DNA of 64,000 nt from Candidatus Micrarchaeota archaeon (GCA_027046625.1 JALTXX010000016.1:5512-69511); one strand, 5' to 3'. Shown: positions 1 through 64,000, counted from the stretch's first letter. The notes: generated by a model not told the origin, from the letters alone. Numbers and translations are program-made.

Positions 1-128
1 AAGGCCTCATCTTGGCTATCTAATTTTGGAGTTGGACGGAATGGAGGATTTGCTTCCAATAATAAAGGAGAAAGGTATAGATGGAACAAGCGTAGATGTA
101 CCGGATATCGTAGATAGCCAACTTGATA

Positions 129-392
129 TCATTGTATGATGAAGGAGGTATCTCCCTTTTCATATCCCAAGATCAACTTTTTAACCTCCTTTTTGGTTCG
201 AAACGTATATATGATAATGGAATCCCCATCTTTTATAAGTTGTTTTAAGGTTTCCTTAACCAGCAACAATTGTGATGGGGTTAAATCCCCCTCAAAAACA
301 GAATTCTGCACCCAATGAAGATGTCTACGAAGAAAATTTCTTACTTTATCTATACGAGATACATCTACATCATAAACGATGATTACATACAT
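129..392 (-). CDS. cas2: CRISPR-associated endoribonuclease Cas2
   Basis: 87 aa, N-terminal MYVIIVYDV ... VQNSVFE pattern typical of Cas2; immediately downstream of cas1 on same strand. Confidence 0.85.
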   Translation of the reverse strand: MYVIIVYDVDVSRIDKVRNFLRRHLHWVQNSVFEGDLTPSQLLLVKETLKQLIKDGDSIIIYTFRTKKEVKKLILGYEKGDTSFIIQ

Positions 393-393
393 A

Positions 394-1353
394 CTACCAC
401 CATATTACGAGGGGTTGGTACTTCTCCATACCTAATAAATGTTTCACGAGCTTTAAAACCTCCAAGTGAATGAGTTTTCTGTAGCTTACGTTCTTCCTTA
501 GCTTTCTATGCCTAATTGTGCTTCTTAGTTTTTCCTCCCAATATCTCAAGAAGATAGCCTTCCCTTCATTGTTAAGTAGCACATTTCCTATATCCCCCTC
601 AAAGTGATGCTCTTTTAGTATCTTTTTATTTACCAAGTACAAAATTAGCCTATCCACTATAAACGGTTTAAATATCTCAGCAATGTCCAACGCCAAGCTA
701 AACCGCCTTTCATAAGGTTCGTGAAGGTACGAAATGCCGGGGTGAAGGGGAGTTCTTCTGATTTGGTTTAGAACCTCTGAATAGAGAAGGGAATACCCGA
801 AGCTTAATAATGCATTCCCCATATTAGACGGGGGTCTTCTGCTTCTTTCTCTTATGCGAAACTGTTCAGGTAATATGGAGTCCAAGAGAGAATAATATTT
901 TCTCTTGTATTCCCCCTCGAACCCCATAAGCTCCCTTACATTATCTATACCTTCTATTCTACCAAGATCAGGTTCAAACTCTATATTGTATTGTGAGAGT
1001 ACCCTTTTCACGTTTAGTAAGGCGCCTTCAACGAATCTTTTAGCGAGATACAATCTTTTTTCTCTGTTAATAAAATGCTCCGATTGTCTTATTACGAGAT
1101 CTCCGGACACTCTCTTCTCTCTTGGTAGAAAAGATCCTTCGTAGTTTCCATACATATCAAAGAAGTGTACTTCGATCCCTTTATTTCCCAATAGCAGCAG
1201 TATCTGGGACGATATGGATACTGGGGCTAGTAGGTAAATGCTTTCAATCCTCTCTATAGGAAGAGCACGTTTGTTTCCATCTTTGTCTATAAAGTAAAGG
1301 GTGTGGTGTTTGCGTACAATCTTTCCGGGCTTGGCTATGTAGAGGTTTGGCAT
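394..1353 (-). CDS. cas1: CRISPR-associated integrase Cas1
   Basis: 319 aa; Cas1-like sequence and size; 1-nt gap to cas2, 4-nt gap to cas4. Confidence 0.88.
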   Translation of the reverse strand: MPNLYIAKPGKIVRKHHTLYFIDKDGNKRALPIERIESIYLLAPVSISSQILLLLGNKGIEVHFFDMYGNYEGSFLPREKRVSGDLVIRQSEHFINREKRLYLAKRFVEGALLNVKRVLSQYNIEFEPDLGRIEGIDNVRELMGFEGEYKRKYYSLLDSILPEQFRIRERSRRPPSNMGNALLSFGYSLLYSEVLNQIRRTPLHPGISYLHEPYERRFSLALDIAEIFKPFIVDRLILYLVNKKILKEHHFEGDIGNVLLNNEGKAIFLRYWEEKLRSTIRHRKLRKNVSYRKLIHLEVLKLVKHLLGMEKYQPLVIWW

Positions 1354-1357
1354 ATTG

Positions 1358-1849
1358 TCACCCGAAGCACAGTTCTCTGTAAGCGCACTTTCTGCAATAA
1401 GGCTTCTTAATGGGTTTTGGAGGCTTGTCCTGTGAAAGTATTTTTCTTATATCCTGTAAGATCTGCTGAATGTGTTCAGTATCAGATACCTTTACAACTT
1501 TCTTTGTTGAGGGATAGTGTATGTAACCAATAGTGTCAATGCCCTTGGAGCGTAGCACATAAAGGTAGTACTTTACCTGTGCTATATCCGCCTCCTCTAA
1601 TGCATCCGATTTCTTGGTTTCATGTACTTCTAGTATACCACCTTTTCTTACAAAATCCACCTTTATCCTATCTATTAACAGTTCCTTCTCCTCACCCTTA
1701 TATCTAATCTCATGAAGTATTCTTCCCATCCTTACAAGCTCTGACTCCTCTTCCATGGTTATGCCGCGCGAGAACAACCATAGTTTTGTGGGGCACACAA
1801 CATAATAGTGTACCATCATCCCTGTTATGAGATCTTTATCAGTTAGCAT
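1358..1849 (-). CDS. cas4: CRISPR-associated exonuclease Cas4 (RecB-like nuclease with Fe-S cysteines)
   Basis: 163 aa; N-terminal CPTKLW and C-terminal CRKCAYRELC cysteine cluster typical of Cas4. Confidence 0.8.
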   Translation of the reverse strand: MLTDKDLITGMMVHYYVVCPTKLWLFSRGITMEEESELVRMGRILHEIRYKGEEKELLIDRIKVDFVRKGGILEVHETKKSDALEEADIAQVKYYLYVLRSKGIDTIGYIHYPSTKKVVKVSDTEHIQQILQDIRKILSQDKPPKPIKKPYCRKCAYRELCFG

Positions 1850-1886
1850 ATATGATGTATCGTTATCTACAATCTAAAAACACTAT

Positions 1887-3113
1887 TTAGACTAGATCCT
1901 TCCAGGTGAGAACGCCACCGTCCTTTGCTAGTTTAAAGTTTGTTGCCCTTAGAAAGCTAACAAGGGACGGATGCACGAAGCAACTCGGAGGTTCCAGCCT
2001 AAACACTCCTTTTTCTACAGGAATAAGTGCATGGTATGTGTTAGAGTATGGGAAAGGTTTTCCGTCGGAGATGACAATGTACGGGCCCTCCATAGCATGC
2101 TTAAACTGGTCAAAGGATCCCATAAGCTTGTAGAGTAAGAAGGCGTACTCCACGATATGATTGGGCACATAAAAACCATCTCCTCTTAAACCGATAATAC
2201 TTTTTGCCCATTCATATCCTACAAGCTTGGTATTCCAGAAATTGTGCAGTATTGATGTATTACCAGTTTTTTGAATGTATAATGCTAATGGAATTAGGCA
2301 AAGATTACAGTAACCCCCAAAAATCTCTCTAAGTTTCTTCAAAAGGCCGTTATCTGTTGTTATGTTCCCTACAACTCTTCTAAGATGCATGTCTCTAATC
2401 TTTTCAGGAAGGAAAGGATCCTCTGGATGGGAAAGTGCATATTTCAGAAACGTGTTTTCTTCATTTTCTATTACAAAGTAGAATGTATCTTTGTCTCTTA
2501 GAAGATTTAGTAGAGCTATAGCATGGGGGTGTGGAAGGAACTTTCTGATTACACTTTCGGGATGCTCAGAGTGCCATCTTATTGCCCCTATAGCTTCCCA
2601 AATATGTTTGATCCTGCCCTTAGGATACCAATGGGTATATATATCGACAGCTCTATCTACATCCTTCTCAAAATATTTCCATAGCCACTCCATAACATTG
2701 TCTGGCACGTATTCCGGTCCTAGATCAAGTGCTATCTCCAGCAATGTATTGGGATCTCCAGAGTACTCCACTCCTTTGTTCAGTATTGTCATAATTCTCT
2801 CCTTTTCTATTATATACATACCATCCTCTGCTGCGGACAACGCTGCAGAGTATATCCTTAGCAGATTCCAGAACTCTTTGTGTTTGTATGCACCTTTTTC
2901 AAATAGCTCCTCAATAACCCAATATAGCCTGTTGTAAGTAAATAGAAGCTCAGCTAACTCCCTAAATACCCTATCTCTATCAACCTCCCAAACTTCTACT
3001 AAGATTCTTGCTTGTTTGCCCGGAGGCAGACATCTTTCCCACTTATAGTATTCTCCTAGGTCTTTGTTTTCTCTTATCCTCTGTACGATATCTCTTACAG
3101 ATGGCACTTCCAT
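1887..3113 (-). CDS. uncharacterised protein, first gene of the cas4-cas1-cas2 transcription unit
   Basis: 408 aa complete ORF, 37 nt upstream of cas4, same strand; no recognisable motif. Confidence 0.5.
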   Translation of the reverse strand: MEVPSVRDIVQRIRENKDLGEYYKWERCLPPGKQARILVEVWEVDRDRVFRELAELLFTYNRLYWVIEELFEKGAYKHKEFWNLLRIYSAALSAAEDGMYIIEKERIMTILNKGVEYSGDPNTLLEIALDLGPEYVPDNVMEWLWKYFEKDVDRAVDIYTHWYPKGRIKHIWEAIGAIRWHSEHPESVIRKFLPHPHAIALLNLLRDKDTFYFVIENEENTFLKYALSHPEDPFLPEKIRDMHLRRVVGNITTDNGLLKKLREIFGGYCNLCLIPLALYIQKTGNTSILHNFWNTKLVGYEWAKSIIGLRGDGFYVPNHIVEYAFLLYKLMGSFDQFKHAMEGPYIVISDGKPFPYSNTYHALIPVEKGVFRLEPPSCFVHPSLVSFLRATNFKLAKDGGVLTWKDLV

Positions 3114-3144
3114 AGTACTTTTGATGTTTTAAAGGATAAAAACA

Positions 3145-3217
3145 TGCGCCGGCCGGGATTCGAACCCGGGTCGTCGGCGTGGAAGGCCGACGTCCTACCA
3201 GGCTAGACTACCGGCGC
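3145..3217 (-). tRNA. tRNA-Gly(TCC)
   Basis: hand-folded cloverleaf: acceptor GCGCCGG/CCGGCGC, T-loop GGTTCGAATCC, anticodon loop CTTCCAC. Confidence 0.8.
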
Positions 3218-3279
3218 ATGTGGCCCCGGCCAGAGACACCGGTTCATGGGTCTCCGGGCGTCGCAACCGGGGCCTCCCA

Positions 3280-3354
3280 CGGCCCCGAGGGGATTTGAAC
3301 CCCTGACCTTCGGCTCCGCAAGCCGACGCCCTATCCAGGCTGGGCCACGGGGCC
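3280..3354 (-). tRNA. tRNA-Arg(GCG)
   Basis: acceptor GGCCCCG/CGGGGCC, T-loop GGTTCAAATCC, anticodon loop TTGCGGA. Confidence 0.8.
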
Positions 3355-3357
3355 CTA

Positions 3358-3431
3358 AGCCCCGGGCGGGATTCGAACCCGCGACCTCCCGCTTACAAGG
3401 CGGGCGCTCCGCCGGGCTGAGCTACCGGGGC
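3358..3431 (-). tRNA. tRNA-Thr(TGT)
   Basis: acceptor GCCCCGG/CCGGGGC, T-loop GGTTCGAATCC, anticodon loop CTTGTAA; only 3 nt from tRNA-Arg. Confidence 0.8.
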
Positions 3432-3440
3432 ATGTTAGGA

Positions 3441-3515
3441 TGCTCCGGCCGGGATTTGAACCCGGGTCACGGGCTCGAAAGGCCCGCATGCTTGACCGGA
3501 CTACACCACCGGAGC
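3441..3515 (-). tRNA. tRNA-Glu(TTC)
   Basis: acceptor GCTCCGG/CCGGAGC, T-loop GGTTCAAATCC, anticodon loop CTTTCGA. Confidence 0.8.
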
Positions 3516-3540
3516 CTGCTAAATTAATGAAATGGTTAAC

Positions 3541-3547
3541 TTTTATA
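3541..3547 (+). promoter_or_regulatory. TATA box (TTTTATA) about 29 nt upstream of the proS ATG; leaderless-type archaeal promoter
   Basis: A/T box in otherwise GC-rich tRNA region; spacing typical for crenarchaeal leaderless genes. Confidence 0.4.
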
Positions 3548-3572
3548 GTGTTGCTGCACCACTAAATACACC

Positions 3573-5009
3573 ATGTCAGAGGAGTTGGGGGTTTCCCATC
3601 CTAAGAGTTCTTTCTCCCAATGGTACCTTGATGTGGTGAGAAAAGGGGGTTTTATAGACCAGAGAACTCCTGTAAAGGGATGTGATGTGTTTACACCGTG
3701 GGGGTATGGCATATGGGAAAGGATTATGCAGGAAGCTGATAAATTATTCAAGGAAAGAGGCGTCAAAAATGCTTACTTCCCTATGTTTATACCAAAATCC
3801 CTCTTAGAAAAAGAGTCTGAACATTTTGAAGGGTTTGTACCAGAAGTGGCGTGGGTAACCAGGGGAGGGAATGAGGAGTTGGATGAGTGGCTTGCCATAA
3901 GACCTACGTCTGAGACCATTATGTATTACATGTTTTCTCAATGGATTTCATCGTATAGGGATCTTCCTCTCCGGATAAACCAGTGGGTAAATATTGTTCG
4001 ATGGGAAACCAAGGCTACAAAGCCCTTCCTCCGCTCGAGGGAGTTTCTTTGGCAGGAGGGGCACACGGTTCATACCTCCTTGTCTGAGGCAGATGAAGAG
4101 GTAAGGGAGATGATAAAGGTTTATGACAGGGTTGTAAGAGGACTGTGCGCATTGCCCTATCTACTCCTTAGAAGGACAGAATCAGACAAATTTGCAGGTG
4201 CATATTACACAATAGCCTTTGATACATTTATCCCAGAGGCTGGAAGGATGTTGCAAGTTGCTACTGTACACAATCTGGGTCAAAATTTTTCCAAAGCGTT
4301 TAATATAACCTTCAAAGACAAGGACCAGAGAGTAAAACACCCATATCAAACTTCCTGGGGCTTCTCCACAAGACTTATCGGGGCGGCAATTGCTGTGCAC
4401 GGAGATGATAGGGGTGCCATCCTGCCGCCGGCGATAGCACCTATCCAGGTGGTTATCATCCCCATTATATTTAAGGGGAAGGAGGAGGTGGTAATGAACC
4501 ATGCAAAAAAGATTTACAACGAGCTAAAGAAAAGAGGAATCAGGGTTCATGTGGATGACAGAGAGTGGTACACACCCGGGTGGAAGTATAACGAGTGGGA
4601 ACTAAGGGGGGTTCCTCTTAGGATAGAGGTGGGCCCGAAGGATGTAGAGAGGGAAGGATTTACACTTGTAAGGCGAGATACGGGGGAGAAGATATTTGAG
4701 AAAAATATAGATACTATACCTTCTCTTCTTGAGGATGTACAGCGCAATTTATATACGCGCGCAGAGCAGAGATTGCGGGAATCTATTGTTGAGGCGAAGG
4801 ATATGGAATCTTTGAAAGAAGCTATTACGTCAAACAGAATAGGTAGAACCTATTGGTGTGGAGAAGAGAGCTGTGAGATAAATATCAAGGAGGAAACGGG
4901 CGGAGAGATAAGGGGATACAATCCAGAAGGGGAAGAAGTAGGGAATAATGTGTGTGTATACTGCGGGAAAAGGGCTAAGTATGTGGTTTATGTGGCTAAA
5001 TCTTGGTAA
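3573..5009 (+). CDS. proS: prolyl-tRNA synthetase (archaeal/eukaryal type, class II)
   Basis: 478 aa; class II aaRS motifs and ProRS-like sequence (FPMFIPKSLLEKE, C-terminal Zn-binding Cys). Confidence 0.88.
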   Translation: MSEELGVSHPKSSFSQWYLDVVRKGGFIDQRTPVKGCDVFTPWGYGIWERIMQEADKLFKERGVKNAYFPMFIPKSLLEKESEHFEGFVPEVAWVTRGGNEELDEWLAIRPTSETIMYYMFSQWISSYRDLPLRINQWVNIVRWETKATKPFLRSREFLWQEGHTVHTSLSEADEEVREMIKVYDRVVRGLCALPYLLLRRTESDKFAGAYYTIAFDTFIPEAGRMLQVATVHNLGQNFSKAFNITFKDKDQRVKHPYQTSWGFSTRLIGAAIAVHGDDRGAILPPAIAPIQVVIIPIIFKGKEEVVMNHAKKIYNELKKRGIRVHVDDREWYTPGWKYNEWELRGVPLRIEVGPKDVEREGFTLVRRDTGEKIFEKNIDTIPSLLEDVQRNLYTRAEQRLRESIVEAKDMESLKEAITSNRIGRTYWCGEESCEINIKEETGGEIRGYNPEGEEVGNNVCVYCGKRAKYVVYVAKSW

Positions 5010-5014
5010 ACGGT

Positions 5015-5713
5015 TCAAAGGGATGGGTAATGAAGGAAGAAGTTTAGTATTCTTAGAAATTTTAGCTGATTTTCTACCAATTCTGGATAAAGATATCCGT
5101 GTGGCGGAAGAGGATGTTTGAATACCTTGAGCTTTTTATCTTTGCTCAATGTGTTGTATAAAGGGTCTGAGATCACGTTATCGACCATCAGTATGTACCC
5201 ATCGTGTTTGGTGTTGTTTACAATCTTCCTTATGGTGTGAGGGAGCTCCTGTGAGGCGATGTTATAGAACTCCTCTGTTATGAGTTTTGTATGATCTATG
5301 TTGGCCACCTTGCTGGAGGTGGAGCCTCTACTGATAACGATAGACCCTATGGTGGGTGCCTTTGCATAGTAAACTTTTACATTCTTGTTTTTTGGAACGT
5401 TTACCTTTCTCAGAATCAACTCTATTCTTGAGAGATTGTTATCTGGTTCAAAGGGCATGCCCTCCTCTCCATAGGAGTGCACAATGATGGCAGGCCTCTT
5501 ATACTTCTTGAGGAGCTTGTTGATGGTGAAATCCTGGGGGTACATATCTCTTATGGCGCTCAGTAGCAACCTGAGGTCTTCAGAGTTTTTAATGTGGGGG
5601 CGAAGCATCTCAATGATGCGTGCAGGCGGTACTTCCTCCACAATGTGGATGTGCTTGGAGGATCCTCTAACCTTCTCAAAGAGAGATCTTAACACCATGT
5701 ATGTATAATACAA
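5015..5713 (-). CDS. hypothetical protein
   Basis: 232 aa ORF, coding-like composition, no motif recognised. Confidence 0.4.
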   Translation of the reverse strand: MYYTYMVLRSLFEKVRGSSKHIHIVEEVPPARIIEMLRPHIKNSEDLRLLLSAIRDMYPQDFTINKLLKKYKRPAIIVHSYGEEGMPFEPDNNLSRIELILRKVNVPKNKNVKVYYAKAPTIGSIVISRGSTSSKVANIDHTKLITEEFYNIASQELPHTIRKIVNNTKHDGYILMVDNVISDPLYNTLSKDKKLKVFKHPLPPHGYLYPELVENQLKFLRILNFFLHYPSL

Positions 5714-5728
5714 AAGGAGTATTTATTA

Positions 5729-6520
5729 CTACTCCTCATAGAATACAATGGCGGCATAGTCCACCACATTGCTATAATCCCCAGTTTTTAACCCGGAATG
5801 GGAAAAATGAAGCAACTCTGGTGTTAAACCAAGCCTTTTAGCCCAGAGAATGAGAGTAGTAACGGGTCCGTACCCGCAGGGAGAAGCTCCCAATTCTTTC
5901 ATCCTCTTTAGAAAGAGCCTTTCATCAAGCTTAAGTATTGCATCTATAAGCTTCATATCCATCTCTCTACCCTTATCTGCAGGTACGTAGTGGGAAAAGT
6001 CAGAGGAAGCAAGCAGTATAACATCCTCTGGGATGACAGCTGAAAGATCCTTTGAGTATTCCAAATCTTGGGCTAACATTACAATGGGCAAAAAGGAGAA
6101 GTTATCCCCAAACTTAAACTGAAGGAACGGCAATTGGACCTCGATTGAGTGTTCCTTTATGTGGGCCTCTACATCAAAGGATGCAAATGTACTATTTTCC
6201 ACCACGTATGATGCAAGCTCCTCATCCACCTTTGCATAACCTAGAGGTGTTACCCACTCTCCCCCAGGAAATACAGAAACAAGGGTTCCTAGACCGGTGT
6301 GGTTAGGACCTATGATAACAAATCTATCACCTTCAAGATGTTTATACACATAGGAAGCTGTGAGGCCGGAGTAAACATAACCTGCATGGGGAACAATAGC
6401 CCCTCTGATCCTTTTTCCATTGTAGGAGGGAACCTCTCGAAAGAAACTATCTATCATTGTAATGAGCTCCTCTTTTTTCAGAGGATAAAAGTAGCCTGCT
6501 ACCGCAGGATAACGTATCAT
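5729..6520 (-). CDS. Memo-like protein (AmmeMemoRadiSam system protein B / UPF0103 family)
   Basis: 263 aa; MIRYPAVAGYFYP ... VPHAGYVYSG signature of the Memo1 family. Confidence 0.75.
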   Translation of the reverse strand: MIRYPAVAGYFYPLKKEELITMIDSFFREVPSYNGKRIRGAIVPHAGYVYSGLTASYVYKHLEGDRFVIIGPNHTGLGTLVSVFPGGEWVTPLGYAKVDEELASYVVENSTFASFDVEAHIKEHSIEVQLPFLQFKFGDNFSFLPIVMLAQDLEYSKDLSAVIPEDVILLASSDFSHYVPADKGREMDMKLIDAILKLDERLFLKRMKELGASPCGYGPVTTLILWAKRLGLTPELLHFSHSGLKTGDYSNVVDYAAIVFYEE

Positions 6521-7122
6521 GCCTCAAATTCCTCCAACTTTACGGGGAATTTATCTCTATTTTCTATCATCCCTCTGTTTGCCATATATTCTCTTGCAAG
6601 GATGTAGTATATAAGGGCAAGAGATTTTTTGCCCCTGTTGTTACCTGGTATTGCAAGATCCACATTGGATAGTGTATTTCCACTATTTAGAATGGCAACA
6701 ACAGGAATGTTCACCTTTGCTGCCTCTAATACAGCTTCTCTGTCAGCAATAACGTCGGTAACAATCACAAGGGATGGTTCCATATACTCTTTACCTCCTG
6801 GATTGGTGAATGTGCCTGGCACAAACCTGCCGGCAACGTAATTGGCCCCTATAACCTCTGCAAACTTCTTTACTATACCCTGAGCATACTTCTTTCTGGC
6901 AACGGCCACAATTTCAGAGGCGTCGTATTGAGCTATAAACTTGCCCGCTATTCTTAGCCTTTCATCTATCTTTGCAATATCAAAAATGTTCAACCTATCG
7001 GGCCTTGTTTTGAATATAAACTGCTGCATATCCTTCGTTCGAGAGGTAGTACCGATGTGCACCCCAGCTGAGAGGTATAGCTCTACAGGCACCAGGAGCT
7101 GTCCTCCCTTGCGTTTGGCCAT
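6517..7122 (-). CDS. rps2: 30S ribosomal protein S2 (uS2)
   Basis: start trimmed to MAKRKGG; VPVELYLSAGVHIG uS2 signature; ORF-track N-extension (to 7215) judged spurious. Confidence 0.85.
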   Translation of the reverse strand: MAKRKGGQLLVPVELYLSAGVHIGTTSRTKDMQQFIFKTRPDRLNIFDIAKIDERLRIAGKFIAQYDASEIVAVARKKYAQGIVKKFAEVIGANYVAGRFVPGTFTNPGGKEYMEPSLVIVTDVIADREAVLEAAKVNIPVVAILNSGNTLSNVDLAIPGNNRGKKSLALIYYILAREYMANRGMIENRDKFPVKLEEFEA

Positions 7123-7178
7123 GGTAGATGATTTGGAGGGATAGCCTATTAAAAAGATCACCTGTCTTTCATGTTTCC

Positions 7179-8684
7179 ATGTTTGTAAGGAAGGAACACA
7201 TAGAGGCACTCGCATCCCTCAAGGATGGAAGGGTTGTAAGAGGAAACGTTGTAACAGAGTTATACGCTCAGGGCTTGATAGATAGGGACAAACACATAAC
7301 AGAAGCAGGAGAGAAGCTTCTTTCGCTTAGGTTGGGTGATGTGTTTATAGCTAGTGATGTAATAAAGATAGGGGAGTTGTATGAAAAAAGCAAGTATATT
7401 CCAGCCCTGTGGGAGGAGGAACTGGAAAGAAGAGGACTGCAAAAGGAAGTGCTGCCAAAAATACTAGATATATATAGAATATCCAAGCCAAATCTCATTC
7501 TCACACCTCAAATAACCTCCTTCATAGACGAGATTCCTCCGGCGGGAGAATACGACATATTGATCAAGGCAAAAGACGTGTATGGAGAAGGGATCATAAA
7601 CCTTATGCAGGCCATGAGATTGTTGTATATTTCCCCTCCTTATGAGAACGGAAGAACCTATGCACTCAGGGTGGGTGCCAGAAAACTCCAAGGGCTCCTA
7701 TCTCTGACGGGTACCATAGTATTGGAAGAGCGGGATATGAACGCTTTGAAGAGGGAGGAGCCCACGGAAAAGCTTATAGATTATGGATTGCAGGATAAGG
7801 AAGGAAAAACTACAGAGATGGGTCAGGTAGTAAGGGAGATATACACAGAGGAGGAGTATGTGAGACCGGTATATCTCTTAGAGGATGAAATAGAGGCTTT
7901 GAAGCGTTTGGAAGAGGGAAAAGAGATTGATAGAGGGACATATCTTATGCTCCAATTTAGGGGTATGTTGGATGAGAATGGAAATCCTACTCCCGAAGGG
8001 AAAAGACTTGCATCCATGGGGGAGATTACCCCAGAAGGGGCTAGAGCCGTGGTGTATAGCTATGTAGGTGAGTTCCCTCACAAAGAGTGGCTGGAAGCGG
8101 CAAGAAGAGAACGTTTAATAGACTGGTGGATAACCTCAAAGGGTGAACTTATGTTGGAATTCTCAAGGAAAGCTATTTCATTTCCCTACCTTACCAAGTA
8201 TGATGTTGCAATTTTGTTGTTCCTTCCGAGGAATGAAGGTAGGACGGTAGAGGAACTGGAGAAAGAGGTAGCTGATAAAGTGGGGAGGTTTGAGCGCGCA
8301 GTGGGGGAGGCTGAAAGCAAAGGATTCGTGAGAGTTTTGCAGAATGAAAGCGTAATCCTTACACCCTTTGGGGAGAGGATGAAGGAGGTTGTAGAGTATG
8401 CAAACACCACAGAGCTATTATCTAAAACATTTATAGTAACGCCGCACTCATGGAAGGTTATAAGGGCTATAGGAGAGCACCCAGAGGACATAAACAAGCT
8501 GTGGAAGAAGGCAGAAGAAAATAAAAGAGATTACTACGAGGAGCTAACTAAATATGTATCCAAGGAAACGAGAATAGAGGAAAAAGAGGTAGAGAAGATA
8601 TTAAAACTGCTTAGAATAACCGGATTCCTTGGAAGTAAATCCCTTACTGACGCTGGTAGAAAGCTCTTTAATATCCTTTCTTAA
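7179..8684 (+). CDS. hypothetical protein (about 500 aa)
   Basis: long ORF, divergent from rps2; start placed at MFVRKEH so that a shared A/T box (7143-7153) sits about 26-30 nt upstream; ORF track starts at 7128. Confidence 0.45.
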   Translation: MFVRKEHIEALASLKDGRVVRGNVVTELYAQGLIDRDKHITEAGEKLLSLRLGDVFIASDVIKIGELYEKSKYIPALWEEELERRGLQKEVLPKILDIYRISKPNLILTPQITSFIDEIPPAGEYDILIKAKDVYGEGIINLMQAMRLLYISPPYENGRTYALRVGARKLQGLLSLTGTIVLEERDMNALKREEPTEKLIDYGLQDKEGKTTEMGQVVREIYTEEEYVRPVYLLEDEIEALKRLEEGKEIDRGTYLMLQFRGMLDENGNPTPEGKRLASMGEITPEGARAVVYSYVGEFPHKEWLEAARRERLIDWWITSKGELMLEFSRKAISFPYLTKYDVAILLFLPRNEGRTVEELEKEVADKVGRFERAVGEAESKGFVRVLQNESVILTPFGERMKEVVEYANTTELLSKTFIVTPHSWKVIRAIGEHPEDINKLWKKAEENKRDYYEELTKYVSKETRIEEKEVEKILKLLRITGFLGSKSLTDAGRKLFNILS

Positions 8685-9671
8685 ACTGGGGTGCACCGCC
8701 ACAAACCAGTGAATACGGGATTCCTCTGCCCTCTTGAGAGATCTGATGAGGGGTGAAGCTTCTAATAAGCTCCTACCATCCTCTAGGAATACATCTGGCC
8801 TTGAATAAAAGGCTGGCCTGTGTCCAAGGATAACATTATCCTCTCCGTATCTTTCAGAGAGGGTCTCATAAACCTCTCTTGCCTCCTCCTCGCTTCCCTT
8901 AAATACAAGTTTATATAGTCTTCTGTTTTCTATGTAATCCCACCACTTACTATTTATAGATCTGAGAGCTGAAACAATAGAATACTCATCCATAGATTGT
9001 ATCTCCTTTGCGCTATAGTGGTTCAACAGTTCTCCTACGGCTCTGGCAAACATCATATCTACTATTAGGGTGGTTCTATGAAAGTATACGGCATCTCCTA
9101 GAATGAATCTTGCAACATAGAGGTGCTCCACATTGGAAAGAATGTCCTCCTTTATGATGATTTTGCCTTTTTCAGCCTCAATATGTCTTATGATGCGTTC
9201 CCAAGGTATAATACCTACCCTAACACCTGTAAAGTACGAGTCTCTAACTAGATAGTCCAATCTATCTGTTCCCACTCCTCCATCGACTAGTATATTATCC
9301 TTATTACGAAGAATTTCTCGCCAAGAGAATGTACTGTTCTCTAACATCTCCTTTACGAGATGTTCCGTATACTTTTCATGATCAAAGGGATACCCGTTCA
9401 ATGAGAGGGCTATCTCTGTAAGGTGGGAGAAGGGTCCATGCCCTACATCGTGTAGCAACCCATAGACCGATAGTCTTTCGTCTATGTGAGAGGAGATGTA
9501 ATACACACCAATTGAATGCTCGAATCTGGTATGATGGGCTGAAGGGTACACCATCCATGCAAGGGAGAGTTGAGATATTCTTCTAAGCCTCTGAAAGAGA
9601 GGATGATCAACAATCTCCTGCACGGGGCTGATGTTAATGTCTCCATGTATAGGATCTCTTATGTGTGCCAT
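8601..9671 (-). CDS. HD-domain metal-dependent phosphohydrolase (dNTPase-like)
   Basis: 356 aa; H...HD...D motifs (RFEHSIGVYY, LLHDVGHGPFSH). Confidence 0.75.
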   Translation of the reverse strand: MAHIRDPIHGDINISPVQEIVDHPLFQRLRRISQLSLAWMVYPSAHHTRFEHSIGVYYISSHIDERLSVYGLLHDVGHGPFSHLTEIALSLNGYPFDHEKYTEHLVKEMLENSTFSWREILRNKDNILVDGGVGTDRLDYLVRDSYFTGVRVGIIPWERIIRHIEAEKGKIIIKEDILSNVEHLYVARFILGDAVYFHRTTLIVDMMFARAVGELLNHYSAKEIQSMDEYSIVSALRSINSKWWDYIENRRLYKLVFKGSEEEAREVYETLSERYGEDNVILGHRPAFYSRPDVFLEDGRSLLEASPLIRSLKRAEESRIHWFVAVHPSLRKDIKELSTSVSKGFTSKESGYSKQF

Positions 9672-9696
9672 AAAACAATAGGAAAGAAAACTTATA

Positions 9697-9769
9697 TAGC
9701 CCCGCGGGGATTCGAACCCCGGTCACGGGAGCCAAAGTCCCGCATGCTTGACCACTACACCACGGGGCT
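9697..9769 (-). tRNA. tRNA-Gln(TTG)
   Basis: acceptor AGCCCCG/CGGGGCT, T-loop GGTTCGAATCC, anticodon loop CTTTGGC. Confidence 0.8.
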
Positions 9770-9790
9770 TCCCAAAATATAAAGGGGAAG

Positions 9791-10000
9791 TTAAGGTATT
9801 TCAAACCTGTTGTAAAATGCAATGTCATCTATGAGGATGGTAGAGGATAGCATTACTGTTCTGCAGCAGTACCTTTTTATGTTAAGGTCCTCAAACACTT
9901 TCTTTGGATCCTCTCCTCTTTGGGTTCTCCTCTGAAATTCAAGGAATATTTTCCCTCCTATGGGCTTTCCACATGTGAAGCATCTAACGGGGGGTAACAT
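9791..10000 (-). CDS. rpoN: DNA-directed RNA polymerase subunit N (Rpb10)
   Basis: start trimmed to MLPPVRCFTCGK; zinc-binding CFTCGK ... CCR motif of RpoN. Confidence 0.85.
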   Translation of the reverse strand: MLPPVRCFTCGKPIGGKIFLEFQRRTQRGEDPKKVFEDLNIKRYCCRTVMLSSTILIDDIAFYNRFEIP

Positions 10001-10004
10001 GTTC

Positions 10005-10412
10005 TCACCTGTAGGATGTTTGCTTCTTTGCCCTCGCCTTTCTTCCAAGCGGCTTCTTGGGTTCTACCTGTCTTACATCATCTACTAAGAGAGTCCTGTC
10101 GTACTCCATGAATGTCTTTCTCAGTTTGTCTCCAAACACCTCTACGAGGGCCTTTGCTATGGCTCCTCGGGCTGCAACAGCCTGTCCCATAAATCCTCCA
10201 CCCTTTACGTTAACATAAATGTCCACCTTCTTCCCTAAGTCACCCGCAAGTATGAGCGGTTCTTCTATGAGCATGCGAACGTATTTGTTGTTTGTGTATG
10301 CATCTAGGAGGAATCCGTTTATTCTTATGATACCCTTCCCTGGATAGTACAATACCGCCCTTGCAACGGCGGATTTCTTCTTAGCTTTGGTGTTTATAAC
10401 TTTTCCCTTCAT
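10005..10412 (-). CDS. rps9: 30S ribosomal protein S9 (uS9)
   Basis: 135 aa; C-terminal KKQTSYR and GGGFMGQAVA motifs. Confidence 0.9.
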   Translation of the reverse strand: MKGKVINTKAKKKSAVARAVLYYPGKGIIRINGFLLDAYTNNKYVRMLIEEPLILAGDLGKKVDIYVNVKGGGFMGQAVAARGAIAKALVEVFGDKLRKTFMEYDRTLLVDDVRQVEPKKPLGRKARAKKQTSYR

Positions 10413-10813
10413 ATCTTGTCACCTAATTCTTTTGCTATATCTTTTAGGTATACGTAACGGGAAGGCACCCTCACGGTTATGCCTATCTTCTTCCCCTCAA
10501 CCTTAACATTTCCTCGAAACACCTTTAACCGTTTCAGGAGCTTGCTCCTATCCTTTCTGTTTATCATGCCTGCAACAGCTTTTCTAAATATGCCCTCTAC
10601 AGTTCTAGGCCAGCGGGGTGTTTGTTTTATGGGGTTACCAAGAGTTCTGAGTTCATATCTGCGCTTGAATTTGGGAAGTACACCCCTCAATGTACCGGAA
10701 ATGATGACATTTTCCACGTTTATAACAGTTACAGGATACCCCCTTCTCAGAAGGGTTGCCACCTCCGATGCCAACCTCCCTAACGGTTTGTTTGAACCGT
10801 CTATTACTATCAT
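10409..10813 (-). CDS. rpl13: 50S ribosomal protein L13 (uL13)
   Basis: 134 aa; MIVIDGSNKPLGRLAS N-terminus typical of L13. Confidence 0.9.
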   Translation of the reverse strand: MIVIDGSNKPLGRLASEVATLLRRGYPVTVINVENVIISGTLRGVLPKFKRRYELRTLGNPIKQTPRWPRTVEGIFRKAVAGMINRKDRSKLLKRLKVFRGNVKVEGKKIGITVRVPSRYVYLKDIAKELGDKI

Positions 10814-11154
10814 GCTACAATCACCACCCCTTTACCCTCCGGAAAGGATTCCAGCATCTCTTCTATGCTTAAAATCCTTCCTCCAGCTTCCTCTATCCTT
10901 TTTCTTGCCTTTGGGGTAACCTTCCATGCAGCTACAGTAATGGCTCTCTCTACTTTTCCATCGCCCAGTAGAACTCCAGGTACTACAAATGTGTTTCCTT
11001 TTAGCTTGTTCAGCTTGTGCACATTTACAACAATCCTCTTCCTTGTAGGTCTACTGAGCAGCTCTGCCACCCTCTTCCATATGGGTTTCTTGGTCTTTTC
11101 CAAAGATACTATGAGGTTCCTGAGGTGTACATTTGTGGGTCCGGTTCGTTTCAT
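10810..11154 (-). CDS. rpl18e: 50S ribosomal protein L18e
   Basis: 114 aa; position between rpoD and rpl13 as in crenarchaeal operons; L18e-like sequence. Confidence 0.85.
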   Translation of the reverse strand: MKRTGPTNVHLRNLIVSLEKTKKPIWKRVAELLSRPTRKRIVVNVHKLNKLKGNTFVVPGVLLGDGKVERAITVAAWKVTPKARKRIEEAGGRILSIEEMLESFPEGKGVVIVA

Positions 11155-11867
11155 GAGAGATCACGCTCCACCTCTTCTAACATCTTTATCAATTCATCTG
11201 ATGCTGCCTCAATAAGGGATTTAAGATCCATATTGCCGTAGGTTTCCACGTACAGAATGAACTGATCGTCGTTTCTCTTTAGTGAAACGGTATCAGGATC
11301 CTCCTCTTGAATATCCTTTAAAAGGTTTAGCATTTCATCTGAAAGGCCAGCACTCGATGTGTTTTCTTCCTCTAAACGCTTCAAATCTATATCTACCTTC
11401 TTTTTTACCTCTGCTCTGTAGACATATCTGTAGGATGCCAGCCCAGCCTGCCACTTTGCATGCTCTGTGGCCTTCCCCATCTTTACCTTGGCTTCAAGTC
11501 TAATGCGCTGCCCATCCACCAACTTTACAATAATAATCTTTCCATCTACAGGTTTTACGGACGGATCTGTAGATTTTAGTTGTTCTGCATACACAACAGA
11601 GGGTCCTTCTGCTTCTAGAGAGAAGGTTACTTCGGTGTTTTCATCATACGTTCCGTATTCTGCCTTCAAAGGTATGAGTCCAAGTCTATGAGCTATAAAT
11701 TCATCCCAGAGAGGGGAGGTGTTCTCATATATGTATACATCCTCTATTGCAAGGGTAGGAACTTCTGAGATGACTGCTCTCCTAAATGCATTCATCAGTC
11801 CCACGTTTGCTCCCTTTACAAGGAATGTAGCACTCTCCTCATCCCTTGAGAGAAGCTCAGCCTTCAT
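11151..11867 (-). CDS. rpoD: DNA-directed RNA polymerase subunit D (Rpb3)
   Basis: 238 aa; RpoD-like N-terminus and conserved operon position. Confidence 0.88.
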
Positions 11868-12244
11868 ACTCTTCTACCCCTTCTTCCACCTCTTCTCCTT
11901 GTTCCATCGTGAGGAATGGGTGTAACATCATGTATCCTCACGATCTTTAATCCCTGCCTTACAAGTTCCTTTATTGCGGCCTGAGCTCCTGGGCCTGGGG
12001 TTCTTGACTTATTACCTCCAGGAGCCCTCACCTTTACAATGACATACTGGAAACCTAACTCCTTTAGCCTTTGGGCTACCTTCTCTGTAGCCTTCATGGC
12101 TGCATAGGGTGTCCTCTTCTTCCTATCTGCATCTACCACCTGCCCACCGGATGATATGGCAATGGTTTCTGCACCTGTTAGATCTGTAGCATGAACGATG
12201 GTGTTATTCTTAGAGGAGAGTATGTGTACAACCGCAACTTTCAA
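11864..12244 (-). CDS. rps11: 30S ribosomal protein S11 (uS11)
   Basis: 126 aa; [16 protein letters not shown] motif. Confidence 0.9.
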
Positions 12245-12762
12245 GCTTCAGCCACCTCCTGCTGAGACTGTTGAGAAGTAAACTTTACATAATCCTCCAT
12301 GTGGGGATCTACGCGTATGTACTCTTCTTCTCCCCTCTTAACCCAATAAGAGGGGATAGTAACCCTTCTATCACCCACAAACACATGCCCATGTACTATA
12401 AACTGACGTGCTTGCTTTACGGTTCTGGCATAACCCTTCCTCCACACTATGGTTTGGAGCCTCCTTTCAAGGAGGTCTTGAACAGTGAGGGAAAGCACAT
12501 CATCTAAAGTTGCATTTTCTGGTAGCAAACCCAGCCTATATAACCTCTTTAGGAGCTCTTTTTCTCTTCTTTCCTTCTCCTCTCCTGAAAGTGGTAGAAG
12601 AGATCGGGCAATTGCTCTTATTCTTCTAAGTTCTGCCTGCACTCTCCACAGCTCTTTTTTGTTTTTTAGCCCGTATAACTTCATAAGTCTCCTTTCCTCT
12701 ATAATCCTCTTTTTATCCCATCTTTTGAAGGGTCTTACCCATTTCTTCCTCAATCTCCTCAC
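12241..12762 (-). CDS. rps4: 30S ribosomal protein S4 (uS4)
   Basis: 173 aa; uS4-like sequence, operon position. Confidence 0.9.
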
Positions 12763-12766
12763 GTTA

Positions 12767-13225
12767 TCATCTCCTCTTTCTTCCTACCACGGATATCTTA
12801 TTCCTCCTCGGATGGGAGCGGGTTCTTTGTCCTCTGACCTTTAGACCTCTTGCTAGTCTTATACCTCTCCTTGTTCCTATTTCAAGGAGGTGTTTCTTAA
12901 CTGTAATGATGTGAGTCTCGAGGTCTGTTCCGATATAGTGGGTATCCTTACCACTTTCTATATCTCTTGGGCTGTTAACAGCCCATCCTGGAATGCCATA
13001 CTTTGTAGGATTCCTCACTATATCCTCCAGTGTTTTGTCCGCCTCCGGTGGCAGAAGCCCGAGAGGTTCTGAGGGGCTAATATTGAACTTTTCCTTTATA
13101 ATATAGGATAGCATACGGGCTAGATTGTGACCAACTCCTTTAATACCTCTCAGTGCTTGATAAACTGGTTTTGTTCCATCCAGATCGAAGCCTGCTATGC
13201 GGATGATGGTCCTTACCTCCGCCAT
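12767..13225 (-). CDS. rps13: 30S ribosomal protein S13 (uS13)
   Basis: start trimmed to MAEVRTIIRIAGFDLDG; IKGVGHNLA motif. Confidence 0.88.
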   Translation of the reverse strand: MAEVRTIIRIAGFDLDGTKPVYQALRGIKGVGHNLARMLSYIIKEKFNISPSEPLGLLPPEADKTLEDIVRNPTKYGIPGWAVNSPRDIESGKDTHYIGTDLETHIITVKKHLLEIGTRRGIRLARGLKVRGQRTRSHPRRNKISVVGRKRR

Positions 13226-13269
13226 AGAACCCCCTGTTGGTATATTGCCGTGGTTAGGGATTAAAAGGG

Positions 13270-14268
13270 TTATGAGGTTTGCTCCCCCCGACGCTTCCAC
13301 ATGGGAGGATACACACCTTTCTCCATGATTACTCTAAATGTATCGGCGATTACCCCTCTGTCCATTTCTAGCATTTCCTCTGTAGAGTAAAGGGAGTGTG
13401 CAAGCGCCACAAGTTCCCCCTTCTTTGTCATGAGAGCGATAAGAGCGTTAGGCTCTATACCTTCTTCTACTGATACAACTCCTTTTATGGTAAGATTAGC
13501 CCCATTTACGATAGATCCCACAGCGGAATCCCTGATTACAATCTTTGGAAGATGTTTGACGGCAACTTCCACGGGAAGAAGATATCTTCTTAGGAGCGAA
13601 TCATCCCCATCCTCTTTCCAAAAGTGATAGGCATCTGTTAGATCTTGTAGTGTAACAGCACCCCACTCATCCAACCCTCCTACCCTTGTTCTTCTTAGCT
13701 CTACCATGTGAGCTCCGGTTCCCAATACAAGGCCCATGTCATGGCAGAGTTTCCTTATGTATGTACCCGCCTCTACTCCACTTCTAAAAAGGACATAGGT
13801 ATCCATCTTTTCAAGGATGTTCAACCAGTATATTTCTCTTATTCTTAACCTTCTTTTGACGGAGGATTTCACGGGCGGGCGCTGGTATATCTTGCCCTTA
13901 AAAAGGGAAGCTACCCGCTTTACCTCCTCAAGGGAGGCATCTCTATGAAGCTTCATCACCCCGACGTACTCTTTCCCTGCATTTAAGAGTGCATATAATA
14001 CTTTAGTACCCCTGTTGATGCCTACTGGTAGAACACCCGTAACCCCTGGATCCAGCGTTCCGCTGTGGCCAGTTTTCTTAACGTTCAGGATCTTTTTTAC
14101 CCAGCTTGACACCTCATGAGAGGTGGGGCCTGGTGGTTTGTCCACATTTACAATAGAAGCTTGTAGAAGCTCTTCTACACTTCTCTCCTCAGGTGGTTTC
14201 CCCCAAGGACCCTCTGGCTCCTCAGATAATATATATACCTTTCTTTCCCGCTCCCAGGGAAATTTCAT
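13270..14268 (-). CDS. cbf5: H/ACA RNP pseudouridine synthase Cbf5 (TruB family with PUA domain)
   Basis: 332 aa; VNVDKPPGPTSHEVSSWVKKIL ... GHSGTLDPGVTGVLPV catalytic motif. Confidence 0.9.
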   Translation of the reverse strand: MKFPWERERKVYILSEEPEGPWGKPPEERSVEELLQASIVNVDKPPGPTSHEVSSWVKKILNVKKTGHSGTLDPGVTGVLPVGINRGTKVLYALLNAGKEYVGVMKLHRDASLEEVKRVASLFKGKIYQRPPVKSSVKRRLRIREIYWLNILEKMDTYVLFRSGVEAGTYIRKLCHDMGLVLGTGAHMVELRRTRVGGLDEWGAVTLQDLTDAYHFWKEDGDDSLLRRYLLPVEVAVKHLPKIVIRDSAVGSIVNGANLTIKGVVSVEEGIEPNALIALMTKKGELVALAHSLYSTEEMLEMDRGVIADTFRVIMEKGVYPPMWKRRGEQTS

Positions 14269-14430
14269 TTACTCACCTATGGGAAGGAGGTGTCTCTTGT
14301 TGAACCGCCTCTCCTTTATACCGTCACCCTTTGCCATTACGTAGAGGTCATCAATTACCTTGGTAACTTTTACTCTTTTGCCAGCATGTCTACCTCTCAG
14401 TACAATGCACTCCATCCCTTCCTTTATCAT
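14269..14430 (-). CDS. rpl14e: 50S ribosomal protein L14e (KOW domain)
   Basis: 53-aa ORF missed by the over-60-aa ORF track; translated by hand as MIKEGMECIVLRGRHAGKRVKVTKVIDDLYVMAKGDGIKERRFNKRHLLPIGE; abuts cbf5 start. Confidence 0.7.
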   Translation of the reverse strand: MIKEGMECIVLRGRHAGKRVKVTKVIDDLYVMAKGDGIKERRFNKRHLLPIGE

Positions 14431-14777
14431 GCTAACCACCCAATTGCACTCTCTACATAGGGTTTATACCTAATATCTAACTCCTCTATTTTCTTTGCAC
14501 CGCTCTTTACATATACTGCAAGCTCTATAACCTTTCTAGCGCAATTTGAGCAAAGGACGCCTCCAAATACTCTTTCCGGCCTTCTTTCACTTTTTGATAG
14601 CTTCCTTACCTGGGAAGGCGTTTTTCCATGTGGCACGCCAAATAGCTCATTACCACATATAGCACATTTGTGTTTTGAGGGCTTCTCCCTTCTAAACCTT
14701 ATTACTACTCTACCTCCTGGTGTTCTTACCTTAATCTTCTTTAGTCGCCTTTCCCTTGGTGCCGCCAAGGAGCACAC
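14427..14777 (-). CDS. rpl34e: 50S ribosomal protein L34e
   Basis: 116 aa; KVRTPGGRVV ... CAICGNELFGV ... CSNC zinc motif of L34e; exact start uncertain. Confidence 0.8.
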   Translation of the reverse strand: MCSLAAPRERRLKKIKVRTPGGRVVIRFRREKPSKHKCAICGNELFGVPHGKTPSQVRKLSKSERRPERVFGGVLCSNCARKVIELAVYVKSGAKKIEELDIRYKPYVESAIGWLA

Positions 14778-14997
14778 CTCCTATATTTCCTATGAATATC
14801 CAGACTGCCATCCACAGGATTGCGTTCACCTCCCCTAGCGGAGTGGATACCCTTCCTAGTTGAAGGGCCCACCATGCCACCCCTAGGAGGGGGATCGTTA
14901 TGAGTAAACGCTTGAGAACTATTTTATTTATTTCAGTGGTTGCTTTCTCCAACTCTTCATACCGTTCCTCCTTTAGCATGTTTATCATCTCTCTCAT
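14731..14997 (-). CDS. small predicted membrane protein
   Basis: 88-aa ORF with one hydrophobic stretch, between adk and rpl34e; overlaps rpl34e 5-prime end by 47 nt, so doubtful. Confidence 0.3.
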   Translation of the reverse strand: MREMINMLKEERYEELEKATTEINKIVLKRLLITIPLLGVAWWALQLGRVSTPLGEVNAILWMAVWIFIGNIGGVLLGGTKGKATKED

Positions 14998-15065
14998 CTT
15001 CTCCTCTGATCTACTCTTTATGGTGTAAATGCGAAGGAGGAAAGACGTTAGAAAGGAAATGATAG

Positions 15066-15629
15066 CTATAGTTGCTGCTTCCAGCGTAGTAGCACCTCCC
15101 TTAGTTCAGCTTTGGCATCTTCTAATTTACCTTCCCTGTTTTTTATTATGTAAACGGGGCATCCCTTCTTAACCGAGTAGACCATGCTTACTATTCTATT
15201 GAGGGATTGGTGAAGCTCTACGTCGGATTCTACACCTATTCCTCTCCTTCTGGGATCCCTATCCCTTCGGGATCTAATTTCTTCGGGATCTGCCTCCACT
15301 ATTACTATGAGAGAGATGGGTAATTCCTCCAGCACAAACTCTGGGAACCCTGGCATGAATCCTATTGGAGTTGCAATGGTTGCATGTGTATCTAGCAGCA
15401 TCGGCTTATCCATTTGGAGTACCTCCTTTGAGGCTATTCTATGGAGCTCCAAATAAGATTCTTCATCCAGAATCTCCCTTATCTTGTCTCTATCTTCTAT
15501 GTTGTGTAGTTTCTTTGCAAGCTCAAAGAATACATCCCCGTAGTTAACCACATTTATACCTATATCCTTTGCAGCCTCTGCCAAAGAGCTCTTACCAACG
15601 CCAGGAACCCCTAGGAGTAGTGCTATCAT
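15066..15629 (-). CDS. adkA: adenylate kinase, archaeal type
   Basis: 187 aa; P-loop GVPGVGKSS, DTHATIATPIGFMPGFP; follows secY as in archaeal spc operons. Confidence 0.8.
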   Translation of the reverse strand: MIALLLGVPGVGKSSLAEAAKDIGINVVNYGDVFFELAKKLHNIEDRDKIREILDEESYLELHRIASKEVLQMDKPMLLDTHATIATPIGFMPGFPEFVLEELPISLIVIVEADPEEIRSRRDRDPRRRGIGVESDVELHQSLNRIVSMVYSVKKGCPVYIIKNREGKLEDAKAELREVLLRWKQQL

Positions 15630-17011
15630 TGTAGCACCTTCTTTAGGGCAGGGTACATCTCCAATACACGCTCTCTCATGATAATCTCATAGTAGCGGTA
15701 GATGATGTCCACAGCAAGCAATATACCCATCCCACTTTCTAAACCTCTAAATACATCTGTAAACCCTGCAACCAGGCCCACAAAGGCAGAGCCAAGCACC
15801 GCTACCTTTGGAATATACTTTTCTAGGATCTTCTCCAGTACCCTTGGATCTCTTCTAAATCCGGGAATGGACATACCGGAGGAGGCCAGTTGTTGGGCTA
15901 TTTGTTGTGGCCCGTGTCCTGATAGTTCTATCCATAGCTTTCCAAAGGCAATGGCAGTAATGGTAAGGAGAAATATGTACACTATAGCATGGAACACGTA
16001 AAATGGTAGATTCTCTGTGATCACCCCGGTGGAGATAAACTTTACAATCTCATCCATGAGTTGGGTGGGTGGTTGCACAAAGTATGCTAACCCTCCCACC
16101 AACCTATACGACACACCACCCTCCGTGGTAACTTTCTCATATACACCAAGGATGGGTGAGAGAGGAGTATCCTTTGCAAGGAACGCCCAGAGCTGGATGT
16201 TGGCAAAAAGGGCTACCGCAAAGATTACAGGAATGTTTGAGAGGTAAAGCAGCCTTATGGGATACCTTCCTCCTATCCCTCTACCTATTGACATGGCAAT
16301 GGGGATGTCTATCCTTATCCCTTCTGCGTATATGATTATGAGAAATACGAGGAATGTTACGATGTATGGAATTAGGGCTGTCCACCACACGGGAGATCCT
16401 ACACTTATGGAGTTAAGGAGCGTCATAAGCTGGCTTTCGGGATGTATGCCAAATCCTCTCCAGAACAGGGATTTGGTAACATTTGCAGCTATGAAGAGGG
16501 AGATACCACTTCCTATACCCCACTTTGTAACAACTTCATCCAGGTAGATGAGTATAATAGAACCAAGTGCTATCTGAAGGATAAGAATCAGTTCCATGCC
16601 AGGATATGCGGTGAGGAACCCCGTCGAGGTGAAGATCCACGCCTCAAAGAAGGAGAAGAATACGGCAAGCAGCTTTTGTAGTCCCATAAAGGTTCTCCTG
16701 CCTTCCTCTGTGCGTATGTTTATATTTAGCATGCCGGACCCCACAAGAAGCTGGAGTATAATGGAAGCCACAACGATGGGCCCTATACCTATCGCAAGGA
16801 TGGATCCAAGATTGGAGGCGAGTATTACCTGAAAGGCCTCGGGAGCTTGACCACGTATTGATTGTAAACCATAAGGAGGTATATGAGAGAGGATGTAGAA
16901 GAGGATGAGCACACCCAAGGTCCAAAGAAGACGGGTTTTAAAGGGAGGCGGTATCTTTGGGGTCTCTACCTCTGGAAGAGATCTCCAAATGGGTTCAAGC
17001 CTTTCTATCAT
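15626..17011 (-). CDS. secY: preprotein translocase subunit SecY
   Basis: 461 aa polytopic membrane protein with SecY-like sequence, conserved operon position. Confidence 0.9.
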   Translation of the reverse strand: MIERLEPIWRSLPEVETPKIPPPFKTRLLWTLGVLILFYILSHIPPYGLQSIRGQAPEAFQVILASNLGSILAIGIGPIVVASIILQLLVGSGMLNINIRTEEGRRTFMGLQKLLAVFFSFFEAWIFTSTGFLTAYPGMELILILQIALGSIILIYLDEVVTKWGIGSGISLFIAANVTKSLFWRGFGIHPESQLMTLLNSISVGSPVWWTALIPYIVTFLVFLIIIYAEGIRIDIPIAMSIGRGIGGRYPIRLLYLSNIPVIFAVALFANIQLWAFLAKDTPLSPILGVYEKVTTEGGVSYRLVGGLAYFVQPPTQLMDEIVKFISTGVITENLPFYVFHAIVYIFLLTITAIAFGKLWIELSGHGPQQIAQQLASSGMSIPGFRRDPRVLEKILEKYIPKVAVLGSAFVGLVAGFTDVFRGLESGMGILLAVDIIYRYYEIIMRERVLEMYPALKKVLQ

Positions 17012-17388
17012 GCCTTTATCACCGCTTTACCTCCAGCCTTCTCAATCTTTTCCTTTGCCTTCTCTGAGAATTGAGGAGCTATAACCGTGAGGGGTGTGGA
17101 GATGGTGCCTCTGCCCAATACCTTATCATACCCTAATTTGGTTAAGTCTATTTCGTTGCCCTCTGCTATCCTTTCCAACTCCCCTACATTTATGGTTCTG
17201 AGGCTCTTCTTCTTTGGAGGTCTGAAACCCTTTCTTTCAATGGATAGTGAAAGGTGCTTCTTATGATCCCATGCACCTGCCCTTCCTCTGCCTCCCTTTA
17301 TACCCTTTCCTCTTCTATTCTTTGTATCTCCATGATAACTCCTATTTCCAAGCTTTTTCCTATACTTTGAACGTCTCCTTACTACCAT
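17008..17388 (-). CDS. rpl15: 50S ribosomal protein L15 (uL15)
   Basis: 126 aa; GKGIKGGRGRAGAWDH motif. Confidence 0.9.
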   Translation of the reverse strand: MVVRRRSKYRKKLGNRSYHGDTKNRRGKGIKGGRGRAGAWDHKKHLSLSIERKGFRPPKKKSLRTINVGELERIAEGNEIDLTKLGYDKVLGRGTISTPLTVIAPQFSEKAKEKIEKAGGKAVIKA

Positions 17389-17843
17389 TACATCATCCTC
17401 CTGAGTAGGGCATTGATCTCTTTTCCTCTATATCCAAGGTCTCCACCCACCCTGAAGGGTAGTTTTATGGATTTGTAGCCCTTTCTAGGTGGGTGGAGCC
17501 TGAAGGGATCAATATAGTCATGCAGTTTTAGCTTATTCTGGATAGCATTCTCTACAATATCATCAAATTTCATTTGGAAAAGAGATTCTAACTCTTCTTT
17601 TGAGAGCTTTCTGTTCCCTTTTTCTGCTCTTTTGAGCAGCAGGTCGGAAAGAGTATCCCTTTCTACTTCACCCCATGTAATGTAATCCTTTGATTTTTGG
17701 AGCATTCCTTTGTATACATCGGTTTCTGGTATTACAACAGCGTGGTTTATCCTAGTAAGTTTTAATCTTCTTAGAGTCTCCTTTATATCCCTCCTTACGC
17801 CGGTTCTACCCCTTATTCTAACCACTGCATATGCCATTACCAA
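17388..17843 (-). CDS. rpl30: 50S ribosomal protein L30 (uL30)
   Basis: 151 aa; YAVVRIRGRTGVRRDIKETLRRLKL N-terminus. Confidence 0.9.
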   Translation of the reverse strand: MVMAYAVVRIRGRTGVRRDIKETLRRLKLTRINHAVVIPETDVYKGMLQKSKDYITWGEVERDTLSDLLLKRAEKGNRKLSKEELESLFQMKFDDIVENAIQNKLKLHDYIDPFRLHPPRKGYKSIKLPFRVGGDLGYRGKEINALLRRMM

Positions 17844-18466
17844 TCCACCCCTACCTTGAGGAGATCTTCCTTCCTTAGTCGTGTGGAATAGGTCTTTTTG
17901 AGAGCATCTATGGTTGCAAGAGCAAAGTTAATGGTGGTGCGCGTGTTTCCGAACCCTTTACCCCACACATCCTTTATACCTGCGAGCTGTAGTACGGGTT
18001 TGATGGCATCTGCAACAGCCAGTCCTATACCTCTAGGAGCGGGCTTCAGCACCACTCTAACAGAGCCAGACTTGCCTTCTACCTGGAAGGGAATAGAGTG
18101 TGAGAGATTACATCCACACTCCCAGGATCCACACCCTCTTCTAACCCTTATGATATTTAGCTTTGCATCGTTTATGGCCTTCTCAAGTGCTATCCTCCTT
18201 TCTGACGCCTTCCCTATGCCTACACCTACATATCCATTCTCATTACCCACCACTACTGCTACCTGAAATGCCCTTCTCCTTCCGGAGTCTGTCACTCTTA
18301 CGGTTACCTTTGTATCGAGTATTACCCTCTTAAGGTTGGGAAGAAGAGTATCCACAATTTGCGGCTCTAGGAGCGGGAGATTTGTGGCTAGAGCTTCTTC
18401 CATGGAGTTTATCTGTCCGGATGCAACCATCTTACCTAGTTTAGTTTTTGGAACCCAGTCGCTCAT
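17837..18466 (-). CDS. rps5: 30S ribosomal protein S5 (uS5)
   Basis: 209 aa; VVVGNENGYVGVGIGKASE motif. Confidence 0.9.
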   Translation of the reverse strand: MSDWVPKTKLGKMVASGQINSMEEALATNLPLLEPQIVDTLLPNLKRVILDTKVTVRVTDSGRRRAFQVAVVVGNENGYVGVGIGKASERRIALEKAINDAKLNIIRVRRGCGSWECGCNLSHSIPFQVEGKSGSVRVVLKPAPRGIGLAVADAIKPVLQLAGIKDVWGKGFGNTRTTINFALATIDALKKTYSTRLRKEDLLKVGVDW

Positions 18467-19038
18467 CCTATCACCTTCTTCATCTCCTCTACATGTTTGG
18501 GTAGATCCTCGGGTTTCAGTCCCCTCTTAAGGTAGGAAGAGAACTGCTTTTCATACCTTTCGCTTCCTTGGAGGGAGGCAGCATACTCTGCAATATGCTT
18601 TCCTAATATCCTTTCCTCTGAGGGCAGCGCTTCCTCAGAGTGAGGGACATCCAAACCACCATCCAGAGCTCCCTTTAGCACAGCAAACACAGTGGACCCG
18701 TGAACGGGGGTGTGGCTGCCAATGTCTAGCACTGCCTTCTTCACACCCTTTTCTTTTGCCTTCTTTGCTATGAGAAGACCGAGTAAATAGCCAGCGGGTG
18801 TGTTTGCAGGGTGTCCCTTCCATCCCATCTTTATGAGCTCCCTGCTGTTAGTTTGGGCAATTATCCTGTCCCCTGTGGGAGAAAATTCTACGAGCTGGAC
18901 GATGATAGAATTGTTAAATACCCTTACAACTAGTCGAGGCTTACCACTCTTTATAAGGGCAATTCTTTTCCAATATCGAGTCTTCCCCTCTCTAATTCTT
19001 CTTAGCCCCACTCTATAGTGTGCTCCGCTTCCCATCAT
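18463..19038 (-). CDS. rpl18: 50S ribosomal protein L18 (uL18)
   Basis: 191 aa, L18/L5e family sequence. Confidence 0.9.
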   Translation of the reverse strand: MMGSGAHYRVGLRRIREGKTRYWKRIALIKSGKPRLVVRVFNNSIIVQLVEFSPTGDRIIAQTNSRELIKMGWKGHPANTPAGYLLGLLIAKKAKEKGVKKAVLDIGSHTPVHGSTVFAVLKGALDGGLDVPHSEEALPSEERILGKHIAEYAASLQGSERYEKQFSSYLKRGLKPEDLPKHVEEMKKVIG

Positions 19039-19469
19039 CTCTCCTCCAACAGTTCTGCAAGGTGGGCTTTGCTCCTAATGAATCCACCCTTTGCCTGTCT
19101 GTAGAGTCTTCTATAGAGGGAGCGTGATATTATACCCTTTGCTCTTAGAGTTTTAAGAGCCCTCCTTATGGCTCTTATCCTCCTCATCCAGTACTCTTTT
19201 CTGTCCATTCTAGCTGACGGCTTCCCTTTTCTAGACCCTGGACCCCTCCTTCTACCTTTTCTCTTCTTTTCTCTCCTCTCCCTTCTCCTGTGGCCCGCTT
19301 GACCCTCCTTTTGGAGTATCTTGATCACTCCCCTCTCTACCAATTTTCTCAGATCATCCTTTGTAAGGGCAGATTCTACCTCTTCTATCTTTGTAGGATC
19401 TATCCAAACTCTCTTCTTGCCTACTTCATATATTTGGGCCACTAACTCCCTTGCTCTCTCCACCTTCAT
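19035..19469 (-). CDS. rpl19e: 50S ribosomal protein L19e
   Basis: 144 aa; basic C-terminus, L19e-like sequence. Confidence 0.9.
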   Translation of the reverse strand: MKVERARELVAQIYEVGKKRVWIDPTKIEEVESALTKDDLRKLVERGVIKILQKEGQAGHRRRERREKKRKGRRRGPGSRKGKPSARMDRKEYWMRRIRAIRRALKTLRAKGIISRSLYRRLYRQAKGGFIRSKAHLAELLEER

Positions 19470-19801
19470 GGATTGATCACCCTTAAACCAAGTTCCTCAG
19501 CCCTCTTTAATATGAGTTCCCTTTTTCTTTTTCCTACTGTGCTACCAATCCTTACAACAACATTCTTTAACCCCTCAAGTTCCGAGGGGTTATATACTAT
19601 CACTTCGGGCATGCCAGAGGGATGCAAATATCTTAGATCTTTCCTGTTCCTGTAACCGATCTTTACTATTCTTCCTTTCTCCTTTCTTTCTACTCTCTTA
19701 GGAGAGTCTATACCCCTTGGTTTGCGCCAGCTCATCTTGAGCCTTCTCTTTCCAGGTGTTCTCTGCCTTATGAATCGAAACCTTCTTCTCTTCATCCCCA
19801 A
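19466..19801 (-). CDS. rpl32e: 50S ribosomal protein L32e
   Basis: 111 aa; SWRKPRGIDSPKR motif. Confidence 0.9.
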   Translation of the reverse strand: MGMKRRRFRFIRQRTPGKRRLKMSWRKPRGIDSPKRVERKEKGRIVKIGYRNRKDLRYLHPSGMPEVIVYNPSELEGLKNVVVRIGSTVGKRKRELILKRAEELGLRVINP

Positions 19802-20334
19802 ACCCCCTTCTCGTAGATATATATACCATCCTGGAACTTTCTTGGATCGAAGGACGGAGGAAGCTTGGTAGCTATTTCCAATCTGCCAGCCATCATGCCA
19901 GCAGCTTCCTTATCTATAGACTCTACAACAATGTCCTTACCTTTTATCTCTACCTTCACATTGGGGGGAACTTCTACCTCTATAGGTGTTTTTGCTCCTC
20001 TAAGGTTGGTTATTATTACTTTATTGCCTTTCACTTCAACTTTCATGGGGAAGTGAGCGTACACAACTTTCAGTATATATTTCCACGGCTTCTGTACACC
20101 CATTATCATATTCTTTATATGTGATGCCACAGCTCCTGCAGTAGCTCTCACCTTTCTCCTATTGGATACCGCTCTTATCTTTATGATATTGTTCTCTACT
20201 GTGATGTCAACACCCTTCATCTTGGAGAAATCCCTCTTTAGAGTTCCGAGAGGTCCGCTAACCTCTACTTCTGGATAATTAACCCTTACGGATATCCCCT
20301 CGGGCACCTCTATGCTCCATTCCCTCCTGAACAT
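19792..20334 (-). CDS. rpl6: 50S ribosomal protein L6 (uL6)
   Basis: 180 aa, L6 family sequence and operon position. Confidence 0.9.
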   Translation of the reverse strand: MFRREWSIEVPEGISVRVNYPEVEVSGPLGTLKRDFSKMKGVDITVENNIIKIRAVSNRRKVRATAGAVASHIKNMIMGVQKPWKYILKVVYAHFPMKVEVKGNKVIITNLRGAKTPIEVEVPPNVKVEIKGKDIVVESIDKEAAGMMAGRLEIATKLPPSFDPRKFQDGIYIYEKGVWG

Positions 20335-20342
20335 CTTATCAC

Positions 20343-20735
20343 CTAATACACATAGGCTATGAGCCTGCCCCCTATGCCTTCCCTCTTCGCATCCTCATTT
20401 GTCATAAGTCCCTTAGGGGTGGACACTATAAGCATGCCGATGCCCCTTGCAGGGAGGAACCTCTGCTCCCATTTGGTCCACTCATCCTTTTTTACGGGGA
20501 ACCTTGGCTTTATGGCTCCTGTGTCTACAATCTTTCCCGCAAGGGATACCTTAACGAGTCCCTCTCTACCATCATCTATAAACTCATAGGAGTTTATGTA
20601 TCCGTGATTCCTTAGGATTTCAAGTACATTTAGAAGTAGTTTTGAGGCTGGATACACTACAATCTCTCTCTTCCCTACTCTTTCCGCATTCTTTATCGCG
20701 TTTAGGGCATCTGCTAGGGGATCGAGCCGGCTCAT
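20343..20735 (-). CDS. rps8: 30S ribosomal protein S8 (uS8)
   Basis: 130 aa; MSRLDPLADALNAIKNAE N-terminus. Confidence 0.9.
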   Translation of the reverse strand: MSRLDPLADALNAIKNAERVGKREIVVYPASKLLLNVLEILRNHGYINSYEFIDDGREGLVKVSLAGKIVDTGAIKPRFPVKKDEWTKWEQRFLPARGIGMLIVSTPKGLMTNEDAKREGIGGRLIAYVY

Positions 20736-20744
20736 TCCATCACC

Positions 20745-20900
20745 TCAGTAGTAGTTCTTGAAGCCAAGCTCCTCTGCTACCAGTTTGAAGCATTGTCTAC
20801 ACAGCATAAGATTATATTTTCTAATTACTGCCTGAGCCCTTCCGCATCTCCTGCATTTGACGTTTTTTCCATGTCTTGCACGGGGTCTTCTCTTACCCAT
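20745..20900 (-). CDS. rps14: 30S ribosomal protein S14 type Z (uS14, zinc-binding)
   Basis: 51-aa ORF missed by ORF track; hand translation MGKRRPRARHGKNVKCRRCGRAQAVIRKYNLMLCRQCFKLVAEELGFKNYY with the C-x2-C ... C-x2-C motif; fills gap between rpl5 and rps8. Confidence 0.75.
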   Translation of the reverse strand: MGKRRPRARHGKNVKCRRCGRAQAVIRKYNLMLCRQCFKLVAEELGFKNYY

Positions 20901-20901
20901 A

Positions 20902-21423
20902 CTACACTACCTCCACACCGTAGGTTTCTTTAACGAATTGGATAGCTTCATCCCGGGTGATGAGATGATGCTTACCTATCCTAGAGGGAAGCCTCTTCCT
21001 TCTTTTAACTCTGTATCCAGGTCTTTCCAGAGTTACAGATACATCCATTCCAAAGATACCGATCTTAGGGTCATACTTCATGCCAGGAATCTGAATGTAC
21101 TCCTCTATGCCAAAGGAGAAATTGCCTGTATTGTCAAAATTCCTTTCGCGGAGTTTGTTGTTAACTGCTGAGAGAAGGAGCTTGAGCAATTCTTCTGCCT
21201 TTTCCCCTCTTACTGTTACCTTTACTCCTATAGGGAGGCCGGGTCTTATACCCCAGCGTTGTACCCTTTTCTTGGCCTTTGTTCTAACAGGCTTCTTATC
21301 ATAGTTAACAAGGGAGAGTATCCTCTTCAATACCTCCTCTGCTTTCTCTAATCGCTCTCCAGGTTCTCCCACACCTATGTTGAGGGTAACCTTTTCCACC
21401 CTTATGGTCCTCATGGGGTTCAT
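20902..21423 (-). CDS. rpl5: 50S ribosomal protein L5 (uL5)
   Basis: 173 aa, L5 family sequence. Confidence 0.9.
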   Translation of the reverse strand: MNPMRTIRVEKVTLNIGVGEPGERLEKAEEVLKRILSLVNYDKKPVRTKAKKRVQRWGIRPGLPIGVKVTVRGEKAEELLKLLLSAVNNKLRERNFDNTGNFSFGIEEYIQIPGMKYDPKIGIFGMDVSVTLERPGYRVKRRKRLPSRIGKHHLITRDEAIQFVKETYGVEVV

Positions 21424-21432
21424 TTTAACACC

Positions 21433-22158
21433 TCACAGTGTTATTGCGGGGGCCTTCTCCCCTACCACGAACACGTTCTTCTGCGCAGTTTCTATAGTTG
21501 TGCCTTCAACTTCCACCTTTACAAGCTTTGGCCTGAGCATGTCACCCTCTTCTACCTCTTTTATGGTACCTACTGTGCCTGCATGCCTGCCGGAGAGTAT
21601 GTATACCAGATTCCCTGGAGAAAGTCTGTATATCTCCTCAATATCCTGAGAGGGTATCCTTATCTTTAGTACATCACCTGGTTTGGCGTCACTCTCTTTT
21701 ACCCTGAAGGTTCTGCCATCGTTTGTGGTTAATTGAATGAGTCCGCCTCTTATCATCATCTTCTTTTCCACCCTAACAAGCTTATAATCCTTCTCCTCCT
21801 CGGATATCTCCTTCAAATCCAACCTTCCCTTTGGATCAAGCACTACTCTGTAAGATTTTCCTATCTTTGGTATAAAGACTGTATCAAACAATCCTACGGG
21901 GAATTTAGGGTCTTTAACAACTCTTCCATCTATGAGAATCTCGCCTCTTTTTATAATCTTATCTGCCTCTCTTCCTGTGGTTGCGAAACCGAGATAGTCC
22001 CTTACTAACACCCTGAGAGGAATAGCCTCCTCTATGGAATGGGGGCCGGGAGAAGGTTTTGTAATCCATACCCCGTATCTTCTCTTTCTTCTAATAAACC
22101 AAGATGCTGGAGCTGCAATGCGCTTCAGATGCCTTCTGCCTCCGCCTACTAGCGCCAT
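21433..22158 (-). CDS. rps4e: 30S ribosomal protein S4e
   Basis: start trimmed to MALVGGGRRHLKR, which abuts the rpl24 stop; S4e-like sequence. Confidence 0.88.
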   Translation of the reverse strand: MALVGGGRRHLKRIAAPASWFIRRKRRYGVWITKPSPGPHSIEEAIPLRVLVRDYLGFATTGREADKIIKRGEILIDGRVVKDPKFPVGLFDTVFIPKIGKSYRVVLDPKGRLDLKEISEEEKDYKLVRVEKKMMIRGGLIQLTTNDGRTFRVKESDAKPGDVLKIRIPSQDIEEIYRLSPGNLVYILSGRHAGTVGTIKEVEEGDMLRPKLVKVEVEGTTIETAQKNVFVVGEKAPAITL

Positions 22159-22159
22159 G

Positions 22160-22492
22160 CTATAACCTCCTGCTATCTCCTCTCTCAATATCTATGATCA
22201 TTACCTTGGATGGATGGATAGGCACCATTACCTCTCTTCCATCGCTTCTTTTTTGAGTAACACCCTCTACATATACCCTAAATCTTTTGAGGGATACCCT
22301 TGCAACCGTTCCCTCTCTTCCTCTGAACTTCCCCCTGAGTATTATTACTCTGTCCCCCTTTCTTACAGGGAGAGATCTTACGCCAAGCTCCTTTCTCAAC
22401 TCTTTGGATAGAGGAGCAGATACCATCTTCTGCCTTCTGTGTAGAGGAGCGTTAAAGTGCCTTTTCCTTTGTTTTCTTGGCTGAGAGCTCAT
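22160..22492 (-). CDS. rpl24: 50S ribosomal protein L24 (uL24, KOW)
   Basis: 110 aa; [22 protein letters not shown] motif. Confidence 0.9.
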
Positions 22493-22887
22493 ACTATCAC
22501 CGCCGCAATACGAGCCACCTTAGGATACCTCTCTCCAACCTCCCTTGCTATAGGACCCTTTATCTCTGTACCTCTAGGCTCTCCCTTTTCGTTAACTATA
22601 ACAGCTGCGTTGTCCTCAAATCTTACTCTTGTGCCGTCAGGTCTTCTAAACTCCTTTCTCTGACGTACCACAACAGCTCTGAATACCTTTCCCTTCATAT
22701 CAGGCTTCCCCTTTGTAACAGACACGATGATCATGTCTGCGATACCAGCCGAAGGCCTTTGCCTTTTCCTTCCCTTATACCCTATTACGCCAATCATCTT
22801 CAGCTCCTTCGCTCCAGTGTTGTCCGCGCACACTAAGAAGGTACCCACTTGTATACCCTTTGTAACGGAGGTACCTATGGCCTTCAC
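22489..22887 (-). CDS. rpl14: 50S ribosomal protein L14 (uL14)
   Basis: 132 aa; L14 family sequence. Confidence 0.9.
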
Positions 22888-23228
22888 TGGGCATCACCCC
22901 TCTTTGTTACCTGAAGCACTACAAAGGCTACTGTTTTTGCAAGCTTTCTGGTTTCTCCTATGATGACCTCATCTCCCTCTTTTGCGTTTATACAGGGGGG
23001 ATTGTGGGCGTGAATCTTGTATCTAACCCTCTTGTAACGTTCATATTTTGGAACGTAAACTACACCTTCAATCATGACGGTTACTGTGCGCTGCATTCTG
23101 TCAGAAACCACTCTACCTTTTAATACTTGCCCCCTTACTCTCACAGATCCGTGATAGGGGCATTTTTTGTCGTTGCAGTCGGTTGACGGTGGTTCAAATG
23201 CCCTTCCAGCAATGGTAAATCCACTCAT
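22884..23228 (-). CDS. rps17: 30S ribosomal protein S17 (uS17)
   Basis: 114 aa; S17-like sequence and position. Confidence 0.9.
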
Positions 23229-23279
23229 ATTTTCCTCCCGGGGAGTCTGACCCCCACCATATGGAGCAAAGATACCTTT

Positions 23280-23627
23280 TTATTGCTTCTGTAAATAGCG
23301 TTTCATACAATCTTCCCAATCCTTGAATGTTAGAGGGCGCCTTCTAAGGTACCTTTTGTAGCCCCTTTTAGTTCTTTCGTGGGGTCTGAGGAATATTTCA
23401 TCACCCCTTACGATGGTCCATCTCCTTCCCTCTATGTGGAAGCAAAAAGTTCCATTTTTCTTGGAAACAACTTTTACACCATCTTTAGTTAGGACGTGGA
23501 TCGTCTTAAGGGTTTCGTTTACAACGATACCCCTTATTCCTATTAGAGTGGGGTCTGTGTGGTTTATAACCACCACTTCTCTTCCAATAAGCTCGTGTAT
23601 GATGATGTTCTTTGGATTCGGAGGCAT
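23280..23627 (-). CDS. rnp1: ribonuclease P protein component 1 (Rpp29/Pop4)
   Basis: 115 aa; Rpp29-like Sm-fold sequence, conserved position after rps17 in archaea. Confidence 0.78.
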   Translation of the reverse strand: MPPNPKNIIIHELIGREVVVINHTDPTLIGIRGIVVNETLKTIHVLTKDGVKVVSKKNGTFCFHIEGRRWTIVRGDEIFLRPHERTKRGYKRYLRRRPLTFKDWEDCMKRYLQKQ

Positions 23628-23629
23628 GA

Positions 23630-23938
23630 TTATAATACCTCGATGTTTTCTTCCTTGAAACCTTCTTCCAGAAGAAATTCCTTTACCTTCCTCCTGTGAT
23701 CCCCTTGTAGCTCTATGGTATTGTCGTATGCAGTTCCTCCACAGCCTAGCTTTTTCTTTAGCCTTTTTGCCAATCCTTTTATGTCTATGGAGTCATCAAA
23801 ACCTGTTATTATGGTTACAAGTCTGCCAAACTTCCGCTTATCAACCCTTATCTTTAATTTTAATTGCTCTCGAGAAAATGCTTCCGCATCTACCAAATCT
23901 TCAGGAAGCCCGATAACGTCCTTCAGATCCTTTGCCAC
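23630..23938 (-). CDS. translation initiation factor SUI1 (aIF1)
   Basis: 102 aa; KIRVDKRKFGRLVTIITGF ... GCGGTAYDNTIELQGDHR SUI1 signature. Confidence 0.85.
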   Translation of the reverse strand: MAKDLKDVIGLPEDLVDAEAFSREQLKLKIRVDKRKFGRLVTIITGFDDSIDIKGLAKRLKKKLGCGGTAYDNTIELQGDHRRKVKEFLLEEGFKEENIEVL

Positions 23939-23979
23939 CGCCGATGACCACCCCTTAACTAATTAGCCATCCGGCATTT

Positions 23980-24174
23980 TTATTGGTTGCCCTCCCTTAG
24001 GATGGTAAGTATACGGGCAATATCCCTCCTTAACTGTCTTATCTTCCCTGGATTCTCCGGTCTGGTACCAGCCTCTACTTGGGCCCTCAGCTTCGAGAGC
24101 TCAGCTCTAAGACTGTTTAGCAGATTCCTCAGTTCCTCCTTGGACTTCTGCCTTAGTTCTTTCGTCTTCAACAT
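23980..24174 (-). CDS. rpl29: 50S ribosomal protein L29 (uL29)
   Basis: 64 aa; MLKTKELRQKSKEEL ... ENPGKIRQLRRDIAR. Confidence 0.85.
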   Translation of the reverse strand: MLKTKELRQKSKEELRNLLNSLRAELSKLRAQVEAGTRPENPGKIRQLRRDIARILTILREGNQ

Positions 24175-24772
24175 TACCCACCTCCGGTATAACTACCTGA
24201 TCAGGGAATTTTACATCAGGTTTCACAATCGCAACCTTAACACCCACGATGCCCCACTTTGTATACGCTTCTGCAAACCCCTCGTCCACCAGCTTTGCTG
24301 GATCGCCAACCTTCTTCATATAACCCTCGTATACCCTTCCCTTCTGGGCTCTTGCGTTTCTAGCACCTAGCTTACCCTTCACTATGATTTCCGCTCCTCT
24401 TGCTCCCGCATCCATAATCCTTCTGAGAGTGGTGTTAAGAAGAGGTCTCCAAGCGGTACCCCTTTCTATGGCGAGAGCAATGCGCTCTGCCTGAACCTGG
24501 GCATCAAGAACAGGATTTTCTACGGGAATTACCTCTATCTGGGGGTTGTTTACCTGAAACATCTCCTTTATCTTCTCCGTTACCTCCCTTATCTTTGTAC
24601 CCTTCTTCCCTATGATGAGTCCGGGTTTAGCGGCATATATAACGATACGCGTTAATATAGGAGTTTTAACAACATCTATTTTTGATATGAGAGCTTCCCT
24701 AAGCTCTTTTCTCAAATACTCTTTTATGAAAAGGATGGTTTTTGCATCTGAAATAATCTCTCTCTCTATCAT
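24107..24772 (-). CDS. rps3: 30S ribosomal protein S3 (uS3, KH domain)
   Basis: 221 aa; KH motif IGKKGTKIREVTEKI; C-terminal 68 nt overlaps rpl29. Confidence 0.88.
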   Translation of the reverse strand: MIEREIISDAKTILFIKEYLRKELREALISKIDVVKTPILTRIVIYAAKPGLIIGKKGTKIREVTEKIKEMFQVNNPQIEVIPVENPVLDAQVQAERIALAIERGTAWRPLLNTTLRRIMDAGARGAEIIVKGKLGARNARAQKGRVYEGYMKKVGDPAKLVDEGFAEAYTKWGIVGVKVAIVKPDVKFPDQVVIPEVGNVEDERTKAEVQGGTEESAKQS

Positions 24773-25212
24773 TGTACTATCACCTCTATGTGCGTTGATT
24801 TGCTTCTCCTAAGCCTCCACCTTCCTTTAGGCTGCCTTCTTATGCGTCTAAATCCCTTTCCAATCCATATATGGACGATGCGCACCTTGTCTATATCTAA
24901 GCCTTGTTGTTCTGCGTTTGCCTCCACGTTTCTGAGAAGTTTTAAGAAATATTTAACTGTTTTATCCAGATATCTTCCCTGTTTTATACCCTCTCGCGTA
25001 CCTCTTCTGTGCCCTACTTTTTTATTATACCTTTTCAGGGGAATCCATTCCTTGTGTTCCAACACTCTCTGGAGGAGTGCAATAGCATCCCTCAATCTTC
25101 TACCCTTTATGTATCTTCCCACCTCTCTGGCCCACTTTGTGGAGACGGGAGCCTCCTTTATCATGGCCTTTGCGTGGGGCCCGTTAACGGTTGTGGCGTA
25201 GCTTTTCTTCAT
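24769..25212 (-). CDS. rpl22: 50S ribosomal protein L22 (uL22)
   Basis: 147 aa; L22-like sequence. Confidence 0.9.
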   Translation of the reverse strand: MKKSYATTVNGPHAKAMIKEAPVSTKWAREVGRYIKGRRLRDAIALLQRVLEHKEWIPLKRYNKKVGHRRGTREGIKQGRYLDKTVKYFLKLLRNVEANAEQQGLDIDKVRIVHIWIGKGFRRIRRQPKGRWRLRRSKSTHIEVIVQ

Positions 25213-25222
25213 ACTTTCACCC

Positions 25223-25636
25223 TTACTTCTTAGGCGCTGCCTTGGATCTAGATGCTCCTACACCGGGAGCACCGTGCTGTACCATCTTCCTTGTAAGCAC
25301 GAACTCTCCCAGATAATACCCTACCATCTCAGGCTTTATCCTTACAGGAACATACTCTTTTCCGTTATAAACCTCGATGGTAAGTCCTATCATCTCGGGA
25401 ATAACGGGAAAATCTCTACAGTGAGTCCTTATCCTTGGTTGTTTCTTGCCCTCCTTTATAAGTTTTTTAGCCTCTCTAATCTTTTCTAGGAGTCTGATCT
25501 CCTCCCTTTCCTGCCTCTTACCCTCCAATAACCTTTTTAGGCTTCTCCTTATTCTGGCTGGTGCAATGTCTATAAACTCCTTTATTGATAGATTTCCCAA
25601 CTCTGAGAGAGGGATACCTCTGTAACTCTTCATCAT
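25223..25636 (-). CDS. rps19: 30S ribosomal protein S19 (uS19)
   Basis: 137 aa; [21 protein letters not shown] motif. Confidence 0.9.
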
Positions 25637-26346
25637 CTCTTCCTCCTGCCAGTTCTTCTGGCAGCAATATGACCTACCTTCCTGCCGGGGGGTGTGTTTC
25701 TAGCCACCGTGGTGGGGCCAGGTGGGTGGTGTTCCTTACCTCCGTGGGGGTGGTCCACCACGTTCATGGCCACACCCCTTACCTTGGGCCACATCCTGTT
25801 CATGGCTCTCATCCAATGGTACTTCTTTCCAGCCTTTACGAAGGGTTTTTCTTTCCTTCCCCCACCCGCAACATTTCCAATAGTAGCTCTACACTTTGCA
25901 TCGAACACCTTTACCTTCCCGGAGGGCAGCTTTACCAATACCTTATCCCCTACCTTGGTTTGTACTATGGCATAGGATCCGGAGCTCCTGACATACTTTC
26001 CTCCATCTCCCGGGCTGCCCTCGATGTTGAAAACAGGGGTACCCTCATCTAGTTCTCCTAAGGGAAGGATGTTGCCCACCGCAAGGGCGGCCCCTTCCCC
26101 TACTTCTATCCAATCATTTAGCATGACCCCTTCTGCAGCGGGGATGTAGTACTTCTCCCCACTTAGAGAAGTAAGTTCTACAACAGGGTACGTTCTCCCC
26201 ACATCATGGAAAATATCCGTAATCTGATACTTTTCTTTTTTGTTTAGAGGAGGATAGGAAAGCTTCTCTACCTTTCTTCTATGGTCCGGTCTTCTAAAGG
26301 AGGGGCTTCCCCTTCCCAGTCTTTGTACCCTTATTCTCTTCCCCAT
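25633..26346 (-). CDS. rpl2: 50S ribosomal protein L2 (uL2)
   Basis: 237 aa; L2-like, C-terminal [12 protein letters not shown] motif. Confidence 0.9.
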
Positions 26347-26597
26347 TATATCACACCCAACTTGGTTGCTAGCTCTGTGGCATCATATCCTTCTTCTAAT
26401 CTTACATATGCCTTCTTTCTACCATCAGGAGTGACGAGGGTGTTCACTTTTTTAACCTTGACATTGTATAGCTCTTCCACCTCTCTCTTTATTTGGCTTT
26501 TGGTGGCACCAGGCTGGACAATAAACACTATGGTATTCTGGGTATTGATGAGGTGAACAGCCTTTTCTGATATGAGAGGGTATAGTATAACCGTCAT
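26346..26597 (-). CDS. rpl23: 50S ribosomal protein L23 (uL23)
   Basis: 83 aa; L23-like sequence. Confidence 0.9.
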
Positions 26598-27397
26598 GCC
26601 ATATCACCCATCTTTTCTATGGCTGATTTGCTCCATATTACCAGCCTTCCAGGGTGAGCGCCAGGCGCGAGATCCTCCGCATTGAGGTTTCTTATCTCCT
26701 TTACATCCACTCCCGGAAGATTCCTTGCAGCTCTGTAAACAGGAGAAGGTTCCGCTACCACGATAAGGACACTCTTTGGAACCTTCTTGGCTCTTCCTCT
26801 TCGCTTTCCCTTTCCTGCCCTTCTTCTTGTCCCCTCCATGGCTCTTTCCACATCTTTCCATACCCCAAGCTTTTGAAATACTTCCTTTAACTCCTTGGTG
26901 GTTTTAACATCCTCTATTCCATCTACGATGAGCGGAATGTGTTTAACATCTTCTATTCTATGGCCTCTTAGTTCTACGTATTCCTTTATTGCGGTAGCAG
27001 CTATTGCACTAAGAAGTGCTTTTTTCTTCTCCTTTTTGTTTATCTTCTGCCTCCATACCTTTTCTACCTTTGGCGGATGAGCCCTAGGACCTCCAACAGC
27101 CTGGGGTACATTAGCAACCCTTCCAAACAGAATCTCTCCCCTTTCCTTGGTTCTTGGAAGTCTAGCCCTCCCCACATTTATGGTTCTTCTAAACTCCGGC
27201 AGCCTTCGCATACCTATATACTCTGCTGTAAACAACCTTCCAGCCATCTCCATACTTCCGTATGGTTGTCTTCTGGCTGATTGTATGGCAAATACAGCCC
27301 TTTTAATGAGATCCTCCCTGACCTTTTCCGTGAAGGGTGATGGGAGCTCTATCTCCCCTACTATAATACCATCCGTGGAGTAGACAGGTGCCTTCAT
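26594..27397 (-). CDS. rpl4: 50S ribosomal protein L4 (uL4)
   Basis: 267 aa; L4/L1e family sequence. Confidence 0.9.
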
Positions 27398-28359
27398 GCC
27401 AGCTCACCCACCTTTACGCCACCAACCGATAGTGTAGTTCTGGGTGGTCTAATGGCCTTTCTAAGGGCTATGATCCTCTTTGAAGGGCCAGGAATGGAAC
27501 CTTTCACTACAATATAATCAGAGGTTACAATGCCATAGTGTTTAAAGCCTGACTTGGGGGTAATAGGCTGCTCTTTTCCATTACCTATGAGAAAGATATA
27601 CTTGTTATACTCAGTTCTTGTGTGGAAGCCCATCTGCCCTGGTCTTGGAACGGTCCACATTACCTTTGCAGGGTGCCATGGACCTATAGAGCCCACACCT
27701 CTCTTTGTTTTCTCTTTTTTATGCCCAAACTCAAACACGCCAAACCTTTTTACAACACCTTGGAACCCCTTACCCTTTGTAACCGCCTTTACGTCTATGT
27801 ACTCTCCTGCAGAGAATACTGAAGAGATGGGAATCTCTTTGCCCAGCACCTCTTTCCCGTACTCTATAGCCCTTTCTACAGGGCCACCTATTGCTATTTC
27901 TCCTATATCAGGGGTCTTCTTAAGCCCTATTAGCCAAGGCTGTGTGGATATGAGCAATCTAACCGCCTTTATACCATTCAGGCTTTCCGGCCATGTGTGA
28001 TCTACTTTTTCTGGTGGTGTGATCCTTCTTTCCATATATTTTGGAAGCTTCTCCGCCCAGATCTCTGTGATAGTGTATAACCTCCCTCCATTGTCTCCAT
28101 AGAATCTTACACCATAAACAAAGAGGGGCGGCGTTTCTATTACTGTGGCGGCAGAGAAGACCTCTTTTCCAGAGGTTGGGGTCCTCTTCCTAGCATCTGT
28201 ATAGAAAAGGTGTATCATGCCAGCTTTATAACCATAAAAGCCTAACGGCCTTGTTTCATTGGAAGAAGGCCAGCTTCTAAACCTTGGAACGATTCTCTTT
28301 GCTCTCTTTCTTGGATAAAATGCAAGGGACCCCCTTCTGGGAGCTGTCCTTCTAGGCAT
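27394..28359 (-). CDS. rpl3: 50S ribosomal protein L3 (uL3); first gene of the superoperon
   Basis: 321 aa; L3 family sequence. Confidence 0.9.
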   Translation of the reverse strand: MPRRTAPRRGSLAFYPRKRAKRIVPRFRSWPSSNETRPLGFYGYKAGMIHLFYTDARKRTPTSGKEVFSAATVIETPPLFVYGVRFYGDNGGRLYTITEIWAEKLPKYMERRITPPEKVDHTWPESLNGIKAVRLLISTQPWLIGLKKTPDIGEIAIGGPVERAIEYGKEVLGKEIPISSVFSAGEYIDVKAVTKGKGFQGVVKRFGVFEFGHKKEKTKRGVGSIGPWHPAKVMWTVPRPGQMGFHTRTEYNKYIFLIGNGKEQPITPKSGFKHYGIVTSDYIVVKGSIPGPSKRIIALRKAIRPPRTTLSVGGVKVGELA

Positions 28360-28399
28360 AGAGTATCACCTGCCGGGTGATATGAGAGAACAGGAGGGG

Positions 28400-28407
28400 T
28401 TATAAAC
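28400..28407. promoter_or_regulatory. palindromic TATA-like box (TTATAAAC) in divergent intergenic region between rpl3 and the 28430 gene
   Basis: only A/T box in the 70-nt intergenic region; 26 nt upstream of the plus-strand ATG at 28430. Confidence 0.35.
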
Positions 28408-28429
28408 CTTAAAGACCCTTCCATATAGC

Positions 28430-29074
28430 ATGCTGGAGGATGTGTTGATATGGCTTCAGCAGGCTCTCATGCTGGGAGGGTTAGCACTTATCATTACAGC
28501 CATAGGTTATGCAGTAGCTATTTTTGTGGAAGGTCTGGTGGGAAGGGCTTACAGATATTTGGGAATAAAGGAGTACATGGAGGCATCCGGATTTGAGAGA
28601 GCTATTGCCGGGATAGAATTTGAGCTTGTCATTAAGGAGTTAATAAAGTGGTGGGTATTCCTAGTATTCATCATACAGGCGGCTTCCACTCTTGGTTTGA
28701 TGGAAATAGTAAGATTCTTTTCTATTATAATGGGAGGCTATACATCTCTAACCCTGGCCATTATATACCTCTCGGGTGGTGCAATTCTAGCCCATTACCT
28801 TTACAGAAGGCTTGAGGAGGCCGGTGTGGTTGGAGGTAGACTTACCGCAAGGGTGGTAAAGTGGGTGGTCATATACATCTCCCTTGTTACAGCATTCAGA
28901 CTTGTGGGATTCAGCGGTATAGAATTCCTTAACAGGATAGTGGAACTCCTCATTACAGCCTTTGTGATAGCCTTTGGACTGGGGATGGGTATTGCCTTTG
29001 GATTGGGAGGTCAGGATACCGCTAAAAAGCTTATTGAAAAGTATAAATCCTCCCTTGAGAAGGTATTAGAATGA
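28430..29074 (+). CDS. hypothetical polytopic membrane protein
   Basis: 214 aa with several hydrophobic helices; ATGA overlap with the next gene. Confidence 0.5.
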   Translation: MLEDVLIWLQQALMLGGLALIITAIGYAVAIFVEGLVGRAYRYLGIKEYMEASGFERAIAGIEFELVIKELIKWWVFLVFIIQAASTLGLMEIVRFFSIIMGGYTSLTLAIIYLSGGAILAHYLYRRLEEAGVVGGRLTARVVKWVVIYISLVTAFRLVGFSGIEFLNRIVELLITAFVIAFGLGMGIAFGLGGQDTAKKLIEKYKSSLEKVLE

Positions 29075-29526
29075 TCCTAGACGCCTCTTTCTTCATAAAT
29101 GGAAGATACTCCCTTGTAAAAGGGGTTACCACTTCTAAAGTGGTGGAGGAGTTGAAAACTTCATCCTATGAGATATTCCTGTCCTCTGATGTGAGAATAG
29201 AGGAACCATCACCCTGTTATGTATCCCTTGTCAGGAAAAAACTGAGAGAAATAGGGGAAAGGAAGCTTTCGGAGGCCGATATATCGGTACTTGCGCTTTC
29301 TCTCCAGAGGAAAGAGCCCCTTGTAACGGATGACTATAATCTGCAGAATGTAGCCTTATTATTGGGCATAGAGGTTTACGACACTGGTATGGGGAGAGTG
29401 AGGAGTATCAGGGTATATGAAAGGAAATGCCCAGTTTGTGGAAAGAGAACAGAGAAAGAAATATGTACATCCTGTGGAACAAAAACAAAAGTTAATGCTA
29501 TTCCAGCTGGGAAAGGTGGGAAATAA
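29071..29526 (+). CDS. PIN-domain endonuclease with C-terminal zinc ribbon (Nob1-like)
   Basis: 151 aa; N-terminal ILDASFFI PIN start, acidic TDDYNL, C-terminal CPVCGK ... CTSCG ribbon; architecture matches archaeal Nob1. Confidence 0.55.
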   Translation: MILDASFFINGRYSLVKGVTTSKVVEELKTSSYEIFLSSDVRIEEPSPCYVSLVRKKLREIGERKLSEADISVLALSLQRKEPLVTDDYNLQNVALLLGIEVYDTGMGRVRSIRVYERKCPVCGKRTEKEICTSCGTKTKVNAIPAGKGGK

Positions 29527-30175
29527 TCTTTACAATAAGGTTTTTTATCCTCTCTCTGAAGAAGTACAGTGCCAGCAATACAAGGAATAAGGCAATCCAT
29601 TCCATCTGGAAGGATAGCATGTACTTTGAGATGGAAGGAACTGTATAAAGTTGGGGGTAGCGATATACCAACCTAAAAGGCTCCCCTGATTGTAGGGGAC
29701 CCCTCCATACAATATAATTCTCTCCCATCTCTTGAGGCTCGGGGGAAACACTCTCTATGTAACCTTTGGGAACTTCTATCTTGATGGACATCTTTCCGGG
29801 AAGTACTATTAGACCTCCTGATAGTGGAAGCTTAAAGCTATCAAAAAGGAAGGTTTTCCACAATATCTCATTCCTTATTTCTCTTGCATTGCAGGTATAG
29901 TTTACAACGATGGATGGGGCGATCTCCCTCACGATGGACAGGGAAACCCTTTTTGCTTCGCATAGGAAGGTATCGAGCATTTCTATTTCATACTTCCACA
30001 GGGAATACCTAAAGCCTATCTCAGAGGCTATTCTTCCAAGATTCTGCTCTAAATCCGAGGAAAAGTAGTAGGTTTGTTGCACCTTTAGGATAGGACCCTC
30101 TGCAACTGCATAAACATCTATCTGAAGTGGTTGTATGGCTCCGTATGCAAGGGGGATGAGGAGGAGCCAAAGCAT
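29498..30175 (-). CDS. hypothetical secreted, C-terminally membrane-anchored protein
   Basis: 225 aa; N-terminal signal-like MLWLLLIPLAYGA and C-terminal hydrophobic segment. Confidence 0.45.
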   Translation of the reverse strand: MLWLLLIPLAYGAIQPLQIDVYAVAEGPILKVQQTYYFSSDLEQNLGRIASEIGFRYSLWKYEIEMLDTFLCEAKRVSLSIVREIAPSIVVNYTCNAREIRNEILWKTFLFDSFKLPLSGGLIVLPGKMSIKIEVPKGYIESVSPEPQEMGENYIVWRGPLQSGEPFRLVYRYPQLYTVPSISKYMLSFQMEWIALFLVLLALYFFRERIKNLIVKIISHLSQLE

Positions 30176-30197
30176 GTATAACTATAGATCTGGTAAC

Positions 30198-31082
30198 TTA
30201 TAACTCTACGGTCATAAGATCTTCCGCCACCTCTACATAAGGGAAAACTTCTTTCGCCTCCTCTAGGAGAGGAGTGGGATCTCTGTAACGAGGAGAGATA
30301 TGATAAAGGAATAGTTTCTTTGCACCTATCTTTTTTGCCACCTCGGCAGCCTGTCTTGCGGTGGAATGTTTTACCTCCTCTGCTTTTTCCCTTTCTCCTT
30401 CCCCAAAGGCACTATCATGGATGAGATAGTCTACAGGAGGTATATAGGTGGGTGCGGTATCCACGAAATAGCCTATAGATCTACCCTTTACAAGGGTAGT
30501 ATACTCCTCGGGAGAGAGCTCTATACCATTCCAGGTGACTGTCTCTCCAGCCTTTAACCTTCTGTATATTCTCCAATCATTTACACCTACCTTTTCTAGC
30601 TTATCTTTTAGCAGCTTCCTCCTGTCTTTCTCCCTGAATATATATCCAAAGGTCTCTGTTGTATGGTCAAGCCTCACGGCTTCTATGTGGAACTCCCTCC
30701 CCTCAAATATGGTGCCTTCCCTTACAGGGATCCACGCAATGGGGAAAAGGGGAAAGAGGGGGATTGCATGTACTAACCATCTCACCCTTCTAAGGGCTGT
30801 TGGGGGGAGAAAAATGTAGAGAGGTTTCCTTCGGTTGTTTAACAACATGGTGTTTATAATGCCAGGCAGCCCAAATACATGATCTCCATGGAGATGGGTA
30901 ATGAATATGGCGTCTATGGAGGTGGGAGATATGCCTGCAAGTGTTAGCTGCCTCTGTGTGCCCTCTCCACAATCAAACAAAATACTATACCCGTTGTAGG
31001 ATATGTGGACGGCTGGGAGACCCCTTTCCTTGGTAGGTACAGATGCAGATGTCCCAAGGAAGGTTAGCCTTATGGGCTGCAT
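30198..31082 (-). CDS. rnz: ribonuclease Z (tRNA 3-prime processing endonuclease, metallo-beta-lactamase fold)
   Basis: HLHGDH motif; short-form RNase Z size; start taken at the second Met (ORF track starts 31094). Confidence 0.8.
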   Translation of the reverse strand: MQPIRLTFLGTSASVPTKERGLPAVHISYNGYSILFDCGEGTQRQLTLAGISPTSIDAIFITHLHGDHVFGLPGIINTMLLNNRRKPLYIFLPPTALRRVRWLVHAIPLFPLFPIAWIPVREGTIFEGREFHIEAVRLDHTTETFGYIFREKDRRKLLKDKLEKVGVNDWRIYRRLKAGETVTWNGIELSPEEYTTLVKGRSIGYFVDTAPTYIPPVDYLIHDSAFGEGEREKAEEVKHSTARQAAEVAKKIGAKKLFLYHISPRYRDPTPLLEEAKEVFPYVEVAEDLMTVEL

Positions 31083-31936
31083 AGAAATACCCACCTCGTA
31101 AGGGAAGAGTGTACCCTTCTCCTTAACTGTTTAACGATGGTAAATCCACTCTTCTCAATGAGGGCAGATCCATCAAAGGGAAGCACAATAACAAGGGATT
31201 TTCTCACTATGTTGTGGGCCCTCTTCAGGAATCTATAGTAAAGATCCCTCCCCCTTAGGGTGGAGGATCTGCCGTAGGGAGGGTCTGTAACTATGATGTC
31301 AACCTCTTCCTCCACCTTTAGGGCATCCCCTCTATAAACATCGCCCCTTATCCTGTAGTATTCCAAATTTCTCTTACACCCCTCCACCATATCCTCCCTT
31401 ATGTCAACTCCTATAACCTTTGCCCTTATCAGTCCAGCCTCTATCAGTATGCCACCAGCTCCACAGAAGGGGTCTAATACCGTATCTCCTCTCATTACCC
31501 CTGCTGCATTTACTAACAGTCTAGCATCTCTCGCATTCATAGATGAGGGATGGAAGAATGGCCTGTTTCTTGCATCTCGAGAGGAGAAATCTTTACCCTT
31601 TATTATCTTTGCATGAGAGAGTACGTGGTATTTATCCCCCTTGTGTACGTATATGACGTTTTTAGGATGTTCTAGGTCAACCTTTCCATCTAACCACCAG
31701 CCTACCTTCTCAGTAATGACCCCTCTAACTGCAAACGGACTCTTTAACACCCATCTCCTGAGACTCACTATCTTCTCTGGTATTTCTCCTTCTCTTCTAA
31801 AGGAGAACTCATATCTTCCCACAACCTTTGCAAAGGCAAGCTGATAGAACCTATCGTGGTAACGGGAGACGTAGAGATTTTTATCCAATCTTTTGAACTT
31901 AGCTCCCAGTGCTCTTGAAATGCCCGTTATCTCCAT
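31070..31936 (-). CDS. THUMP-domain tRNA (guanine-N2)-methyltransferase (Trm11/TrmG10-like)
   Basis: VLDPFCGAGGILIEAG SAM-binding motif and DPPYG catalytic motif; start trimmed to MEITG (ORF track starts 32128, which would overlap lonB). Confidence 0.62.
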   Translation of the reverse strand: MEITGISRALGAKFKRLDKNLYVSRYHDRFYQLAFAKVVGRYEFSFRREGEIPEKIVSLRRWVLKSPFAVRGVITEKVGWWLDGKVDLEHPKNVIYVHKGDKYHVLSHAKIIKGKDFSSRDARNRPFFHPSSMNARDARLLVNAAGVMRGDTVLDPFCGAGGILIEAGLIRAKVIGVDIREDMVEGCKRNLEYYRIRGDVYRGDALKVEEEVDIIVTDPPYGRSSTLRGRDLYYRFLKRAHNIVRKSLVIVLPFDGSALIEKSGFTIVKQLRRRVHSSLTRWVFLCSP

Positions 31937-32014
31937 AAGAAGCTCCCCTTTTAGTCCCCCGTCTACAATGCCTACCTTCACGTTTTTAACAGCATTGTAA
32001 CAACTTAAACACGT

Positions 32015-33889
32015 ATGGATTTCCGTACCACAGAAGAGATACCTGTACCTGAAAGGCTTATAGACCAGGTTATAGGACAGGAAAGGGCTGTATCTACTGT
32101 AAAACGTGCGGTTAAGCAGAGAAGGCATGTTATGTTGGTTGGTCCCCCCGGCACAGGTAAGTCTATGCTTGCCAGAGCGGTGGCAGAACTCCTGCCGGCT
32201 AAGGATCTGGAAGATATTCTTGTGTACCCCAACTTCAAGGATGAAAATACTCCACTCATAAGAACCGTTCCTGCAGGGCAGGGAAAGCTCATTGTGGAAA
32301 GGGAACGTATGGAGGCAATAAGAAGAGCTCAGCGAACTGCTTTGTTGTTTCTAATTCTTCCGCTACTGTTTGGTACATTTTTAACCTATTTGTGGTACAC
32401 AAAGGCCATCTCAGATATTGTGTATGTAGGATTTCTGGTTACTATTACTATACTTACTGGTATTTCCATGTTTGCCATGAATACAAGGTTTAATCCAGAG
32501 AATGAGGTACCAAAGCTCCTGGTAGACAATAGTGAGAGAAAAACAGCACCTTTCATAGATGCCACAGGCGCGAGGGCTGGTGCCATGTTGGGAGACGTAA
32601 GACATGACCCTTTCCAGAGTGGTGGTTTAGGAACCCCTGCGCATTTGAGGGTGGAGCCAGGAGCTATTCACAGAGCTCATAAGGGTGTTTTGTTCATAGA
32701 TGAGATAGGAACGTTACCATATTACATCCAGCAAGAACTACTTACAGCCATACAGGAGAAAAAATATCCTATAAAAGGGCAAAGTGAACGCTCTGCAGGC
32801 GCTATGGTAAAAACAGAGCCTGTACCATGTGATTTTGTGCTTATAGTGGCGGGAAACGTAGAAGATATAAGGAGGATGCACCCCGCTCTTAGATCAAGAA
32901 TAAAGGGGTATGGATATGAAGTTTACCTCAACGAATATATGGATGACAATGAGGAAAATAGATACAAACTAGCTCAGTTTGTGGCCCAAGAGGTAAAAAA
33001 GGATGGCAAAATCCCCCACTTTACCAGGGAGGCCGTTGAAATAATCATTAGAGAGGCAAGACGCATGTCCGGTAAGAAGGGAAAGCTAACCCTTAGATTG
33101 AGGGAATTGGGAGGCATTGTGAGAGCTGCAGGGGATATAGCCAAGGAGAAAGGTCATAAGTATGTACTACCCGAGGATGTGGAGGAAGCCATATCCATTG
33201 CAAAACCTTTGGAGGATCAGATTGCAGAGCGTATAGCGGAGAATCAGAGGGAATATTCCGTAATACTAACGGAAGGCTATGTGGTGGGGAGAGTAAACGG
33301 ACTTGCAGTTTTGGGTAACTCTAACAAGGGAGTAGTTATACCCATAGAGGCGGAGGTGGCACCGGCCCAATCCAGAGAGGGCGGTAGAATTATTGCAACA
33401 GGGGGCCTTATGAGAATAGCAAAGGAAGCTGTTTCCAACGTATCAGCCATTGTAAAGAAGGTAACCAGCAAGGATCTGAAGGATTATGACATACATGTGC
33501 AATTTTTACAGACATACCACGGAGTGGAGGGAGACTCTGCGTCCGTTTCCGTGGCAACCGCTATCATATCAGCCCTCGAAGGAATTCCCGTAGATCAGTC
33601 AGTAGCAATGACAGGATCCCTCTCTGTGAGGGGCGAAGTGCTACCTGTAGGAGGTGTATCTGCAAAAATAATGGCCGCATACGAGGCAGGCATAAGGAAA
33701 GTAATAGTGCCCTATGCAAATAGGGGAGATATAAACCTCCCGGAAGAGGTGAGAGACAGAGTGGAGATTATATACGTCAAGAGAATAGACGAGGTACTCA
33801 GGTATGCATTGAAGAGGGATAATAGGCTGGAAAAGATACTTGATGCTCTATCCTCACTCTTTACCTCTGTTGCACCTTCTCCGGGCTGA
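32015..33889 (+). CDS. lonB: archaeal membrane-bound Lon protease LonB
   Basis: 624 aa; AAA+ Walker A GPPGTGKS, two TM helices inserted in the ATPase domain, C-terminal Lon protease domain with GDSASV Ser and Lys dyad. Confidence 0.85.
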   Translation: MDFRTTEEIPVPERLIDQVIGQERAVSTVKRAVKQRRHVMLVGPPGTGKSMLARAVAELLPAKDLEDILVYPNFKDENTPLIRTVPAGQGKLIVERERMEAIRRAQRTALLFLILPLLFGTFLTYLWYTKAISDIVYVGFLVTITILTGISMFAMNTRFNPENEVPKLLVDNSERKTAPFIDATGARAGAMLGDVRHDPFQSGGLGTPAHLRVEPGAIHRAHKGVLFIDEIGTLPYYIQQELLTAIQEKKYPIKGQSERSAGAMVKTEPVPCDFVLIVAGNVEDIRRMHPALRSRIKGYGYEVYLNEYMDDNEENRYKLAQFVAQEVKKDGKIPHFTREAVEIIIREARRMSGKKGKLTLRLRELGGIVRAAGDIAKEKGHKYVLPEDVEEAISIAKPLEDQIAERIAENQREYSVILTEGYVVGRVNGLAVLGNSNKGVVIPIEAEVAPAQSREGGRIIATGGLMRIAKEAVSNVSAIVKKVTSKDLKDYDIHVQFLQTYHGVEGDSASVSVATAIISALEGIPVDQSVAMTGSLSVRGEVLPVGGVSAKIMAAYEAGIRKVIVPYANRGDINLPEEVRDRVEIIYVKRIDEVLRYALKRDNRLEKILDALSSLFTSVAPSPG

Positions 33890-34994
33890 TGATGAAACCA
33901 ATGGGGGACTGGGGTTTTAGGAGCTCCCTAAGGTATGAGGTGGCATACGTGCCGGCCGGCAAGAAAAAAGAAACGGTGTTGCCCTCTACCCTTAGGTGTT
34001 TGGGGTACTCTATAGTGTTTCTCTCTTCCCCATAGGTGGAAAATCGTTTCCATCGTTTGAAGTGCTCCTTTGTGATGCCATCCTCATCCAGTAGCTCCTT
34101 TTCCACCCCAGAAGGAAACACCTTGTAGCCAGGGACGATAAGGGTATCCTCGTTTGAGATGGAAAGAGCCTTGTTGAATATATAGGATTGGTATGCGTGA
34201 ATAAAGAGGGAAATAAGATTAGGAGGGAGGGATAGAAGAGCAGACTTGAAATCCTTGCCCTTTGAAAGTTCAGACAGTATGCTTCTCTCCTTTCTCAGAT
34301 TATGAGGAAAGTACCGGAGAGCCTCCTTAATATTCCACTCTTTCTCCAACCTCCTTCTGGCTTCCTGGGTTTCTGGTGGCTCCCATGGGGATGTGGCTGT
34401 TAGATACACCCTTACCGCCTCCTCAAAGTCCTCAAGGAGGATATACTTTCCAACTCTGTGGGACACAAACCTATAAGAGCCAAACCTCTGATGGCCAAAG
34501 TAGTTTAGAAACTTTTCGGGTACCCACTCAAGATTGCATCCGTATATTCTTACCCTAAACCAGTTTCCCTTTAGCTGACCTCTTCTAAGCTTTCTTCTCA
34601 TATAAATGGGTGTGTGGAAAGCCACATCCTTAATATTCAAAGATCTGATATCCCCCCATTTTACCTTCCAGAGGCTTATCCATTGAGCGGTGAGTGCAAA
34701 TTTATCCTTTGTTCCCGCAAAGGATATTCTGCTCCGAGAAATATGAAGTTCTCTTGCGATCTTCCTTATAATATCGTTGGTGTCCCAGTCCCTTTTTTCC
34801 ATTACCACATAAAGATACTCCCCTTCTCCCTCTGGCTTCATGGGAGCTTTCTGATTGTTTAAGATGCGTATGGAAGCCTTTCCCAAAGGACCTTCTTCTT
34901 CTACCACAAAATCCTCAGGCTCTCTTCTTGTATAGCCCCTACATTCTTCCCTGTAGAGATACCGTTCTATACCTATCTCTCTTTCCCACTCCAT
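33861..34994 (-). CDS. truD: tRNA pseudouridine(13) synthase TruD/Pus7 family
   Basis: FAGTKDKFA catalytic-Asp motif of TruD; start trimmed to MEWEREIG. Confidence 0.72.
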   Translation of the reverse strand: MEWEREIGIERYLYREECRGYTRREPEDFVVEEEGPLGKASIRILNNQKAPMKPEGEGEYLYVVMEKRDWDTNDIIRKIARELHISRSRISFAGTKDKFALTAQWISLWKVKWGDIRSLNIKDVAFHTPIYMRRKLRRGQLKGNWFRVRIYGCNLEWVPEKFLNYFGHQRFGSYRFVSHRVGKYILLEDFEEAVRVYLTATSPWEPPETQEARRRLEKEWNIKEALRYFPHNLRKERSILSELSKGKDFKSALLSLPPNLISLFIHAYQSYIFNKALSISNEDTLIVPGYKVFPSGVEKELLDEDGITKEHFKRWKRFSTYGEERNTIEYPKHLRVEGNTVSFFLPAGTYATSYLRELLKPQSPIGFIISPEKVQQR

Positions 34995-36532
34995 ACTCTC
35001 ACCAGATACACACCCACACCCATTGCAAGTAGTATGAGGAAGATGGAGAGTGGTTGTAGAAGGATGGTGGTGCCTATACTTGCCCATAGGGAGAGAATAA
35101 GGACTAAAATGAGAAGGGATAGAAGAGCAGACTTGTAGGAAGTGTCTTTGTATTTCATGTATCGCATTCTGAACTCAAGAAATCTTGAGATGCGCTCTCT
35201 TATTTCGAGTAGTAGTTTTGATATAGGGTAAAGAAGTAGCACAAGCATTATGAGGGAAAGTACCTTGTTATCCTTCTCTATTGACCAGAAGAATAGGTAG
35301 ATGATGGCTATAAGAGCCAATATATATGGTATTGTGCTCTTTCCCTCCCTTGGGATATATAAGGGCACATAGGGAGTGTCTGGAAGAGGAAGATACTTTC
35401 TGAACACCTTTACAACGGTGACTTCTTTCTTCCACAAGATGTTTGAAAGGATGTTTGTAATTACAATAGCCACAAACACAGCTCCCATGATCTCCTCAGA
35501 ACGAGGAATGCCTACACTTGCTGCAACTGCTGCAAAGAACAGCGAAAACTCACCTAGGGGAAGATCTAACATAAAGAAGCGAGCAGCAGACCTAATGGAA
35601 TTACCCAGAAGCGGCATTACCGAAGAGGCAGAAAGTACAGCAACTAGCTGAGCTATAGACAGTAATAAACCCAGTAGGATACTTTCAAAGGTGAAAAGTG
35701 GGGAATATAGAAAGCCTATAGATGTGAAGAACACTATTACAAAGAGTCGTTTGAGGGGTTCTAAGTCTCTCTCTATACGGGGAACAGCTGTAAGCTCTGA
35801 TATGGACATGCCTGCAAAAAACGCACCAAGGGTTGGTGGTATCCCAAGGAGAGAGAATCCATAGGAAAACACTACCAATGCCCCCACGGAGAATACTACT
35901 AATGTCTCTGGCTTAATATACCTGCCAGCAAGATGAAATAACAGGCGGGATATGTATATACCCACTGTAAGGAGGAGAATTAACACCATTGATGTATGGA
36001 GTACCGCTGTAAGGATATCCTCACCTCTGCTGAGTAACAGGGTAATAAAGATAACGGAGAAAATGTCCTCCAATATAAGCATTGATAGCGCAGTTCTAGC
36101 CTCCACAGAGTGCTGCATACGCCTCTCTAGGATGGTGTTCGAGATGATTCCTGTGGAACTCACGGCTGTGGCCGCCCCTGCAACTATGGATGTTTCCATA
36201 GGAAACCCAAGAAGGGTAGCTCCTATAAACCCAAGAAGAAAACCCACACCACTTTTTATAGGTGATAATACAATAGCTTGTACACCAAATTGAAGGAATT
36301 TTCTGACATTAAACTCCATACCTATGTAAAATAGCAACATTGCGATGCCAAGTTCTGCAAACAGGGATATAAGTTCCCTCCCCTCCGGATACATCATGCC
36401 CAGGAAGTACCCTGCGGATGCGTATCCCAATACACCTGGCAGCCCCACTCTCTCAAAAAGAGATCCTAAGATTACCGCAACAAATACCACTATACCCAGC
36501 TGGAGTAGTAACGTATTTTCTGGAGTAGCCAC
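34973..36532 (-). CDS. monovalent cation:proton antiporter (CPA family, Kef/NapA-like) with extended C-terminal membrane domain
   Basis: 519 aa, about 13 TM helices; N-terminal Na_H exchanger-like region. Confidence 0.68.
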   Translation of the reverse strand: MATPENTLLLQLGIVVFVAVILGSLFERVGLPGVLGYASAGYFLGMMYPEGRELISLFAELGIAMLLFYIGMEFNVRKFLQFGVQAIVLSPIKSGVGFLLGFIGATLLGFPMETSIVAGAATAVSSTGIISNTILERRMQHSVEARTALSMLILEDIFSVIFITLLLSRGEDILTAVLHTSMVLILLLTVGIYISRLLFHLAGRYIKPETLVVFSVGALVVFSYGFSLLGIPPTLGAFFAGMSISELTAVPRIERDLEPLKRLFVIVFFTSIGFLYSPLFTFESILLGLLLSIAQLVAVLSASSVMPLLGNSIRSAARFFMLDLPLGEFSLFFAAVAASVGIPRSEEIMGAVFVAIVITNILSNILWKKEVTVVKVFRKYLPLPDTPYVPLYIPREGKSTIPYILALIAIIYLFFWSIEKDNKVLSLIMLVLLLYPISKLLLEIRERISRFLEFRMRYMKYKDTSYKSALLSLLILVLILSLWASIGTTILLQPLSIFLILLAMGVGVYLVRVWSGKER

Positions 36533-37173
36533 TATATGATGGGATTTAGAGACTTTAAGAGGTTTTCATAGAAGCGTTGAAGCCTTTGCTGATTTTTTAC
36601 CATTTTCCAATTAGCGATGTTTACCATCTTTGAAAGAGTGGCATCCTCCAGAACTCTTTCCCCCTCCCAAACTACAGGAACCGCCATGTATTCTATGTTT
36701 CTAAGCTCTATGTGGTAAATGCCCTCTCTGAAACTCTGAACACCAGCCACCTTAATTCCCGACTCTCGTGCAATGGAGAGAATGCGCTTGGCAGATTCGA
36801 GATCCTTTGAAGCTAGATGAAGGATGAAGGGTTCGACCTTAAACCACAAAAACATACCCTCGAAGGAGGATACCTTATCCAAGACCTCCTCTACCATTAC
36901 GGGTCTGTGCCACTTCCCCACAAATGAGGACGGCTCTTTTCTCTCATACAAGTCGGTAGCTAGTAATACTACCCTTCCTGAGCAAGAAGAGGTGGTAACA
37001 AACTCTTCTTTGTTGTTTATAACATTTAAAACAGGTATAATAGGTACGTCTACAGCCTCTTCCTTCAAAGCCTCTTCCAGTTTTCTCAAATGCTTTCTCC
37101 GATAGGTTTTCCAAATATCCATGAAAGAAGAGGCTCCATGCATTTTAAATCTTCGTGTATCATTTTTTCCCAT
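36532..37173 (-). CDS. taw3: tRNA wybutosine-synthesizing protein 3 homolog (Taw3/TYW3)
   Basis: SSCSGR motif characteristic of TYW3; start may be the internal Met at 37143. Confidence 0.6.
   Translation of the reverse strand: MGKNDTRRFKMHGASSFMDIWKTYRRKHLRKLEEALKEEAVDVPIIPVLNVINNKEEFVTTSSCSGRVVLLATDLYERKEPSSFVGKWHRPVMVEEVLDKVSSFEGMFLWFKVEPFILHLASKDLESAKRILSIARESGIKVAGVQSFREGIYHIELRNIEYMAVPVVWEGERVLEDATLSKMVNIANWKMVKNQQRLQRFYENLLKSLNPII
37144..37151 (+). promoter_or_regulatory. TATA-like box (TTTTAAAT) about 24 nt upstream of the rps26e ATG
   Basis: A/T box position relative to start codon. Confidence 0.35.
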
Positions 37174-37471
37174 GGGAAAGGTTACCTATGTAACGTGCAT
37201 ATACTGTGGAAGGAGGGTTCCCCGAGATTCTGCTGTACCTGTTTACAAAACCCCATCCTGGTTGTCAGCTCTTGACAACACCCAAGAGATCACCTTTGTG
37301 GGTTGGGGAGCGGAGAAGGTCTATGTTTGTATTTCCTGTGCCAAACATAGAGGAATATCATTTGAGGGATGGAGGGTAAAGATAGTAAGGGAGGACAGAA
37401 AGGTTAGAGAGCAGAAAAGAAAGAAGGCTTTGGGAAAGAAAAAGAAATCAGCTAACTCTGTAAAGAATTAG
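37172..37471 (+). CDS. rps26e: 30S ribosomal protein S26e
   Basis: start trimmed to MGKVTYVTCIYCGRRVPRDSAV; paired zinc motifs C-x2-C ... C-x2-C as in S26e. Confidence 0.75.
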   Translation: MGKVTYVTCIYCGRRVPRDSAVPVYKTPSWLSALDNTQEITFVGWGAEKVYVCISCAKHRGISFEGWRVKIVREDRKVREQKRKKALGKKKKSANSVKN

Positions 37472-39808
37472 ATAACCAGTAGGAGACACATACACAGGTT
37501 TCACTCTTTCGTTCCCTCCCTTCCATAGAAGGAACATAAAGCTCCGATTCATCTTTTCTGTGACCAATACTAGCCTGTCCTCTATTTTGTATACGCCGTA
37601 TCCCTTGAATTTGGGCAGCTCCTCAAAGGGTAGGGGTGCAAGAAATACAGAGGGAGCCCTTTCTATAATGTTTTTCTCCACAAAAATGGGGTTGATAGGA
37701 TCGCCGCAGTTGTAGTAGTTATCATACAAGCCTGTGACGGGTTTGCAGGGCTGTGTTATGTAGAAGAGATAGTCGGGCGCAAGCTGGGAAGCAGCCCTAA
37801 ATCCATAGGCATAGAGAAGGAATGCGTTGTATCCATAGATGTAATCTCTACTCCAAAGTATATAGTCATAGTTCTTTTCCTGTACCCTCCTTATCCCCTC
37901 CTCCCATGGGGACAAGAAAGTTTCTGCAACATACTGGTTAGCCTTGAACACGACATTTGTGTTATCTGTTGCAAGGTATCTCTCTGTGAAGAAGGCCAGC
38001 CAGTGCCCTAAACCCCACCAGTTAAATATGGCAGCATTCTTTTCTGTGTTCTTCTCTATAAACTCAAAGGTAGCCAAATAGTCAGGCCCCCTCATCCAGA
38101 ACGTGTCTGAAGTGATAGGTGCAATAGTGAGGGCCTCTGCAGCCTCCTCCGGATAAAGGAGGGTAGGAACTCTACCAACTGTGTGGAATATGCCTGTTGC
38201 AAGGAGTGCAAACACTATTATAATATAAATAGTAAGGATCCATTCCTTCTTTCCTCTGTTCCAGAGATCTGCCAGCACAAGACCGGCTACCAATCCCAGA
38301 GGAGCGCCAAAATAGTAGTTTGTCTTTAGTTTTATCCATGCAAGGTAGAGAGTGAGTCCGAATACGGCCAGAATAATAAGATATTCTGGTCTCCTTTTGT
38401 ATATAAGGAAGGGAACAGCAAAGAGGGTAAATACTGCCAGAATAGAAAACTTAGGGGACCAGAAGAAGTACCCATATCTTTCCTCCACTACTGTTGCACC
38501 AATAACGCCATACCTTTGCTCTAATAGGGGTACATTTCCTCCAAGGAAGTCTTCTATCCAGTTGTAACCGTTGTAGAAGACGGACAGTAACCCCACCAAA
38601 AGCACAAGAACCGTTCCCCCGAGGAGATAGATCCACTCTCTTCTATCGTACCTTTTTGGAACCACAGTTGTTGCGGCGAATGATCCAATCACCTGTGCAA
38701 CAAATACCACAATTATACTGCCGAATATCATCTGATAAAGATCTACACCTGGGATGTTTCCTCCTACCTCTTTATACGCCTCTCCATATCCAATTATCCT
38801 TTCCCTTCCATCCTCCAGTGTTACTGTCATTTTGAACCCAGCGGTTGCACTTACCATGTAAAAGGGTATGGCAAGGAGGAGAGATGCCAAAGAGAAGTAA
38901 AACCACTTCTTTTCCTTTGTTATAAGGTGTAGTGTCAAAAAGTATGCCATGAGACCCATCAGTACAGGAATGAGGGGATGGGTTCCCAGTACAAGGAGGG
39001 TGGCAGCTCCCACGCTATTTATATCTGTTGATAAGGTACCCACACTCTCAAGAGTGTTCACCGCTGTTCCTATGGCTAGTGAACGGAATAGTAGCCACAC
39101 AACAATGGCTCCTATCGCTGTAAGGATAGCCCCTATGGTGGGTGTGATGGGAAATCTACTACCTATCTGAAGCGCTATCTCTCTTGCAATGAATAGACCT
39201 ATTGAGAGTAGAAGGGTATAGACTACTAGTTCGTAGGCCTTCCAGGCCACTGCAACCCCTAACCACGATATGGAAGACAGTAGAAGGAACTTCCAATCTC
39301 TTCTCCTGACACCTTCCACAAATAGGAACACTCCAAGTAAAAATAGAGCCAATCCTACTGCATCATCCTCATAAAAGCCCGCCATACTTCTATACACATA
39401 CCCCGGGTTTGTGGCAGCCAACGTCCCGGAGAGTATACCTGCAAGGGGTCCACCAACGTAGAATGCAAGCAAAGCCATGGACAAGCTTCCGATTACACCA
39501 AAGAAGGTGGATAAATCCTTCAGCGCGATAAACCACTGTTCCCTATTGTACTCTTCACCAAATCGTATCTTGTAATACCATGCTGGTAGGTAGAAGGATA
39601 ACTCCTTTGGAATAGGAGGGTGTTCAAAATTGTAAGAGTATAAAGGATCCCTTTCTGGTAATTCTCCATTGAGTAGCACATACTTTCCATGGCGTGCAAA
39701 CCAATAGGAATCTATACCAAAGATATTTTCCCAGTGATACAGAAAGGCTCTTGCACCTATTGCCATAAGGGATACCACTAGGACGAGGATAACAAGGTCC
39801 CTCTTCAC
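37448..39808 (-). CDS. aglB: AglB/STT3-family oligosaccharyltransferase-like membrane protein
   Basis: 786 aa; about 13 N-terminal TM helices then soluble C-domain; first-loop IDSYWFARH resembles STT3 DPYFNYR; WWGLGHW follows the last TM where AglB has WWDYGYW. Confidence 0.55.
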   Translation of the reverse strand: MKRDLVILVLVVSLMAIGARAFLYHWENIFGIDSYWFARHGKYVLLNGELPERDPLYSYNFEHPPIPKELSFYLPAWYYKIRFGEEYNREQWFIALKDLSTFFGVIGSLSMALLAFYVGGPLAGILSGTLAATNPGYVYRSMAGFYEDDAVGLALFLLGVFLFVEGVRRRDWKFLLLSSISWLGVAVAWKAYELVVYTLLLSIGLFIAREIALQIGSRFPITPTIGAILTAIGAIVVWLLFRSLAIGTAVNTLESVGTLSTDINSVGAATLLVLGTHPLIPVLMGLMAYFLTLHLITKEKKWFYFSLASLLLAIPFYMVSATAGFKMTVTLEDGRERIIGYGEAYKEVGGNIPGVDLYQMIFGSIIVVFVAQVIGSFAATTVVPKRYDRREWIYLLGGTVLVLLVGLLSVFYNGYNWIEDFLGGNVPLLEQRYGVIGATVVEERYGYFFWSPKFSILAVFTLFAVPFLIYKRRPEYLIILAVFGLTLYLAWIKLKTNYYFGAPLGLVAGLVLADLWNRGKKEWILTIYIIIVFALLATGIFHTVGRVPTLLYPEEAAEALTIAPITSDTFWMRGPDYLATFEFIEKNTEKNAAIFNWWGLGHWLAFFTERYLATDNTNVVFKANQYVAETFLSPWEEGIRRVQEKNYDYILWSRDYIYGYNAFLLYAYGFRAASQLAPDYLFYITQPCKPVTGLYDNYYNCGDPINPIFVEKNIIERAPSVFLAPLPFEELPKFKGYGVYKIEDRLVLVTEKMNRSFMFLLWKGGNERVKPVYVSPTGYLILYRVS

Positions 39809-39853
39809 CTCAATATTAGGCTTGGGATGATGTTAAAAGGGTTGTGTAGTGAA

Positions 39854-39928
<75 letters not shown>

Positions 39929-40035
39929 TCCATATGGGGGTTTAGACTCTATCACCCCATGCTGGTGGGACCTTTTGATCCCTATCTACCATATGCTGAA
40001 GGTAAGGTTAAAAAGTAGGCCTCCCAATTTATGAG

Positions 40036-40629
40036 GTGTTTATCGTAATAGAGGGAATAGACGGCTCCGGTAAAACCACACAGGCCCAGCTTCTTTATGC
40101 CTATCTTCTTAAAAAGGGCTATAAGGTTCACCTGACAGCAGAGCCCAGCCCCCACGTTACTGGAAATGCACTAAAACTTCTTTTAAGAAGCAAAGAAAAA
40201 CTGCCAAAAGGAGTTTTGCTCCTTTCCTTCTTGGCAGACAGAATAACTCACACGGAGAATACCATTAAGCCCCTTTTGAAGGAAGGATACATTGTAATAT
40301 CGGATAGATACCATCCATCTACCCTTGCGTACCAACGGGTAGAGGGATTTGAAGAGAGAGATATAAACACAGTACTAAAGGTGCTAGGCGCATCCCTTCC
40401 CATTCCGGATGTGGTGATTTACATAGATGTATCCCCTGAAGTGGCCATGGAGAGGATGCGAAGAAGGAGTAGCAGGGCAATATATGAGGAACTAGAATTC
40501 CTTAGACAGGTTAGGGAGCGATACCTTTCTATGAAGGATATAGTGGTAGTTAATGGAGAAAGAGACCCTATAACTATCCATAAGGAAGTGGTAAGCATCG
40601 TAGAGAAGTTGTTATCCTCCGATAGGTGA
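40036..40629 (+). CDS. tmk: thymidylate kinase
   Basis: 197 aa; MFIVIEGIDGSGKTTQ P-loop, DRY motif. Confidence 0.85.
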   Translation: MFIVIEGIDGSGKTTQAQLLYAYLLKKGYKVHLTAEPSPHVTGNALKLLLRSKEKLPKGVLLLSFLADRITHTENTIKPLLKEGYIVISDRYHPSTLAYQRVEGFEERDINTVLKVLGASLPIPDVVIYIDVSPEVAMERMRRRSSRAIYEELEFLRQVRERYLSMKDIVVVNGERDPITIHKEVVSIVEKLLSSDR

Positions 40630-41136
40630 AACCCTTACCTTGTAGTGACCCGGCATCTTCATGGCGGCCCTTCGCATAGCCTCTCTCACAACATTCTCAT
40701 ACCTTTTATAACTTACTACCTCAAACATGATCTTCCCTGGGTAAACCTGTGCTGCCCTCCCTATAGGTTTTCCAAAGGCCATTCTCATACCTTTCTGTAA
40801 TCTATCAGCTCCAGCACCCGTTATTTGCTTGTTCTCTCTTAGAACATGGTGAGGATATGCCCTCACCCTTATGAAGAAGTTTTTGGGTATCTTTTTCTCC
40901 AAATATTTAATTATGGATAACCTTGCAGCCTCTATGGCATTATCCCTTACCTGAACAGCATCCTGGGCTATGAGAGTATAGACAGTGTCAAAATCCTCCT
41001 TCATCTCCCCTTGCACGAACTTTCTTATCTTTGGAACAGGATTTGCACCAATGTAATTCTTCTCTGGCACTTTTACTGCTACTCTTGTATAGGGTCTCTC
41101 TATCTCTCTGTAGCATCGCGCAGGTCTCAGTCCCAT
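40612..41136 (-). CDS. rpl10e: 50S ribosomal protein L10e (uL16)
   Basis: 174 aa; MGLRPARCYR N-terminus. Confidence 0.9.
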   Translation of the reverse strand: MGLRPARCYREIERPYTRVAVKVPEKNYIGANPVPKIRKFVQGEMKEDFDTVYTLIAQDAVQVRDNAIEAARLSIIKYLEKKIPKNFFIRVRAYPHHVLRENKQITGAGADRLQKGMRMAFGKPIGRAAQVYPGKIMFEVVSYKRYENVVREAMRRAAMKMPGHYKVRVSPIGG

Positions 41137-41216
41137 GCCACTATGATGGAATGTGAGATTTAAAAAGTGCTCGGCCTTAGCAACGCTTAAATATGCAGAG
41201 TACCTAACTCAACATA

Positions 41217-42509
41217 ATGAGAGCCATCCTTCTGCTCCTTCTTTTGCCCTTCGCCTTTTCCAAGGTTGGTATATATGCAAAAGATTTTTCCGTAACTTGT
41301 TATAGATATAGCGACGATGTAAGATCTCTAAATCCAGAAACGCCGAATATTTTGGTGTCCTATCTGAGAGATGGAGGATTTGATGTGGAGCTCTTCTACT
41401 CTACGGAGGATATTGGAAAGTATGACGGAATAATAGTACTTGGATGTACATCTATGGATCCAAAGGATGTAGAGAGATTTCTATCCTTTGAAGGAAGGTT
41501 GGTGGTGGATGCTAGGGATGACAATCCTCTTTCTTCTGCGCTAGGTGTAAAGAGGAAGAGTTATCCCCTTGAGGGGACGGATACAAGCTCCTTCAGAGAC
41601 GTATATGTGAACATTACAAATGGGATCCTTCTAAAGCACGTTATAAAGGGAGGCCCGCTTGTAGGGTATGAAAGGATGTATTATGTTGGCAATCCCATAT
41701 TCCTTCCTTCAAGATTTAAAAGCGGGTTCTTGACCCCAACGGGAGAGGATGTGTTAGGAATAGACGATAACGTGGTGGTGACAGGATGTTTTTACTGTTC
41801 AGACCCGCTTCTGCTATATAACTTGGTGGACTGGGTAGAGGACGGGAAGATAGACTTCCCCAGCTTTTACATTGAGAGGGAGATAACCCCCTCCTTGGTG
41901 AGGGTAGGGGGTACCTTTGTGGACATTGTAAGGGTTAGGTCTCCCAAGGAGATGGAAGTGAGGGGAGAATACATATACGGTGAGGGCGGCGGGCAGTTCT
42001 GCAACTTTACACCCATAAATACAGAGTTTTCCGGTCCGGAAATAACAGGAAGAGAGTACGAAGTAGAAGCAAGGTTTATTTACAGGCCGGAAGAGCCCGT
42101 GTACTGCTATCTTCCTCCTGTAGTACTTGATCTTCTATGGAAAGCTTATAAGAGAACCGTAATACTTGATGCTATACCTGTAACAGTATCTTCTACTACT
42201 GTAGCGTTACCAGAAAGACCCCTAGACTGGATATACGTTTTGATTCCTCTAATTCTACTTATACTACTCTCTCCCTTCCTCTATAAACAGCTAAAAATAA
42301 GGAGGCTAAAGAAGCGATGGATTCAGTTAAAGAGGCTTATAGACAAGACAAACCAGCGTTATATGGCAAGGAAGATATCTAAAGAGGTGTATGAAGAGCT
42401 TATAACGGAGTATACGAAGGAGCTTCAGCTTGTTGAAGGAGCGCTCACCGAGCTTGGCGTAGATATAACCACCCTAGAACGATCACACCGCCCACAAGGA
42501 GAACGATAA
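41217..42509 (+). CDS. hypothetical secreted protein with C-terminal TM anchor and basic coiled tail
   Basis: 430 aa; N-terminal signal MRAILLLLLLPFAFS; TM near residue 345. Confidence 0.45.
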   Translation: MRAILLLLLLPFAFSKVGIYAKDFSVTCYRYSDDVRSLNPETPNILVSYLRDGGFDVELFYSTEDIGKYDGIIVLGCTSMDPKDVERFLSFEGRLVVDARDDNPLSSALGVKRKSYPLEGTDTSSFRDVYVNITNGILLKHVIKGGPLVGYERMYYVGNPIFLPSRFKSGFLTPTGEDVLGIDDNVVVTGCFYCSDPLLLYNLVDWVEDGKIDFPSFYIEREITPSLVRVGGTFVDIVRVRSPKEMEVRGEYIYGEGGGQFCNFTPINTEFSGPEITGREYEVEARFIYRPEEPVYCYLPPVVLDLLWKAYKRTVILDAIPVTVSSTTVALPERPLDWIYVLIPLILLILLSPFLYKQLKIRRLKKRWIQLKRLIDKTNQRYMARKISKEVYEELITEYTKELQLVEGALTELGVDITTLERSHRPQGER

Positions 42510-43335
42510 AGTATAGCGGGATACCCTCTTCACTTCCATATACTGTGGTGCTTGATTTTGTAGAACACTCCCCAGATCTTACCTCTACTGTGATCTCCAC
42601 AGGGAAGGATTCCACCCTTGATATTATTTCAAACAGTTTGGAATCCTTGGTGTATCGCACCTCCACGTTGTTACCATTTAGTGTAGCCACAACGTTGGAG
42701 GGGACGACCCTTTTACCATCTAGGAGCACCTCAAAGGTGTGTATTATGTATGTATCTCCTCCTTCCCTTAGCTGCTTGGTGGAAAGGTGGTTGATCTCCA
42801 GATTGCAGGATGAGAGTTTTACTATGGGAGAAGAGAGGGATGGGGAGCCCCTTCTTACCCTATAGCTGAGATAACCTCTCCCGTCCTTTACAGTAACAAA
42901 CCATGCAACGGTAGGATCAAACTCCAATACCATTTTATCCTCCGAGAGTATCTCGTCCGCATCCTCTACCATCTCCTTGGGAAACTCCTCTATCACAAGG
43001 TAATTTCCATCCTCCCCCTCTATAGTAATGGATACGCTTTTTCCATTGATTGTCTTTGACCAGTTATTCCCCTTGATGACATCGTAATCTACTGTTACAA
43101 GCTTGTTATCCAGGGAAGTAAACACAACCCTAAGCTTATCTCCTGCATCAATATCTGCACAACACACATACTTCCCATTTTTGTATTCACAGGTTGCCAG
43201 TGCGGTGCTATCATCTGACATGAAAGTGGCGTAATTCTTTACATTTGGGAGTCTATCTACGCAGATTGTGTTTGCGAATGATGTGGTAGACAGTACGAGC
43301 AGGAACACCAGTGGATAAAGCAATGGACGCCACAT
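42445..43335 (-). CDS. hypothetical secreted protein with C-terminal TM anchor
   Basis: start trimmed to MWRPLLYPLVFLLVLSTTSFA signal peptide (ORF track starts 43440); C-terminal hydrophobic segment. Confidence 0.4.
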   Translation of the reverse strand: MWRPLLYPLVFLLVLSTTSFANTICVDRLPNVKNYATFMSDDSTALATCEYKNGKYVCCADIDAGDKLRVVFTSLDNKLVTVDYDVIKGNNWSKTINGKSVSITIEGEDGNYLVIEEFPKEMVEDADEILSEDKMVLEFDPTVAWFVTVKDGRGYLSYRVRRGSPSLSSPIVKLSSCNLEINHLSTKQLREGGDTYIIHTFEVLLDGKRVVPSNVVATLNGNNVEVRYTKDSKLFEIISRVESFPVEITVEVRSGECSTKSSTTVYGSEEGIPLYFIVLLVGGVIVLGWLYLRQAR

Positions 43336-43627
43336 CTTCTCCAGAAACATATTTGTGCAGGATGATTTTAATGGTTTCCTCAGAATGCTTTGGAGGTCTT
43401 CCCCTCCCCCTCCCGCTCTCCACCACCCTGATGCCCACACTTTCCAAAGCCCTTATTACGGAGGGATCGGATATATGTTTAATACTCTTTGGAACTACTA
43501 TGCGCTTTAAGGAGGGCATGCGAAGCAGTATGTTTGTTACAAGCTTTTTGGAAAGCCGAATGGATATGTAAACACTATCATCGTCCTTTAATTTTTCCAC
43601 ATCACTTATTCTTCTCACTTTTTGCAT
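43253..43627 (-). CDS. small HTH-containing protein (AT-hook-like GRGRGRPPK plus Tc1/resolvase-type HTH)
   Basis: 124 aa; C-terminal SIALSTGVPARTVYHIIRKH helix-turn-helix; last gene of the top6B-top6A string. Confidence 0.4.
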   Translation of the reverse strand: MQKVRRISDVEKLKDDDSVYISIRLSKKLVTNILLRMPSLKRIVVPKSIKHISDPSVIRALESVGIRVVESGRGRGRPPKHSEETIKIILHKYVSGEDVASIALSTGVPARTVYHIIRKHNLRR

Positions 43628-44609
43628 TTTTCAATGCCTCCAAGAACCTTTCAGCTTTGCTCCCCCCTTTACACATATCCTTCAAGAGGGAGTGTGCAAG
43701 ATCCCTTGTGTATAGAGAACGTCCCAATCCCTCAATCTTTTTTAACGTGCTTAGGATACGTTCTCTTTTGCATTCATCATCCCTAATATAGGATTCTATC
43801 TGGTCTACTGATGTGACACCTCTCAAGGGCCTTTTTGGATAGTAGGGAGGGAAGTACGTGAAGTATTTAACAAGAAACCGGGATATTTCCCTAGCTACCC
43901 TATCTGATAGAATATGGTACGCCCTGAACCTCTTGCTCCTAACCTCCTTTAGTACGGCGGGATCTATTTCTCCCTCCTTTGTAAGAAATCCTTCCTCCTC
44001 TAACCTTTGTAAAAGCATCCACATGATTTCTTCGTTTCTATATATGTTGTCAATGCCAAAGGAGAGTACAATGTTTACGTATCTCTGGGCCCTCTCCGAT
44101 AACGTGGGTAGCTTAACCTCTTCAAGGGACTTTGCCAGACCTATATATGTAACTATGAGGTGAGTTGATCTAGGTAGCTTCTTTTTGTGCATAAAATCTG
44201 TAAACACCATGAAAGCGGCACCATTCTTTACAACCTTCATATAGGAGCCATCGTAGGGCAGAAATGGGATGTAATCCGTTAATATGTTATCTTCTAGGGA
44301 GTATAGAGCCAGTTTGTTGGCATGATAAGCTACTGTAGCCCTCTCGAGGGTCCACTTCTTGATATTTATAGAGTATATATATCTTTTCAACGCATTTATA
44401 GCCTCGAAGAGTTCCTCATCTTCCAGTTCTTCCATACCAGGAAGGAGCTTCCTAAGAGAAAGAGCAGGTGTGCGAAAGCCTTGCCTATGCATCTCTGATA
44501 TGAACTCTTTGAGCCTTTTTACCCTTTTTCTTAGCGTGTTTACATCCCTTGTCTCATCATAGGCATCAAGCTCTTCATTTACCTGTGCTACAAGTTCTCC
44601 CACGTCCAC
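43602..44609 (-). CDS. hypothetical protein encoded directly downstream of top6A
   Basis: 335 aa; no recognised motif; 43-nt gap to top6A and 26-nt overlap with the next gene suggest co-transcription. Confidence 0.45.
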   Translation of the reverse strand: MDVGELVAQVNEELDAYDETRDVNTLRKRVKRLKEFISEMHRQGFRTPALSLRKLLPGMEELEDEELFEAINALKRYIYSINIKKWTLERATVAYHANKLALYSLEDNILTDYIPFLPYDGSYMKVVKNGAAFMVFTDFMHKKKLPRSTHLIVTYIGLAKSLEEVKLPTLSERAQRYVNIVLSFGIDNIYRNEEIMWMLLQRLEEEGFLTKEGEIDPAVLKEVRSKRFRAYHILSDRVAREISRFLVKYFTYFPPYYPKRPLRGVTSVDQIESYIRDDECKRERILSTLKKIEGLGRSLYTRDLAHSLLKDMCKGGSKAERFLEALKNAKSEKNK

Positions 44610-44652
44610 ATTACTATGGTACTACGCTGCTAATATAAGCATATCTGAAAAA

Positions 44653-45801
44653 TTATGGCAAAAAGGCCTTGGCCTCCAGCTTGGCAGGCACATAATCCTT
44701 TGATATGAATCTCCAGTGTTTTGAGGCAGCAGCCTCAATTTCCATCTTGAACTGCTCTTTCTCTAGTAGTTCAAACTCTCTTTGCCATTCCTTCTTCTTA
44801 AACCATGGATAATTTTTCAGCTCGTTAACCCTCTTTATATCCCACTCCTTTAGTTTTATCTTCACTGTGGGCGGAAACTTGAACTCGTGGTAATCTGAGA
44901 TGGTTAGACCCAGGAACCTGGCTGCAGGGGTTGCGAGTTGGGGAGAAAGGTAAGATAGGTTTATGGAGCCCTGTTTGTATACGGAATATATGTACCACCC
45001 AGCAGGATCTGCATCTGTGAGTACATACACAGGCAACTTAAATTCGTAGTGCAGTCTGTGAACTAACCTTCTTGTGGCCCTGTCTGCCTGGCCTCCGCCT
45101 GTTATAATGATGGCATTGTACTCATCCCAGAACCTATCCTCATGGAATCTTACCCAAGACGCAAACTTCTCAATAACTAGCACAAACTCTGCCTCTACCT
45201 TTTTTATGTGGACCCTTTCTGGCTCTACAATGGGAGGTATGGCCCAGCCCCCCATACCTAACATGGTTCCATCCACCTCTGTGACCCTATGTTTTCCATC
45301 GGGGGACGGGACCCTCTCTTCTATCTCTATGGGGCCTGCTAGATGCCCCTTCCCTCCCTGGGACATGATGTGAAACTCCTCTCTTATGACGTTTAGCATG
45401 GTTTCAAGGTCTTCTATAGCCTTGTCACTTTCCCTCTGCTCATCTACGAGGTTCTCCCTTGTGCCTGGAATAGTAAACTTTACTGTGTAGTAGAGATCTC
45501 TCAAGCTTGATGTAATACCCTCCTCTACAAGTTCCTTTATTCTGCTTGCCACCCATACAGTTTGGAGGAAGCGCTTTGCATGTGCTATATTCAAGAAGTA
45601 TCTTCTAGAAAGCTTTTCTCCCATAAGGATTACACCCTTTTCCTCGTCCCATATAACATTTGAGAGTGTTCTTGTTGGTAGCTCTATGTAAAGATCCTTC
45701 TCTTTCTCTGCTTTTTCTAGTATAGACTCTGCCCACTCCTTTAATCGCTTCAAAACCTCCTTATCCTTCCTTCTAATCTCCTCAATAATCTTCTCGTTCA
45801 T
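44653..45801 (-). CDS. top6A: DNA topoisomerase VI subunit A (Spo11-like)
   Basis: 382 aa; winged-helix/5Y-CAP then Toprim YVLTDADPAGWYI. Confidence 0.9.
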   Translation of the reverse strand: MNEKIIEEIRRKDKEVLKRLKEWAESILEKAEKEKDLYIELPTRTLSNVIWDEEKGVILMGEKLSRRYFLNIAHAKRFLQTVWVASRIKELVEEGITSSLRDLYYTVKFTIPGTRENLVDEQRESDKAIEDLETMLNVIREEFHIMSQGGKGHLAGPIEIEERVPSPDGKHRVTEVDGTMLGMGGWAIPPIVEPERVHIKKVEAEFVLVIEKFASWVRFHEDRFWDEYNAIIITGGGQADRATRRLVHRLHYEFKLPVYVLTDADPAGWYIYSVYKQGSINLSYLSPQLATPAARFLGLTISDYHEFKFPPTVKIKLKEWDIKRVNELKNYPWFKKKEWQREFELLEKEQFKMEIEAAASKHWRFISKDYVPAKLEAKAFLP

Positions 45802-47477
45802 GCACTCTCAACCTCCAGTTTCTTCATAAGCTCCTCTAGTCTCTTGTATCTCTCTTCTAGGAGGGATTTTAGAGTACTTTCTACCACTTTTTCATCCTTT
45901 CCTGTTAGGGTAGCCAGACCTTTGGATAAAAATGGTAGATAATGTTCTAAGATCTTCTTCTTTTGCATAAGCTCATTGATGCTGTGTACTTTTGATGTAT
46001 ACTCCTTTAGCTTTCTTCCAGCCTCCATAAGGGCCTGCCTTATCTCGTTGTACACCTCCGGTACATCTGCTATGGCCTGTTTTCCTGCTGTGGTATAAGG
46101 TATGTGGGTTGATGAGATGTTTACCATGATAACTACAGGGGCATTGAAGACATCCACGCCGTATCTGTTCCAATCAATACTTTTTACCGCTTCTGTAATG
46201 GCACACCCCCCGCTATCAAATAGGAGCGGCACCCTGTTGGCAAACCTCATAAGTTCAAAGTTTTCAATCTTTCCTCCAACTGCTATTCCAACCTCTACCT
46301 GGAAGGGGATACCTCCGTAGTATACTTTTGGCTTTCTCTCTACCACAGACACAAACGATGGTTTTAGGTTTGCCTTTAGGGAAGTTTTGATGCGTTCCTT
46401 CCCAATGGGTATGAGTACATCTGTGCTAGGACCTCTTATTTTTACCTCTTTTAGAATATTAAGTAGATTCTTAGCCTTCTCTTCATCTATCTCCTTACCT
46501 AAAACCTTTTTGAGCATTTCAATACCTTCTTTTTCATCAAAATCTCTCTTCTTTTCTGCCATTGTTCTTAGCAGCCTAAAGAGCATTACGATCCTTTCTG
46601 CCTCCTCCCATGTTAGTTCTTGAGGAGGTTTGTTTAGCTCTCTAGGGAGAATATGCAACATAGATATGATAGCTTTGCTACCTATGCCGTGAAGATGAGA
46701 GGTGATCATGCGAGCTACTGTTTTGCTCTTTGCTATCCTGCTAAGGGAGAAAATGTCATCTGTTGTGATACCAAATGGATGAGGCTTTGCCTCTATACCT
46801 ATCTTTACAGGTTCGAAGGTACTTCTCTCAAAGGTGGTAATCTTTCCGTCGGGCTCTGTAAATCTTATAGTGACATGGGGGTTGGCCAAAGCTGTCCTTC
46901 TGAGATACTCATATACGGAGTATTTTCCTCTGTTGTATTCCACCTCCTTTAGCTCTACGATTACCTCTGTACCTCTGAAATCCCCTGGATAGTGCCTTTT
47001 AGACTTTACATCAGGCTCGTTCTTTGTTACATCTACCATTACCTCCATTTCCCATACCGTTCCATCCCCTGTAGAGGTGATAATCTTCACTGGCTTACCT
47101 GTGGTAATCTGGGAAAATAGTGTTACACCTGCAGCCCCGATACCTTGTTGACCCCTAGTCTGTATCATTCTATGGAACTTTGTGCCGGCGAGAAGTTTTC
47201 CAAACACCCTTGGAGCTATGTGGGGAGGAATACCAGGGCCATTATCCTTTACCGTTAGCCTATAATGCTCATCTCCCAACCTTTCCAGCGAAACAGATAT
47301 ATCCGGCAGTATACCAACCTCTTCACATGCATCCAATGAGTTGGTTACAAGTTCATGAACTGCGGTAGTAAGTGATCGTACCTTTCCTGAGTAGCCTAGC
47401 ATGTGTTTGTTTTTCTTGAAAAACTCTGCCACAGAGTGCTCCTTAAACTCTTTGAATATGTCTGTGCCCTCAGGCAT
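45798..47477 (-). CDS. top6B: DNA topoisomerase VI subunit B (GHKL ATPase)
   Basis: 559 aa; Bergerat fold motifs ELVTNSLDACEE, DNGPGIP, GxxGxG; 4-nt overlap with top6A. Confidence 0.9.
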   Translation of the reverse strand: MPEGTDIFKEFKEHSVAEFFKKNKHMLGYSGKVRSLTTAVHELVTNSLDACEEVGILPDISVSLERLGDEHYRLTVKDNGPGIPPHIAPRVFGKLLAGTKFHRMIQTRGQQGIGAAGVTLFSQITTGKPVKIITSTGDGTVWEMEVMVDVTKNEPDVKSKRHYPGDFRGTEVIVELKEVEYNRGKYSVYEYLRRTALANPHVTIRFTEPDGKITTFERSTFEPVKIGIEAKPHPFGITTDDIFSLSRIAKSKTVARMITSHLHGIGSKAIISMLHILPRELNKPPQELTWEEAERIVMLFRLLRTMAEKKRDFDEKEGIEMLKKVLGKEIDEEKAKNLLNILKEVKIRGPSTDVLIPIGKERIKTSLKANLKPSFVSVVERKPKVYYGGIPFQVEVGIAVGGKIENFELMRFANRVPLLFDSGGCAITEAVKSIDWNRYGVDVFNAPVVIMVNISSTHIPYTTAGKQAIADVPEVYNEIRQALMEAGRKLKEYTSKVHSINELMQKKKILEHYLPFLSKGLATLTGKDEKVVESTLKSLLEERYKRLEELMKKLEVESA

Positions 47478-47507
47478 GGATCATCTCTCTTATTTGAAGA
47501 GAAATTA

Positions 47508-48119
47508 TTAAATATCCCCTCTCTCTTCCTTTTCCCATATGCCAAACTTGCTATATATTTTTTCCATGGTTTCTCTCCTCTTTTCATTCTCCAACTCCCT
47601 GAATACCACCGTATGAGGACTCCCATCAACTATCAGCCTATTTATAGCTCTCTTTGCAAGCTCTATAGCTTCAAAGGTGCCTATGATAGATACTGTGTTA
47701 CCATATATCCTTATGTTTGTATCTGTAAGCTCCTCTAACCTCTTTCTTGCCGAGCCCTTGCTACCTATGAGACGGGCTCTCTGCCGGGGGATGGCATGCC
47801 TCCCCAGCACCTCCTTCAGGTTGATAATCTCAAGGTATACATCGTCCCTGAAGAGGTTGAGGGCCGTGTCTGGGTCAAAGCCTCTGCCTATTGCCTTCAC
47901 AACCCTAACAGCGTTCAGAAAATTTATAGGATCGGTTCCTTTCCCGCCCTTTACTGTTACTTCCCCACTCTTGGAATCTATCCGTATTCTTACATCTGCA
48001 AGATTCTCTATTCTTTTCTTAACCTTCCCTTTTTTACCTATTAATACTCCTATTCTTTCCCTTGGAATTCTCACAGATTCTTCCATTCCCTCTTCTCCAT
48101 ACATGAAGTCTTCCTCCAC
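47508..48119 (-). CDS. double KH-domain RNA-binding protein (Dim2/Pno1-like)
   Basis: 203 aa; two KH GxxG motifs (IGKKGKV, IGSKGSA). Confidence 0.7.
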   Translation of the reverse strand: MEEDFMYGEEGMEESVRIPRERIGVLIGKKGKVKKRIENLADVRIRIDSKSGEVTVKGGKGTDPINFLNAVRVVKAIGRGFDPDTALNLFRDDVYLEIINLKEVLGRHAIPRQRARLIGSKGSARKRLEELTDTNIRIYGNTVSIIGTFEAIELAKRAINRLIVDGSPHTVVFRELENEKRRETMEKIYSKFGIWEKEERGDI

Positions 48120-48133
48120 AAACTATCCAATGT

Positions 48134-50473
48134 ATGCATCACTTTTTTAACCCACCCATCCCTATTACATTCATGTCCTATTCCATTATTTCACCCCTCC
48201 TCATTATCCTCATCGTAGTAGCCTCCTCCCTCTTCCTCTACAACACCGTCATCTCCTCTCTCCAACCCATCCAGTCCACTCCTTCCTTCGTTCCACTAAT
48301 CATCGAAGAATACAAACAGGAGGGCAACCTTCTCACCCTCTACATCAGAAACCCCTCAAACACCTCAGCCTCCCTCCCCTACATCCTCGTCAAAACAGAA
48401 GAAGGGATAACAAAGATTGACCTCAACGCCACCATCCCCCCAAACTCCTCCCAGCCCATCACGGTAGAGCTCCCCTCCACTACATCCCAAGAGATAGAGG
48501 TATCCCTTGGAGGAAGCACCTCCTACCAGGTCCAGATAGAGCCTACAACTTCACTGTCAGCTCTATTCTGCCCTATCCTACCTCCAGACTGCACAGACCC
48601 CAACTCTCCCTGTGCAGGCACCGGCTGTTTAGCCTCGTATCCAAAGATCTTAGGAACTTATACATTTCCTACTAATGTTGCGCACGATATGGCTCTTCAT
48701 CCAGAAAGAAACCTGGCCTTCGTAGTCAACGGATATTCAGGCCTCCTCACCATCAACTACACAAATCCTTCCTCCCCAACATTAGAAGGAAACTATGACA
48801 CCCCAGGCTATGCCCAGAGTGTAGCCCTTGATACCCAGAAGAACTTGGCCTTTGTAGCAGATAGATCATCAGGCCTCCTCATAATAAATTACGCTATTCC
48901 ATCTTCTCTTACCTTAGAAGGTAATTACAATACTTCTGGCGACGCTCTAGGAGTAGCCCTCCTCCCAGAAAAGAACCTCGCCTTCGTAGCCGACGGACTT
49001 TCAGGCCTCCTCATCATAAATTATACCAACCCCGCTAACCCTGTATTAGAAGGCAACTACAACACTCCAGGAACAGCTATCTCTGTGGCTCTCGATCCCG
49101 AAAAAAACCTTGCCTTTGTAATCGATGGCAATTTACAAATTGTTGACTACACCAACCCATCATCTCCAACCCTGGTAGGAAGCTATGCCACCCCAGATAA
49201 TGCATTTTCGGCTGCCTTACTTCCCGGGATGAATATAGCTTTTGTGGTGGTTGGTTACTCCGGTATTCTTATTATCGATTACACAGACCCCACAAACCCC
49301 ACTTTAATTTCTGAGCATAACACTTTAAGCCCAGCGATTGATGTGGTTCTATCTCCAGAGAGTAACACCGCGTTTGTAGGCACCTACGACTCTGTCATTG
49401 TTATAGATTATACAGATCCGGCAAATCCTGTAGTAGAGAAGAATTTCTTTATTAGTATAAATTACTCCATAGCCTTTTCTTCAGACAGGAACCTTTTATT
49501 TACGGGCTCATTCCATCAGATTAACATCATTGATTACTCGCAGCCTGACACTGCCCCATCGCTCCTTACTAACTACCCTATAAGCATAATAACAAGGGGT
49601 ACGGCAGTAGGAGTCATCCTCCTATCAGAGAAAAACCTTGCCTTTGTAGCCGACAGGGACTCAAACTATGTCCTCATCATAAACTACACCGATCCTACAA
49701 CCCCTATTTTAGAAGGCAACTACAACACTCCAGGAACAGCTATCTCTGTGGCTCTCGATCCCGAAAAAAACCTCGCCTTTGTAATCGATGGCAATTTACA
49801 AATTGTTGACTACACCAACCCATCATCTCCAACCCTGGTAGGAAGCTATGCCACCCCAGGATATGCCCAGAGTGTAGCCCTTGATACCCAGAAGAACTTG
49901 GCCTTCGTGGCGGATAGTACCGCAGGTCTTCTAATAATCAGCTATACAGATCCTACCAGCCCTACTCTGGTAGGAAGCTATAGCGTACCATACTATGCTG
50001 CTGGTGTTGCTCTCCTCCCAGAAAAGAACTTGGCCTTCGTAGCCGACGGACCTTCAGGCCTCCTCATCATAAATTATACCAACCCCGCTAACCCTGTATT
50101 AGAAGGCAACTACAACACTCCAGGATATGCTGAAGACGTAGCCATAGATATAGAAAGAAATCTGGCCTTTGTAGCAGACAATGAAGCAGGTGTTCAAATA
50201 ATAGACTATACTATCTCCTCCTCCCCAGTAATAGCAGGATCCTACGACACCCCGGGCTACGTATTCAATGTAGCCCTCCTCCCAGAAAAGAACTTGGCCT
50301 TCGTAGCCGACGGACCTTCAGGCCTCCTCATCATCAACTACACTAACCCATCATCTCCAACCCTAGTAGCAAGATCGTATCCAGCGTCAACAGATGTAGC
50401 ATTGGATGGAAACCTGTTGTTTGTTGCTGGAGGAAACCTTTACGTTCTAAACATCTGCAACTGTTTGACTTAA
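48134..50473 (+). CDS. LVIVD-repeat beta-propeller surface protein with N-terminal signal anchor
   Basis: 779 aa; about 14 repeats of NLAFVAD-GxSGLLIINYTNPSSPTLxGxYxTPGxAxxVAL (LVIVD-type); start may be the internal Met at 48173. Confidence 0.7.
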   Translation: MHHFFNPPIPITFMSYSIISPLLIILIVVASSLFLYNTVISSLQPIQSTPSFVPLIIEEYKQEGNLLTLYIRNPSNTSASLPYILVKTEEGITKIDLNATIPPNSSQPITVELPSTTSQEIEVSLGGSTSYQVQIEPTTSLSALFCPILPPDCTDPNSPCAGTGCLASYPKILGTYTFPTNVAHDMALHPERNLAFVVNGYSGLLTINYTNPSSPTLEGNYDTPGYAQSVALDTQKNLAFVADRSSGLLIINYAIPSSLTLEGNYNTSGDALGVALLPEKNLAFVADGLSGLLIINYTNPANPVLEGNYNTPGTAISVALDPEKNLAFVIDGNLQIVDYTNPSSPTLVGSYATPDNAFSAALLPGMNIAFVVVGYSGILIIDYTDPTNPTLISEHNTLSPAIDVVLSPESNTAFVGTYDSVIVIDYTDPANPVVEKNFFISINYSIAFSSDRNLLFTGSFHQINIIDYSQPDTAPSLLTNYPISIITRGTAVGVILLSEKNLAFVADRDSNYVLIINYTDPTTPILEGNYNTPGTAISVALDPEKNLAFVIDGNLQIVDYTNPSSPTLVGSYATPGYAQSVALDTQKNLAFVADSTAGLLIISYTDPTSPTLVGSYSVPYYAAGVALLPEKNLAFVADGPSGLLIINYTNPANPVLEGNYNTPGYAEDVAIDIERNLAFVADNEAGVQIIDYTISSSPVIAGSYDTPGYVFNVALLPEKNLAFVADGPSGLLIINYTNPSSPTLVARSYPASTDVALDGNLLFVAGGNLYVLNICNCLT

Positions 50474-51420
50474 TGCTTTTTTAGCTTTAGGATGAGGGAG
50501 TGGTATTTGTATGTTTTGTCCAGCATTTCAAGGTATCTTTGAAGAATCGCTGCCATGGCCCTTCTCTTCGTGTTTTTGTCCCTTATCTTTTCAAGAGTGG
50601 ATTCCATAAACTCTGAGAGAGCTGGGGTGGAGAAAAGATGCCATAAAATCTCAACCTTATCCTCAATGTTTTTATCAGGCCTGAATCTGCCCTCAATAGT
50701 GTCTTTAACAGCCTTCTTCAGCTCCTCCTCTATGGATTCCCTGTATTTGTGTGGAGTGTAGGGAGCTTCCTCGCAGCGACCTTCCTCTCTGCACTCCTTT
50801 ATCATGCGTTCAAATTCCTCTCTCCCCTCAAAGAAGGCTAGAGGTTTGTTCTTTGGTGCTACCTGGGGCAGCATGTAGCCCTCCTCCTTAGTGAGGGGCA
50901 TGTAATTCCACACCACCTCTATGGGGGTGTTGTACTTCTCTTCTATTTCTCTGACGATGCGGGCCACCTTTTCAGAATCCTTTAGGTTGTCCACCACAAT
51001 GAGCAGATCAAGATCATCTACCATGCCTATATCAGGAACGTCTCTCATTTTCACGGGAACCCCATACATATTCATGGTAAGGGTACCCCCTCTAACTGCA
51101 AATACCTTTAGATTCTTTCCCAACGCCTTTTTTACTTTGTTGTAAACCTCTATGGCAGTTTTTAGATGTTTCTTGTAAAGATCTGCGTACACGGTAGCCC
51201 CTTCCTTTACAATATCCCCTTTCAGATTCTTCATGACGGCGTCTTTCTTTGCAGCCGTTCTAATGGGGTATCCCTTCCTGAGCTCCTGCTCTCCTTTCTT
51301 ATTTATGTAGTAATATCCATGACCTATATTTTCTAGTTCTTTCCAGAATTCCTCAAATATGAAGGGTTTACCTCTTTCTCTCAATCTTTTGGCAGCCTTC
51401 TCCCACGGATGTATCTCCAT
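50470..51420 (-). CDS. hypothetical protein, possibly a divergent Pol-beta-superfamily nucleotidyltransferase
   Basis: 316 aa; weak GG ... DDLDLLIVVD pattern resembling NTase G[GS] ... DhD; otherwise unrecognised. Confidence 0.35.
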   Translation of the reverse strand: MEIHPWEKAAKRLRERGKPFIFEEFWKELENIGHGYYYINKKGEQELRKGYPIRTAAKKDAVMKNLKGDIVKEGATVYADLYKKHLKTAIEVYNKVKKALGKNLKVFAVRGGTLTMNMYGVPVKMRDVPDIGMVDDLDLLIVVDNLKDSEKVARIVREIEEKYNTPIEVVWNYMPLTKEEGYMLPQVAPKNKPLAFFEGREEFERMIKECREEGRCEEAPYTPHKYRESIEEELKKAVKDTIEGRFRPDKNIEDKVEILWHLFSTPALSEFMESTLEKIRDKNTKRRAMAAILQRYLEMLDKTYKYHSLILKLKKH

Positions 51421-51469
51421 GTTTCTACAATGTCATGGATCTTTAAATGCTCTTGCCATAACTTTCTTT

Positions 51470-51553
51470 GCCGGGGTGGCCGAGCGGTCCAAGGCGCCGG
51501 ACTCGAGATCCGGTGGGATCACTCCCGCGCGGGTTCAAATCCCGCCCCCGGCG
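51470..51553 (+). tRNA. tRNA-Ser(CGA)
   Basis: acceptor GCCGGGG/CCCCGGC, long variable arm, T-loop GGTTCAAATCC, anticodon loop CTCGAGA. Confidence 0.8.
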
Positions 51554-51565
51554 CTGTTAAGCTTC

Positions 51566-51640
51566 CACAGTATCACATACTCTTATCCCCTTCCCTATAA
51601 GACAGATCTTCATCTCCAACGCTTCGCTCTTTGATTTTTT
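51566..51640 (-). pseudogene. relic 3-prime fragment of a third C-type-lectin pilin-like paralog (encodes ...LEMKICLIGKGIRVCDT)
   Basis: 36-nt imperfect direct repeat (3 mismatches) of the 3-prime end of the 51891 gene; hand translation matches the conserved C-terminus KICLIGEGVNVCDT of the paralogs; frame broken upstream. Confidence 0.4.
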
Positions 51641-51890
51641 CCCACTTCAGGGTATTTACTCTACCAGATAGGACCTCTCTTAGGCGCTCCTCGAGTTCTT
51701 TCCCACGGGTTTCTTCCTCTTTCTCAAATAGCAGGTCTACAAAAGTGTTGAATATTTCTTCCAAGTTAGTAATTCGTGTCTCCAGTTACTCGATCCTCTT
51801 CTCTAACGTGGTAGCCTTCTCCATGTTAAGAACTTACCCTATTCTACATTTAAACCTCTTCTATCACAGCCGAAATCTTGGTGGAGAATG

Positions 51891-52757
51891 TCAAGTGGCA
51901 GTAGTATCACAAACTCTTAGCCCCTTCCCTACAAGACACACCCTAACATCAATGAACTGAAAACCTGTTTTGGAGGGAATCGCCTGAAGTGTACAACTTG
52001 CACTCCCGCCTGGGGAAACAGGAAGGATAGTATCGCATTTTACAACCGGTATGTAGAGGGACCGTACAGTACCTCCTATGTTTACATCAACCCTGATTGG
52101 TTCTCCAATCCTCTTTGAGGCAACTGTATAACCAGATAATGTCTCTATCCTAAGCGTTAAACTTCCAAGGATCAAATTCCTTGTAGAAGAATGATTAGAC
52201 ACAGTAAACCCAATTCCGATCTTCTCACATATGAAGGGAAGAGGTACGGACCCATTTCTATCATCCCATCCCGTGGATGTTATGACGGCAACATCCTCCC
52301 CGTTAGCATCATCTGGCTTGCCACCCATCCAAAAATCACCCACTATAGGATCTCCCGTAATGTACTTCCACCCACCATCTGGCTCTGAAGATTCAGGGGA
52401 TTGGTACACCCCTATGTATGCTGCACTCCACCCCTTAGAGCTAACAATATTTTTCAGCACATTGTTTTGACCATCCGTTCTGGGAGTGGCAAGAAACATA
52501 CCCCTCTCTTTACAGTAATTAAATGCATCTACCCAGTTCATGGGGGTAGAAACAGGCAGGTAATAGTGCAAATAATAGCTAGCAATTCCTGGTGGACCTA
52601 CCTCTTTATAGGCTTCAAGCGACACCCCTATGGGAGAGGTATCCTCAGCTGTAGTCTGCTCAGAAAGTTTTGCCACACCCATGTATATGATTATCCCAAG
52701 TGCCAGTACTGTAGCTATGAGGAGGAGTGTTGCCACAATGGGTGAGATGCCTCTCAT
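51891..52757 (-). CDS. class III (type IV pilin-like) signal peptide protein with C-type lectin domain, paralog 1
   Basis: start trimmed to MRGISPIVATLLLIATVLALG; CTLD hallmarks NWVDAFNYC ... GWSAAYIGVYQ ... GGWKYITGD ... WMGGKPDD ... EDVAVI ... WDDRNG ... LPFICEK; C-terminal Cys-containing beta domain. Confidence 0.62.
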   Translation of the reverse strand: MRGISPIVATLLLIATVLALGIIIYMGVAKLSEQTTAEDTSPIGVSLEAYKEVGPPGIASYYLHYYLPVSTPMNWVDAFNYCKERGMFLATPRTDGQNNVLKNIVSSKGWSAAYIGVYQSPESSEPDGGWKYITGDPIVGDFWMGGKPDDANGEDVAVITSTGWDDRNGSVPLPFICEKIGIGFTVSNHSSTRNLILGSLTLRIETLSGYTVASKRIGEPIRVDVNIGGTVRSLYIPVVKCDTILPVSPGGSASCTLQAIPSKTGFQFIDVRVCLVGKGLRVCDTTAT

Positions 52758-52840
52758 CCTAACGAAAAAAAAACGATGAATAAATACCTTTCGGCCAGAG
52801 GTCGTTATGTATAATAACCCCTTATATACATCCCCTCCCA
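52758..52840 (-). promoter_or_regulatory. conserved 5-prime/promoter element of the lectin-pilin paralogs (copy 1)
   Basis: about 50 nt nearly identical to 54438-54490, including a T9 run and TATTTATT box, directly upstream of the MRGISP start. Confidence 0.4.
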
Positions 52841-52849
52841 TTTAATAGC

Positions 52850-53173
52850 ATGGAACCCCTTTCCACCATTAAGCGAATAATAGAGGAGGAAGCCTCCCGC
52901 CTCAACATAAAAATAGAGAGGATTATCCTCTTTGGAAGCAGAGCAAAGGGAACAGAGAGAAAGGATAGTGACTATGACATTCTAGTAATTACTCAGCATC
53001 CTGTAAGCAGACACCTTATGTATAAATTCCACTCTAACATTAGAATAAGGTTGTACAAACTTCTGGGGAGAGAGGTGGATATTATCGTTGTAGATAGGGA
53101 CTGGTTTAAGCGGAGGAGTAGATTATGGGGAAGCGTGGAATACGCAGCGGCAAGGGAAGGAATGGTGGTGTGA
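52850..53173 (+). CDS. minimal nucleotidyltransferase (MNT) of a HEPN-MNT toxin-antitoxin pair
   Basis: 107 aa; LFGSRAKGTERKDSDYDILV NTase motif (GSxxxG ... DxD). Confidence 0.75.
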   Translation: MEPLSTIKRIIEEEASRLNIKIERIILFGSRAKGTERKDSDYDILVITQHPVSRHLMYKFHSNIRIRLYKLLGREVDIIVVDRDWFKRRSRLWGSVEYAAAREGMVV

Positions 53174-53553
53174 GTATTGTATGTGAGTGGTTGGAAAGAG
53201 CTAATAGAGACCTGAAAGCGTCTAAGTTACTCCTAGAGGAAGGATTATACGAGGAGTCAACCTTTCATTCCCAACAGGCTGTAGAAAAAGCCCTGAAGGC
53301 ACTCCTTTTGGCTGTAAGGATCTTACCGCCAAGGACCCATAGCATAGAGCGGTTGTTGAGTATGCTAGAGGAGAAGATTGATGTTTCTTGGGCGTATGAG
53401 ATGCACTTGCCAGCACTAACCTACTATGCCATAGAGGTGAGATACCCGTCCCCTCCTGTATCTGAGGAGGAGGCAATAGATATGCTAGATATAGCAAGAA
53501 AAGCGATTGAAAGGGTGAAACTAATCTTGAAAGAGAAGAAAATACAATGCTAG
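53170..53553 (+). CDS. HEPN-domain protein, partner of the MNT
   Basis: start placed at GTG overlapping the MNT stop (GTGA); R-x6-H HEPN-like motif (RILPPRTH); ORF track gives a longer form from 53125. Confidence 0.62.
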   Translation: MSIVCEWLERANRDLKASKLLLEEGLYEESTFHSQQAVEKALKALLLAVRILPPRTHSIERLLSMLEEKIDVSWAYEMHLPALTYYAIEVRYPSPPVSEEEAIDMLDIARKAIERVKLILKEKKIQC

Positions 53554-53555
53554 AT

Positions 53556-54437
53556 CTATACCTTCACCGTATCACACACATTTACCCCTTCTCCAATAAG
53601 GCAAATCTTCAACTTGGATACCTCATAATCTACCTCCTTTAGAGGAAACGCCCAGAGAGAGCACGAGGCACTTACATTGGGTGGCACATCCCATCTATCA
53701 CATTTTAGGCGGGGAACGCTAACCCCTCCTACTCTTGTATTATTTATGTCCACAGAAAACCAGCTGAGGGAGTCTGTCTTCACCGCTGCTAGCAGTCTAT
53801 TGTTTAGTGCGTCATACACATGAACACTTACATTGGTGAGATTCAGAATGCCTTCAGAGGATACATTGGTAACCGTGAATCCAATCATAATCTTTTCACA
53901 CACAAAGGGAAATAACTCCGCTCCGCTATAGTCATGAAGACCATCTGACCTTATAGCCGCCACATCTTCAGCTGTGTTATCATCTGGCTGCCCACTTGCC
54001 CAGAATCCTTCCCCTATCAATCCCATTGCATCCCCCGTAACATAGTACCATCCCTTGTCTGGCTCAGAAGACCCAGGACTCTGGAATACACCCACCCATG
54101 CGGCTGTCCACCCCTTGGCTGCAAGGATATGCTTTATCTTATCGAGCTGCAGAAGGGACTTTGGAGCTGCAAGAAACATCCCCCTCTCCTTACAATAGTT
54201 AAACGCTCCTATCCAGTTCATTCCCGTAGAAACAGGCACATAGTACCTGAAGTAGCCAATGGATGCCCCTCGTGGTGGATAATCTAGGTATGCCTCCATC
54301 ACAACAGAGTATATCTGCCCCTGCTGGCCAGAGGTACCCTCCACCATCTGAGAAACACCCATATAGAGCAATGCTCCAATAGCAACAACGATAGCAATCA
54401 ACAGCACCGTTGCCACGATGGGTGAGATACCTCTCAT
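53556..54437 (-). CDS. class III (type IV pilin-like) signal peptide protein with C-type lectin domain, paralog 2
   Basis: MRGISPIVATVLLIAIVVAIG; CTLD hallmarks NWIGAFNYC ... GWTAAWVGVFQ ... KGWYYVTGD ... WASGQPDD ... EDVAAI ... FPFVCEK with QPD motif. Confidence 0.65.
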   Translation of the reverse strand: MRGISPIVATVLLIAIVVAIGALLYMGVSQMVEGTSGQQGQIYSVVMEAYLDYPPRGASIGYFRYYVPVSTGMNWIGAFNYCKERGMFLAAPKSLLQLDKIKHILAAKGWTAAWVGVFQSPGSSEPDKGWYYVTGDAMGLIGEGFWASGQPDDNTAEDVAAIRSDGLHDYSGAELFPFVCEKIMIGFTVTNVSSEGILNLTNVSVHVYDALNNRLLAAVKTDSLSWFSVDINNTRVGGVSVPRLKCDRWDVPPNVSASCSLWAFPLKEVDYEVSKLKICLIGEGVNVCDTVKV

Positions 54438-54498
54438 CCTAACGAAAAAAAAACGATGAATAAATACCTTTCGGTTGGGAATTGTTATGTATAATTAT
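54438..54498 (-). promoter_or_regulatory. conserved 5-prime/promoter element of the lectin-pilin paralogs (copy 2)
   Basis: near-identical to 52758-52810; sits between the kaiC-like stop and the paralog 2 start. Confidence 0.4.
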
Positions 54499-55251
54499 CT
54501 ATCTTAGGGCTTCCCAGAGGATTTCGTCGTGAGAATACACCTGTATTCCCTTTTCCGTAATAGCTAGAGGATGCACTCTGTTTGAATGTCTTGTACCTCT
54601 CATCTTTCGTATAAAGATTGCCCTGTGGGGCGGTATAAAGTATAGCCTTATCACACCATCTGCTACAAACTCCTCCACTCCAAAGGTGGAGAACTTCATC
54701 CTATCATCCGGAGCTCCTGCTGTAAGAACGGTGGTTACTCCCAACTCCTTTAGCTTATCCAGCAGATAGTACAAGTAAAAATCTACGGAAGAGGGATCAT
54801 ATGCCCATATACCCTTTGTACTATCTCCTGCAAGTGGAACAGCCCCCAAATATTTTACCAACGCAGTCAGAGAGTCTATGGCAACTCTAAAGGCTTCAAT
54901 CTTTGTTACCAGACTTACAATTTCATCCACTTCTTTTCTCCAGTTTTCTCTAAACTGGCGAGGGGAGGATACCCTTACTCTGAAGATCTTCATGGCATTG
55001 GCAACAGAAGTATAATCCCACTTGAAGTTCTGCAGGTTCCACGTGATGTTGGAGGCTGGCTCCTCCAGCGTTATAAACACACCGGGCTCTTGATAGAGGG
55101 ACGCTCCTGCGTAGATATATTGCAGTGCAAAGATAGTTTTACCTGTACCCGGACCGCCAACCACCAGAATATTGGAGTTGCGGGGGAACCCCCCAGATAT
55201 GAGGTCATCCAAACCTGGGATGCCTGTCTGTACTCTCTCCACGCTATCCAT
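54499..55251 (-). CDS. KaiC-like RecA-superfamily ATPase (single domain)
   Basis: 250 aa; GIPGLDDLISGGFPRNSNILVVGGPGTGKTIFALQYIYAG matches the KaiC family N-terminal motif. Confidence 0.75.
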   Translation of the reverse strand: MDSVERVQTGIPGLDDLISGGFPRNSNILVVGGPGTGKTIFALQYIYAGASLYQEPGVFITLEEPASNITWNLQNFKWDYTSVANAMKIFRVRVSSPRQFRENWRKEVDEIVSLVTKIEAFRVAIDSLTALVKYLGAVPLAGDSTKGIWAYDPSSVDFYLYYLLDKLKELGVTTVLTAGAPDDRMKFSTFGVEEFVADGVIRLYFIPPHRAIFIRKMRGTRHSNRVHPLAITEKGIQVYSHDEILWEALR

Positions 55252-55293
55252 TATAGGGAGGAGGTTTATATAGGTTGGTGTAATTAGTCTTGA

Positions 55294-55950
55294 GTGGAAG
55301 AGGGTAAAATTGTGGAACTGGTAAGGGTGCCAGAGTGGAAGAGTATGTTGTATGAATTGGTGGATAAAGGGGAAATTGACCCCTGGAATGTAGACATTGT
55401 AAGGCTAACAAGCATATTCATAGAGGAAATCAGACAAATGAAGTCAAAAGATCTTTATATACCCGCTAATGTGGTACTAGCAGCTTCCATCCTCTTATAC
55501 CTTAAGTCCTCCATACTGAGGGAAGAAAAAGAGGAGAGAGATACGGAGGTAGTGGAAGATATAGTGCTTCCAGAACCAGAAGATGTACCCCCTCCGACAG
55601 AGGAGGTGGTGGCTCCCCTGAGGCTAACGAGGCGAAAGGTATCCCTGGAGGAGCTCATGAATGTTATGGAGAAACTCATGAAGAAAACTCCCAAAAAGGA
55701 GCCCTATAAACCCCCTGAGGTGGAGGAGGTATTTGCCCTACCTGATGAGGGCGAGGAGGTAGATCTTTACATAGAAGAAGTTTATAGGAAGGTAAGGAAC
55801 GCAGAAGTTGTGTATCTGAGAGAGTTATACAATGATACAGAGGAGTTTGTGAGGGTACTATTGGCATTGCTCTACCTTGCGACGGAGGGAAAGGTAGAAC
55901 TCATCCAGGAGGAGATTTTTGGGGAGGTACTGGTAAAGGTGGTATCATGA
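55294..55950 (+). CDS. scpA: segregation and condensation protein A (kleisin ScpA)
   Basis: 218 aa; N-terminal LVDKGEIDPWNVDIV motif of archaeal ScpA; ATGA overlap with scpB. Confidence 0.7.
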   Translation: MEEGKIVELVRVPEWKSMLYELVDKGEIDPWNVDIVRLTSIFIEEIRQMKSKDLYIPANVVLAASILLYLKSSILREEKEERDTEVVEDIVLPEPEDVPPPTEEVVAPLRLTRRKVSLEELMNVMEKLMKKTPKKEPYKPPEVEEVFALPDEGEEVDLYIEEVYRKVRNAEVVYLRELYNDTEEFVRVLLALLYLATEGKVELIQEEIFGEVLVKVVS

Positions 55951-56375
55951 TAAATGAGCTGGAAGCTATCCTATTTATCTCTCCTCGTCCCTTAACCATA
56001 AAGGAGCTATCTCAGATGTTAGACACCACCCCACACGAGATAGAAGAACTCTTAAAGGAGTTGGAAAAGAGGTATGCCCCTACTTCCATAGAGATAAAGA
56101 AATATGGTGATGGTATAAGGATGGAGCTAAAGAAGGAGTACGCACACTTTGTAAACAAATTCAACCTCCTCCCCGAGTTCAGCAAGGGAGAGCTGAAGGC
56201 TATCGCGCTTCTCATGAAGGAAGGAGAAGTATCCATGTCTAAGCTGAGGAAAGTATACAAAAATGCAAAGGAGTTGGTGGAAAAGCTTAGAAATTATGGG
56301 TTTGTGGTGATGAAAAGGGAAGGGAGGTATATAAAGATCCGTAAAACGAAAATCATGGACACCTACTTCAAATGA
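55947..56375 (+). CDS. scpB: segregation and condensation protein B (ScpB)
   Basis: 142 aa; LEAILFISPRPLTIKEL winged-helix N-terminus. Confidence 0.75.
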   Translation: MINELEAILFISPRPLTIKELSQMLDTTPHEIEELLKELEKRYAPTSIEIKKYGDGIRMELKKEYAHFVNKFNLLPEFSKGELKAIALLMKEGEVSMSKLRKVYKNAKELVEKLRNYGFVVMKREGRYIKIRKTKIMDTYFK

Positions 56376-56800
56376 ATGTGCTGCTCTCCCTGCCCTTCAC
56401 CTTTCTTTAGAACGATTTCCAATATTCCATTCCTCTCTTCTACACTCTCCGGTGATGGAAGAACAGTGGATGGTAGCTTGATATATCTCTCCCCCTTTGG
56501 AGTTTCTACAAGAATGTGATCCGTTCTTATGGAAATTTTGCCTTTCTTAATGTTTCTCCTGTCCACCGTTACCACAATCTCATTTCCAGCATCCACAACC
56601 TCGTATGGTACATATATCTTTCTCTTCCTTGGTTTTATGGGGTCAATATGCACATTCCCCTCGGGATCTATGCTGATCTTTACTCCTACAGCTCCAGAAC
56701 TGAAGGCGCTCATCATCCTGTTAAACACGCTGTAGAAGTACTTTTCCAGATCTTCATCCCTGTCCATCGATACTAAATAGAACGAAGCATTTAAAACCAT
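56363..56800 (-). CDS. hsp20: small heat shock protein, Hsp20/alpha-crystallin family
   Basis: 145 aa; alpha-crystallin domain pattern (VVDAGNEIVVTVD ... NGILEIVLKK). Confidence 0.8.
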   Translation of the reverse strand: MVLNASFYLVSMDRDEDLEKYFYSVFNRMMSAFSSGAVGVKISIDPEGNVHIDPIKPRKRKIYVPYEVVDAGNEIVVTVDRRNIKKGKISIRTDHILVETPKGERYIKLPSTVLPSPESVEERNGILEIVLKKGEGQGEQHIHLK

Positions 56801-57460
56801 CTATGGGAGAAAGTCCTCAAGGGAGGACTGGGAAAGCTTTTTATTTATTGTTCTAATTGTTTTCCAGCTTCTTCTCACAAAGGTAGGCACCCTCCCCATA
56901 TCCTTTATCCACCGCTCCACGAAGGAAACTGTTTCACTATCGTGAGGGTAGCCGGATCCCACCCTTCCGTATACAGCCTCGATTCCCCTGATAATCCTGT
57001 CTCTTACCACCTTTGCTACTATAGAAGCAGCTGACACCACCGGATATATCCTATCAGCCCTGTGGGACGCTACAACATTCTTTCCGGTTTTCTCCCTTAG
57101 CATCTTTTCGAACCTGTTCGTATCCACATCGGGTGCGTCTACGTATATAATATCCGCTTTCGAGCGGGAGATAAGCCCAGACATAACCTCCATTTCAAGC
57201 CTATTTAAACCTCTAACACTTACGTATTCATCTATTACAAAGGGTTCTACCCTTTCCACTAACACTCTCTTCGAAATGTCAAGAATTTGGTTGTAAAGCT
57301 CCTCTCTCTCCTTGTGATCTAAAAGCTTAGAGTCTTTTACCCCGATCTCCTTCAAAAGATTTTCATCCTCCACCTCAACTAGCGCCACAACGAGAGGCCC
57401 TACGAGGGGTCCTCTTCCAGCCTCATCTACCCCTGCAATCACATAGGAATAATGGAGCAT
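56801..57460 (-). CDS. rnhB: ribonuclease HII
   Basis: start trimmed to MLHYSYVIAGVDEAGRGPLVGPLVV (ORF-track start 57637 judged spurious). Confidence 0.85.
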   Translation of the reverse strand: MLHYSYVIAGVDEAGRGPLVGPLVVALVEVEDENLLKEIGVKDSKLLDHKEREELYNQILDISKRVLVERVEPFVIDEYVSVRGLNRLEMEVMSGLISRSKADIIYVDAPDVDTNRFEKMLREKTGKNVVASHRADRIYPVVSAASIVAKVVRDRIIRGIEAVYGRVGSGYPHDSETVSFVERWIKDMGRVPTFVRRSWKTIRTINKKLSQSSLEDFLP

Positions 57461-57462
57461 GT

Positions 57463-57470
57463 ATTTTAAA
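57463..57470 (+). promoter_or_regulatory. TATA-like box (TTTTAAAC) 26 nt upstream of bcp
   Basis: A/T box in the 35-nt divergent intergenic region. Confidence 0.35.
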
Positions 57471-57495
57471 CAACAATACATACTCTTTTCTATAC

Positions 57496-57948
57496 ATGGA
57501 AAACATCCCACACTTTTGCCTAAAGGGCATAGACGAAGAGGGAAGAGAAATAGAGCTATGTGACAAGGATCTAAAGGGGTGGAGCGTAATATACTTTTAC
57601 CCCAAGGACAATACACAGGGATGCACCATAGAGGCAAAGGAGTTTTCTTCCCTGAGGGAAGAGTTTGACAGATTAGGAGTTAGAATTATAGGAATAAGCA
57701 AGGATAGTGTGGAAAGCCACAAAAAATTCAGGGAAAAGCATAATCTTAGAATTGTGCTGCTGTCCGATCCCTCTACGGAAGTTATAAGAAAGTTTGGAGC
57801 ATGGGGTAAGAGGTTTGGAAGAGAGACTACCATCCGTTCCACCTTTATTGTGGATCCAGAGGGTAACATTAGGTGGAAGAAGATTGGCGTAAAAGCAAAA
57901 GGACACGCAAAGGAGGTACTGGACATTCTAAGGGAGTTGATAAGATGA
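57496..57948 (+). CDS. bcp: peroxiredoxin, Bcp/PrxQ type
   Basis: 150 aa; FYPKDNTQGCT peroxidatic Cys motif. Confidence 0.85.
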   Translation: MENIPHFCLKGIDEEGREIELCDKDLKGWSVIYFYPKDNTQGCTIEAKEFSSLREEFDRLGVRIIGISKDSVESHKKFREKHNLRIVLLSDPSTEVIRKFGAWGKRFGRETTIRSTFIVDPEGNIRWKKIGVKAKGHAKEVLDILRELIR

Positions 57949-58062
57949 TACTCCACTGCAGGAAGTGTGGACTACATTATAGAAGCATCTTGTGGACCAT
58001 TCTTTGCAACGTGTGGTGCACTTTCCACACTAGCTGCAACCTTAAAATAATACAACACTCAA

Positions 58063-58308
58063 TTGAATACAGTGAAAAAGGTCCCAATCATTGGAGGATT
58101 GGGTAGCACAGCTTTTGGGACGATAACAGCCTTATCTCCATCGTTTTGCTGCAATCCCATAGTTTTATCTCTGTTAGGAGCTAATGCAATCACGCTAGCC
58201 TCTATTCTAAAACCTTTGGTGCCATTTTGGCCAACATTTGTTTTGTTAGGTGTTCTTTTGGTGGGATATGGGATCTGGAAGGGAAGAGAGAAGAAGTGTA
58301 AGTGCTAA
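58063..58308 (+). CDS. small hypothetical membrane protein with CC motif in first helix
   Basis: 81 aa, two hydrophobic helices; ALSPSFCCNP resembles MerT-like CC motif; speculative. Confidence 0.3.
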   Translation: MNTVKKVPIIGGLGSTAFGTITALSPSFCCNPIVLSLLGANAITLASILKPLVPFWPTFVLLGVLLVGYGIWKGREKKCKC

Positions 58309-58343
58309 TACCTTTTAGAACCTTATGGGGAACAACTCTCAAC

Positions 58344-58601
58344 ATGAGAGGTGTGGTGGTATCCTACAGGAGGGGCAGACACACAACGAGAACCAACCAA
58401 GTAATCATTGAGATACCCGGTGTGAAGAATAGAAAGGAAGCCTCCAAATTTATAGGAAAGAAGGTAGAGTGGGTAACACCTGGTGGCAGAAAACTAAAAG
58501 GAGTGATCACCTCTCCACATGGCAACAGGGGCAGAGTAAGAGCCCGATTCACAAAGGGAGTGCCTGGTCAGATATTGGGTGAAAAGGTAGATATACTATG
58601 A
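58344..58601 (+). CDS. rpl35ae: 50S ribosomal protein L35Ae
   Basis: start trimmed to MRGVVVSYRRGRHTTRTNQVIIEI; L35Ae-like. Confidence 0.8.
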   Translation: MRGVVVSYRRGRHTTRTNQVIIEIPGVKNRKEASKFIGKKVEWVTPGGRKLKGVITSPHGNRGRVRARFTKGVPGQILGEKVDIL

Positions 58602-59575
58602 TAAAAGAGGGAAAGGCAACTATCCTTACAGATAACACTTTCTACAACCCACATGCCAGAGTTCCAAGGGATATATCTGTGTTATTCCTTTCCGTTATGG
58701 AAGTGAGGCACGTATTGGATGCTATGGCAGCCACTGGTATTAGAGGGATTAGATACGCTCTAGAAGCTAGAAAGGAGGTTACCTTCAACGATATAGATCC
58801 CCATGCTGTGAACACCATAAGGAAAAACCTTGAGCTGAACGGTGTTTCAGGAGAGGTATTAAATGAGGATGTTAACCTTCTCCTCTATGAGAAGAAGTTT
58901 CAGGCCATAGATCTGGACCCATTTGGTAGTCCAGCCCCATTTCTACATTCTCTTTCCCGCTCCATAACCCATAAAGGTGTTATCATGGTAACAGCAACAG
59001 ACACCGCTCCCCTATCTGGAAGTTCTCCCCTTTCTTCAAGGAAGAAATACCACACTGTTACCAAAAAGGTTGAGTGGTACAGGGAGCTTGCCATACGGGT
59101 GCTTATAGGATATATACAACACTCTCTATCCCTCTATGAGAAAACATTTGAGCCTATGGTTAGCTTCTTCTACAAACACCATGTAAGGGTAATGGGAACG
59201 GTAAGAAGAACACCCTCCCTTGTGACGAGAAACGCAAAACTAATAAGTCTGTACAACGGTATTGGACCGATTTGGATGGGTCCTATAAAGAATAATACTA
59301 TTGTGGAACGAATGTTGAAGAATGCTACAGAGTATATCGTCCCAGAAAGTATAAAGCTCCTTAAAACGCTGTATCAGGAGATAGATACAATAGGCTATTA
59401 CAACCTTCATACCCTCTCGAGCACCCTCTCCATCTCACCACCTCCCTTGGAGGAGGTACTGGAGCTTCTAAGGAAGAAAGGCTTTGAGGCCTCCCGATCC
59501 CACGCTGAACCCCTTGGCATAAAAACAGATGCACCCATAGAAGAAGTGAAGGAGGTGTTACTACGTCTCTCCTGA
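58598..59575 (+). CDS. trm1: tRNA (guanine(26)-N2)-dimethyltransferase Trm1
   Basis: 325 aa; IDLDPFGSPAPFL motif of Trm1. Confidence 0.78.
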   Translation: MIKEGKATILTDNTFYNPHARVPRDISVLFLSVMEVRHVLDAMAATGIRGIRYALEARKEVTFNDIDPHAVNTIRKNLELNGVSGEVLNEDVNLLLYEKKFQAIDLDPFGSPAPFLHSLSRSITHKGVIMVTATDTAPLSGSSPLSSRKKYHTVTKKVEWYRELAIRVLIGYIQHSLSLYEKTFEPMVSFFYKHHVRVMGTVRRTPSLVTRNAKLISLYNGIGPIWMGPIKNNTIVERMLKNATEYIVPESIKLLKTLYQEIDTIGYYNLHTLSSTLSISPPPLEEVLELLRKKGFEASRSHAEPLGIKTDAPIEEVKEVLLRLS

Positions 59576-59598
59576 AGCATGAGACGAAGAGATACGCA

Positions 59599-60126
59599 TT
59601 GAAACGCTTTCTTATGGTATTCTTCATTGTACTGCTCTACTTTCTTTATGTATCGTTCCACTTTGGGTGGAAATATGGTATTGTTATAACCCTTCTTACT
59701 TGGAGCTTCTTTGTTTTATGCACCCCTATAGCGGATGCCGGCCTACTTCTTGATTTTCCCCTGAGAGTGTTGTTAGGCATAAGAATGATAAAAAGCGAGA
59801 TGGCCGTGTGGGCCTTCGCTATCACACTGAACATCTTCTTTCTAACCTTTAACCCTGAGGTGTACAATACCACGGTTCTCCTTCAACTCTTCTACCACAT
59901 TCTCACAACCCCCTCCTACTGGATTATTATCGTTCTTTCAGCCATAGGGACTTTCCTTTCCATACACTTTGGTGACGAGCTGCTTGACGTTATCTTCCAC
60001 AGGGATAGGATAAAGTACTTCACACACAAGGAGCTCTATGAGCTCATTGTATTCCTAACAATTATTCTTCTTGTGATTGCACTTTACGAGATGGTTCTTG
60101 ATCAGCTTGGTATAAGGATTCTATAA
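59599..60126 (+). CDS. hypothetical polytopic membrane protein
   Basis: 175 aa; 4-5 hydrophobic helices. Confidence 0.4.
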   Translation: MKRFLMVFFIVLLYFLYVSFHFGWKYGIVITLLTWSFFVLCTPIADAGLLLDFPLRVLLGIRMIKSEMAVWAFAITLNIFFLTFNPEVYNTTVLLQLFYHILTTPSYWIIIVLSAIGTFLSIHFGDELLDVIFHRDRIKYFTHKELYELIVFLTIILLVIALYEMVLDQLGIRIL

Positions 60127-60523
60127 CCTTTACCCATTCCCTAATCTTGTTCACATCCCTGCTCCTCTTCGAGAACCTGCTCCTATCAAAGTCTATAAAC
60201 ACGATCTTCCCCCTCCAGATCCCGATGTGTCTCTCTGGATGTCTAAGCTCTCTATGTTCTATTCCAATGCTTGATAGTTGTTTCACAGCCCTTATAATAT
60301 CGGGTACAAGCCTTAGCTTACACTCAGGGGGGAGTTCATGAAGAAGTGTTACTCTTGGCCTAATAAGGAAAAAAGGAATCCATAGATGAGGTACAGAGAG
60401 ACCATGAAGAAAGGCCCTCCATCCTATTAAAAATTCCTTGAATCCCCTCTTCACATTCCAGGAAAACTTTATCACTACTGGGCCAACAAAGGTAACGTTC
60501 CTCGCATTTCTCTTTATGAGCAA
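60062..60523 (-). CDS. small protein-kinase-like protein (Bud32/RIO/Kdo-kinase-like minimal fold)
   Basis: 153 aa, TTG start; catalytic-loop-like HRELRHPERHIGIW and IVFIDFDRS (DFG-like); weak. Confidence 0.33.
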   Translation of the reverse strand: MLIKRNARNVTFVGPVVIKFSWNVKRGFKEFLIGWRAFLHGLSVPHLWIPFFLIRPRVTLLHELPPECKLRLVPDIIRAVKQLSSIGIEHRELRHPERHIGIWRGKIVFIDFDRSRFSKRSRDVNKIREWVKVIESLYQADQEPSRKVQSQEE

Positions 60524-60525
60524 AG

Positions 60526-60600
60526 GGTCGGGGCCGGGATTTGAACCCGGGTCTCGGGATCCACAGTCCCACGTGCTAGCCAGGCTACACCACCCCGACC
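60526..60600 (-). tRNA. tRNA-His(GTG) with genomically encoded G(-1)
   Basis: acceptor GTCGGGG/CCCCGAC plus extra 5-prime G pairing with discriminator C; anticodon loop CTGTGGA. Confidence 0.8.
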
Positions 60601-60628
60601 GCCCATGCTTAGATGGTAGGATAAAGTA

Positions 60629-61561
60629 TTAAACCTCTATCCTCTTCACGGGTACCATCTTACCTACATTAAACCCGTGTATGGTTACCTTTCCGAGCTT
60701 TTTCACCTTTCCCCTTATCTCCTTTATAGCATGCCTTATCTCCTTGTCATCGGTGCCTGTAACCACAAGATGATAAGTGTAAGGTATGCTAGTCCTTTCT
60801 AGCAATTCTAGCACCCTTTTATGGCTTTTTATCTTTTCGTCCATCCGCTTGTGAAACTTCTCGTAACTTTCTCCCAGAGACTTTATCTCATAGATATTAA
60901 GTCTATCTCCCACAAATATGGTATCAAACTCAGAGTTTACCATCTTTCCATCCTCTGTTTGAGGCCTATGGATTAGCACATTTCTGAGCGGATACCCGCC
61001 CCCGTACATGCTATTGTGCATGAGCGCGTATATACTACCTAGTGTTTCGTGGACAGAGTTAGATGCGAGATGGGGGTGCTGGAGGATTACTTCCCTGTGT
61101 TTCTCTATGAGTTTTACATCTTGATCATTAAAAATAAAGAAAGAGAGGGGTATCGGCTTCCTCTTAATAGTATAGACGTTTTTGTTACCCTCCATTTTAT
61201 AGTTTAGGTGCGGTATGTGTACGCAAAAGGTGGGAGCACCCCTCCTCACTATGGAGGCCAGGTAACACATCTTAATCCTTTCCGGTGGTTTCTCTGACAC
61301 TTCGTGTGTCTTTTGGTTAAAATATGACATAAATCTAAGGGGGTGAAGTATGCCCCATCCTGTAGCATCTTCTTTCAACGCTCTTTTGGCTTCATCCTTG
61401 TATAGTTGAACATATACTATGTATGTGTTGTTTTTTCTGTTTGCATGGGCAGCAGCAACATCTAAGTATTGTGTTAACTGTCTAGCATCTTTCTTAACAG
61501 CACGAAAAATATTCTTTGCATAGGCTGACACCTTATACAATCGGAAGGATACACCCACCAT
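60629..61561 (-). CDS. hypothetical protein
   Basis: 310 aa ORF, no motif recognised. Confidence 0.4.
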   Translation of the reverse strand: MVGVSFRLYKVSAYAKNIFRAVKKDARQLTQYLDVAAAHANRKNNTYIVYVQLYKDEAKRALKEDATGWGILHPLRFMSYFNQKTHEVSEKPPERIKMCYLASIVRRGAPTFCVHIPHLNYKMEGNKNVYTIKRKPIPLSFFIFNDQDVKLIEKHREVILQHPHLASNSVHETLGSIYALMHNSMYGGGYPLRNVLIHRPQTEDGKMVNSEFDTIFVGDRLNIYEIKSLGESYEKFHKRMDEKIKSHKRVLELLERTSIPYTYHLVVTGTDDKEIRHAIKEIRGKVKKLGKVTIHGFNVGKMVPVKRIEV

Positions 61562-61595
61562 ATACTAATAAAGGGTTGGTTTCTAAAACCCTCCT

Positions 61596-62252
61596 ATGAG
61601 GGTAGACCTCCACACGCATACGTGGTACTCTCCCGACGGCGTGATGAGTCCACGCACCCTAACCCTTCTTTCTAAGAAGAAAGGAATAGATGTGATAGCT
61701 ATTACAGACCATAACAGACTTACAAGGGTGAAAGATTTGCCTATCCCTGTAATATGGGGAGAGGAGGTATACACAGAGAAAGGAGAAATATTGGCCCTCT
61801 TTATAGAGGAGGAAATACCCCCCTCTCTGTCTCCAGAAGAAACCATAGATAGGATTAGGGAGCAGGGTGGTATATACATCATACCGCATCCATTTGATAG
61901 GTTTAGGAAGAAATCCGCCCTGCTTTTACATGATTTTATACCACCAAAGGATGCAATCATAGAGGTTTTGAATGCGAGGTATGTGGAAACCTCCTTCTAC
62001 GAGGAAGCCCTCTCCTATGCAAGAGGAAAGTTTCCCATTACTGCCTCTTCTGATGCCCACACTCCTATCGAGGTAGGGAGGGCGTGGACAGAGGTGCCAC
62101 CTTTCGATGATCTTGAGGAGCTGAAGAGGCTTTTAATAAAGGGAAAGGGCATACCAAAGGGATCCTTTTCTCCACGATGGGTGCATGTCACCGTACCTTT
62201 CATAAGGTTCCTTCACTCTGTGGGGGTGCTTCCCCTTGAAAGAGATGTTTGA
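61596..62252 (+). CDS. PHP-domain metal-dependent phosphoesterase
   Basis: 218 aa; MRVDLHTHTWYSPDG PHP N-terminal histidine motif. Confidence 0.75.
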   Translation: MRVDLHTHTWYSPDGVMSPRTLTLLSKKKGIDVIAITDHNRLTRVKDLPIPVIWGEEVYTEKGEILALFIEEEIPPSLSPEETIDRIREQGGIYIIPHPFDRFRKKSALLLHDFIPPKDAIIEVLNARYVETSFYEEALSYARGKFPITASSDAHTPIEVGRAWTEVPPFDDLEELKRLLIKGKGIPKGSFSPRWVHVTVPFIRFLHSVGVLPLERDV

Positions 62253-63048
62253 AGAAAAGATAAGGATGTTTATGCGAAGCCAGCACATGTACAAACCAGG
62301 AGATAAAATACTAGCAGGAATCTCCGGAGGGAAGGATAGTCTAATGCTGGGATTAGTGATGAAGTACATAGTTGAAAGGGATGATGTAGAAGCGGAGTTT
62401 CTGCACATAAACTTTGGCCAGCCAGGCTCTGAGCTGGTGGAAGCGTATGTAAAGAGATTCTCAAAGGATTTGGGTATTAAACTACATGTATATAGGTTTA
62501 AGGAGGATTGGGGCGTTGGGTTCCCTGAGATAGCAACCGTATTGAGGAAAAATGCATGCTCCCTTTGTTCTCAGATGCTTAGGTACTATCTACTCTACTT
62601 TGGAAGGGATTACGATGTTGTTGCTACTGCACACAACCTTGACGACATCGTTTCCTTTCTTTTGTACAACGCAGCCACAGGAAATACATCCTATTCTTCT
62701 TCCCTGAAACCTGTGTTGGATACCATAATTGGTGTAAAAAAGGTGAAGCCTTTCTACTACGTTCCAGAGGAGCGGTTAGCAGATGAAGCAAAGAAAAGGG
62801 GTATCACTCCTGTTCCCACGGGCTGTCCCTCAGAGGATGAAGCCCCTACAGTAAGGATAAGAAGATTTCTAAAGGAAATGGAAAGAGAGGTTCCGGGGTT
62901 CAGAAAGAATCTGCTTAGAACTCTTATAAGAATAGGAACACCAACAGATTCAGCACCTAATAAATGTGAAAGATGTGGCATGCCTTCCTATGGAAGGATA
63001 TGCTCCGTGTGCAGGATGAGGGATCGCATTAAAAAGATTGTTTCTTAA
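62236..63048 (+). CDS. PP-loop ATPase of the TtcA/TtuA/Ncs6 tRNA-thiolation family
   Basis: 270 aa; SGGKDS PP-loop, internal CSLCS and C-terminal C-x2-C ... C-x2-C zinc ribbon. Confidence 0.7.
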   Translation: MKEMFEEKIRMFMRSQHMYKPGDKILAGISGGKDSLMLGLVMKYIVERDDVEAEFLHINFGQPGSELVEAYVKRFSKDLGIKLHVYRFKEDWGVGFPEIATVLRKNACSLCSQMLRYYLLYFGRDYDVVATAHNLDDIVSFLLYNAATGNTSYSSSLKPVLDTIIGVKKVKPFYYVPEERLADEAKKRGITPVPTGCPSEDEAPTVRIRRFLKEMEREVPGFRKNLLRTLIRIGTPTDSAPNKCERCGMPSYGRICSVCRMRDRIKKIVS

Positions 63049-63058
63049 CATTGTTAAC

Positions 63059-63625
63059 ATGAAGCGCGTCGAACTGCCCCCACTTCCATATGACTACAAT
63101 GCGCTAGAGCCTGTTATCTCCGAGGAGATTATGCGTTTGCATCATGACAAGCACCATGCCTCTTATGTGAAGGGTGCCAACGAAGCTATGGAGAAACTAA
63201 AAAACGGCGAAGGAGACCTGCGAGCAGTTTTAAGGGACTTAACCTTCCACATGAACGGACACGTGCTACACACCATTTTCTGGCACAACATGAGACCCCC
63301 AGAAGAGGACAATGAACCAAATGGGGAGCTAATGGATGTGATAGAAAGGAACTTTGGTAGCTTTCAGCGCTTCAAAGAATTATTTACCAGGGCTGCAGTC
63401 GGAGTGGAAGGATCTGGCTGGGCGGTACTTGCAGCCAATAAAGACGATTTGTACGTATACCAAGTGGAAAAGCACAACTTAATGCACATAGCAGGCTTCA
63501 AACCACTATTAGTGATAGATGTGTGGGAGCACGCCTACTACCTAGACTACAGAAATGATAGAAAGAGCTACGTTGAACGCTGGTGGCAAGTGGTCAACTG
63601 GGATGATGTAGAGCGCAGACTCTGA
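63059..63625 (+). CDS. sod: Fe/Mn superoxide dismutase
   Basis: LPPLPYDYNALEP ... HHDKHH ... DVWEHAYYLDY motifs; start taken at MKRV (ORF track 63038). Confidence 0.85.
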   Translation: MKRVELPPLPYDYNALEPVISEEIMRLHHDKHHASYVKGANEAMEKLKNGEGDLRAVLRDLTFHMNGHVLHTIFWHNMRPPEEDNEPNGELMDVIERNFGSFQRFKELFTRAAVGVEGSGWAVLAANKDDLYVYQVEKHNLMHIAGFKPLLVIDVWEHAYYLDYRNDRKSYVERWWQVVNWDDVERRL

Positions 63626-63671
63626 TTGCCTTTCTCTTCTTTTATATTCATATATTTTTACCTAACAAGAG

Positions 63672-63746
63672 CGGACCCGGGGGGATTTGAACCCCCGACC
63701 TTCGGCTTAGGAGGCCGACGCCCTATCCAGGCTGGGCTACGGGTCC
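63672..63746 (-). tRNA. tRNA-Arg(CCT)
   Basis: acceptor GGACCCG/CGGGTCC, T-loop GGTTCAAATCC, anticodon loop CTCCTAA; body about 85 percent identical to tRNA-Arg(GCG) at 3280. Confidence 0.8.
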
Positions 63747-63779
63747 ACTAATCCATTCTATGAGATAGATTTGTTTAAA

Positions 63780-64000
63780 TCACTTCTTAGGGAGGGATCC
63801 GCTTACTATTGCGTAGGCTTCTGCATAGTCTACTTTCAACCCTAGCCTTCTAAGGGCTCTTCTCATAGTATACGCCTTTAATAGGGCTTTAAGTGCCTCC
63901 TTTTCCTTTTTTGTGACATCCAATCCCTCCACCATTTTGCCTATAATCCTTGAAGCCTTTGTGTTGACAGTTTTTATAGCATTGGCAATGTTTTCGGGTG
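63780..64000 (-). CDS. 3-prime end of a gene running off the window (C-terminus ...GKMVEGLDVTKKEKEALKALLKAYTMRRALRRLGLKVDYAEAYAIVSGSLPKK)
   Basis: hand translation of minus strand gives open frame to window end with stop at 63780-63782; function not recognised. Confidence 0.3.
   Translation of the reverse strand, partial: PENIANAIKTVNTKASRIIGKMVEGLDVTKKEKEALKALLKAYTMRRALRRLGLKVDYAEAYAIVSGSLPKK

Follow-up and report, generated by a model that had tools for sequence, protein, structure and literature searches.

An apparent lectin-pilin gene remnant joined to an antitoxin pseudogene beside tRNA-Ser in a Candidatus Micrarchaeota archaeon

The closest described counterparts of the locus examined here, which lies in a 64-kb stretch of DNA from a Candidatus Micrarchaeota archaeon (the window, meaning the whole stretch analyzed), are the ordinary gene remnants that illegitimate recombination leaves behind in the tandem arrays of prokaryotes. 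Like them, the stub found beside a tRNA-Ser gene is a short terminal piece that keeps its original orientation and its position by the tRNA. There is no fundamental difference between the two situations; here, both partners in the junction can be identified, as the last codons of an antitoxin gene and the last 18 codons of a pilin gene.

Each partner also resembles a known system. Archaeal type IV pilin-like proteins, defined by TIGR02537 and a UpsA-like N-terminus, share a class III signal and a hydrophobic helix with the products of the two intact genes of the cluster, called A and B. In A and B, however, the globular part is predicted to pair a C-type lectin domain with a four-cysteine beta-sandwich, and the pilin N-terminus is missing from the stub. 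The second partner resembles the antitoxins (PF09720/TIGR02574) of type II modules with ParE/RelE toxins. The open reading frame in the window is homologous over its full length to antitoxins of 72 amino acids in this group, but has a nonsense codon at position 13, no stop codon of its own and no toxin gene.

Two further systems are similar in layout. In Neisseria, silent pilS cassettes donate sequence to pilE, and the stub is likewise a promoterless 3' partial copy near a pilin gene, in a family with apparent gene-conversion tracts. However, it is one 54-nt copy of a conserved terminus, no recombination-initiating sequence is known, and the likeness is positional only. With the archaeal integrative elements that have SSV-type or pNOB8-type integrases and are linked to tRNA genes, the stub shares adjacency to a tRNA 3' end and the presence of a direct repeat. 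Here, by contrast, the repeat is free of tRNA sequence, the ORFs checked gave no integrase, and the two copies enclose 334 nt.

The intact lectin-pilin genes and their surroundings

Genes A and B (Table 1) are predicted to encode type IV pilin-like proteins that combine a C-type lectin domain with a beta-sandwich. Both begin MRGISPIVATxLLIA, followed by a hydrophobic helix, and the prepilin peptidase motif [KR]G-[AS] is present. The true start of gene A is the MRGISP at 52757, and an ATG further upstream, at 52841, was set aside. Both genes exceed the Pfam gathering cutoff of 22.6 bits for Lectin_C (PF00059), with 44.3 bits for A and 29.6 bits for the other; for TIGR02537, the score of B is 28.5 bits (cutoff 20), and that of A, 17.6 bits, falls below the cutoff. 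The AlphaFold model of gene A (mean pLDDT 79) has an N-terminal helix at residues 6-32 and a C-terminal beta-sandwich, the last two strands of which, 272-277 and 280-285, make a hairpin with the sequence CLxGxGxxVCDT. In Foldseek searches, the domain at about residues 45-180 matched C-type lectin domains, among them the carbohydrate-recognition domains of CL-K1 and DC-SIGN, with E values from 6e-9 and target-normalised TM scores of 0.71-0.88. The A/B alignment contains KPDD/QPDD and WDD/HDY roughly where the calcium- and carbohydrate-binding lectin motifs EPN/QPD and WND are expected.

Table 1. Features of the tRNA-Ser flank and the lectin-pilin cluster, with the tandem pairs found on related contigs
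Feature	Position	Strand	Remarks
tRNA-Ser(CGA), class II	51470-51554	+	ARAGORN; Rfam 51470-51553, 60.7 bits; convergent with pilin stub
Lectin-pilin relic, 18 codons MKICLIGKGIRVCDTVEA and TAA stop (51557-51559)	51557-51613	-	Translation, tblastn, codon alignment
Direct-repeat copy 1, 36 nt	51569-51604		Inside pilin relic; repeat finder, mismatch search
Junction zone, antitoxin homology to pilin homology	51612-51623		Antitoxin's own stop missing here
ParE-type antitoxin pseudogene, Unstab_antitox/TIGR02574-like	51612-51824	-	ATG 51822-51824; profile of seven homologs
In-frame TAA, antitoxin codon 13	51786-51788	-	Glu in homologs; present in two assemblies
TATA-like TTTAAAT, ~27 nt upstream of antitoxin ATG	51848-51854	-	Read from sequence
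Gene A, intact lectin-pilin, 288 aa	51891-52757	-	Pfam Lectin_C, TIGR02537, family alignment, AlphaFold, Foldseek
Direct-repeat copy 2	51903-51938		33/36 identical to copy 1; intact gene A, 3' end
57-nt upstream region of gene A	52758-52814	-	Counterpart of gene B at 54438-54494
NTase and HEPN pair between B and A	52850-53553	+	NTase 52850-53173; HEPN 53125-53553
Gene B, intact lectin-pilin, 293 aa	53556-54437	-	48% identical to A; sequence identical to P0006
Tandem pair, window			B - HEPN/NTase - A
Tandem pair, contig L005			P0002 - HEPN/NTase - P0004
Tandem pair, contig L003			P0011 - antitoxin-like gene/ParE - A-like (P0002-like) gene

The family is small, with 11 clusters among 5.8 billion proteins, and no member occurs in the GTDB representative genomes or JGI metagenome contigs that were scanned. 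Further members were located on contigs of the same metagenome and of NCBI assemblies, and these contigs, together with the window, show a recurring arrangement in which a toxin-antitoxin module lies between the genes in all three tandem pilin pairs seen. In the window, this module is a nucleotidyltransferase and HEPN pair (Pfam NTP_transf_2, 1.2e-12; HEPN, 1e-30), and the same module occupies the same position in L005. The 57-nt region upstream of gene A is common to every paralog examined, and paralogs hardly differ in their 5' ends and promoters, with up to 100% identity over 86 nt across different paralogs of different populations. Gene A is itself P0002-like (86-88% DNA identity), yet its upstream context, the NTase gene and the promoter, matches that of P0004 in a relative (77%).

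Some members of the family end against tRNA genes. The stop codon of P0004 is 5 nt from a convergent class II tRNA-Leu(CAG) in L005, and that of P0003 is 0 nt from a convergent class II tRNA-Leu(CAA) in L006. In all, three paralogs adjoin class II tRNA genes. The other genes flanking the locus, where they can be identified, are housekeeping genes (a KH protein, topoisomerase VI, a KaiC-like ATPase, ScpA/ScpB, RNase HII and Trm1). The nearby KH-domain protein has its closest counterparts among representative genomes in distant archaea, at 48% identity or less, and is of no use for synteny. For an adjacent gene of 316 amino acids (50470-51420), no homolog besides itself was detected among the 5.8 billion proteins.

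A pilin terminus and an antitoxin pseudogene beside tRNA-Ser

The DNA next to tRNA-Ser, read on the minus strand, contains the 18 codons MKICLIGKGIRVCDTVEA (51560-51613), the stop codon of which sits 2-3 nt from the end of the tRNA gene. When the 11 family proteins were searched against the whole window with tblastn, 10 of them matched 51563-51640, each by its last 17-26 residues only. E values lay between 5e-5 and 4e-3 for nine of these members, and P0010 gave 0.15. Convincing homology is confined to the last 18 codons, and the residues further upstream in the longer alignments are nearly devoid of identities. The stub, CLIGKGIRVCDTVEA and a stop, conforms to the C-terminal pattern of the family, in which the motif CLxGxGxxVCDT is followed by 2-7 residues and a stop, and its counterpart in the gene A model is the terminal Cys-Cys beta-hairpin formed by strands 272-277 and 280-285. 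The remainder of a lectin-pilin protein, comprising the class III signal peptide, the lectin domain and the body of the beta-sandwich, which together make up some 270 residues ahead of the motif, is absent from the stub locus, and tblastn with the 11 family proteins revealed no further partial pilin copies in the 64-kb window. The stub has neither a promoter nor a start codon, and its fusion with a decaying antitoxin gene leaves the two reading frames out of register. Judged by its sequence, it is a gene fragment, and no member gene of the lectin-pilin family.

According to an earlier note on this DNA, the stub is what remains of the 3' end of a third lectin-pilin paralog, a view that the tblastn matches to the C-termini of 10 of the 11 members bear out. 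The stub also mixes features of several paralogs, with a tail, TVEA, resembling those of B (TVKV) and P0004 (TVRYA), a GKG shared with A and P0002, and an MK shared with P0004. This mixture marks it as no simple copy of A or B, and as derived from a distinct third paralog. The minus-strand motif given in the same note, LEMKICLIGKGIRVCDT, is present, in a translation that ends SEALEMKICLIGKGIRVCDTVEA, contains the motif and runs on to a stop at the position usual for the family. A frame break at a T-run (51641-51646), to which the loss of the upstream pilin frame had been attributed, is not supported, as the DNA there belongs to the antitoxin pseudogene and pilin homology ends at about 51613-51623. 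A frameshifted pilin gene upstream of the stub was likewise ruled out, since tblastn with the whole set of 11 proteins, run with a permissive word size and E values up to 10, left every frame of 51641-51890 without a pilin match.

The direct repeat that first drew attention to the region is real and non-random, as is its translated motif. The 36-mer, AGTATCACATACTCTTATCCCCTTCCCTATAAGACA at 51569-51604, recurs with three mismatches at 51903-51938, as had been claimed, and had 0 matches in dinucleotide-preserving shuffles of the window. It starts 14-15 nt from the tRNA-Ser end given by ARAGORN and Rfam, rather than the 12 nt originally stated. No other Rfam family reached threshold in 51000-53000. 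The range singled out at the outset, 51566-51939, takes in both repeat copies and the DNA between them; the copies are 334 nt apart and the segment that they enclose holds the antitoxin pseudogene. A weaker third copy (72-76%) at 53565-53614 is the 3' end of gene B. The repeat is explained by paralogy, since the stub and gene A both encode the conserved hairpin CLxGxGxxVCDT.

The similarity of the two copies is nevertheless high for this family. The stub and A agree at 33 of 36 positions, compared to 23-30 of 36 in the other pairs compared, among them 29 of 36 between A and its closer relative P0002. This excess, for which a hand estimate gives a p value of about 0.01 before correction for multiple comparisons, may reflect a short gene-conversion tract. 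The flanks of the 36-nt core differ between the stub and gene A at five of nine nucleotides upstream, and downstream in the encoded tails, TVEA and TTAT.

Upstream of the stub on the minus strand lies a second gene remnant. Reading from the ATG at 51822-51824, the translation is MEKATTLEKRIE, a stop, LETRITNLEEIFNTFVDLLFEKEEETRGKELEERLREVLSGRVNTLKWEKIKERSVGDEDLSYREGDKSM and a second stop. Exhaustive searching with phmmer turned up P0013, of 72 residues, as the one representative homolog (E 1e-7), and a follow-up search gave seven close relatives of 67-83 residues, several with precomputed PF09720 (Unstab_antitox) annotations. In a six-frame search of the window, the profile built from the seven homologs (P0013-P0019) matched the frame over model positions 1-68 of 72, across the TAA codon, with an E value of 5.6e-19. 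Direct matches of the window frame to PF09720 and TIGR02574 are weak and below cutoff. A link to the 70-aa antitoxin-like gene beside P0011 was also considered, but that match is marginal (E 0.079, 24% identity), and the closer 72-aa family was used instead. The TTTAAAT upstream of the ATG may be an archaeal promoter from which a leaderless transcript would start.

At its 3' end, the antitoxin frame runs into the pilin stub. Intact antitoxins end EKELGD or EKELSD and a stop; the window frame reads KERSVGD and continues through the pilin stub for 12 more codons, EDLSYREGDKSM, crossing the relic out of the pilin frame and ending at a TGA (51573-51575). Homology to antitoxins thus extends over the full length, but the frame is not intact and has no stop of its own. 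The profile alignment stops at KIKE, and the tail that follows, RSVGD, resembles the ELGD/ELSD of the intact homologs. DNA alignment to the 3' end of P0004 begins at about AGATGAAG. The two homologies overlap by 4 nt, AGAT, which may represent microhomology at the breakpoint.

No ParE similarity was found near 51400-51900 or at the junction, and the cognate toxin gene is absent. Among the intact homologs, P0018 (contigs L007 and L008) has a ParE toxin gene 2 nt downstream, and P0013 (L009-L011) is a solo antitoxin without a toxin. Given these solo homologs, a toxin gene may never have existed at the window locus.

Origin of the junction

The most probable interpretation, to which we assign a probability of roughly 0.75, is that ordinary gene decay in a tandem lectin-pilin cluster left a deletion scar here that has no function. 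The ancestral state was reconstructed from paralogous loci beside tRNA-Leu genes, no intact tRNA-Ser(CGA) locus being retrieved. Over 152 nt, the stub and tRNA-Ser align by blastn with the end of P0004 and its tRNA-Leu at 74% identity. In the pilin reading direction, the ancestral layout would have been B, HEPN/NTase, A, the antitoxin, which probably had a ParE toxin as partner, gene C as the third pilin gene, and the convergent tRNA-Ser. A single illegitimate recombination would then have fused the end of the antitoxin gene to gene C at about codon 270, leaving 18 codons of C and removing the antitoxin stop codon, the toxin gene if there was one, and about 270 codons of gene C. The antitoxin, for which there was no further need, has a nonsense codon, presumably from GAA to TAA, and is decaying. 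The present order of A, antitoxin, stub and tRNA is what a third pilin-module-pilin unit is expected to look like after loss of the toxin and the pilin body.

The recombination could have taken either of two routes. One is a simple deletion. The other is a replacement, in which a segment comprising A and the antitoxin would have displaced the body of a P0004-like gene. Replacement is suggested by gene A, which is P0002-like in sequence yet stands in a P0004-like upstream context. A point against this history is that the antitoxin/ParE module of a relative lies upstream of its A-like gene, whereas the window antitoxin lies downstream of A; the two antitoxins are distantly related (24% identity). 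With this difference in gene order, either deletion or replacement may have taken place. On either route, the proposal in the earlier note of past deletion or recombination among family members stands, with a stub that is located at a tRNA gene, like intact paralogs, and fused to an antitoxin pseudogene.

It may instead be that the small reading frame is alive. In such a model, translation would restart, for example at TTG 51764, and yield an antitoxin-like orphan regulator of 63 aa, with out-of-frame pilin DNA supplying its last 12 residues. The 63-aa frame (51573-51764) is indeed open, a TATA-like box lies upstream, the conserved C-terminal antitoxin part, ELEERLREVLSGRVNTLKWEKIKE, is intact, and solo antitoxin homologs exist elsewhere. 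However, the nonsense codon costs the protein its N-terminal 12 residues, which are conserved in seven of seven homologs, and there is no toxin partner. The sole other copy, in L001, is identical and so offers no independent sequence in which purifying selection could be seen. We consider a live regulator unlikely.

Since tRNA genes are classic targets of integration, the 36-nt repeats could alternatively be att sites of a mobile element directed at tRNA-Ser, with the locus as a scar of integration or excision, as had also been suggested at the outset. The adjacency of the stub to the tRNA gene fits such an origin, as does the occurrence of three paralogs next to class II tRNA genes, and the 316-aa neighbor without homologs would suit a variable region. 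Against this, the repeat does not overlap the tRNA, and no second copy of the 38-nt 3' segment of tRNA-Ser exists in the 64-kb window at up to three mismatches. The ORFs scanned with Pfam and the precomputed Pfam annotation of L001 comprise housekeeping and toxin-antitoxin functions, with no integrase among them; coverage of 56-64 kb was partial, and several flanking ORFs have no family match. The neighbors that can be identified are the housekeeping genes listed above. The repeat itself corresponds to the conserved 3' coding terminus that all paralogs share and occurs also at unlinked loci without a tRNA, and the two copies bound just 334 nt containing a pseudogene, with flanks that diverge sharply outside the core. 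The att-site interpretation was dropped on the strength of the single-copy tRNA 3' segment and the lack of an integrase among the ORFs checked, and is very improbable.

Less probable still is an analogy with pilS, in which the stub would be a silent partial cassette serving as a donor or handle for pilin variation. Short-tract recombination in gene A would be compatible with such a role, as would the near-identical 5' ends and promoters of the paralogs and a stub core that is nearer to A than is usual between paralogs. The pilS arrangement consists of multiple promoterless copies that span the variable region, however, and the window has a single partial copy in 64 kb. This copy covers only the invariant C-terminal hairpin and no variable region, leaving almost no diversity to donate, and deletion explains the history of the stub more simply.

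Chance similarity or an assembly artefact, suggested by the metagenome-assembled source and the capacity of repeats to produce misjoins, can be set aside, as the shuffles gave no matches, 10 of 11 family members match by the correct end and the junction is the same in an independent assembly, L001.

The L001 contig comes from an ENA assembly of a metagenome sample. It matches the window at every position of the junction and differs from it by seven SNPs elsewhere, so that the structure is no assembly artefact. The seven SNPs cluster in a 91-nt stretch of gene A, where L001 has the related population's allele at each site. Clustered SNPs with a relative's alleles indicate that short-tract recombination occurs in the lectin-pilin family.

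Implications for the lectin-pilin family

A broader and more speculative view, which we regard as rather improbable, is that the stub arose as a side effect of an organised system for reshuffling surface adhesins by recombination, with the lectin-pilin genes of this uncultured archaeal lineage as exchangeable cassettes. The near-invariant 57-nt promoter and signal peptide would then act as a 5' handle, and the CLxGxGxxVCDT codons as a 3' handle. Cassettes would be placed tail-to-tail against class II tRNA genes, with interleaved toxin-antitoxin modules stabilising the array, and whole genes as well as short tracts would be swapped among paralogs and co-occurring populations. Such a system would fit the presence of a P0002-like gene A at the place taken by P0004 in the relative, as well as the seven-SNP conversion tract.

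In the more probable case of a deletion scar, the stub and the fused antitoxin pseudogene should be annotated as pseudogene remnants, and there is no evidence of a mobile element at tRNA-Ser. The stub would mark turnover in a very rare family, in which tandem lectin-pilin arrays gain and lose copies. The architecture of this family, with its interleaved toxin-antitoxin modules, its adjacency to tRNA genes and the short tracts apparently exchanged between co-occurring populations, is of more interest than the stub itself.

Architecture and distribution of the lectin-pilin family

Genes A and B, the two intact paralogs in the window, and the family proteins P0001-P0011 share a common architecture: a signal peptide resembling that of archaeal type IV pilins is fused to a C-type lectin domain and to a beta-sandwich that carries four cysteines. 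Members are rare: only 11 clusters were recovered in a search of 5.8 billion proteins, all of them from a small number of metagenomes or metagenome-assembled genomes, and no members were detected in the GTDB representative genomes or the JGI metagenome contigs scanned. The lineage has no close relative among 185,579 representative genomes: the best identity that a conserved KH-domain protein encoded in the window reaches there is 48%, and its top matches are labelled as Bathyarchaeia, Woesearchaeota or Nanobdellati metagenome-assembled genomes.

Neighbors of the lectin-pilin genes

In all three tandem pairs seen, the lectin-pilin genes are separated by a toxin-antitoxin module. The decayed antitoxin at 51612-51824, which adjoins the remnant of a lost third paralog, would be a fourth case. 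In the antitoxin/ParE modules of two contigs (L002, 2832-3351, and L003, as tabulated), the antitoxin-like gene, of 70 aa, faces the ParE toxin gene, and the 3' ends of the two share 11 nt. A convergent arrangement of this kind is unusual for type II toxin-antitoxin pairs, which are normally co-directional.

Three different lectin-pilin paralogs converge on a class II tRNA gene, with 0-5 nt between the end of the paralog and the tRNA 3' end. Chance alone seems unlikely to produce this adjacency so often. Pilin and tRNA may have been duplicated as a block, insertion may have been targeted, or the antisense tRNA may be used as a 3' structure in the pilin mRNA.

Positions of lectin-pilin genes, their neighbors and other features
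Feature	Contig	Position	Strand	Type
Gene A	window	51891-52757	minus	lectin-pilin
Gene B	window	53556-54437	minus	lectin-pilin
Intergenic module, pair B/A	window	52850-53553		HEPN/NTase
Intergenic module	L005	905-1595		HEPN/NTase
Intergenic module	L003	1041-1560		antitoxin/ParE
Paralog end and tRNA	window	51470-51559		Ser-CGA
Paralog end and tRNA	L005	2556-2647		Leu-CAG
Paralog end and tRNA	L006	7289-7375		Leu-CAA
316-aa ORF	window	50470-51420	minus
LVIVD-repeat protein, 779 aa	window	48134-50473	plus
ParE-like match	window	42755-42931	minus

The 316-aa ORF adjoining tRNA-Ser has no Pfam or NCBIfam match, and the search of 5.8 billion proteins returned only itself; a G-x(n)-DxD stretch, found by eye, could make it a candidate nucleotidyltransferase fold. 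In the LVIVD-repeat protein, the repeat period is 132 nt and some units are near-identical (49146 and 49809 agree at 100% over 37 nt). The ParE-like tblastn match is weak (E 0.034 with the ParE from L007, a contig with an intact antitoxin homologue), and could mark a further toxin gene at this site.

Signs of recombination in gene A and conservation among paralogs

The window and L001, a second assembly with the same junction, differ at only 7 positions in 1589 nt, all inside 91 nt of gene A (52404-52494). At 7/7 of these sites, the L001 allele is that of a related population (the P0002 gene in L005 and L003). A pattern of this kind is characteristic of recombination over a short tract. Conservation among the paralogs is extreme in the 57-nt upstream region (52758-52814 for gene A) and the first codons, and the stretch covering both at gene B (54409-54494) is 100% identical over 86 nt to that of an A-like gene from another population (L003, 1548-1633). 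The promoter and signal-peptide end of lectin-pilin genes may accordingly be under strong constraint or have been homogenised.
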